27,053 bases of DNA from Burkholderiales bacterium. Lineage in GTDB: Bacteria > Pseudomonadota > Gammaproteobacteria > Burkholderiales > CAIKXV01. Location of the stretch: NCBI GenBank assembly GCA_044351195.1, contig JBILGF010000001.1, forward strand, positions 1 through 27,053, given 5' to 3'. Shown piece by piece: positions 1-27,053 of this stretch. The notes under the pieces were generated by a model that was given only the letters and a program-made list of their open reading frames with translations, ran no database searches and was not told the DNA's origin. A program made the position numbers and the translations under genes. The first letter of the stretch is position 1. Every line of letters starts with the position of its first letter.

Positions 1-84
1 GGCAAGGTGCTGGGGCAGTTGATCCGCTCGGAACTCGCCCGCTTCGGCCAGGTGATCCAGCAGGCGAAGATCAAGCTCGACTGA
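1..84 (+). CDS. Bug/TctC family substrate-binding protein, C-terminal fragment (5' partial)
   Basis: Frame 1 reads GKVLGQLIRSELARFGQVIQQAKIKLD*, matching the C-terminal helix of the other Bug paralogs here; TGA at 82-84. Confidence 0.8.
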   Translation, partial: GKVLGQLIRSELARFGQVIQQAKIKLD

Positions 85-101
85 TGCTACGGAGGAAGGC
101 A

Positions 102-584
102 ATGGCACTCGATCACGAACACTTCATGGACATCGCGCTCGAACTGTCGCGCGAGGCCGGCGCGCAGGGCAACCGCCCGCTCGGCTCGCTGATCGTCGAT
201 GGCGAAGGCAACATCCTCGCGCGCGGCGGCAACCGGGTCTATTCCGATTCCGACCCTACCGCCCATGGCGAGATGGTGGTGATCCGCGAGGTCTGCGATG
301 CGCAGAAGCGCGTCGAACTGTCCGACTGCACGCTCTACACGGCGATGGAACCTTGCCCGATGTGCTGCTGGGCGATCCTCGAGGCGCAGGTCGGCTGCCT
401 GGTAATCGGGGGGCGCCATGCCGGCATCGGCCGCAAGGACGTCGGCCGCTACAGTGTCGAGACGCTGCTCGAACTCACCGGCCGCAGCCTGAACTTCGTC
501 ACCGGCGTGCGCACGAAGGAGTGCCAGGACCTCAGGCTCGCCTGGATCGCCGAGCGCGCCTCGCGCGGCCTCGGTCCGCGATAG
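102..584 (+). CDS. Zn-dependent nucleoside/nucleobase deaminase (cytidine deaminase fold)
   Basis: Motifs DPTAHGE and EPCPMCC (HxE...PCxxC). Start set to ATG 102 after GGAGG at 91-95; the track start at 84 (TGATG overlap) is an alternative. Confidence 0.9.
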   Translation: MALDHEHFMDIALELSREAGAQGNRPLGSLIVDGEGNILARGGNRVYSDSDPTAHGEMVVIREVCDAQKRVELSDCTLYTAMEPCPMCCWAILEAQVGCLVIGGRHAGIGRKDVGRYSVETLLELTGRSLNFVTGVRTKECQDLRLAWIAERASRGLGPR

Positions 585-594
585 AGAGGGGCGC

Positions 595-1593
595 ATGCGC
601 GAACCGTCGGGAGTACACAGGGGTGGCCTGCTTGCGGCCGCAGGCGTGATGATGGCTGTTGCGATGCCCGGCCTGTCACAGGCCCGGTCGCCTGCGGCGT
701 ATCCGGTGAAGCAGGTGCGCATGCTGGTCGGCTTCGCTCCGGGCGGCTTCACCGACGTGATGGCGCGTGCGATCGCCGGGAAGCTCTCGGAGGCCTGGGA
801 CCAGCAGGTGGTGGTCGACAACCGACCCGGCGCCAGCACCACCATCGCGACCGACATCGTGGCGAAGGCACCGGCCGACGGCTACACGCTGCTGATGATG
901 ACCGACAATTTCGTCACCAACCCCAGCCTGCTGTCGAAGCTGCCCTACGACTCCGAGCGCGACTTCGCGCCGGTGACGCTCGCTGCGATCGCGCCGTTCC
1001 TGCTGGTGGTGCATCCGTCGCTTCCAGTGAAGTCGGTCAAGGAACTCGTGGCGCTCGCGCGCAAGCGCCCTGGCGAACTGAGTTACGGTTCCGGCGGTAT
1101 CGGTTCACCGGGGCATCTGTCCGGGGAGCTGTTCGGCACGCTGGCAGGGGTCAGCATGGTGCATGTCGCGTACAAGGGTGCTGCACCTGCATTGATCGAT
1201 GCGATGTCCGGGCAGATCCAGGTCTATTTCGGGAACCTGCCGGTCACGCTGCCGCATGCGGCGTCCGGCAAGCTGCGGTCGCTCGCGGTCACCTCGCCCA
1301 GGCGCACGCCGGCGGTGCCCGAGATCCCGACGGTGGCCGAAGCCGGCGTGCCTGGCTTCGAGCTGAGCCCCTGGTATGGCGTGATGACGCGGGCAGGCGT
1401 ACCCGAACCGATCCTCGATCGTATCGAGGCGGACACCGTGCGCGCACTGCGTGACCCCGAGATGCGTGCACGCATCCTGAAGATGGGTGGCGAGCCCGCA
1501 GGCACCGCACGGGCCGAGTTCGCGGCTTTCCTGAAATCGGAGAGCGTGAAGTGGGGCCGGCTGGTGAAGGCTTCGGGCGCGAAGGCGGAGTGA
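595..1593 (+). CDS. Bug/TctC family tripartite tricarboxylate transporter substrate-binding protein
   Basis: Signal peptide, VGFAPGGFTD, VDNRPGA, APADGYTLL, YKGAAPA, WYGV motifs; C-terminus LVKASGAKAE. Confidence 0.95.
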   Translation: MREPSGVHRGGLLAAAGVMMAVAMPGLSQARSPAAYPVKQVRMLVGFAPGGFTDVMARAIAGKLSEAWDQQVVVDNRPGASTTIATDIVAKAPADGYTLLMMTDNFVTNPSLLSKLPYDSERDFAPVTLAAIAPFLLVVHPSLPVKSVKELVALARKRPGELSYGSGGIGSPGHLSGELFGTLAGVSMVHVAYKGAAPALIDAMSGQIQVYFGNLPVTLPHAASGKLRSLAVTSPRRTPAVPEIPTVAEAGVPGFELSPWYGVMTRAGVPEPILDRIEADTVRALRDPEMRARILKMGGEPAGTARAEFAAFLKSESVKWGRLVKASGAKAE

Positions 1594-1609
1594 TCCGGTC
1601 CTGAGGCGG

Positions 1610-1640
1610 CAGCGAGGCTCGAGGTGGATGCCTCGCGCTG
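1610..1640 (+). terminator. GC hairpin after Bug stop (no U-tract)
   Basis: GCGAGGC/GCCTCGC stem extended by CAGC/GCTG with a bulge, 17 nt after the stop at 1593. Confidence 0.3.
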
Positions 1641-1663
1641 CGGGTCGATCGCTGCAAGGTGAT

Positions 1664-1702
1664 GATCCGGTGGTCAAACAGTCGGGCATACGGCCCGAGT
1701 GA
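1664..1702 (+). pseudogene. Possible remnant of a Bug/TctC C-terminus
   Basis: Reads DPVVKQSGIRPE*; compare LVKAVGIKPE*, VVREAGIQPD*, LVKASGAKAE* in intact paralogs. The in-frame upstream sequence is not Bug-like. Confidence 0.4.
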
Positions 1703-1932
1703 GCGGCCTGTCATGTCGAGGCCAGGGACGGAGCGGTCGGCGGGCTTTCACCTGGTACTCCAGCGAATGGTGACGCCGCTGATGCGTTCGCTGCTCGACT
1801 GACCCAGGGCGCAGCCTTCACCCGATCCGGAGCAGATCCACGGTTGCCCGTTAAACTCCGCCCCGACCATCGCTCCGGGCCCGTGAACGCTGCATGCCCG
1901 GTCCGCTCTGCCATCGACCGAGGACGCACGCC

Positions 1933-3330
1933 ATGGCCCATGACGCCAGCAGCGACAACCGCCATACCCGAGGCATCGCCGAGTTCGTCTCCGGGCTGCG
2001 CTACGAGGCGATTCCGCCCGAGGTCGTGGCTCGGATCAAGCTGCTGATGCTCGATTCGCTCGGCTGCGCGCTCTATGGCGCCGACCTCGAATGGAGCCGC
2101 ATCCTGCAGCGCACGCTGTCGGGCGTGGACTCGACGCGGACCTGCCCGGTCTGGGGTACCGGGGTGCGCCTGTCGGCGCCGCATGCAGCGCTGGTCAATG
2201 GCACCCAGGTGCAGGGGTTCGAGCTGGACGACGTGCACCGCGCCGGCGTGCTGCATGTCGGCGCGGTCGTGCTGCCGGCGCTGATCGCCGTCGCGCAGAT
2301 GCGCCCGGGGATGACCGGGCGCGAGTTCCTCACCGCAGCGGTCGCGGGCTACGAGATCGGCCCACGGGTCGGCTTGTGCATGGGGCCCGAGCATATCGCG
2401 CAGGGCTGGCATTCCGGCGCGACGCTGGGCGTGTTCTCGGCGGCGGCCGGTGCGGCGCGCGGGCTCGGGCTGGACGCCGAGCGCACGGTACACGCGCTGG
2501 GCATCGCCGGTACCCAGTCTGCAGGGCTGATGGCGGCGCAGTACGGTGCGATGGTCAAGCGCATGCACGCCGGGCGCTCCTCGCAGAGCGGCCTTTACGG
2601 CGCACTGCTCGCCCGCGATGGGTTGACCGGCATCGTCAACGTGCTGGAGAGCGAGTACGGCGGTTTCTGCACCACGTTCTCCCGTTCGACCGACCGTTTC
2701 AAGCTGGCGGAGCTGACCGCGGGGTTCGGTTCCGTCTGGCAGACCATGGGCGTGGCGCTGAAGTTCTATTCCTGCGTCGGCAGCAACCACACCACGCTCG
2801 ATGCGATCCGCGACATGCAGGCCGAGCGGCCGTTCGGTGCCGAGGAGGTCGAGCGCGTCGTGGTACATGGTTCGCAGGTCACCATGGACCATGTCGGCTG
2901 GTCCTACGTGCCGCAGGGCCTCACGTCGGCCCAGCTCAACCTGCCGTACTGCGTGGCAACCTGGCTGATCGAGGGCGACTGCTTCGTGGACCAGTTCACC
3001 GAGGCCAGGGTGGCGGATCCCGAGCGCATGCGCGTCGCGCAGAGGGTGTCCGTCCGGCACGACGACGAGATCACCGCCAAGGGTGCAAGGTATCGCCACG
3101 AGGTGCGCGTGGAGTTGTGGCTGAAGGATGGCACCCGGTTCGAGCGCCGGGTCGAGTCGGCGCGCGGCAGCGAGTATCGCTTCGCCAGCGACGCCGACGT
3201 CATCGACAAGTTCGAGAAGCTCGCCTGCAAGGCCCTGTCGCCAGCCCGAGTGGCTGAGTTGCGCGACACGATCCTCGGCCTGGACCGACTGGACGACGCC
3301 TCGACCCTCTGTGAGTACCTTGTGCCGTAG
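1933..3330 (+). CDS. MmgE/PrpD family protein
   Basis: LDSLGCALYG, NGTQVQGFELDDVH, HVGAVVLPA, KRMHAG, CVGSNHTT motifs; ATG 1933 preceded by GAGGA. Confidence 0.93.
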   Translation: MAHDASSDNRHTRGIAEFVSGLRYEAIPPEVVARIKLLMLDSLGCALYGADLEWSRILQRTLSGVDSTRTCPVWGTGVRLSAPHAALVNGTQVQGFELDDVHRAGVLHVGAVVLPALIAVAQMRPGMTGREFLTAAVAGYEIGPRVGLCMGPEHIAQGWHSGATLGVFSAAAGAARGLGLDAERTVHALGIAGTQSAGLMAAQYGAMVKRMHAGRSSQSGLYGALLARDGLTGIVNVLESEYGGFCTTFSRSTDRFKLAELTAGFGSVWQTMGVALKFYSCVGSNHTTLDAIRDMQAERPFGAEEVERVVVHGSQVTMDHVGWSYVPQGLTSAQLNLPYCVATWLIEGDCFVDQFTEARVADPERMRVAQRVSVRHDDEITAKGARYRHEVRVELWLKDGTRFERRVESARGSEYRFASDADVIDKFEKLACKALSPARVAELRDTILGLDRLDDASTLCEYLVP

Positions 3331-3349
3331 CGCGAGACGAGGGCCTGGC

Positions 3350-3385
3350 GGATCGGAGTCTGACCCTGATCCAGCCCCGATTTGC
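3350..3385. repeat. Degenerate REP-like palindromic element
   Basis: GAGTCTGACCC (3356-3366) inside GGATC...GATCC, followed by CCCCGATTTGC; resembles GGTCTGACCCCGATTGC at 15244-15260. Lies between convergent genes. Confidence 0.45.
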
Positions 3386-3388
3386 TGA

Positions 3389-4366
3389 TCAGTCGGGCTG
3401 GATCCCGGCTTCACGTACGACCTTCTGCCAGCGCGCGAGCTCGGTCTGGATATGCGTCGCGAACTGCTGGGGTGTCCCGCCGACGGGCACGGCGCCGTCA
3501 GTGAGCAGTTGCTCACGCATCTGCGGCAGCTTCACGATGCGGCCCAGTTCAGCGGCCAGTCGGTCGATCACCGGCACCGGCGTGCCGGCCGGGACGACCA
3601 CGCCGTACCAGGACGCGGTCTCGTAGCCGGCGAGCCCACCCTCGGCGATGGTCGGCAGGCCCGGTGTCACCGGCGAGCGCGAGGCACCGGTGGTGGCCAG
3701 TCCGCGCACCTTGCCCGAGTTCACATGCGGCAGGATCGCGACGATGCTGCTGAACATCACCTCGACGCGCCCGCCGAGCAGGTCGGCCAGTGCAGGCGCG
3801 AACCCCTTGTACGGGACGTGTTCCATCTTCACCCGCGCGAGCGTGGCGAACAGCTCGGCCGCCATGTGCGACGAGCTGCCGCGGCCGTTGGACGAGTAAT
3901 TCAGCTCGCCTGGCCGCGTGCGGGCCAGTGCGACCAGGTCCTTCACCGACTTCACCGGCAGTGATGGGTGCACCACCAGGATCAGCGGCGCAATCGCCAG
4001 CAGACTGACTGGCGCGAAATCGCGCACAGGGTGATACGGGAGCTTGCGCGCGAACGCCGGGTTTATCCCGTGCGAGGCGACGCCGGCGAGAAACAGCGTA
4101 TAGCCGTCGGCCGGCGCCCGCGCCGCGAGATCGGCCCCGATGGTGCCGCCCGCGCCAGGGCGGTTGTCGATCACCACCTGCTGGCCGAGCGATTCGGCCA
4201 GCCGCTGCCCGACCGAGCGGGCTACGGTGTCGTTGCCGCCCCCCGGCGGAAACGGGACGATCCAGCGCAGCGGCTTGGTCGGCCACGACTGGGCCAGGGT
4301 GGTTGCCGGGTGGGCGAAGCCCAGCGCGGCGATTGCAGCCAGCAGGGAGGAAAAGCGTCGAATCAT
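3389..4366 (-). CDS. Bug/TctC family substrate-binding protein
   Basis: MIRRFSSLLAAIAALG signal, VPFPPGGGND, IDNRPGAGG, VPYKG, SWYGVV; start trimmed from 4582 to ATG 4366. Confidence 0.95.
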   Translation of the reverse strand: MIRRFSSLLAAIAALGFAHPATTLAQSWPTKPLRWIVPFPPGGGNDTVARSVGQRLAESLGQQVVIDNRPGAGGTIGADLAARAPADGYTLFLAGVASHGINPAFARKLPYHPVRDFAPVSLLAIAPLILVVHPSLPVKSVKDLVALARTRPGELNYSSNGRGSSSHMAAELFATLARVKMEHVPYKGFAPALADLLGGRVEVMFSSIVAILPHVNSGKVRGLATTGASRSPVTPGLPTIAEGGLAGYETASWYGVVVPAGTPVPVIDRLAAELGRIVKLPQMREQLLTDGAVPVGGTPQQFATHIQTELARWQKVVREAGIQPD

Positions 4367-4466
4367 GTTCGGTCCAATCGTGTACGGTCGCAGGTGACAG
4401 CGGATTCCATGTGCCGACATGATGCGGCAATCGTCGTCAGCTCGCCACGCTGTGACGTCGTCGCCT

Positions 4467-5654
4467 TCACCCGATCGCGAGGAACCCCATCGGATGCTTC
4501 TGCAGCGGCCGCACGCCGTCGCGCTCGACCACCACCAGGTTTCCGGCCTGCACCGCGCGCCGTCCGTCGGGCGACACGACATGTGGTTGCACGACCAGCA
4601 GCATGCCCTCGGCGAAGGTCACTGGCCTGAGTTCGCGCTTGATCACGGCCGAGGGAAGGTCGACGCGCGGGTCTTCGATCTGCAGGCCCCAGCCATGCAG
4701 CAGCACGTCGAACGTGCGGCAGTCTTCATGCTCGAGGAACTCGGCAGCGGCACGCACATCGGCGTCCGTCGCGCCGGGACGCAGCACGTCGACGATCCTG
4801 TCGTACGCCCGGTTCGCCAGCTCGAACAGGCGCAGGTATTCCGCCGTGGGCGCGCAGCCGATCGCATACGGTCGCTGGATCTGTCCCGAGCAGCCCCACC
4901 AGCCGGCGCTGATCTCGGTGAGCAGTACGTCGCCCTTCGCGAGGGGACGCTGCGACGGATACTGCCAGGGGAAGATCAGCTCGGGATCGTCCATCGGCGT
5001 GGCGCCCACGAACTGCAGGCGAAGCGTGCCCCCCTCGGGCAGTACTGCTTCATGCAGTATCGCTGACAGCCGGTACTCTGGCATGCCGATGCGTACTTCG
5101 CGCTCGAGGGCTTCCATCGCCCGGTCGGTCAGTTCACCGCCGCGCTCGAACCACGCGATCTCCTCGGGGCTCTTGATCAGGCGCGCACGCGCGAACACCT
5201 CGGTCGCATCGACGAACTCCACCTCGGGCAACTTCGCACGCAGCACGTCGAAATGGTGCGAGGGCATCGATGCGCGCCCGACGTTGCGTACCGCGGCCAC
5301 GCCGACGCGGCCGCGGGTGACGCCCATGTCGGCAAGGCACTGCGCAAGCACCTCGCCCGGGGCGAGGCCCTGCACCCGAAACTCGACTGGCCGTGCGGCG
5401 CGCTGCGCGGTGTGCAGGTAGAGCTGGTTGCTCACCAGCAGCACCGGCGCTACGCTGGCTGTCATGACGACATAGGCTGGGTACGGATCCCACCAGTTCG
5501 TGAGCCAGGCGACGTTGGCCTGGTTGGCGCCGCGCGAGCCGGCGTCGCCGACGGCGATCACGGCGTCGAGGCCGGCCGCAGCGATTTCCTGCTGCACCAC
5601 CGCTTCGCGCCGCGCGTACTCGGCATCGGAGAATCTCGGGAAGATCGGGTCCAT
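4467..5654 (-). CDS. M24 (Xaa-Pro peptidase/creatinase) fold protein lacking most metal ligands
   Basis: Creatinase-type N-terminus (FSDAEYARR), RLIKSPEEIAW linker, HGWGL motif; GGAGG RBS upstream on the minus strand. Confidence 0.88.
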   Translation of the reverse strand: MDPIFPRFSDAEYARREAVVQQEIAAAGLDAVIAVGDAGSRGANQANVAWLTNWWDPYPAYVVMTASVAPVLLVSNQLYLHTAQRAARPVEFRVQGLAPGEVLAQCLADMGVTRGRVGVAAVRNVGRASMPSHHFDVLRAKLPEVEFVDATEVFARARLIKSPEEIAWFERGGELTDRAMEALEREVRIGMPEYRLSAILHEAVLPEGGTLRLQFVGATPMDDPELIFPWQYPSQRPLAKGDVLLTEISAGWWGCSGQIQRPYAIGCAPTAEYLRLFELANRAYDRIVDVLRPGATDADVRAAAEFLEHEDCRTFDVLLHGWGLQIEDPRVDLPSAVIKRELRPVTFAEGMLLVVQPHVVSPDGRRAVQAGNLVVVERDGVRPLQKHPMGFLAIG

Positions 5655-5724
5655 GTCGCATAGCCTCCAGTTGAATCAACCTGAAGAAAGCCGGTCAGAC
5701 GGCCACCCTCGAGGAGAGAGTTCG

Positions 5725-6708
5725 ATGAGCACAGCGTCATTTCGCATACGCATTGCCCTGGGCACTGCAGTACTGCTCGGCACCGCACCGGCCGCATCGC
5801 TCGCGCAGGCCTGGCCTGCCAAGCCCGTGAGGGTCATTGTCCCGTTCGCAGGCGGCGGACCGATCGACGCGGTCGCGCGTCCGGTGATGGAGAAGGTCGG
5901 TGCGGCGATCGGCCAGCCGATGGTGTTCGAATCACGCCCCGGTGCCAGTGGCACTATCGGCTCGGACATTGTCGCGCGATCGCCGCGCGACGGCTACACG
6001 CTGCTGTTCACCACCGGCTCGCATACGTCGAACGCGGTCTATCTGAAGAAGCTGCCGTACGACCCGATCGCCGACTTCCTGCCGGTATCGCAGGTGGCGC
6101 GCGCCTTCGGGCAGGTGCTGGTGGTACATCCGGCGATGCCGGTGAAGTCCGTGAAGGACCTGATCGCGCTGGCGAAGGCGCGCAAGGAACGGCTCAACTA
6201 TGCATCCGCGGGCGTGGGCAATGCGACCCACATCGCGGGCGAGCTGTTCATGGCCGGTGCCGGCATCAGCCTGGTGCACGTGACCTACAAGGGTGGCGGC
6301 CCGGCACTCACCGATGTGCTCGGTGGCCATGTCGAGATCATGTTTCCCAGCGTGACCCAGGCGCTGCCGCACATCCAGGCAGGCCGGTTGCGGCCACTGG
6401 TGCTCTCCGGCGCACGGCGTTCGCCGGTGCTGCCCGACGTGCCGACCTACCAGGAGGCCGGCCTGGGCGCAGTGGACTTCACCGGCTGGCACGCCACCTG
6501 GCTGCCGGTCGGTACGCCGACGGAGATCGCGCGCCGGCTGCAGGCAGAGATCGCGAAGGCCGTCTTGCATCCCGACGTGAAGACGGTGTTCGCCCAGCTC
6601 GGCGTCGAAGCCGTGGCGAGTACGCCGGAGGCTTTCGCGGAGTTCGTCAAGCGCGACCTCGAGGCTAACCGCGCGATCGCCTCCAAGGCCGGTATCCAAC
6701 CGCAGTAG
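5725..6708 (+). CDS. Bug/TctC family substrate-binding protein
   Basis: AQAWPAKPVRVIVPFAGGGPID, ESRPGASG, YKGGGPA; GAGGAG RBS at 5711-5716; start trimmed from 5500. Confidence 0.95.
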   Translation: MSTASFRIRIALGTAVLLGTAPAASLAQAWPAKPVRVIVPFAGGGPIDAVARPVMEKVGAAIGQPMVFESRPGASGTIGSDIVARSPRDGYTLLFTTGSHTSNAVYLKKLPYDPIADFLPVSQVARAFGQVLVVHPAMPVKSVKDLIALAKARKERLNYASAGVGNATHIAGELFMAGAGISLVHVTYKGGGPALTDVLGGHVEIMFPSVTQALPHIQAGRLRPLVLSGARRSPVLPDVPTYQEAGLGAVDFTGWHATWLPVGTPTEIARRLQAEIAKAVLHPDVKTVFAQLGVEAVASTPEAFAEFVKRDLEANRAIASKAGIQPQ

Positions 6709-6754
6709 GAGGCTCGTGCGGCAGTGGGCGCGGGAGCCTCCTGCGGCCACTGCC
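6707..6754. terminator. Hairpin(s) between convergent genes
   Basis: AGGAGGCTC (6707-15)/GAGCCTCCT (6734-42) and GGCAGTGG (6720-27)/CCACTGCC (6747-54); no U-tract. Confidence 0.45.
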
Positions 6755-6760
6755 TGGCGG

Positions 6761-7930
6761 TCAGTCTCCGCCGGGATTAGCCCCGAGCTTCTCCGCTGCC
6801 CAGTCTGCCATCCAGTCCACGATCAGAGGCGTATTGTCTGCGCCGCAGTGCTCGGCTGCGCCATCGGCCAGCCGGAAGATCTTCAGCTCACGTCCCGGGC
6901 TGTTGATGGCGGCATCGTAGGTACGCTGCGCGTGCCACAGCGGCACCTGGCGGTCGTTCTCGCCGTGCACCACCAGCAGCGGGCAGGTGATCCGGTCTGC
7001 GACGCCCTCGAGGGTCATCTGCCCAACGACCTTGAGCGTGTCTTCGATGTTGTCGCAGCCGAATACCCAGTTCACATGCTCGGCATAGCCCGGCACCGAA
7101 GGCTCGCCCTTGCCGCCGATGCGGTCGGCGACCGTCTTGCCGTAGTCGAAGATTGCGCCCCAGGCGACCGCGCACCTGAAGCGCTTCTCGAAGGCAGCGG
7201 CCCGAGGCGCGTAGTAGCCCCCAAGCGAGATCGCCATCATGCCGATGCGGGACGCGTCGACGTCCGCGCGCGTCTCGAGGTAGTCGACGCAGGCCGCGGC
7301 GGGCTTTTCGGTGTCGGGGCCGCTTGGCAGGCCCTGTATGCGCAGCGCTTCGCCTGCCCCCGGATGATCGACGATGAGCATCGACATTCCGCGTCGCCGG
7401 AATTCCTCGCCGGTGGCCGCGTAGATGATCTCCTTGGTGACGTCGAGACCGTCGAAATGCACCATGCACGGCTTGGGTCCCGGCCCGGGTGCCCGCGAGA
7501 AGATCGCCTTCAGACGGTGCTCGCCGAAGGGTACTTCGACGAACTCGACTGGCTCCCGGCGCAGCACGAGCCCGCGGTGATAGGTCTCGAGCCCGCGCTT
7601 GTAGGCATCGAGCCGCCGAGGATCCCGATGGCTGGGCATGCGTTCGGCAAGCAGGAAGTAGATGCCTGCACGCAGGTACTTGCGTCCGGCCGACACCATC
7701 CGGCCCAGGGCTTCGTCGGCCTCGGCCTGACGGCGGACCCGCTCGGCCACCTTCATCCAGCTCTCGAACCATGCACGCTGCTGCGTCTGGTCGCCATGCA
7801 GCGCCTTGATGCCAGCCACTTCGCGCAATGGCCGGCAGGCCTCGTCGATCTCGGAGATCTGCCCGCCGCGGTTGATGGCGGACATCACGGCGAGACTCCA
7901 GGTGTAGTTATTCGGGAAGTACTCGAACAT
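6761..7930 (-). CDS. Alpha/beta hydrolase, 2,6-dihydropseudooxynicotine hydrolase/FrsA-like family
   Basis: MFEYFPNNYTWSL start, FDGLD, nucleophile elbow AISLGGYYAPRAAA, Asp in HGENDRQVP, His in AEHCGAD; start trimmed from 8290 to 7930. Confidence 0.92.
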   Translation of the reverse strand: MFEYFPNNYTWSLAVMSAINRGGQISEIDEACRPLREVAGIKALHGDQTQQRAWFESWMKVAERVRRQAEADEALGRMVSAGRKYLRAGIYFLLAERMPSHRDPRRLDAYKRGLETYHRGLVLRREPVEFVEVPFGEHRLKAIFSRAPGPGPKPCMVHFDGLDVTKEIIYAATGEEFRRRGMSMLIVDHPGAGEALRIQGLPSGPDTEKPAAACVDYLETRADVDASRIGMMAISLGGYYAPRAAAFEKRFRCAVAWGAIFDYGKTVADRIGGKGEPSVPGYAEHVNWVFGCDNIEDTLKVVGQMTLEGVADRITCPLLVVHGENDRQVPLWHAQRTYDAAINSPGRELKIFRLADGAAEHCGADNTPLIVDWMADWAAEKLGANPGGD

Positions 7931-8192
7931 TGCGGGCTCCAGTGGGTCCTGCCGGGCAGGCCTTGCATGTGGGCCGCACCATCGTACTCCGCCCGTGCGC
8001 GGTGCGTGTCCCGGGTGTTGCCGTGTTACGTACCGAACCGGATCGCGGCATCCTGCCATCAAGGAAGAAAACCTCCGGGAGGGTAACGCGCTCATCGCAT
8101 GGGCAAGTCGTACGATGGAACGCATCTGCATCCGTTGATTCGATCGCATGGCGCTCCGGGTTAGCATCGGGAACCGTGGGGCTCGACCGGAC

Positions 8193-8213
8193 ACATTCCT
8201 GCCTCTCGAATGT
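8193..8213. promoter_or_regulatory. Candidate operator (6-bp inverted repeat, 9-bp spacer)
   Basis: ACATTC-N9-GAATGT in the divergent hydrolase/cupin intergenic region. Confidence 0.25.
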
Positions 8214-8267
8214 CGAACCGTTCCAGTGCTGCGGCGTCTGGATCGAAACACCACCAGGGAGCCCGTG

Positions 8268-8807
8268 ATGCAGTCGATCAAGCACACCATCGATCCGGCC
8301 TGTGCCGGCGTCCCGCTCGAGGACCTGATCCGGACGCGCGTGGCGCGCTTCTCTCAGATCCCGGCCGACTGGGATGCGTTCGCCGATTCGCAGGTCGAAG
8401 GCCGACGGCGCGGCCAGCACCGTTTCATCGGTGCCGGCGGGTCGGGCAAGCACGACCCGCATGCGGTACCGGCCGGCGGCTTCACGCTGAGCATCATGCA
8501 GGTGCCGCCGGGGCAGGGCGGTTCGGCCCACACGCACGAGGTCGAGGAAGCCTTCTTCGTGCTCGAAGGCGTGCTCACCGTGTTCATGGAAGACGAAAAG
8601 GGCAACCGCGTGTCGACCCGGCTCAACCGCTGGGAGGCCATCTCCTGCCCCGCAGGCGTGCTCCATGGGTTCGAGAACGAAGGCGATGTCGATGTCTACA
8701 TGCAGACCTTCATCGGATCCGGAAAGCCGGGGCCGGTCGGTTATGCAGACGACGCGATCTATTCCGAGGAACGGGCGCGGCTCGCGTCGCGCCAGCCGGC
8801 GGGCTGA
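8268..8807 (+). CDS. Cupin domain protein
   Basis: Cupin motif 1 HTHEVEEAFFVLEG and motif 2 CPAGVLHGFEN give an intact His/His/Glu/His site; AGGGAG upstream of ATG 8268. Confidence 0.92.
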   Translation: MQSIKHTIDPACAGVPLEDLIRTRVARFSQIPADWDAFADSQVEGRRRGQHRFIGAGGSGKHDPHAVPAGGFTLSIMQVPPGQGGSAHTHEVEEAFFVLEGVLTVFMEDEKGNRVSTRLNRWEAISCPAGVLHGFENEGDVDVYMQTFIGSGKPGPVGYADDAIYSEERARLASRQPAG

Positions 8808-8823
8808 TCGCCGAGGGTCGAGA

Positions 8824-8855
8824 CCAGCGGCGGCGGCGCGTCCGCCCCACGCTGG
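8824..8855. terminator. GC hairpin between convergent cupin and Bug genes
   Basis: CCAGCG...GGCGG-CGCGT-CCGCC...CGCTGG nested stem. Confidence 0.35.
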
Positions 8856-8862
8856 GCGCGGG

Positions 8863-9849
8863 TTACTGTGGAGAGATCTTCGCTTCCTGGATGATCGGGC
8901 CCAGCCGGCGCAGGTCGTCGGCGATTGCCTGGCCGAGCTGCTCGGGCGTCGAGGTGGCGTTCACCAGCCCCATCGTGTTGATCCGGTCCATCGACTTCTG
9001 CTGGCGCATGATGCGCACCATTTCCGTGTTGAGCCGGGTGACCACGTCCGCAGGCGTGCCGGCGGTGGCCACGATCGCATAGAAGCCGTTGACTGCCGTC
9101 ATGTCGGCGAACCCGAGCTCGGTGAGCGTCGGCACCGACGGCAGGGACGGCAGGCGCGCCGGGCCGATCACCGCGAGCGCCTTCACCTTGCCGGCTGCTA
9201 CGTGCGGGATCGAGGTGGCCGAGTCAAACATGTAGTCGACCTGTCCTGCGAGCAGTGCGTTGAGCGCCGGCGCGATGCCGCCGAACGGCACATGCAGCGA
9301 ACTGGTCCTGGTCAGCATGCCGAACAGGACGCCGCCGAGCTGCGGGTTGGTGCCGTTGCCGGAGGAACCGAAGGTGAGCTTGCCCGGCTGAGACTTCAGC
9401 AGCTCGACGAACTCCTTGACGTTATTCACCGCATGGCGGGGATGCACCGCGAGGATCAGGTTTAGGCGCGCCGGCATCACGATCGGGGCGAAGCTCTTGA
9501 GGGAGTCGAACGGCATGTTCTTGTAGACATGCGGATTCACCGTGAGCGTGCTGGAACTGCTGATCATCATCGTGTGCCCGTCTGGCGCGGCACGGGCGAC
9601 AAACTCGCCAGCGACATTGCCCCCGGCGCCCGGACGGTTGACGACGATCACCGGCTGCCCGAGCGCCGGCCCGAGGTCGGCTGCGATCAGGCGTGCGACC
9701 GCGTCGATCGAGCCTCCGGCGGTGACGGTCACCACGAGGTTGAGCGGTTTTGCGGGGAAGGTCTGTGCCGCGACGGGCAACGCGCCCAGAGACGCCCCCA
9801 TGGCGAGGATCCAGGCAGGCGACAAGGAGTATGGAATGGTCATCATCAT
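8863..9849 (-). CDS. Bug/TctC family substrate-binding protein
   Basis: AQTFPAKPLNLVVTVTAGGSID, VNRPGAGG, VPFGGIAPA; start at one of ATG 9849/9846/9843 (track extension to 10788 is spurious). Confidence 0.93.
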   Translation of the reverse strand: MMMTIPYSLSPAWILAMGASLGALPVAAQTFPAKPLNLVVTVTAGGSIDAVARLIAADLGPALGQPVIVVNRPGAGGNVAGEFVARAAPDGHTMMISSSSTLTVNPHVYKNMPFDSLKSFAPIVMPARLNLILAVHPRHAVNNVKEFVELLKSQPGKLTFGSSGNGTNPQLGGVLFGMLTRTSSLHVPFGGIAPALNALLAGQVDYMFDSATSIPHVAAGKVKALAVIGPARLPSLPSVPTLTELGFADMTAVNGFYAIVATAGTPADVVTRLNTEMVRIMRQQKSMDRINTMGLVNATSTPEQLGQAIADDLRRLGPIIQEAKISPQ

Positions 9850-10056
9850 GGGACTCGGTCGTGGGTTCAGGAGTCGTTCGATGCAACGGTTGTACCAGAA
9901 AGCAGGATGTGATCTCACGGATGCGCTCCGCTTTGCCAGCCACCTTCGCCTGCGGTACTCTGAATGCGTCATTCCAGACGACGAAGCGGCGGATTCCGTG
10001 AGGTATCCGACCGGATCGCCACAGGCGCTGAAGACGCCATCGGAAGGAGGAGCACC

Positions 10057-11127
10057 ATGCAGATCCCGATACGGACCTGGGCTACCGCGCGGCCGCCCGT
10101 TGCTCATGCATCGATGGCGCGCACCGACCTCGCACGGCCGCGCAGGACTTTTGCCCTGGCCGCAGCTGCTGCCGCGGCATCGGTTGCCATGCCGGCTGCT
10201 GCTTTCGCCCAGGCATCCGGAGCAACGTTCCCATCCAAGCCGATACGCGTGATCGTGGGCTTCTCGCCCGGCAGCAACAGCGACTCGCTGGTGCGTCCGC
10301 TGGCACAGCGCCTGTCGGAGACGGTCGGCCAGCAGGTGCTGGTCGACAACCGGCCGGGGGCCTCGGGCAACATCGCAATGGAGATGGTGTCCAGGGCCGC
10401 GCCCGATGGCTACACGGTGTTCAGCGGGCCGGGCTCGTCGATCACCGTCAATCCGCACATCCATCCGAAGATGCCGATCGACGTGCTGCGCGACCTGCTG
10501 CCGATCGTGCCTCTGGGCCAGTTTTCGGCCCTGCTGGTCGTGCATCCGTCGCTGCCGGTTAAATCGGTCAGCGACCTGGTCGCGCTGGCCAAACGCAAGC
10601 CCGGCATGATCAGCTTCGGGTCGCCCGGCCACGGCACGGGCTTCCACCTGGCGACCGAGCTGTTCAAGGTTCGCGCCGGCATCCAGGCCACTCACGTGCC
10701 CTATGCCAATGCGAGCGCGATGGTGTCCGACCTGCTGGCCGGGCGTGTCGAGATGATGGTTTTCTCGGCGATCGTGATGGCTCCGCATGTGAAGACGGGC
10801 AAGCTGCGGGCGCTGGCCACGACCGGACGCGAGCGCAGCAAGGCGCTGCCCGACCTGCCGACCATCGCCCAGGCGGGCGTGGCCGACTACGAGTACACCG
10901 GGTTCCAGGGCCTGTTCGGGCCGGCGGCGCTACCGAAGGACGTGGCCGACCGGATGAACGCGCTGGTGACGAAGGTCCTGGCCCTGCCGGACATGCGTGA
11001 GTTCTATGCAGGGCAGAACGTGGACCCGATGGTGATGGGCGTCGCGGAGTTCGCGGCAAAGGTTCGGGTCGAGCACGACACCTGGGGCAAGCTGATCCGC
11101 GACGCGGGCCTGAAGCCTGCTGGTTGA
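10057..11127 (+). CDS. Bug/TctC family substrate-binding protein (Tat-like leader)
   Basis: AAGGAGGAG RBS before ATG 10057; PRRTFAL in leader; VGFSPGSNSD, VDNRPGASG, VPYAN. Confidence 0.95.
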   Translation: MQIPIRTWATARPPVAHASMARTDLARPRRTFALAAAAAAASVAMPAAAFAQASGATFPSKPIRVIVGFSPGSNSDSLVRPLAQRLSETVGQQVLVDNRPGASGNIAMEMVSRAAPDGYTVFSGPGSSITVNPHIHPKMPIDVLRDLLPIVPLGQFSALLVVHPSLPVKSVSDLVALAKRKPGMISFGSPGHGTGFHLATELFKVRAGIQATHVPYANASAMVSDLLAGRVEMMVFSAIVMAPHVKTGKLRALATTGRERSKALPDLPTIAQAGVADYEYTGFQGLFGPAALPKDVADRMNALVTKVLALPDMREFYAGQNVDPMVMGVAEFAAKVRVEHDTWGKLIRDAGLKPAG

Positions 11128-11249
11128 TCCAGCGCGGTACGATCCGCAATAGGGTGAACCGCGGCAACGAGCCGTGCATGATCGCGTTCATCCTGGTGTC
11201 GGCCAAGCCGGTCACCATCGGCGGCAGGCCGCTCGCGGCAATCGGCTGA
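11124..11249 (+). pseudogene. Remnant of a cupin-domain gene (C-terminal ~41 codons)
   Basis: Reads LIQRGTIRNRVNRGNEPCMIAFILVSAKPVTIGGRPLAAIG*, matching the QRGTxHxWxNRGxEPCxIAF cupin motif-2 variant with H>R and W>R; no N-terminal half or start. Confidence 0.7.
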
Positions 11250-11299
11250 CTCACCTCGAGCGAACAACGCATCACGGCCATTTGATCGGAGATACAGAA

Positions 11300-12157
11300 A
11301 TGCCCGAAGCCCGAGTCCGCGGCGGCGTCCTCAACTACGAAGTGGTCGGCACCGAAGGCCCATGGGTCGCGCTGACCCCGGGCAGCCGTCGCTCGTACCA
11401 TGAACTGATCCCGCTATCGCAGCGCCTGGCGCAGGATGGCTATCGCGTGCTGCTTCACGACCGGCGCAATTGCGGCGCGTCCGAGGTCGGCATCGAGGGC
11501 ATCGGTTCCGAACACGAGATCTGGGCCGACGACCTGCATGCGCTGGCCGGCCAGCTTGGCGCGCTGCCGCTGTTCGTCGGCGGATCATCCGCCGGGGCAC
11601 GGCTGGCGATCCTGTTCGCGCTGCGCCATCCGGAATCGGTCAGCGGCCTGCTGCTGTGGCGGCTCACTGGCGGCCAGCATGCGGTGCAGAAGCTCGCGCG
11701 CCAGTACTACGAGCAGTTCGCCGAGATGGCGAAGAGCGGTGGCATGGCCGCGGTATGCGCGTCGGACCATTTCAGCGAATGCATCGCCGCCCGGCCGTCC
11801 AACCGTGACCGGCTGATGGCGATGGCGCCGGCCGAGTTCATCCGCGTGATGGACCTCTGGCGCGACAACTTCCTGGCCGCTGCCACCCTGCCGATCGTGG
11901 GGGCGACCGAGGAGCAGCTGCGCAACCTGAAGGTACCGGCGTGCCTGATCGCCGGCAACGACAAGGTGCACACGCCGGTGACCGCGCGCAAGGCGGCAGG
12001 TCTGTTGCCCGAAGCGGTGCTCCATGACGACGTGGTCGAGAAGTACCCGGACGACAACCTCCCCGACGACTGGAACCCGGTTGAATGGCGCAGCAGGGAA
12101 CCCCGGATTGCCGAGCTGTTCCTGGCGCTGATGGCAAAGGCGACCGGCCGGTCCTGA
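11300..12157 (+). CDS. Alpha/beta fold hydrolase
   Basis: ALTPGSR, LLHDRRNCGAS, nucleophile elbow GGSSAG, IAGNDKVH; GGAGA upstream of ATG 11300. Confidence 0.9.
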   Translation: MPEARVRGGVLNYEVVGTEGPWVALTPGSRRSYHELIPLSQRLAQDGYRVLLHDRRNCGASEVGIEGIGSEHEIWADDLHALAGQLGALPLFVGGSSAGARLAILFALRHPESVSGLLLWRLTGGQHAVQKLARQYYEQFAEMAKSGGMAAVCASDHFSECIAARPSNRDRLMAMAPAEFIRVMDLWRDNFLAAATLPIVGATEEQLRNLKVPACLIAGNDKVHTPVTARKAAGLLPEAVLHDDVVEKYPDDNLPDDWNPVEWRSREPRIAELFLALMAKATGRS

Positions 12158-12203
12158 CGCACGTTCGAGCAGGTCGCGGGGACACCCGGCCGGGGTGCTC
12201 GCC

Positions 12204-12209
12204 TATACT
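12204..12209 (+). promoter_or_regulatory. Possible sigma70 -10 element
   Basis: TATACT 32 nt upstream of the acyl-CoA dehydrogenase ATG; no recognisable -35. Confidence 0.25.
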
Positions 12210-12241
12210 TGGATCCCGATCACCACGGTGCACGCATCCCC

Positions 12242-13417
12242 ATGGACCACGCCCCTGCTTCCCCCTCGTCGGACGAAACTCGCATGCTGCAGGACCTGGT
12301 CGCGAAGTTCGTCGACCACGACCTGATCCCGCTCGAACCCGCCGTGCTCAAGCGCGAGGCGCAGGGTGATGGCTACCGGCTCACCGAGGACGAAGAGAAG
12401 GCACTGCATGCGCGCTGCCGTGAGCTGGGCCTGTGGGGGCTAGACGTACCCGAGGAATTCGGCGGCGCGAACCTGCCACTGCTGTCGCTGGCCGCGGCCG
12501 AAGAAGAGATGGGACGAGCCTGTGTACCGTTCCTGATCCCGCCCGACAGCCCGAACCTGCACATGATGCTGGCGGTGGCCACGCCGATGCAGCGCGAGAA
12601 GTACCTCGCGCCCTATGCCACCGGCGAGCTGCGCTCGGCAATGGCGATCTCCGAGCCCGGGGCCGGCGGCGACCCGGCGGGCATGATCACGCGCGCGGTG
12701 CGTGATGGCGACGACTGGGTCATCAACGGCCGCAAGATCTGGGTGTCGAACATCCCGCGCGCCGACTTCATCATCCTGATGGCGCGCACCGGGGCCGGGA
12801 AGCGCCAGGAGGGCATCTCGGCCTTCATCGTCGAGAAGGGCACGAAGGGCTACATCATCGAGCGCGAGATCGCGATGATCGGTGGCCGCAAGACCTACGA
12901 ACTGGTGTTCGACGACTGCCGGGTGCCGGCGGCAAACCTGCTCGGCGAGCTCGACCGCGGCTATGCGCCGATGCAGCTGCGCCTGAACGTGCGCCGGATG
13001 CAGATGGGCGCGCGCTGTGTCGGCATGGCCCGGCGTGCGCTCGAGATGATGGCCGAGCATGCGCGCCAGCGGGTCACCTGGGGCGTGCGACTGGCCGACC
13101 GGCAGGCCATCCAGTGGTTCGCCGCCGATGCCGCGATGGAGGTCCACGCCTGCCGGCTGATGGTCAACGACCTTGCGGTGAAGATGGACGCGGGCATCGA
13201 CGTGCGCAGCGAAGCGTCGATCCTCAAGGTGCGTGCGACCGAGATGGCGCAGACGGTGCTCGACAATGCGATGCAGACCCTTGGCGCGATGGGCATGACC
13301 AAAGAGCTGCCGCTGCAGCTGATGCACCAGCAGGTGCGCGTGATGCGTATCTACGAGGGCCCGTCCGAGGTGCACCGCAGCGCGATCGGGCGGCGGGTGC
13401 TGGGCTCGAAGGTCTGA
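12242..13417 (+). CDS. Acyl-CoA dehydrogenase family protein
   Basis: GLDVPEEFGG, AMAISEPGAGGD, WVINGRKIWVSN, RQAIQW, GAMG, RIYEGPSEVHR (catalytic Glu position). Confidence 0.95.
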   Translation: MDHAPASPSSDETRMLQDLVAKFVDHDLIPLEPAVLKREAQGDGYRLTEDEEKALHARCRELGLWGLDVPEEFGGANLPLLSLAAAEEEMGRACVPFLIPPDSPNLHMMLAVATPMQREKYLAPYATGELRSAMAISEPGAGGDPAGMITRAVRDGDDWVINGRKIWVSNIPRADFIILMARTGAGKRQEGISAFIVEKGTKGYIIEREIAMIGGRKTYELVFDDCRVPAANLLGELDRGYAPMQLRLNVRRMQMGARCVGMARRALEMMAEHARQRVTWGVRLADRQAIQWFAADAAMEVHACRLMVNDLAVKMDAGIDVRSEASILKVRATEMAQTVLDNAMQTLGAMGMTKELPLQLMHQQVRVMRIYEGPSEVHRSAIGRRVLGSKV

Positions 13418-13436
13418 CGGCGGCCAGCCCGGCCCC

Positions 13437-14078
13437 GTGGATCCCGATACCGAGCGCTACTACCGGCTGAACGCCAGCGACGTCGCTGGCCGCTACGAGG
13501 CGGTGACGAGTCCGGTCGCCCGCTACTTCAGGCTCGCCTTCGCCGACGGCGGGCGCGTGCTGGATGTGGGCGCGGGCTCCGGCCGAGACCTCGCCGAACT
13601 GCTCGCCCTCGGCTACGATGCGTACGGCGCCGAGCCGGTGGAAGAGATGACCGCAGCGGCGGTCACGCGCCATCCCCGTCTGCAGGGACGCATCGCCCGC
13701 GCCGGGCTGCCGGCGCTCGGTGCGCCGTTCGGCGGGCAGTTCGACGGCATCCTGTGCAGCGCGGTGCTGATGCACCTGCCCGACGCCGACCTGTTCGATG
13801 CGGCCTTCGCGCTGCGCGACGCGCTGCGCCCGCATGGACGTCTGCTGCTGTCGCTGCCACTGGCGCGAGCCGACGTGGCCGAGGGCGAGCGCAGTGCCGA
13901 TGGACGGCTGTTCAGGACCTGCCCGCCGGAATACCTGCAGCTGCTGTTCGAACGCATCGGCCTCCAGCAGATCGGGCGCTGGGATACCGAAGACGCGCTG
14001 GGGCGTGCCGGAACCCGCTGGTACACGCTGCTGTTCGAACTGCGTGGCGGCGGGCCGGCGATGCGTATCGCCGGGTAG
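13437..14078 (+). CDS. Class I SAM-dependent methyltransferase (possibly 3'-truncated)
   Basis: Motif I VLDVGAGSGRD, FDGILCSAVLMH, LRPHGRLLLS; GTG start with no evident RBS. Confidence 0.85.
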   Translation: MDPDTERYYRLNASDVAGRYEAVTSPVARYFRLAFADGGRVLDVGAGSGRDLAELLALGYDAYGAEPVEEMTAAAVTRHPRLQGRIARAGLPALGAPFGGQFDGILCSAVLMHLPDADLFDAAFALRDALRPHGRLLLSLPLARADVAEGERSADGRLFRTCPPEYLQLLFERIGLQQIGRWDTEDALGRAGTRWYTLLFELRGGGPAMRIAG

Positions 14079-14088
14079 CCCGCCTTTT
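14049..14088 (+). terminator. Rho-independent terminator-like hairpin overlapping the methyltransferase 3' end
   Basis: CCGGCGAT/ATCGCCGG (14055-62/14067-74) plus GGCGGG/CCCGCC (14049-54/14079-84) followed by TTTT. Confidence 0.55.
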
Positions 14089-14155
14089 GCAGTACAGTGT
14101 CCAATGACCGATCCGACACAGACCGGACGGCAGATCATCTCCAGGAGGAGCAACC

Positions 14156-15175
14156 ATGCCAGAGCCGCACCGTTCGCCGGACGCACTCGCGCCGGCATCG
14201 TCCCGTCGTCGCGCGAACCACGCCTTCGCAGTAGCCGCCGCCGTTGTCGCCTGCGCTGCGCTGCCGGCCCTCGCGCAGGATTTTCCGTCGAAGCCGGTCC
14301 GTATCGTCGTGCCGTTCGCCCCCGGCGGCAACACCGACATCATCGCCCGGGCGATCGCGCCCGGCATGAGCCAGGACCTCGGGCAGCCGGTGATCATCGA
14401 GAACCGCGGTGGCGCCGGCAGCACGCTCGGCAGCGCGATCGCCGCGAAGGCCCCGGCCGATGGCTACACCCTGCTGATGGTGTCGAGCGCACACGTGATC
14501 AACCCGGCCGTGCGCAAGAGCCTTCCCTACGACTCGGTGAAGGACTTCGCACCAGTCACGCTGGTGGCCGATGTTCCCAATGCGCTGGCCGTGCACCCGT
14601 CGGTACCGGTTAAGGACGTGCGCGGGCTGATCGCCTTCGCCCGCAAGCGGCCGGGCGAGCTTACCTATGCAACGCCCGGTGCCGGCACGTCGTCGCATCT
14701 GGCGATCGAGATGCTGGCCGCAGCCGAGAAGCTGAAGCTGGTGCAGATTCCGTACAAGGGCGTCGGGCCGGCGACGGCTGATGTCGTCGGCGGACATGTG
14801 CACATGCTGTTCTCCAGCATGCCGGCGCTGATCGAACATGTGCGGGCGGGCCGGTTGCGCATGCTGGCCCAGGCCGGGATGCAGCGCTCGCCGGCCGCGC
14901 CCGACGTGGCGACGATGATCGAATCCGGCTACAAGGATTTCTTCGTCTCCAGCGGCTTCGGCATGTTCGCGCCTGCGGGCACACCGCGCCCGATCGTTGA
15001 TCGGGTCAACGCGTCGGTGCGCAAGGTGCTCGCCGACCCGACCGTGCGCAAGCAGCTCGCCGGCCAGGGTGCCGAACCGGTCGGCAACTCGCCCGACGAG
15101 TACGACCGCTACAACCGTGCCGAGATCTCCCGCTGGGCGGCCGTGGCGAGGCAGGCGAACGTGCCGATGGAGTAG
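14156..15175 (+). CDS. Bug/TctC family substrate-binding protein
   Basis: AGGAGGAG RBS; VPFAPGGNTD, IENRGGAG, IPYKGVGPA; SRRR in leader. Confidence 0.95.
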   Translation: MPEPHRSPDALAPASSRRRANHAFAVAAAVVACAALPALAQDFPSKPVRIVVPFAPGGNTDIIARAIAPGMSQDLGQPVIIENRGGAGSTLGSAIAAKAPADGYTLLMVSSAHVINPAVRKSLPYDSVKDFAPVTLVADVPNALAVHPSVPVKDVRGLIAFARKRPGELTYATPGAGTSSHLAIEMLAAAEKLKLVQIPYKGVGPATADVVGGHVHMLFSSMPALIEHVRAGRLRMLAQAGMQRSPAAPDVATMIESGYKDFFVSSGFGMFAPAGTPRPIVDRVNASVRKVLADPTVRKQLAGQGAEPVGNSPDEYDRYNRAEISRWAAVARQANVPME

Positions 15176-15215
15176 CGCAGGACCAGCCCACAAACAGGGC
15201 TGCCGGTAGAAAAAT

Positions 15216-15254
15216 GGGGTCAGACCCGAATTTTCGGAAATGAGGTCTGACCCC
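15216..15254. repeat. REP-like inverted repeat (GGGGTCAGACC...GGTCTGACCCC)
   Basis: Perfect 11-bp IR (15216-26/15244-54), 17-nt AT-rich loop; CCGAA-TT-TTCGG mini-hairpin at 15226-37; GGGTCAGACCC is itself palindromic. Confidence 0.75.
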
Positions 15255-15303
15255 GATTGCCGGAGCCGCGATTTCCAATCCACCGTCCCCAGTAGCCATA
15301 CCG

Positions 15304-16284
15304 ATGCCGCTATCCCGAGCCCTCGCTGCCCTCCTCCTCGCGCTGCCCTGTGCCTGCCTCGCCCAGTCCACCAAGCCGGGCCCTGCAGCCTGGCCCGAGC
15401 GTCCGCTCCGCCTGGTCGCGCCGGTCTCCCCGGGCGGCGGCGGCGACGTCTCCGCGCGGTTGCTGGCGAAGTCGATGGCCGCGTCATTCAGGCAGCCGGT
15501 GATCGTCGACAACCGGCCGGGCGCCGGTGGCATGCTGGGCACGGCGCTGGCCGCGCAGGCGCCGGCCGACGGCTACACGCTGCTGTGGGTGTCCGGTTCG
15601 CATGCAATCAACGCGGCCTTCGAACGCAACCTGCCCTACGATCCGGTGAAGTCCTTCGACCCTGTCGCGCTGTTCGCGAAGCTTCCGTTCATCCTGGTGG
15701 TGAGTCCTTCGTTCAACGTCGCCACGCTGCCGGAGCTCATTGCGCGGCTGCGGGCGAATCCCGGCAAGTTCAACTACGCCAGCAGTGGCACCGGCAGCGT
15801 GTCGCAGCTCGGGCTGGAGATGCTCAAGCTGTCGGCGAAGGTCGACATGGTGAACGTCAACTTCAAGGGCGCCGCGCCGTCGATCGTCGCGCTGCTCTCG
15901 GGCGAGGTCCACATGGCACTGCTCGGCCCGCTGTCGGTGAACCCGCACATCGCCAACGGGCGGCTGCGGGCGCTGGCCGTGAGCACCGCCAGGCGGTCCC
16001 CGGCACTGCCTGGCGTGCCGACCTTCGCCGAGTCGGGCGTACCCGGCTTCGACATGTCCTCCTGGTACGGCGTGCTGCTGCCGCGTGGCTCGCCAAGGGT
16101 GGCGATCGACCGGCTCAACGCGGCGGTCAATGCAGCCACGGGGGAGCCCGCGGTGCGCGAAGCGCTCGGCGAGGAAGGCGCCGAGCTCGTCCAGGGCACG
16201 CCGCAGGCGTTCGATGCCTTCCTGCGCGCGCAGATCGCCCAGTTCGTCGCGCTGCGCGGCAAGGTGGACCTGCAGCTGCGCTGA
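15304..16284 (+). CDS. Bug/TctC family substrate-binding protein
   Basis: WPERPLRLVAPVSPGGGGD, VDNRPGAGG, VNFKGAAPS, SWYGVL. Confidence 0.95.
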   Translation: MPLSRALAALLLALPCACLAQSTKPGPAAWPERPLRLVAPVSPGGGGDVSARLLAKSMAASFRQPVIVDNRPGAGGMLGTALAAQAPADGYTLLWVSGSHAINAAFERNLPYDPVKSFDPVALFAKLPFILVVSPSFNVATLPELIARLRANPGKFNYASSGTGSVSQLGLEMLKLSAKVDMVNVNFKGAAPSIVALLSGEVHMALLGPLSVNPHIANGRLRALAVSTARRSPALPGVPTFAESGVPGFDMSSWYGVLLPRGSPRVAIDRLNAAVNAATGEPAVREALGEEGAELVQGTPQAFDAFLRAQIAQFVALRGKVDLQLR

Positions 16285-16339
16285 CGGCCGGAGCCCGAAG
16301 CCTGTACCGTATTGGTCCGATCGTATCCGGAGCCGTCAC

Positions 16340-17740
16340 ATGACCCGAGAATCGGCCATCTCCCGCGCAACGAGCCACTTCGACGAAGGCCGTTTCATCG
16401 AGGACCTCGCGCGCCGTGTCGCCATCCGCACCGAGAGCCAGGTGCCGGAAAGCCACCCGCACCTCGAAGCCTACCTGCGCGAAGAGATGGCCCCCGCGTT
16501 CGAGGCGATGGGCTTTGCCGTCGAGATCCTGCCCAACCCGGTGCCGGGTACGGGTCCGATCCTGCTGGCCGAGCGGATCGAGGATCCCATGCTGCCGACG
16601 ATGCTCTGCTACGGGCATGGCGACGTGATTCGCGGCCTCGCGGGCCAGTGGCGGGACGGCCTGTCGCCCTGGGTGCTGACGCAGGAGGGCGATCGCTGGT
16701 ACGGGCGCGGTGCCGCCGACAACAAGGCCCAGCACTCGATCAACATGGCCGCGCTCGGCATGGTCATCGCCGAGCGCGGGCGGCTCGGCTTCAATGCCCG
16801 CTTCATGCTCGAGACGGGCGAAGAGACCGGCTCGCCCGGGCTGCGTCAGTTCTGCGCGCAGCATCGCGAGCGACTGAAGGCCGACGTGCTGATCGCATCG
16901 GATGGCCCGAGGCTGTCGGCACACCAGCCCACCCTCTACCTCGGCTCACGCGGGGTGATGAACCTCGACTTCTCGATCGACCTGCGCGAGGGTGCGCACC
17001 ACTCCGGCAACTGGGGCGGGCTGCTCGCCAACCCGGGCATCCTCCTCGCCCATGCGCTGGCCAGCATCGTCACCCGGGACGGCAAGGTACAGGTCCCCGG
17101 CCTGCTGCCGCAGGGCATTCCGGACACCATCCGCGAGGCGCTGGTCGACTGCGCGCCGCGCCCCGAGCCCGGCGAGCCGTCGATCGACGAGCATTGGGGC
17201 GAGCCCGGGCTGACGGCTGCCGAGAAGCTCTACGCGTGGAATACCTTCGAGGTGCTCGCGTTTCGCACCGGCAACCCGGACAACCCGGTGAACGCGATCC
17301 CCGGCCGCGCGACTGCCACCTGCCAGGTGCGCTTCGTCGCCGGTTGCAACCCCGAGACCTTCGTGCCGGTGCTGCGCAGCCACCTCGATACGCAGGGTTA
17401 TCCGATGGTGCGCGTCGCTCCGGCACGGGCGAGCTTCATGCAGGCCACGCGGATGGATCCGAAGCATCCCTGGGTTACCTGGGCTGCGGAATCGATGGCG
17501 CGCACGACGGGTGCGCGCCCTGCGATCCTGCCCAACATCGGCGGGTCGCTGCCCAACGACTGCTTTGCCGAGGTGCTGGGGCTGCCGACGCTGTGGGTGC
17601 CGCATTCGTATGCCGGCTGCTCGCAGCATGCGCCCGACGAGCATGTGCTGGCGCCGGTCCTGCGCGAGGGGCTTCAGCTGATGACGGGCCTGTTCTGGGA
17701 TCTCGGCGAGCGCGACGCAACCCCGGCTGCCGGACGTTGA
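16340..17740 (+). CDS. M20 family metallopeptidase/amidohydrolase (DapE/ArgE-like)
   Basis: YGHGDV, GRGAADNKAQH, GEETGS, ASDG, QHAPDEH metal/catalytic motifs intact; GGAG before ATG 16340. Confidence 0.93.
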   Translation: MTRESAISRATSHFDEGRFIEDLARRVAIRTESQVPESHPHLEAYLREEMAPAFEAMGFAVEILPNPVPGTGPILLAERIEDPMLPTMLCYGHGDVIRGLAGQWRDGLSPWVLTQEGDRWYGRGAADNKAQHSINMAALGMVIAERGRLGFNARFMLETGEETGSPGLRQFCAQHRERLKADVLIASDGPRLSAHQPTLYLGSRGVMNLDFSIDLREGAHHSGNWGGLLANPGILLAHALASIVTRDGKVQVPGLLPQGIPDTIREALVDCAPRPEPGEPSIDEHWGEPGLTAAEKLYAWNTFEVLAFRTGNPDNPVNAIPGRATATCQVRFVAGCNPETFVPVLRSHLDTQGYPMVRVAPARASFMQATRMDPKHPWVTWAAESMARTTGARPAILPNIGGSLPNDCFAEVLGLPTLWVPHSYAGCSQHAPDEHVLAPVLREGLQLMTGLFWDLGERDATPAAGR

Positions 17741-17822
17741 CAGCATGCGCCGGTGCGCCCCAATCTCCAGCGGTTTCCTCCATGCTGGCGCACCACCGGC
17801 ATCCCTTGCCCGAGGTCCCCTG

Positions 17823-18827
17823 ATGCCCTATTGCCATCCTGTGTCCCTGCTGTCCCGAGCCCTCGGCCTGATCGTGCCGGCAGTGCTGGTCACACCCCTG
17901 CTGGCGCCACCGGCCTGCGCCCAGGCCTGGCCTGTCCGGCCGATCCGGATGATCGTGCCGGTGGCACCGGGCGGCGGTGCCGACATCACCTCGCGGCTGG
18001 TCGCGCAGAAGCTCTCCGAGCGCCTCGGCCAGCAGGTCGTGGTGGACAACCGCTCGGGTGCCGGTGGCATCGTCGGCCTCGAGTTGCTGGCCCGCTCCAC
18101 TCCGGACGGCTACACGATCTCGCAGGGCGGCGTCGGGCCGCTCGCGGTGAACCCGAGCCTGCACGCGAAGCTGCCCTACGATCCGCTGAAAGACTTTGCG
18201 CCGATCCTGCGCGCGGTATCGGCGCTCAACGTGCTCGTGGTGCATCCGTCGCTACCGGTCCACTCGGTGAAAGACCTCGCCGCCTACGCGCGTGCCAACC
18301 CGAACAAGCTCAACTACGGGTCTTCCGGCGCCGGGCGTGCCGATCACCTGGCCGGCGAGCTGTTCTCGATGATGGCGGGCGTACGCATGCAGCATGTACC
18401 TTACAAGGGCGGTGGGCCGGCCATGACCGATCTGGTCGGCGGTAACCTGCAGTTGATCTTCGCGACCGTGTCCACTGCCGCCAGCCACATGAAGAGCGGC
18501 AAGATACGAACAATCGCCAATACCTCTGCGGCGCGCTCGGACCTGTTCCCCGACCTGCCGACCGTCGCCGAATCCGGGTTGCCGGGCTTCGCGATCGACA
18601 ACTGGTACTCGTTCATCGCGCCGGCCGGGACACCGGCACCGATCATCGACACGCTCAACGTCGAGATCGCCCGCGCACTGTCGCTGCCCGACGTGAAGGA
18701 CCGGTTGCACGTGCTCGGCATCGTTCCGTTCACTACCGCGCGTCCTGCCGAGTTCGCGCAGTACCTGCGCGACGAGATCGCCAAGTATGCGAAGCTGGTC
18801 AAGGCCGTGGGGATCAAGCCCGAGTAG
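17823..18827 (+). CDS. Bug/TctC family substrate-binding protein
   Basis: AQAWPVRPIRMIVPVAPGGGAD, VDNRSGAGG, VPYKGGGPA, NWYSF; C-terminus VGIKPE. Confidence 0.95.
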   Translation: MPYCHPVSLLSRALGLIVPAVLVTPLLAPPACAQAWPVRPIRMIVPVAPGGGADITSRLVAQKLSERLGQQVVVDNRSGAGGIVGLELLARSTPDGYTISQGGVGPLAVNPSLHAKLPYDPLKDFAPILRAVSALNVLVVHPSLPVHSVKDLAAYARANPNKLNYGSSGAGRADHLAGELFSMMAGVRMQHVPYKGGGPAMTDLVGGNLQLIFATVSTAASHMKSGKIRTIANTSAARSDLFPDLPTVAESGLPGFAIDNWYSFIAPAGTPAPIIDTLNVEIARALSLPDVKDRLHVLGIVPFTTARPAEFAQYLRDEIAKYAKLVKAVGIKPE

Positions 18828-18831
18828 CCCG

Positions 18832-19968
18832 ATGCCGCGCTTCCTGCACACCGCCGACTGGCAGATCGGCCGCCAGTACACCCAGATGCCGCATGAAAAT
18901 GGCGTGCTGCTGGCCGAGGCACGCCTGGACGCGGTGGCAACGCTCGCGCGCCTGGCGACCGAGCATGCCGTCGATGCGGTGCTGGTGGCCGGCGACGTGT
19001 TCGACGCGCAGGCGGTGTCCGAGCGCACCATCCGCCGGCTGTTCGCGCAACTTGCAGGCTACGCCGGGCCCTGGGTGATGATCCCGGGTAACCATGACGC
19101 CGCGCTGGCAGAAAGCGTCTGGACCTGCGCGCAACGCATCGGCGCAGTTCCGCCGAACGCCTGTCTCGCGCTGCAGGCCGGCGTGCTCGAATTCCCGCAG
19201 CAGGGCTTCGTCGCGCTCGCCGCGCCGCTGACCCAGCGCCATACCTACGACGACCTCACCGCATGGTTCGGCGACCGCAAGACGCCCGACGGTCTGCTGC
19301 GCATCGGCCTTGCGCATGGCTGCGTGCAGGGCCTGCTTGCCGAGGCGATCGATTCGCCCAACCCGATCGGCGCCGACCGGGCGCGGCTGGCGCGGCTCGA
19401 CTACCTCGCGCTCGGCGACTGGCATGGCTGCCGGCAGGTCGATGCGCGTACCTGGTACAGCGGCACGCCCGAGCAGGACCGCTTCAGGGACAACGAGCCC
19501 GGCCATGCGCTGCTGGTCGACATCGAAGCGCCCGGCGCACTGCCGCTGGTGACCCGGCTCGACACCGGACGTCATCGCTGGTGCATGCTGGAGGCGTCGC
19601 TGTCGGTTGCGAGCGACGTCGAACAGGTCGCCGACAGGCTCGCGGCCGCGCAGCCTTCGGACGTGGTCGCGCTGCCGCTGGCTGGGCTGGTCGACCGGCC
19701 CGGGCTGGTACGCCTGCGTGCGGCGATCGGCATGGCCGATGCCGGTGTGCGCCACCTGCAGGTGGACCTCTCTGCGTTGCGGCTGATGCCGACCGCGGAA
19801 GACATCGTGGCCCTCGATGCCGACGGCTACCTCGGCGACGTGATCGCCGAGCTGCGCGATGCGCAGTCCGACGGTGCGCAGCCCGAGTCGGCGGCGGTCG
19901 CCGCGCATGCGCTCGGGCTGCTCGCCACGCTGCTGCTCGAGGGGCGCGAGCGGACGCCCGCCGCATGA
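18832..19968 (+). CDS. SbcD/Mre11-like metallophosphoesterase nuclease (YhaO-type)
   Basis: FLHTADWQ, AGDVFD, PGNHD, LAHG, LGDWHG, YSGTPE motifs; ATG 4 nt after the Bug stop. Confidence 0.92.
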   Translation: MPRFLHTADWQIGRQYTQMPHENGVLLAEARLDAVATLARLATEHAVDAVLVAGDVFDAQAVSERTIRRLFAQLAGYAGPWVMIPGNHDAALAESVWTCAQRIGAVPPNACLALQAGVLEFPQQGFVALAAPLTQRHTYDDLTAWFGDRKTPDGLLRIGLAHGCVQGLLAEAIDSPNPIGADRARLARLDYLALGDWHGCRQVDARTWYSGTPEQDRFRDNEPGHALLVDIEAPGALPLVTRLDTGRHRWCMLEASLSVASDVEQVADRLAAAQPSDVVALPLAGLVDRPGLVRLRAAIGMADAGVRHLQVDLSALRLMPTAEDIVALDADGYLGDVIAELRDAQSDGAQPESAAVAAHALGLLATLLLEGRERTPAA

Positions 19969-22613
19969 GGCTGCAGCGGCTCAAGGTCGAGCAGCTGCGC
20001 CAGTTCCGCCAGCCGTTCGAGATCGACGACATCAAGCCCGGTCTCAACCTGTTCGTCGGTCCGAACGAGGCGGGCAAGAGCACGCTGGTGCGCGCCATCC
20101 GCGCCGCGTTCTTCGAGCGGCATCGTTCGTCCACGGTCGAGGATCTGCGGCCCTGGGGCGACTCGTCCGCGACACCGACCATCGAGCTCGATTTCACCGC
20201 CGGCGGCACCGGTTACCAGTTGCGCAAGTCGTTCCTGCAGCGCAGGCGCTGCGAACTGCAGCACGGCACGAAACGGCTCGACGGCGAGGATGCGGAACAG
20301 CATCTGGCCGCACTGCTCGGCTTCAGCTTCCCGGCCAAGGGCGCGAGCCGTCCCGAGCTCTGGGGCATCCCCGGCCTGCTGTGGATCGAGCAGGGTCAGG
20401 CACCGGAGATCCGGGACTCGGTGAAGCATGCGGCCGACCACCTGCGTACCGCGCTCGAGTCATCGGTCGGTGAAGTCGCCAGCACCCAGGGCGATGCGCT
20501 GATCGCGAAGGTGCGCAGCGAGCGTGAGCTGCTGCTCACCCCGGGAACCGGCCGGCCGACCGGCGAGCTGAAGAAGGCGATCGACGTGCGCGACGAGTCG
20601 CAGGCTCGCCTGCAGGAGATCGACGCGCGCATCGACACCTGGCGCCAGCAGGTCGACCGCTTCGCCGCGCTGCAGGCCGAGCACGCGGTCGAGGCCGCGG
20701 GCAAGCCCTGGGAGTCGTTGCGCAACCAGCAGCACGCGGCTGAACAGGCGCTCGCCGGATGCGAGGCGCTGGGGCGCCGGCTCGAGTCCGACACCGTGGC
20801 GCTGCGCGAGGCCGATGCGCGCGTGCGGCTGATCGAGCAGCAGCTGGCCGCCTTCGACGAAGAGCGCCGGACGCTGGCGCAGCGCGAGCACGGGCTGGCC
20901 GATGCCGCGCAGCGGCTCGAAAGCGCTGCCGAGATCGAGCAGCGGCGTGCAACCGCACAGGCCCGGGCTGATGCCCTCTGCCTCGCCGCCGCCACCGAGC
21001 TCGACCGCGCCCGGCAGCGCGACCTGCACGATGAGCTCTCGCTGCGCGTGGGCGAATCGGCCGCGCGCATCGACGAACTGGAAGCGCGGTTGCAGCGCTG
21101 CGACGCGGGGCAACTGCGCATCGGTGGGCTGCGCGAACAGGCGGCGGCGACGGCAATCGATGCGGCGGACGTGGACCGGCTGCGCGAGCAGTCGCGTACG
21201 CTCGATGCGCTGCGCATCCGGCAGCAGGCGGCCGCCACCCGTATCCGCTTCGACATCGTGGACGGCGCGTCCGCGACGTTCGACGGCGTACCCCTGGCCG
21301 GCAGCGGCGAGCGCCTGATCGGCGCGGCCACGATCATCGACGTGCCGGGCACCGGTCGATTCGAGATCCTGCCCGGCGGCGATTCGCTCCCCGCGCTCGT
21401 GCGCGACGAGGCCGACCGGCAGGCCGCCCACCACGACCTGCTTCGGCGCTGCGGCGTGGCGAGCCTGGCCGATGCCGAGGCCCGGCTGGCCGCCCATCGG
21501 CAGGCGACGCAGGATGCCGCGCTGGCGAAGGCGGCCGTGGACAGTCTCGCACCGCAGGGCATCGACGCGCTGCAGGCAGAGCTCGCCACGCAGCGCGCGC
21601 GCCGGCAGACAGCACTGGATCGGCTCGCCACGCTCGGCCGTGCTTCAGGCGAGCACGGCGACTTGGCCGCACCGACGCTCGCCGAAGCCGAGGCGCGCCA
21701 TGCGGCGGCGAAGCTGCATGCCGATACGCTCGCCGCGCAGCTTGCCGAGGCAAGGCAGGCACGGCTGGTCGCGCACGAGCAGCATGAAGCGGCCGTGCGC
21801 GAACATCGCGCGCTGACGGCGCGCCTCGATGCACCGGGCCGCCAGGCGCGGCAGACCGAGGCGGGCGGCCAGCTGCTGTCCACGCGTGCGGAGCAGGACG
21901 CGCTGCGCGCATCGATCGCGGCCACGACCGATGCGATCGAGGGTGCCCAGCCCGAGATGCTGAAGCAGTCGGTGGAGCGCTTCCGGCTCAGTGCCGAGCT
22001 CGCGCGGCGTGCGCACGACGACCGGCAGGCGCAGATCACCCTGCTGCGGGGCAAGCTCGAGGAGGCGGGCGCCCAGGGCTTCGAGGAAGCTCGCGCCGGC
22101 CTCGCGGTACGCGCGCAAGCGGCGCTGCGCCGCCATTGCGAACTCGACCTGCGCGCGCGTGCGCTCGACCTCCTGCTCGACCGGCTCGAGGCGAAGCGCA
22201 TGGACCTCACCCGCCGCATGCGCGCACCGCTGCAGGCACGCATCGACCACTACATCCGGCTGCTGTTCCCGAAGGCGGCGCTGGAGATCGGCGAAGACCT
22301 GCTGCCCGCGCTGCTCACCCGTCCCGACAACCCGGGCGAGCCGTCGGGCCCGGTCGCTGACCTGAGCCACGGCGCACGCGAGCAGATGGGCGTGCTGACC
22401 CGGCTCGCCTATGCCGACCTTCTGCAGGAGGCCGGGCGCCCGACGCTGGTGATCCTGGACGATGCGCTGGTGCACAGCGACCTGCAGCGCCTGGAACGGA
22501 TGAAGCGCGTGCTGTTCGATGCAGCCGGGCGCCACCAGGTACTGCTGTTCACCTGCCACCCGGACGCGTGGCGCGACCTGGGCGTGGCAGCGCGGGCGAT
22601 CGGTCGCGCCTGA
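19965..22613 (+). CDS. SbcC/Rad50-like coiled-coil ABC ATPase (YhaN-type)
   Basis: ATGA overlap with the nuclease; Walker A GPNEAGKST, Q-loop IEQG, long coiled coil, signature LSHGAREQ, Walker B/D-loop VILDDALVHSD, H-loop FTCHP. Confidence 0.92.
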   Translation: MRLQRLKVEQLRQFRQPFEIDDIKPGLNLFVGPNEAGKSTLVRAIRAAFFERHRSSTVEDLRPWGDSSATPTIELDFTAGGTGYQLRKSFLQRRRCELQHGTKRLDGEDAEQHLAALLGFSFPAKGASRPELWGIPGLLWIEQGQAPEIRDSVKHAADHLRTALESSVGEVASTQGDALIAKVRSERELLLTPGTGRPTGELKKAIDVRDESQARLQEIDARIDTWRQQVDRFAALQAEHAVEAAGKPWESLRNQQHAAEQALAGCEALGRRLESDTVALREADARVRLIEQQLAAFDEERRTLAQREHGLADAAQRLESAAEIEQRRATAQARADALCLAAATELDRARQRDLHDELSLRVGESAARIDELEARLQRCDAGQLRIGGLREQAAATAIDAADVDRLREQSRTLDALRIRQQAAATRIRFDIVDGASATFDGVPLAGSGERLIGAATIIDVPGTGRFEILPGGDSLPALVRDEADRQAAHHDLLRRCGVASLADAEARLAAHRQATQDAALAKAAVDSLAPQGIDALQAELATQRARRQTALDRLATLGRASGEHGDLAAPTLAEAEARHAAAKLHADTLAAQLAEARQARLVAHEQHEAAVREHRALTARLDAPGRQARQTEAGGQLLSTRAEQDALRASIAATTDAIEGAQPEMLKQSVERFRLSAELARRAHDDRQAQITLLRGKLEEAGAQGFEEARAGLAVRAQAALRRHCELDLRARALDLLLDRLEAKRMDLTRRMRAPLQARIDHYIRLLFPKAALEIGEDLLPALLTRPDNPGEPSGPVADLSHGAREQMGVLTRLAYADLLQEAGRPTLVILDDALVHSDLQRLERMKRVLFDAAGRHQVLLFTCHPDAWRDLGVAARAIGRA

Positions 22614-22664
22614 CGTTCGTGCCTGACGTTCGCGCCTGACGTTCGCGCCTGACGTTCGCGCCTG
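22604..22664. repeat. 13-bp tandem repeat, ~4.7 copies
   Basis: TCGCGCCTGACGT at 22604, 22617 (one C>T), 22630, 22643 and partial at 22656; the first copy contains the ATPase TGA stop. Confidence 0.95.
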
Positions 22665-22728
22665 CCGGTCGCCGACCAGGACGTAGCCCAGGACGTCGAT
22701 ACTCGCGACGCCCTGCAGCGATCCCCGG

Positions 22729-23076
22729 TCAGCGCGCGCCGGCGGCCCGCCCGCGCATCGCCGCTACCGGCCACACATACGCCGCCGCGATCGCCCCGAA
22801 CCCTGCGCCGATCGCGGCGAGGTTCGCCCAGTCGACCCAGTAGCCCATCTCTGCGAGCGAGGACTTCGTGAGGTAGGGCACGACGAGTACCGACACCACC
22901 ATGACCGCGATGCCGGCGAGCACGGCGGTACCCAGCCCTGCGCCCCAGCGCGCCCCGGGCCGGCGCAGCGCGACCACGACCAGCGCGATCCAGGCCAGCG
23001 CGGCGACCAGCAGCGCGGGCCAGATGCTCATGGCGATTTCCCAGACGATGTTCATTGCAAGCCAGATCTCGTACAT
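22729..23076 (-). CDS. Small integral membrane protein (~3 TM), SQR-associated; possibly DUF5368-related
   Basis: GAGGAG RBS before ATG 23076; three hydrophobic stretches and an SSLAEMGYWVDW loop; 14 nt downstream of the SQR-like stop. The DUF assignment is recollection only. Confidence 0.8.
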   Translation of the reverse strand: MYEIWLAMNIVWEIAMSIWPALLVAALAWIALVVVALRRPGARWGAGLGTAVLAGIAVMVVSVLVVPYLTKSSLAEMGYWVDWANLAAIGAGFGAIAAAYVWPVAAMRGRAAGAR

Positions 23077-23090
23077 GGTGTTCTCCTCTT

Positions 23091-24452
23091 TCAGACGCGG
23101 CCGCGTGCAACGGCGAGGTAGGCGGGCTTGAGCAGGCGATCCTTCATCAGCCATGCGAGGTAGCTGTCCTGCAGGGGAGAGATCATCGGCAGCGATGGCA
23201 CCAGCCGGCCTTCATAGTCGAACTCGATCAGCATCGCGGAACCTTCCCGGGTGATCAGCGGGCAGGACGTGTAGCCATCGAAGGTCATGTTGGGCGGGCG
23301 TCCCGCGATCACCTCGGACAGGTTGTGCGCGACTACCGGGGCGCTCTTCTTCACGGTGGCCGCGGTCTTGCCGCGCGGCGTGCCGTTGACGTCGCCGATG
23401 CCGAACACGTTCGGATAGCGGCGATGCTGCAGCGTCGACTTGTCGACCTCGAGCCAGCCGCCAGCGGCGAACGGGGCCTGCTTCGCGGCGAGGTCGCTGT
23501 TGCGCACTGCATCGGGGGCGCGCGTGGGCGGCACCACATGGATGAAGTCGTAGGGTTTCTCCTGCTTCGAGCCATCAGCGGCAACGAAGGTGGCGCGACG
23601 TGCGCCGATATCGATCGATTCCATACGCTGGTTGAACTCGACGCCGATGCCCAGCGCCTTCCAGCGCGAGAGCACGTTCTCGTTGACCGTGGGCACGCCG
23701 AACACGTTGCCCAGCGCCGACTCGAAGGTGATGCGTGATTTCTCGAGCATGCCGGCCTGGCGCAGCCGGTCGCGCAGCATGAAGGTCATCTTGAGCGGGG
23801 CACCCGCGCACTTGAGCGGTGTTGCCGGCAGCGTCATCAGTGCCTCGCCACCGGTGCGGGTGAATGCCTGCATTGCGCGCCACGTGGCCTCGGCCGCCTG
23901 TGGGCTGGGATAGACGCTGGCCAGGCCGTTGCTGCCGATGGCGGATACGTCCATGCCGGCGATCTGTGCGTAGTCGAGGTGAACGCCGGTGGCGACCACG
24001 AGGTAGTCGTAGGCGATGCGTTTGCCGCTGGCGGTAGTCAGGCTGTTCGATTCCGGTTCGAAGGTGGCGACCATCTCCTTCACCCATTCGACGCGGCCCG
24101 GCTGCAGGTCGGCATTGCGCTCGCGTACCTTGGCCATCGGCCACACGCCGGTGGCCACCAGCGTGTATCCCGGCTGGTAGTTGTGCTCTTCCTTGGCGTC
24201 GACGATGGTGATCTTCACCCCGTCGAGCAGCTTGCCCAGCCGTGCGGCGACCGCGATGCCGCCCAGGCCGCTGCCGGCAATCACGACATGCGCGCTGGTG
24301 CGGACCGAGGCGCGCACCTTCGCCGGCGTGCCGGTGGCGGCGGCGGCCGCCGGCGCGAGCAGCAGCGCCTGCATCCATCGTCGGCGCGACGTGTCCCCGC
24401 AGGTGTCGGGGGGCGCGGCGGTCTGGTCGGTTCGCGGCTTCAGGGGTTGCAT
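23091..24452 (-). CDS. sqr: Sulfide:quinone oxidoreductase-like flavoprotein (type II motifs) with twin-arginine leader
   Basis: Rossmann VVIAGSGLGG, HNYQPGYTLV, KCAGAPLK, NVFGIGD, FDGYTSCPLIT (both catalytic Cys motifs of type II SQR); leader SRRRWMQALLLAPAAAAA; GAGGAG RBS. Confidence 0.85.
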   Translation of the reverse strand: MQPLKPRTDQTAAPPDTCGDTSRRRWMQALLLAPAAAAATGTPAKVRASVRTSAHVVIAGSGLGGIAVAARLGKLLDGVKITIVDAKEEHNYQPGYTLVATGVWPMAKVRERNADLQPGRVEWVKEMVATFEPESNSLTTASGKRIAYDYLVVATGVHLDYAQIAGMDVSAIGSNGLASVYPSPQAAEATWRAMQAFTRTGGEALMTLPATPLKCAGAPLKMTFMLRDRLRQAGMLEKSRITFESALGNVFGVPTVNENVLSRWKALGIGVEFNQRMESIDIGARRATFVAADGSKQEKPYDFIHVVPPTRAPDAVRNSDLAAKQAPFAAGGWLEVDKSTLQHRRYPNVFGIGDVNGTPRGKTAATVKKSAPVVAHNLSEVIAGRPPNMTFDGYTSCPLITREGSAMLIEFDYEGRLVPSLPMISPLQDSYLAWLMKDRLLKPAYLAVARGRV

Positions 24453-24560
24453 GCAGTGACTCCTCACAATGGCGCTGGGGCGGTGCGCGGTTGGACGATG
24501 GGTCGTTCTATGCCCCTGCCTGCGGCTCAGCGTCCGGGCTGGATACGCGCATGGATACGT

Positions 24561-25004
24561 TCACGGCGCCACCGAGATCGGCGCGCCGTCCGGCTTGCGC
24601 TCGAGCAGCGCATGGATGCCCATGCCGGCCAGCATGGCCAGCACGAACACGGCTGCCTTCGTCTCGCCCATCCCGAGCGCGACCAGCGCGGGCCCGGGGC
24701 AGAACCCCGCGATGCCCCAGCCGATGCCGAACAGGAGGCTGCCGCCGACGAGTCGGCGGTCGAGTTGCGTTGCAGTCGGCATGCGCATCGGCTCGCCGAG
24801 CAGCGACCGCGTGCGGCCGCGGGCGAGCCCGAAGGCCACCAGCCCGACGGCGATCGCGCCGATCATCACGAAGGCGAGCGAAGGGTCCCAGCGGCCAGCG
24901 AGGTCGAGGAAGCCCAGCACCTTGGCCGGGTTGGCCATGCCGGACAGGATCAGGCCCAGCCCGAAGACCAGCCCGGCGACGAGTGCAGAAAAAGACGGCT
25001 TCAT
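24561..25004 (-). CDS. YeeE/YedE family sulfur-compound transporter subunit
   Basis: GLVFGLGLILSGMANPAKVLGFLD, WDPSLAFVM, LFGIGWGIAGFCPGPAL; start trimmed to ATG 25004. Confidence 0.92.
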   Translation of the reverse strand: MKPSFSALVAGLVFGLGLILSGMANPAKVLGFLDLAGRWDPSLAFVMIGAIAVGLVAFGLARGRTRSLLGEPMRMPTATQLDRRLVGGSLLFGIGWGIAGFCPGPALVALGMGETKAAVFVLAMLAGMGIHALLERKPDGAPISVAP

Positions 25005-25024
25005 GGTGCGGGCTCCGGGTGCGG

Positions 25025-25456
25025 TCAGGCGAACAGGTGGCGGACGAGGAACACCGTGACGAACCCGGCGCCCATGAAAGTGAGGGTCGCGACCAGCGAG
25101 CGCAGCGACAGGCGGGACAGCCCGCATACGCCGTGTCCGCTGGTGCAGCCGGACGCGTATCGGGTACCGATGCCGACCAGGAGGCCGGCGGCCACCAGCG
25201 CGCCATACGACGCATCGATCTGCACCTGCGGGACAGGCGACAGCAACAGCCAGGCGATCGGTGCCGCCACCAGGCCGGCCACGAACGCTGCGCGCCAGCC
25301 GATGTCGCTGCGCACGGGCACGAGCAGCCCGCCGACCACCCCGCTGATGCCGGCGATGCGGCCGTTGAAGAACAGGAGGATCGCCGCGGCCAGTCCGATC
25401 AGCACGCCACCGGCGGCAGCGGTGGCCGGGGTGAATGAATTCCAGTCGATGCCCAT
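25025..25456 (-). CDS. YeeE/YedE family sulfur-compound transporter subunit
   Basis: GGVLIGLAA, GRIAGISG, GLLVGIGTRYASGCTSGHGVCGLSRLS. Confidence 0.93.
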   Translation of the reverse strand: MGIDWNSFTPATAAAGGVLIGLAAAILLFFNGRIAGISGVVGGLLVPVRSDIGWRAAFVAGLVAAPIAWLLLSPVPQVQIDASYGALVAAGLLVGIGTRYASGCTSGHGVCGLSRLSLRSLVATLTFMGAGFVTVFLVRHLFA

Positions 25457-25460
25457 GGCT

Positions 25461-25775
25461 TCAGTCCTTCGGACAGTAGAGCGTGTACAGAACCTTGAGG
25501 ATCTCCAGCATCGCCGGATCGGCGACGCGGTAGTGGATCTGCTTGCCGTCGCGCCGGGTGCTCACCACGCCTTCGTTGCGCAGCACGCCCAGTTGCTGCG
25601 ACAGCGTCGGCTGGCGGATGCCCAGCGCTTCCTCGAGTTCGCCGACGCAGGCTTCGCCCTGCGACAGCTGGCACATCAGCAGCAGCCGATCTTCGTTGGC
25701 GAGCACCTTGAGTGCGGACACCGCCTTGCCCGCAGCGGCGCGCAGTACGGCGGGATCGATGGCGGTTTTCTGCAT
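25461..25775 (-). CDS. bigR: BigR-like persulfide-sensing ArsR/SmtB repressor
   Basis: LANEDRLLLMCQL, VGELE, QPTLSQQLGVLR, LYTLYC; Cys35 and Cys101 are 66 residues apart as for Xylella BigR Cys42/Cys108. Confidence 0.88.
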   Translation of the reverse strand: MQKTAIDPAVLRAAAGKAVSALKVLANEDRLLLMCQLSQGEACVGELEEALGIRQPTLSQQLGVLRNEGVVSTRRDGKQIHYRVADPAMLEILKVLYTLYCPKD

Positions 25776-25790
25776 GGCAAATGGCCGAAA

Positions 25791-25836
25791 GCTTTCAATA
25801 TACTGAACAATAAAATATATCTAGATAGAATGTCAA
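25791..25836 (-). promoter_or_regulatory. Sigma70 promoter with overlapping AT-rich candidate operator for the bigR operon
   Basis: Minus strand TTGACA (25836-31), 18-nt spacer, TATTGT (25812-07); palindrome TATCTAGATA (25818-27); ATATACT-N9-AATATAT; most conspicuous AT-rich island in the window. Confidence 0.65.
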
Positions 25837-25974
25837 CTGGTACCGACGTCTGTTCGTCCTGTCGTTCTCCTCCCCCACGGCTCCCCCGCCATTTCTCCAT
25901 CCCCCCGCTTGCGCGCCGCGCCGCTAACCCGGAACATCCGGCCCTCCCCACCCGCGGCCGCGAAGGCACATCGC

Positions 25975-27053
25975 ATGAGCAGCAGACCCGGCCGTAACGA
26001 ACCCTGTCCCTGCGGCAGCGGGCGCAAGTTCAAGCTCTGCCACGGGCGCGATCCGGCACCGGACGAGGCTGGCGACGGCTCTCACGCGGGTGCCGTGCGC
26101 CGGGCGCTCGACTGGATCGGCAACCGTCACCGCAAGACGCTCGAGCGCGAGACGACCGACCTGCTGTTCGAAGACCTCTGGCCCGAGGACGGGCCGCATC
26201 CCGAGGATGTCGATCCACAGCTGATGCAGCAGATCCTGGTCAACGTCAACGAGTGGATGCTCGCTGCCGGCGCGATCGAGATCGGCAGGCAGGTGCAGCC
26301 GCTCAATGCGCTGGTGCTGGCCGAGGGCGGCCCGCCGTTCAACCCGGCGCAGCGCGCGTTCGTGCGCCAGCTCGGCAGCCAGCCGCTGGGCCTCTACTAC
26401 GTGACCGACGTGACTGCGCGCGAGGGTGTCACCCTGGTCGATGCGCTGGACCCGGGCGCGACACCGGTGTTCGTGCATGACGTCGCCCTGTCCGATTCCG
26501 CCGATCCCGGCCTGCTGCTGGGCTGCCGTGTGCTGAGCCTGGGCGACCGGTACGAACTGTCCGGTGCGGTGTATCCGTTCCCGGAACTCGGTGCAGGCCA
26601 TGCGATCGACGGGGTGCGCGAGCACCTCGCGCACGAGGATATCCCGCCCGAGGAGCGCATCTACGAGCAGGGCTGGGCGATCATGGCGATCTGGCTCGAT
26701 CATGTGCTGATCCCGGTTGATCCGTCAGAGTTGCGCGACGAGGCGACCGGTGAACCGCTGCTGTTCGTTACCGACCACTACCGGGTGGTCGATGCGGCGG
26801 CGTTGAATACCGCACTGGACAGCTGCACGGAACTGGAGCCGGACGGCGATGGTGGCTGGACGCGGCTGTCGGCGGGTGCCGACGGCGTGACACGCGCGAC
26901 GCTGCAGGTGCATCCCGGCAAGGTCGCCTCGCGGCTCGAGGTGTTCTATCGCACCGAGGCGCTGGCCGACGCCGGCCGGCCGTGGTTCGAGGCGCTGGCC
27001 GGTGCAGCGGTGAAGCACCTGAGCCGCGACCGCGCCGATCCGCTCGACACGCT
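25975..27053 (+). CDS. SEC-C motif-containing protein (3' partial)
   Basis: Absent from the track (no stop). Reads MSSRPGRNEPCPCGSGRKFKLCHG and stays open for 359 codons to the window edge with GC3-rich codon use. Confidence 0.9.
   Translation, partial: MSSRPGRNEPCPCGSGRKFKLCHGRDPAPDEAGDGSHAGAVRRALDWIGNRHRKTLERETTDLLFEDLWPEDGPHPEDVDPQLMQQILVNVNEWMLAAGAIEIGRQVQPLNALVLAEGGPPFNPAQRAFVRQLGSQPLGLYYVTDVTAREGVTLVDALDPGATPVFVHDVALSDSADPGLLLGCRVLSLGDRYELSGAVYPFPELGAGHAIDGVREHLAHEDIPPEERIYEQGWAIMAIWLDHVLIPVDPSELRDEATGEPLLFVTDHYRVVDAAALNTALDSCTELEPDGDGGWTRLSAGADGVTRATLQVHPGKVASRLEVFYRTEALADAGRPWFEALAGAAVKHLSRDRADPLDT

Follow-up and report, generated by a model that had tools for sequence, protein, structure and literature searches.

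A Tat-signal sulfide:quinone oxidoreductase and its predicted DUF5368-like membrane partner form the conserved core of a BigR-YedE cassette in a lake lineage of Burkholderiales

How might a gene cassette for sulfide oxidation work when its oxidoreductase appears to be exported and no persulfide dioxygenase (PDO) is encoded beside it? This question is raised by a five-gene locus on the minus strand of the window, that is, the whole stretch of 27,053 nt of Burkholderiales DNA that was analysed. In the direction of transcription, the locus comprises a bigR-like gene (25461..25775) encoding a BigR/SqrR-like, ArsR-family persulfide-sensing repressor of 104 aa; two genes for half-size YeeE/YedE membrane proteins, one of the YedE1 type (25025..25456, 143 aa) and one of the YedE2 type (DUF6691; 24561..25004, 147 aa); a gene for a type II-like sulfide:quinone oxidoreductase (SQR) of 453 aa with a predicted Tat signal (23091..24452); and a gene for a protein of 115 aa with three transmembrane (TM) segments, a distant DUF5368 member (22729..23076), hereafter the partner. 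The original prediction had described five co-directional genes behind a promoter, separated from the end of bigR onward by 4, 20, 108 and 14 nt, with all expected cysteine motifs intact and no PDO or rhodanese gene. The open reading frames and their coordinates agree with this description, the cysteines of the BigR-like protein, both YedE proteins and SQR are all present, and no MBL-fold or rhodanese match was found anywhere on the contig of the cassette (C443). Upstream of the bigR-like gene lies a divergent SEC-C-motif gene (start at 25909) and downstream of the partner gene a convergent SMC-like ATPase gene (end at 22613).

A promoter scan combined with reading of the sequence located a sigma-70-like promoter (TTGACA-18-TATTGT) at 25807..25836 on the minus strand. 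It matches the consensus at 10 of 12 positions, and the scan gave 2 sites when 0.2 were expected. This site is also kept in the two closest relatives, and the related loci L014, L015 and L022 share the -35 hexamer and AT-rich blocks with the cassette. Inside the promoter spacer, a perfect 10-bp palindrome, TATCTAGATA (25827..25818), is a candidate BigR operator; the -10 region is where BigR has been reported to bind (PMC5823870). The promoter/terminator scan found no terminator-like site in the 108-nt gap or in the rest of the cassette. Thus, the short gaps, the lack of a terminator-like site and the single conserved promoter argue for one operon of five genes. The 108-nt gap between the yedE2-like and SQR genes (24453..24560) could house an internal promoter. 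Contigs from RNA libraries, in which DNA carry-over is possible, span only pieces of the cassette. As for the junction between the yedE2-like and SQR genes, one contig of a lake metagenome run (X2) crosses it with zero differences, and in another lake metagenome (X3) two overlapping contigs span it with few differences.

The bigR-like protein carries the ArsR helix-turn-helix domain (PF01022, E 4e-15) and its best NCBIfam match is BigR. Because its score against this model (NF040642) was 104.2 bits, under the equivalog cut-off of 155, we call it BigR-like and not BigR. Its alpha2 and C-terminal cysteines (C35/C101) are separated by 66 positions, exactly as in the pairs of Xylella BigR (C42/C108; PMC5823870) and Acinetobacter baumannii BigR (C34/C100; PMC7315123). 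The YedE1-like (PF04143, E 1.3e-7) and YedE2-like (PF20398/DUF6691, E 1.9e-60) proteins have the layout of a split transporter, two adjoining half-size proteins with one conserved essential cysteine each: Cys104 coincides in position with CpYedE1 Cys104, which is essential, and Cys102 corresponds to the essential Cys101 of CpYedE2 (positions from PMC10812762). The proposal that this pair moves sulfur across the membrane instead of feeding an adjacent cytoplasmic PDO survived in its first half. A homologous YedE1/YedE2 pair carries zero-valent sulfur, in the inward direction only (PMC10812762), and a cytoplasmic PDO most likely remains the destination of the imported sulfur, since a type II PDO is encoded on another contig of the host genome (C115, L005:1027-1986; PDB 4ysk, E 3e-108).

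Lack of PDO is consequently a property of the locus and cannot be taken as a trait of the organism, whose genome is 81% complete and gives a partial gene inventory. Nor is it special to this cassette, as had been supposed: PDO genes occur in only 25 of 80 related loci versus 17 of 20 loci of leaderless SQRs. Since loci of this SQR clade normally lack PDO, its absence reflects neither erosion nor a cassette-specific feature, and the opposite case, in which homologous cassettes nearly always include PDO and this one has lost it, does not hold. Judging from the sequence, the eroded gene in the cassette is an alpha/beta-hydrolase gene and not PDO. The 108-nt gap keeps the last ~60 nt of this deleted gene (about 24464..24524); in blastn comparisons, ~925 nt of L014 and L015 are missing here and homology restarts ~60 nt before the hydrolase stop codon.

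The five genes had also been presented as one system, a view that the related loci do not sustain. BigR and the YedE pair lie beside this SQR in only 3 of the 80, and BigR/YedE pairs equally accompany leaderless SQR-PDO operons. The cassette is therefore a lineage-specific join of two modules, BigR-YedE1/YedE2 and SQR-partner, and the juxtaposition of YedE and SQR need not mean a dedicated hand-off. These counts would suit a reading in which rearrangement and deletion made the modules neighbours by accident and each works independently: the SQR pair would serve sulfide detoxification or respiration, its polysulfide or sulfur product staying outside, and BigR-YedE1E2 would scavenge environmental sulfane sulfur or thiosulfate, with no dedicated shuttle. 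It would also account for the scar of the deleted gene at the module junction and for the content of most other loci of the SQR pair, where its neighbours include FisR-like activators, cytochrome bd and rhodaneses, some of the latter with a signal-peptide-like N-terminus among the representatives, and further genes. However, three species-level lineages with 84-90% DNA identity retain the arrangement, the stretch is present in lake and river metagenomes from 17 studies, and the one promoter-like site and the missing terminator speak for joint transcription. Moreover, a periplasmic SQR product would need an inward carrier of sulfane sulfur to reach the cytoplasmic PDO (PMC10812762). We thus consider accidental neighbourhood unlikely, although it keeps appreciable weight.

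SQR and the partner are the conserved core of the cassette. The partner gene lies directly 3′ of SQR in 78 of the 80 related loci, the 2 misses being contig ends, with gaps mostly of 10-58 nt, whereas the 20 leaderless SQR loci fetched contain no partner gene within 1.5 kb. In 400 sampled genomes, all nine canonical DUF5368 genes were directly downstream of a Tat-signal SQR; the DUF5368 profile PF17336 and the nine top SQR matches (365-438 bits) selected the identical 9 genomes, always as adjoining pairs. The partner of the cassette itself matched PF17336 with E 0.27 (11.9 bits), under the gathering cut-off of 25. Weak matches were obtained for 16 of 24 partner homologs (best E 3.3e-5), and a PF17336 search of the 81% complete host genome gave no match. 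In the reverse direction, an HMM built from the alignment of partner homologs (A1) was run on 30 loci and picked out the 9 canonical DUF5368 proteins without exception (E 6e-11 to 4e-5) and no other protein. Reciprocal profile matches and the same genomic role indicate that the partner belongs to a divergent sister group of the DUF5368 Pfam family, a family that was not mentioned in the literature searched. Related stretches numbered 525 in species-representative genomes, and partner proteins formed 282 clusters at 50% identity.

The partner gene is preceded by an AGGAG ribosome-binding site 7 nt upstream of its start, and its product consists of an N-terminal amphipathic helix and three TM segments, with no Cys and no His. 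Its AF2 model reached a pLDDT of 92 and resembled none of the solved structures in a structure search; a protein atlas offered a VcrB cluster at 0.79, which serves as a lead only. The predicted complex of SQR and partner scored 0.84, and the best of 3 controls scored 0.00. Among solved complexes 58 of 80 attain the mark for this score, and among mismatched pairs 2 of 110 do so; the calibration is only rough here because we supplied the alignments, of 24 rows each, ourselves and let FAD ride along. With no solved structure like the partner, a remembered template is unlikely to explain the result. Together with the co-location, this prediction upholds the claim that the three-TM protein is a genuine SQR partner. 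In the predicted interface, residues 420-453 of SQR face residues 2-17 and 67-86 of the partner, which hold the invariant polar residues N9, E13, S72 and D82 and are placed on the periplasmic side by the positive-inside rule; a further predicted contact involves SQR 403-405, just past the loop of the catalytic Cys397.

According to this model, the partner is probably the membrane anchor of SQR, since its amphipathic helix and TM2-TM3 loop, both periplasmic, would clamp the enzyme at its C-terminal membrane-binding region, which is shortened; the partner would probably shape quinone access as well. Alternatively, it might bind SQR as neither anchor nor quinone-site subunit and serve as a helper in assembly or Tat targeting, a regulator of activity, or a conduit by which hydrophobic sulfur (S8 or polysulfide) enters the membrane or moves along it. 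A partner is dispensable for other type II SQRs, which are monotopic, as in Cupriavidus pinatubonensis CpSQR (PMC9163753) and the leaderless loci above, a pure anchor would not obviously need the invariant interface residues, and the contact past the Cys397 loop could touch the sulfur exit. On the other hand, the lack of Cys and His makes covalent sulfur relay or heme binding unlikely, and the periplasmic interface does the same for a cytoplasmic role in Tat targeting. Most of the predicted contacts fall on the C-terminal membrane-binding region, and it is precisely in partnered SQRs that this region is shorter: Tat-clade enzymes stop 2-3 residues past the aligned region and leaderless ones extend 10-42 residues further. 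We find such non-anchor roles quite improbable and retain the anchor as the preferred function.

The flavoprotein aligned with human SQOR (PDB 6oi5) at E 6.6e-74, both catalytic cysteines included, and shares 35-41% identity with bacterial type II SQRs. It also matched PF07992 (E 2e-14), in keeping with an FAD-binding Rossmann fold. In human SQOR, the counterparts of its C215 and C397 are the cysteines within KCAGAP and TSCPL, which we take to be Cys201 and Cys379; C215 and C397 are invariant across 24 homologs and are the only two cysteines of the mature protein, with no third (type I) cysteine. In the PDB search, human SQOR gave 252 bits, type I Aquifex aeolicus SQR 87 and FccB 55, no type III structure being among those compared. 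The best NCBIfam match was the type III selenoprotein SQR model, with 195 bits against a cut-off of 525 in a comparison that included no type II model. Identity with FccAB was rejected, as there was no PF21706 or PF09242 match and the partner is devoid of Cys and His. A true FccB-like gene sits elsewhere in the genome (contig C36).

Residues 1-48 of SQR (24452..24309) read as a Tat signal peptide. The N-terminus contains TSRRRWMQ, followed by ALLLAPAAAAATG and then VRA and S, with RRRW at 23-26 and VRA at 46-48, and the GSGLGG motif comes directly behind. This layout, RRxW/F, a hydrophobic stretch and AxA right before GSGLGG and the FAD fold, was present in ~75 of 80 homologs and, among the distant SQRs linked to DUF5368, in all 9, versus 0 of 20 for other type II SQRs. 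It is kept across deep divergence, down to 43% identity. The Tat/DUF5368 SQRs fall on one side of a long branch in a quick tree. As had been anticipated, SQR very likely faces the periplasm. Throughout the Tat-SQR/DUF5368 clade, export, sulfide oxidation and complex formation are predictions. That the flavoprotein stays inside or does not oxidise sulfide, its RR stretch being a non-functional extension or its substrate a different one, would agree with the cytoplasm-facing type II SQRs studied to date (PMC9163753) and with the best NCBIfam match lying far under its cut-off, but is highly improbable given the conserved Tat layout, the invariant catalytic cysteines, the sulfide-oxidation neighbours in other genomes (PDO, rhodaneses, FisR-like activator, cytochrome bd) and the Tat motifs already reported on type II SQRs of Epsilonproteobacteria (PMC4584964).

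Taken together, the genes present with their motifs, their co-occurrence across genomes and the predicted interface lead us to favour, with reasonable confidence, a single persulfide-derepressed operon that joins BigR-YedE1E2 to a two-subunit periplasm-facing SQR, with sulfur flowing to the unlinked PDO. Export, activity, sulfur hand-off and regulation are what we infer from them. In the first module, a BigR/SqrR-type repressor would control a split YedE1/YedE2 importer of sulfane sulfur into the cytoplasm; in the second, a type II-like flavoprotein would be exported folded via Tat and joined by its DUF5368-family subunit. Sulfide oxidation would take place on the outer side of the inner membrane, with electrons passing to quinone, and the polysulfide or sulfane-sulfur product would enter through YedE1E2 to yield glutathione persulfide, which the type II PDO on C115 would oxidise. 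Cytoplasmic persulfide would also oxidise the BigR cysteine pair and so keep the operon on. More tentatively, and with our belief just short of even, DUF5368 and its divergent betaproteobacterial branch may constitute the membrane subunit of an undescribed heterodimeric class of Tat-exported, periplasm-facing type II-like SQRs, wired in this lake lineage to YedE1E2 and a persulfide sensor as a periplasm-to-cytoplasm sulfur shuttle toward a distant PDO.

SQR is usually viewed as a single-subunit monotopic enzyme, and the type II enzymes studied in heterotrophs are cytoplasm-facing and PDO-coupled. Here, a widespread clade appears to be active on the opposite membrane face, together with a small subunit that is obligate. 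If true, the site of sulfane-sulfur production would shift, its handling would fall to periplasmic rhodaneses or to YedE1E2 import, and the reading of genomes for sulfide oxidation would change. DUF5368, a family without function, gains a testable role, and a plausible source of substrate in nature emerges for the YedE1E2 importer. As it is abundant in lake metagenomes, the cassette may matter for freshwater sulfur cycling.

Small membrane anchors are found in reductive dehalogenases, whose RdhB/PceB/VcrB proteins are three-TM anchors of ~100 aa encoded beside a Tat-exported catalytic subunit. The partner is analogous to them in size, number of TM segments and location, with no detectable relation in sequence or fold and with other cofactors and chemistry involved. 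With type II SQR/SQOR enzymes (human 6oi5, CpSQR), the cassette SQR shares the FAD fold, the two catalytic cysteines in KCAGAP/TSCPL contexts and, in the case of human SQOR, a core that aligns as a whole. It differs from them in its predicted cleavable Tat signal, shorter C-terminus, apparently obligate small membrane partner and separate deep clade in the quick tree, and, compared with leaderless type II SQRs, in being rarely beside PDO (25/80 versus 17/20 loci); CpSQR is oriented toward the cytoplasm and has a fused DUF442 domain (PMC9163753). Type II SQRs of Epsilonproteobacteria share the N-terminal twin-arginine motif and a predicted periplasmic action (Han and Perner 2015, PMC4584964); that report notes the motif only and describes no partner protein. 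The parallel drawn earlier with Xylella and Serratia operons is apt for the bigR-yedE half of the cassette and fails for the SQR-partner half. The BigR operons of Xylella and Agrobacterium, PigS/PmpAB of Serratia and bigR-yeeE-yedE-pdo2 of A. baumannii likewise have an ArsR-type repressor with the same cysteine pair, followed by two half-size YeeE/YedE genes (PMC5823870, PMC7315123). They carry Blh or PDO2, in contrast to the cassette, which has a putatively exported SQR and its partner instead and lacks PDO. Finally, the transporter half resembles YedE1E2 of C. pinatubonensis (PMC10812762), with which it shares two adjoining half-size genes by an ArsR regulator and, compared by published positions, the conserved cysteines (104 in both, and 102 versus 101).

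The five open frames of the original prediction were found between 25836 and 22729, all on the minus strand. Reading of these frames identified the gene of a 104-aa ArsR-family protein (bigR-like, 25775..25461), followed by two genes of half-size YeeE/YedE proteins, yedE1-like (25456..25025, PF04143) and yedE2-like (25004..24561, PF20398/DUF6691), by sqr (24452..23091), which encodes a 453-aa flavoprotein, and by a partner gene (23076..22729) that encodes a hydrophobic protein of 115 aa. The intergenic gaps are 4, 20, 108 and 14 nt, and a ribosome-binding site (AGGAG) lies 7 nt 5′ of the partner gene start. A promoter-like site, TTGACA-18-TATTGT (25836..25807, minus strand), is kept in the closest relatives, and a search for terminator-like sites inside the cassette found none. 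A 10-bp palindrome, picked out by eye from the promoter sequence, is a putative, unproven BigR operator; an inverted-repeat finder run on the promoter found no repeat. Since the cassette is flanked upstream by a divergent SEC-C-motif gene (start 25909) and downstream by a convergent SMC-like ATPase gene (end 22613), there is no space for more cassette genes. A 13-nt tandem repeat, TCGCGCCTGACGT (22604-22672; 5.3 copies, 92% matches), covers the stop of the SMC-like ATPase gene and extends into the spacer before the convergent partner gene.

Two metatranscriptome libraries contained short contigs that match parts of sqr and of bigR at ∼98% identity. They were not counted as RNA support for expression, because such contigs cannot show transcript, strand or extent and DNA carry-over is possible. 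A single 198-nt contig from the lake metatranscriptome run X20 joined window position 22752 to 24597, so that the 3′ part of yedE2 runs straight into the final codons of the partner gene, with sqr and the partner gene left out (1844 nt, 4-nt overlap). This junction, weakly supported by a shorter side of 53 nt, may come from a strain variant that lacks the SQR module, or it may be an assembly artefact.

The whole core of the flavoprotein aligned with the human mitochondrial sulfide:quinone oxidoreductase (SQR), SQOR (E 6.6e-74), and the alignment takes in both catalytic cysteines. These residues, C215 and C397, are invariant in 24 homologs and are the sole cysteines of the mature protein. Ahead of the FAD fold, the N-terminus carries TSRRRWMQ, an Ala/Leu-rich stretch and VRA followed by S, which, judged from its sequence, is the layout of a twin-arginine (Tat) signal. 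In the literature searched for type II SQRs that are periplasmic or bear a Tat signal, we found only the remark of Han and Perner on Tat motifs carried by type II SQRs of Epsilonproteobacteria (PMC4584964); CpSQR is oriented towards the cytoplasm (PMC9163753). The same genome encodes a second sulfide-oxidising candidate on contig C36 (L013, G000:C36:824-2083, minus strand), an FccB-like flavoprotein with flavocytochrome c sulfide dehydrogenase central and flavin-binding domains and 25% identity to the window SQR.

To see which genes of the cassette travel together, we surveyed the neighbourhoods of the best 80 of 525 related stretches from species-representative genomes, these 80 being from Burkholderiales and Rhodocyclales with 65-92% identity. 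Part of the co-occurrence anticipated by the original prediction held: the three-TM partner gene lies directly 3′ of sqr in 78 of the 80 loci, and the two exceptions stop at a contig edge. The Tat motif and an AxA directly before GSGLGG were seen in ∼75 of these best 80. The other part did not hold, as bigR and the YedE pair accompany the Tat-signal SQR in only three loci. Two of them, L014 and L015, have the gene order of the window; in the third, L022, bigR-yedE1-yedE2 is divergent from pdo-sqr-partner, the two facing. Therefore, the five-gene cassette is a lineage-specific assembly, in which SQR and its partner form the conserved unit. This pair also occurs in Sphaerotilus sulfidivorans, Rubrivivax benzoatilyticus and Ottowia thiooxydans.

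Other recurrent neighbours of the SQR pair were rhodaneses, DUF302 and CMD-family proteins, a FisR-like sigma-54 activator, cytochrome bd and a second SQR type. Two families of small proteins, whose representatives of 184 aa (L038:9885-10436) and 137 aa (L026:4797-5207) have no Pfam match, each occur ≤3 kb from the pair in 12 loci; the 137-aa representative has a signal-peptide-like start and the 184-aa one a polar N-terminus and then a hydrophobic stretch.

The window partner protein gave no significant match to Pfam or NCBIfam. Sixteen of 24 partner homologs match DUF5368 (PF17336), weakly, and in a protein atlas the window partner falls among DUF5368 clusters; on its sequence, we assigned it to a divergent betaproteobacterial branch of this family. 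The aligned homologs share a near-invariant N-terminus, MYEIWLxxNIxWE, and a loop motif, SSLxEMGYWVDWANL. This is a small, uniform family (282 clusters at 50% identity, nearly all of 105-125 aa) that is named ‘hypothetical protein’ in public sources, and the term ‘DUF5368’ appeared in no paper of the literature searched. Two apparent SQR-partner fusions from public gene calls, P0230 (529 aa) and P0208 (361 aa), were not used as Rosetta-stone evidence; they do not look like natural fusions, as P0230 contains scrambled, frameshift-like stretches and P0208 resembles a gene call that is chimeric or has an internal deletion.

A PF17336 search of 400 genomes sampled across the phylum returned 9 full-length genes, all nine directly 3′ of an SQR gene whose product is 43-48% identical to the window SQR. 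When these genomes were searched with the window SQR, the same 9 formed a separate top group (365-438 bits), below which came ∼36 more type II SQRs (35-41% identity). We fetched 20 of these further loci for comparison. None of the 20 SQRs carries a Tat motif, and none of the 20 loci contains a partner detectable with the profile of our partner alignment, which recovers 9/9 canonical DUF5368 proteins. About half of these leaderless SQRs have a DUF442-like N-terminal extension (CRTGTRS-type motif), their C-termini run on for 10-42 residues versus 2-3 in the Tat group, and a type II persulfide dioxygenase (PDO) gene lies ≤1.5 kb away in 17 of the 20. A quick tree, rooted on the FccB-like protein of the window's genome, separated 24 Tat/DUF5368 SQRs from the 20 others by one long branch (SH-aLRT 94 and 91, no bootstrap); this tree is supportive only, because the groups were picked by the feature and the search was a quick one.

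The AlphaFold model of the partner (pLDDT 92) contains an amphipathic helix (2-17) and long helices at 19-38, 44-69 and 80-107. Lys and Arg counts in its four non-membrane segments are 0, 3, 1 and 3, which argues for a topology (N-out, C-in) that places both the N-terminal helix and the TM2-TM3 loop on the periplasmic side. Modelling of mature SQR (residues 49-453) with FAD and the partner gave a complex score of 0.84, compared with 0.00 for the best of 3 controls. Of 80 solved complexes, 58 attained the 0.84 mark, as did 2 of 110 mismatched pairs; these counts apply only roughly here, since we used our own alignments and a riding ligand. The model thus supports binding of SQR to its partner, short of proof. 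The predicted interface joins SQR residues 103, 403-405 and 420-453, the C-terminal membrane-binding region, to partner residues 2-17 and 67-86, which coincide with the invariant motifs and with the predicted periplasmic segments. Hence, three independent lines, namely conservation, topology and the predicted exported location of SQR, agree on the modelled interface. When the PDB was searched for folds like that of the partner model, nothing matched at E ≤ 0.001 (best E 5.1), which gives no functional information; as no solved structure resembles the partner, the score is unlikely to come from template memory.

Gene content, motifs, co-occurrence and predicted interface were obtained directly, and from them we infer the following steps. 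After folding with FAD in the cytoplasm, SQR would be exported by Tat and would bind its DUF5368-type partner on the outer surface of the inner membrane. There it would oxidise sulfide, pass electrons to quinone and release polysulfide or sulfane sulfur in the periplasm. YedE1E2 would import this sulfur as glutathione persulfide, an unlinked PDO would convert the persulfide to sulfite, and persulfide would inactivate the bigR-like repressor. In the chief alternative, both modules would be mere neighbours under a shared promoter, without sulfur hand-off; the rarity of BigR and YedE beside this SQR (three of the 80 loci) speaks for it, as does the occurrence of YedE pairs next to leaderless SQRs. 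The observation behind the original prediction was confirmed and its interpretation, a periplasm-facing module with sulfur transfer by the YeeE pair, was supported in part.

As predicted, the window's contig (C443) has no MBL-fold or rhodanese match. The genome, a MAG of 524 contigs and 81% completeness, nevertheless does encode a clear type II PDO, on contig C115 (L005, G000:C115:1-3306; 1027-1986, minus strand), which matches PDB 4ysk (E 3e-108) and the dioxygenase part of Blh (E 2.5e-114). The PDO gene is flanked by the genes of a Crp/FNR-type regulator (2294-3304) and of a flavodoxin-like/FMN reductase (378-1094), next to the final part of a gene for cytochrome bd subunit II (1-327), and so may be under other, possibly oxygen-linked, control than the SQR cassette. 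The other MBL-fold genes of the genome were rejected as PDOs, being GloB, lactonase-like, RNase Z-like and similar genes. A further protein of 593 aa (L002, G000:C434:1234-3012, minus strand), which has a GloB-like MBL domain at its C-terminus (residues 343-583) and an N-terminal half with no family assignment, was not counted as a PDO.

Erosion of a PDO gene from a cassette that nearly always includes one was rejected, since a type I (ETHE1-like) or type II PDO occurs in only 25 of the 80 related loci (≤3 kb in 18; 17 of the 58 loci having ≥5 kb on both sides), a PDO is missing from the two closest relatives as well and the scar in the gap belongs to an alpha/beta-hydrolase gene. The absence of an adjacent PDO is typical for this SQR clade. 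Relative to L014 (4785-5858) and L015, where the hydrolase gene is intact between yedE2 and sqr, the window is without ∼925 nt, and the last ∼60 nt of the gene remain (24464-24524, minus strand) in the 108-nt gap (24453-24560). One contig from the lake metagenome run X2 crosses the deletion junction with no differences, and therefore the deleted form is real; the window stretch as a whole is present in lake and river metagenomes from 17 studies. Hydrolase homologs lie beside the SQR pair in 15 of the 80 loci, usually just 3′ of the partner gene.

The obligate DUF5368 partner is absent from the literature searched, as are its combination with BigR and YedE1E2 and, consequently, a two-subunit exported SQR. 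Operons with BigR-yeeE-yedE and PDO or Blh are already known (PMC5823870, PMC7315123). The bigR-like protein has BigR as its top NCBIfam match (104 bits, below the cut-off of 155), and its Cys35 and Cys101 are 66 residues apart, the same spacing as in the sensing pairs of Xylella BigR (C42/C108, PMC5823870) and A. baumannii BigR (C34/C100, PMC7315123). Likewise, the single conserved cysteines of the yedE1-like and yedE2-like proteins, at 104 and 102, match the essential cysteines of C. pinatubonensis YedE1 (Cys104) and YedE2 (Cys101), two proteins whose genes also adjoin an ArsR regulator and which accelerate uptake, not export, of zero-valent sulfur, supplying a cytoplasmic PDO (PMC10812762). 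The cassette as a whole is assembled from known kinds of genes, and its interesting core is the putatively exported SQR with its membrane partner.

Follow-up and report, generated by a model that had tools for sequence, protein, structure and literature searches.

The window analysed here, a stretch of 27,053 nucleotides from a Burkholderiales bacterium, carries on its minus strand an operon of five genes, flanked on one side by a convergent SbcC-like gene and on the other by a divergent SEC-C gene. The features on which the argument depends are the following:

22729..23076, minus strand: gene for a 115-aa protein with three transmembrane (3-TM) helices, a remote DUF5368 relative, beginning 14 nt past the sqr stop, with its own Shine-Dalgarno sequence, AAGAGGAG, at 23083-23090
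23091..24452, minus strand: sqr, encoding a type II-like sulfide:quinone oxidoreductase (SQR) precursor of 453 aa (Pfam Pyr_redox_2, human SQOR match, AF2 model)
23259..23276, minus strand: GYTSCP motif; its redox cysteine, Cys397, is the counterpart of human Cys379 in the alignment
23796..23813, minus strand: KCAGAP motif; its redox cysteine, Cys215, is the counterpart of human Cys201 in the alignment
24309..24452, minus strand: predicted Tat signal peptide, residues 1-48 of SQR, composed of a long n-region, the SRRRWMQ motif, an h-region rich in Ala, and a basic c-region that closes with VRA
24460..24465, minus strand: Shine-Dalgarno sequence GAGGAG of sqr, 7 nt from the ATG
24561..25004, minus strand: gene for a 147-aa protein of the DUF6691 family, corresponding to the YedE-like half of a two-piece YeeE/YedE transporter for sulfur compounds (Pfam DUF6691 4e-60, weak Sulf_transp; start MKPSF)
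25025..25456, minus strand: gene for the other, YeeE-like half of the transporter, 143 aa, containing GCTSG (Pfam Sulf_transp 1.3e-7; NCBIfam TsuA 3e-6, below cut-off)
25461..25775, minus strand: gene for a 104-aa BigR/SqrR-like repressor of the ArsR family (HTH_5 4e-15; NCBIfam BigR 104 bits against a cut-off of 155) with Cys35 and Cys101
25807..25836, minus strand: sigma-70-like promoter TTGACA-18-TATTGT, with an internal palindrome, TATCTAGATA, and TTC-N8-GAA after it

The positions of Cys35 and Cys101 in the repressor presumably match those of the corresponding residues in BigR/SqrR, and the two promoter palindromes, TATCTAGATA and TTC-N8-GAA, both read by eye, might serve as its operators. 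The GC content is flat across the window, at approximately 0.68, and recent horizontal transfer of sqr was accordingly rejected on compositional grounds; a genome search found sqr to be absent from 7 genomes of the same genus. Genes of this kind currently bear only the annotation "NAD(P)/FAD-dependent oxidoreductase", and the subfamily of SQRs with Tat leaders has thousands of members in the databases.

The product of sqr contains a Pfam Pyr_redox_2 domain (2e-14) with a GxGxxG-type FAD Rossmann motif, GSGLGG, at residues 60-65. In phmmer searches against the PDB, residues 55-441 match human SQOR with an E-value of 6e-74, compared with 1e-23 for the Aquifex type I SQR, 1e-14 for FccB and 2e-7 for the Acidianus type V SQR. 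The original prediction had equated KCAGAP and GYTSCP with the two active-site cysteine motifs of human SQOR, and this equivalence is borne out by the alignment, in which the two cysteines are paired with Cys161 and Cys339 of the human chain, a single offset of +40 converting these to Cys201 and Cys379 of the precursor. These two, Cys215 and Cys397, are the only cysteines of the mature SQR, and the third conserved cysteine of type I enzymes is absent. In an alignment of 21 relatives (29-83% identity), K214 is invariant and C215 is conserved in at least 90% of the sequences, both redox cysteines being missing from two members of the Tat-bearing group. The AF2 model (mean pLDDT 88.8) is of high confidence from residue 50 on, and its top PDB matches in Foldseek are again human SQOR (TM 0.92, rmsd 1.6-2.3 A over approximately 405 columns), with type I SQRs and flavocytochrome c sulfide dehydrogenases (FCSD) near 0.75-0.78.

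Two other identities were considered and rejected. The top NCBIfam match of the protein is the type III SQR model, at 195 bits; the same model gives type III-like proteins 321-376 bits, and mammalian SQOR, leaderless bacterial type II enzymes and DUF442-fused proteins 199-255 bits, so that the match is a generic cross-score of the kind that true type II proteins also receive. FccB was set aside given the weak similarity and the lack of a cytochrome: the CxxCH motif is absent from all five operon products, and the operon thus encodes no adjacent c-type cytochrome subunit. The C-terminus of the enzyme is approximately 36 residues shorter than that of human SQOR and has one predicted helix (431-449), which makes membrane binding and the quinone site less certain; sulfide-dependent quinone reduction is the activity that, judging from the sequence, the enzyme would be expected to have.

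Ahead of this catalytic core lies the leader. A polar n-region of 21 residues, which includes Cys18, is followed by residues 22-48, SRRRWMQALLLAPAAAAATGTPAKVRA, that is, by SRRRWMQ (24369-24389, minus strand), an h-region rich in Ala, Pro, Thr and Gly, and a basic c-region with K-V-R-A at its end; 7 residues further on, the first Rossmann strand begins, leading into GSGLGG. SRRRWMQ departs from the S/T-R-R-x-F-L-K consensus at three positions (W, M and Q), which weighs against export, and the original prediction saw in the replacement of F by W a ground for doubting it. As far as the W is concerned, this doubt is not sustained by the comparison with the top 120 homologs, which are 72-100% identical to the query, measure 433-487 aa and come from metagenome-assembled genomes (MAGs) named Rubrivivax, Polaromonas, Hydrogenophaga and Noviherbaspirillum. 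The twin arginines precede the Rossmann fold in 119 of these sequences, and W stands two residues past them in 108; across the family this hydrophobic position is occupied by W, F or L, with F or L in the more distant relatives, so that W is, on this sequence evidence, the norm of the subfamily and not a defect. In the alignment of 21 relatives, R23 and R24 are invariant and the other leader positions vary freely. Such a pattern, a fixed RR within an otherwise variable leader, is that of a translated and selected Tat motif, and is not expected of untranslated DNA or of a chance extension of the reading frame. The homologs also share a small-x-small site, mostly ARA but also VRA and AQA, just ahead of the fold, which suggests cleavage by signal peptidase I.

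The start codon is compatible with this interpretation. GAGGAG precedes the ATG at 24452, so that translation would begin ahead of the twin arginines; a true start downstream of the arginines, which had been named as a potential objection to the leader, is highly improbable, as there is no Shine-Dalgarno sequence at the inner ATG. Two alternative starts were rejected, namely, this internal ATG, given also that the leader is conserved as protein, and a GTG at 24467, 5 codons upstream of the ATG, which overlaps GAGGAG and lacks a Shine-Dalgarno sequence of its own. The predicted twin-arginine leader ahead of the Rossmann fold thus stands as originally described, and the sqr product is confirmed, at the level of sequence and predicted structure, as an FAD-dependent SQR of type II (SQOR-like) architecture with a conserved twin-arginine leader that would direct its export via Tat. 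The host genome, an 81%-complete MAG, encodes TatC (PF00902, over the cut-off), split across the ends of contigs C40 and C169.

To place the enzyme within the family, we constructed trees with FastTree (132 relatives) and with IQ-TREE (LG+G4, quick mode, 67 rows). In the FastTree phylogeny, the sequences with Tat-like leaders, 46 rows that include the query, group together (SH-like 96), and their sister group comprises 80 rows (SH-like 99) of leaderless or DUF442-fused bacterial proteins and proteins with mitochondrial-type presequences. IQ-TREE recovers a leaderless and mitochondrial clade that excludes the query (SH-aLRT 99) and a proteobacterial Tat subclade that includes it (SH-aLRT 100), with the Tat lineages forming a basal grade as opposed to the single clade seen with FastTree. 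On both topologies, the query is placed outside the canonical clade of leaderless bacterial and mitochondrial type II enzymes, in a Tat-bearing sister group or basal grade. The assignment to type II that was made initially therefore stands with respect to sequence, fold and the two cysteines, but not with respect to membership in the canonical type II clade.

The Tat-bearing group is large and spreads over Alpha-, Beta- and Gammaproteobacteria as well as Campylobacterota. One of its subclades, which falls in the Tat-bearing part of the tree, carries the names Sulfuricurvum, Sulfurospirillum, Halarcobacter and Campylobacterales. Han and Perner (2015; PMC4584964) reported a TAT motif for every type II SQR of Epsilonproteobacteria, and these enzymes are labelled type II in published trees; by their position in our trees, they share with the query the Tat-bearing part of the family. 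The novelty implied by the original prediction for a Tat-borne type II SQR was, therefore, overstated: the idea is correct, but it has been in print since 2015. PMC6382920 cites bacterial type II enzymes as active SQRs; the biochemistry of the Tat-bearing group has hardly been studied. The sqr gene of the window is a genuine but rather ordinary member of a widespread group, and its chief distinction is the small membrane protein encoded downstream.

This protein, the product of the last gene of the operon, has no match in Pfam at an E-value of 0.01, and a scan of the genome with the DUF5368 model (PF17336) at an E-value of 1 misses it. One member of its family scores 20.4 bits against the DUF5368 model (cut-off 25), the versions encoded beside more distant SQRs match Pfam DUF5368 at 4.9e-35, and an hhalign comparison of the alignment of the 3-TM family with that of DUF5368 members yields a probability of 96% (E 3e-9); it is by this profile-profile comparison, and by this one only, that the window protein is linked to DUF5368 as a homolog. 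No other feature of the surroundings is so consistent. Of 80 named genome loci that carry a proteobacterial Tat-SQR, 71 extend far enough downstream for the next gene to be judged, and in 69 of these a 3-TM homolog directly follows the SQR gene; among the hosts are Rubrivivax benzoatilyticus JA2, Thauera, Comamonas, Methyloversatilis, Melaminivora and Ectothiorhodospira, along with Psychrobacter, Aliidiomarina, Propionivibrio, Phaeovulum and Rubellimicrobium. In a sample of 301 genomes of the order, all 8 Tat-SQR loci have a DUF5368-like ORF as the next gene, and the profile of the 3-TM family matches 7 of these genomes, with 6 of the 7 matches adjoining a Tat-SQR; of 13 leaderless type II loci, none has such an ORF. 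Within the literature that we searched, DUF5368 was not mentioned in any paper, nor was such a partner of SQR found there.

The AF2 model of the protein (pLDDT 90) consists of helices 2-17, 19-38, 47-69 and 80-108, that is, an amphipathic N-terminal helix and three transmembrane helices. Y2, W5, N9 and E13 are invariant in the family, and a loop with S72, D82 and W83 is conserved. The protein contains neither His nor Cys, which rules out a role as haem subunit. According to the positive-inside rule, the N-terminal amphipathic helix and the TKSS...YWVDW loop would face the periplasm, an orientation of the conserved parts that would fit contact with an exported enzyme. The small protein is, then, most likely a physical partner of the SQR, serving as a membrane dock or as a site for handling quinone or sulfane sulfur, as far as can be judged from conservation and gene order.

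The other neighbors of the Tat-SQR genes in relatives were delineated by conservation-based clustering of ORFs. Next to the Tat-SQR gene lie rhodaneses, which bear Sec signal peptides at 11 loci and lipoprotein signals at 6, and, at 6 loci, a secreted DsrE-like protein; also found nearby are metallo-beta-lactamases of the persulfide dioxygenase type that lack signal peptides (14 loci), a SulP-STAS permease, and cytochrome bd subunits I and II. The periplasmic sulfurtransferases among these neighbors argue, independently of the leader, for a periplasmic location of the enzyme and are candidate sulfur acceptors; the proposal that an exported SQR needs an acceptor different from that of its cytoplasmic counterparts is plausible. 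The regulators in relatives comprise a sigma-54 activator, Crp and, at approximately 10 loci, a BigR-like protein, and tblastn finds YeeE neighbors at 0 of 80 related loci. The combination of BigR with a split YeeE is seen only in the operon of the window, so that the link to the transporter and the import of the product both rest on this one operon. Elsewhere in the same genome are encoded a cytoplasmic persulfide dioxygenase homolog (contig C115), which is 63% identical to that of Thauera and lies beside a fragment of cytochrome bd subunit II, a membrane-anchored rhodanese (C165) and an FccB-like Tat lipoprotein (C36).

Considering all these observations, we favor, with a probability of about 0.7, the reading that the operon encodes a Tat-exported, periplasm-facing SQOR-like SQR that works together with a DUF5368-like membrane protein and is regulated in response to persulfide. 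In this scenario, the SQR would fold and bind FAD in the cytoplasm, be exported by the Tat system and, following removal of the leader after VRA (residue 48), reside on the periplasmic face of the inner membrane, where the Cys215/Cys397 pair would convert H2S to enzyme-bound sulfane sulfur while the electrons pass from FAD to the membrane quinone. A single promoter would serve the BigR/SqrR-like, persulfide-sensing repressor, the two YeeE/YedE halves and the SQR, and the transporter could move oxidised sulfur, in the form of thiosulfate or persulfide/polysulfide, to the cytoplasmic persulfide dioxygenase encoded elsewhere. A more far-reaching possibility, which we put forward tentatively and consider decidedly less probable, is that the two proteins form an obligate two-subunit periplasmic SQR, in which the small subunit replaces the shortened C-terminus as dock, quinone site or sulfane exit, and that the form with leader and partner is ancestral to the type II/SQOR enzymes, the cytoplasmic and mitochondrial members of which would have lost both.

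Several alternatives to the favored reading have to be weighed. The enzyme could be exported but keep its leader as an N-terminal membrane anchor on the periplasmic face, in the manner of Rieske proteins. The AF2 model does contain a continuous helix at residues 21-40, within a low-confidence appendage (residues 1-46) where pLDDT falls below 50 at 1-23 and 32-46; the distance between VRA and the first Rossmann strand, only about 7 residues, and the short C-terminus, with fewer amphipathic helices than in human SQOR, would likewise suit an anchored protein. However, with a mean Kyte-Doolittle value of 1.07, the h-region is weakly hydrophobic and is broken by Pro, Thr and Gly, and the ARA/VRA/AQA site is kept at a constant distance before the fold in the homologs, so that we regard permanent anchoring as unlikely. 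Marginally less probable still is an exported flavoprotein for which quinone is not the acceptor, and which would pass electrons to a periplasmic carrier, as FCSD does, or act on another sulfur substrate. An FccB chain (5n1t) aligns from the leader onward (query residues 22-374), two members of the group lack both cysteines, and in Campylobacterota, a gene for a monoheme cytochrome c lipoprotein often lies 5-36 nt downstream of the Tat-bearing relative, so that the acceptor may be something other than quinone in part of the Tat group. For the protein in the window, by contrast, similarity to SQOR far exceeds that to FccB in both sequence and fold, the C-terminal helix that resembles the membrane-binding one of SQOR is retained in the AF2 model, no operon product contains CxxCH, and the DUF5368-like partner is devoid of His and Cys. 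Finally, a cytoplasmic enzyme, translated from Met27 or bearing the RR stretch as a non-functional extension, could invoke the in-frame ATG right after RRRW and the three departures from the Tat consensus, but is highly improbable given the Shine-Dalgarno evidence for the upstream ATG, the conservation of the leader at the protein level, which extends far beyond that at the DNA level (RR does not vary even in relatives of 29% identity), the retention of the leader in homologs that lack the inner Met, and the segregation of the leaderless type II enzymes into a separate clade.

The location of the enzyme matters because the site of sulfide oxidation decides the downstream fate of the sulfur. 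Human SQOR faces the matrix, topologically the cytoplasmic side, and its acceptors, GSH and sulfite, are matrix metabolites; the SQOR/persulfide dioxygenase pathway has been worked out in mitochondria and in heterotrophic bacteria. A periplasmic SQR would keep H2S off cytoplasmic and respiratory targets but would have no glutathione pool at hand for the sulfane sulfur, and hence, its products and acceptors (polysulfide, sulfite converted to thiosulfate, or a periplasmic rhodanese) would have to differ from those of that pathway. The near-universal presence of the DUF5368-like neighbor gives an uncharacterised family a concrete, if putative, role, and because cytochrome bd genes are often linked to the pair in relatives, a respiratory module that tolerates sulfide seems to be indicated.

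SQRs of other types that work in the periplasm belong to textbook knowledge, and FccB and SoxF are classical Tat substrates; the SQR described here can be compared with five groups of known enzymes. One parallel is provided by the TAT-motif type II SQRs of Campylobacterota (PMC4584964), which share with the query the SQOR-like core, the two redox cysteines and the twin-arginine leader. They are, however, only 38-41% identical to it, have an insertion of approximately 25 residues and leaders of the SRRDALK type, and are accompanied by a DUF5368-like gene at 0 of 80 loci, the downstream gene often encoding a monoheme cytochrome c or a 77-aa protein with two transmembrane helices. SqrB, leaderless or fused to TIGR01244/DUF442, belongs to the same family, has the same cysteine motifs, and occurs in the same order in persulfide dioxygenase and rhodanese contexts; it differs in the lack of a leader, in identity (35-41%) and in the signatures MPIKCAGAPQ, DGYGSCP and the C-terminal LKGREWLA, and forms, together with eukaryotic SQOR, a separate clade (SH-aLRT 99). 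Human SQOR (6OI5, 6MO6, 8DHK) has essentially the same fold (TM 0.92), both redox cysteines and no third one, at 34-35% identity according to Foldseek, or nearer 40% as estimated from the phmmer alignment, but it has a mitochondrial presequence in place of the Tat leader and a C-terminus longer by about 36 residues. FccB and SoxF, the flavoproteins of FCSD, resemble the query as Tat-exported members of the same superfamily and are otherwise remote from it (at most 25% identity, E 1e-14), depending on a cytochrome c subunit that is absent from the operon. The type I SQRs of Aquifex aeolicus (3HYV) and Acidithiobacillus ferrooxidans (3T31) are far from the query in sequence and structure (E 1e-23, TM approximately 0.75), have three cysteines and lack a classical Tat leader. 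They are monotopic, periplasm-facing flavoproteins that transfer electrons from sulfide to quinone and release polysulfide, with the Rhodobacter capsulatus SQR as another periplasm-facing example of the type. By analogy, type I SQR may serve as a working model of how an exported SQR can manage without a thiol acceptor.

In a phylogeny of 67 rows built with IQ-TREE, with FccB-like and type III-like sequences as outgroups, Tat-bearing lineages branch, with weak support (SH-aLRT 80), below the clade that unites leaderless and mitochondrial enzymes, a placement hinting that type II enzymes were ancestrally exported. Both redox cysteines are absent from two Tat-bearing relatives, P0180 and P0240, in the 21-relative alignment, where the first site reads VKAENAS or VKGAGTS and the second GYTAAP or GYTVAP; judged from these residues, Cys-based SQR chemistry cannot operate in either protein.

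Among the 80 metagenome loci encoding Campylobacterota-type Tat-SQRs (L117-L196), the gene for the 3-TM, DUF5368-like protein was never found downstream of the SQR, and a gene for a monoheme cytochrome c lipoprotein (CxxCH) often lies there, 5-36 nt away, so that, of the 'type II SQRs with TAT' in the literature, some may function as flavocytochromes. Elsewhere among these loci, the downstream position is taken by a gene for a conserved 2-TM protein of 77 aa or for a secreted protein of 107 aa whose C-terminus reads SGNVPSC. SQR and DUF5368-like modules also occur as a tandem pair, on a Polaromonas MAG contig (L082), where one SQR shares 66% identity with the query and the other 48%. In one genome of the order sample (G240), a partial DUF5368-like match (C1:2813927-2814100, profile positions 52-109) may be a remnant or the neighbour of a divergent enzyme; no Tat-SQR was found in this genome at E 1e-30.

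The search of the order sample recovered a query-type SQR in none of the 7 same-genus genomes, and the sqr cassette appears to be accessory in the host lineage; GC content is flat across the window. The operon promoter and two further loci with sulfur genes, from the genome that carries the window, are the following.

Window 25800-25840, minus strand: promoter, TTGACA-18-TATTGT.
G000:C36:824-2567: second flavoprotein, FccB/SoxF-like (locus L002).
G000:C115:1-1986: cytoplasmic persulfide dioxygenase homolog and, adjoining it, a C-terminal fragment of cytochrome bd subunit II.

The promoter encloses a perfect 10-bp palindrome, TATCTAGATA, followed by TTCAGTATATTGAA (TTC-N8-GAA), which resembles the SqrR/BigR operator consensus. 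The FccB/SoxF-like flavoprotein, 25% identical to the query, carries a Tat leader with a lipobox (SRRTFIAASATGASLALAGC), and a small secreted ORF lies immediately upstream of its gene. The adjoining persulfide dioxygenase and bd genes, for their part, are reminiscent of Thauera and Methyloversatilis loci, in which bd and SQR genes are linked.
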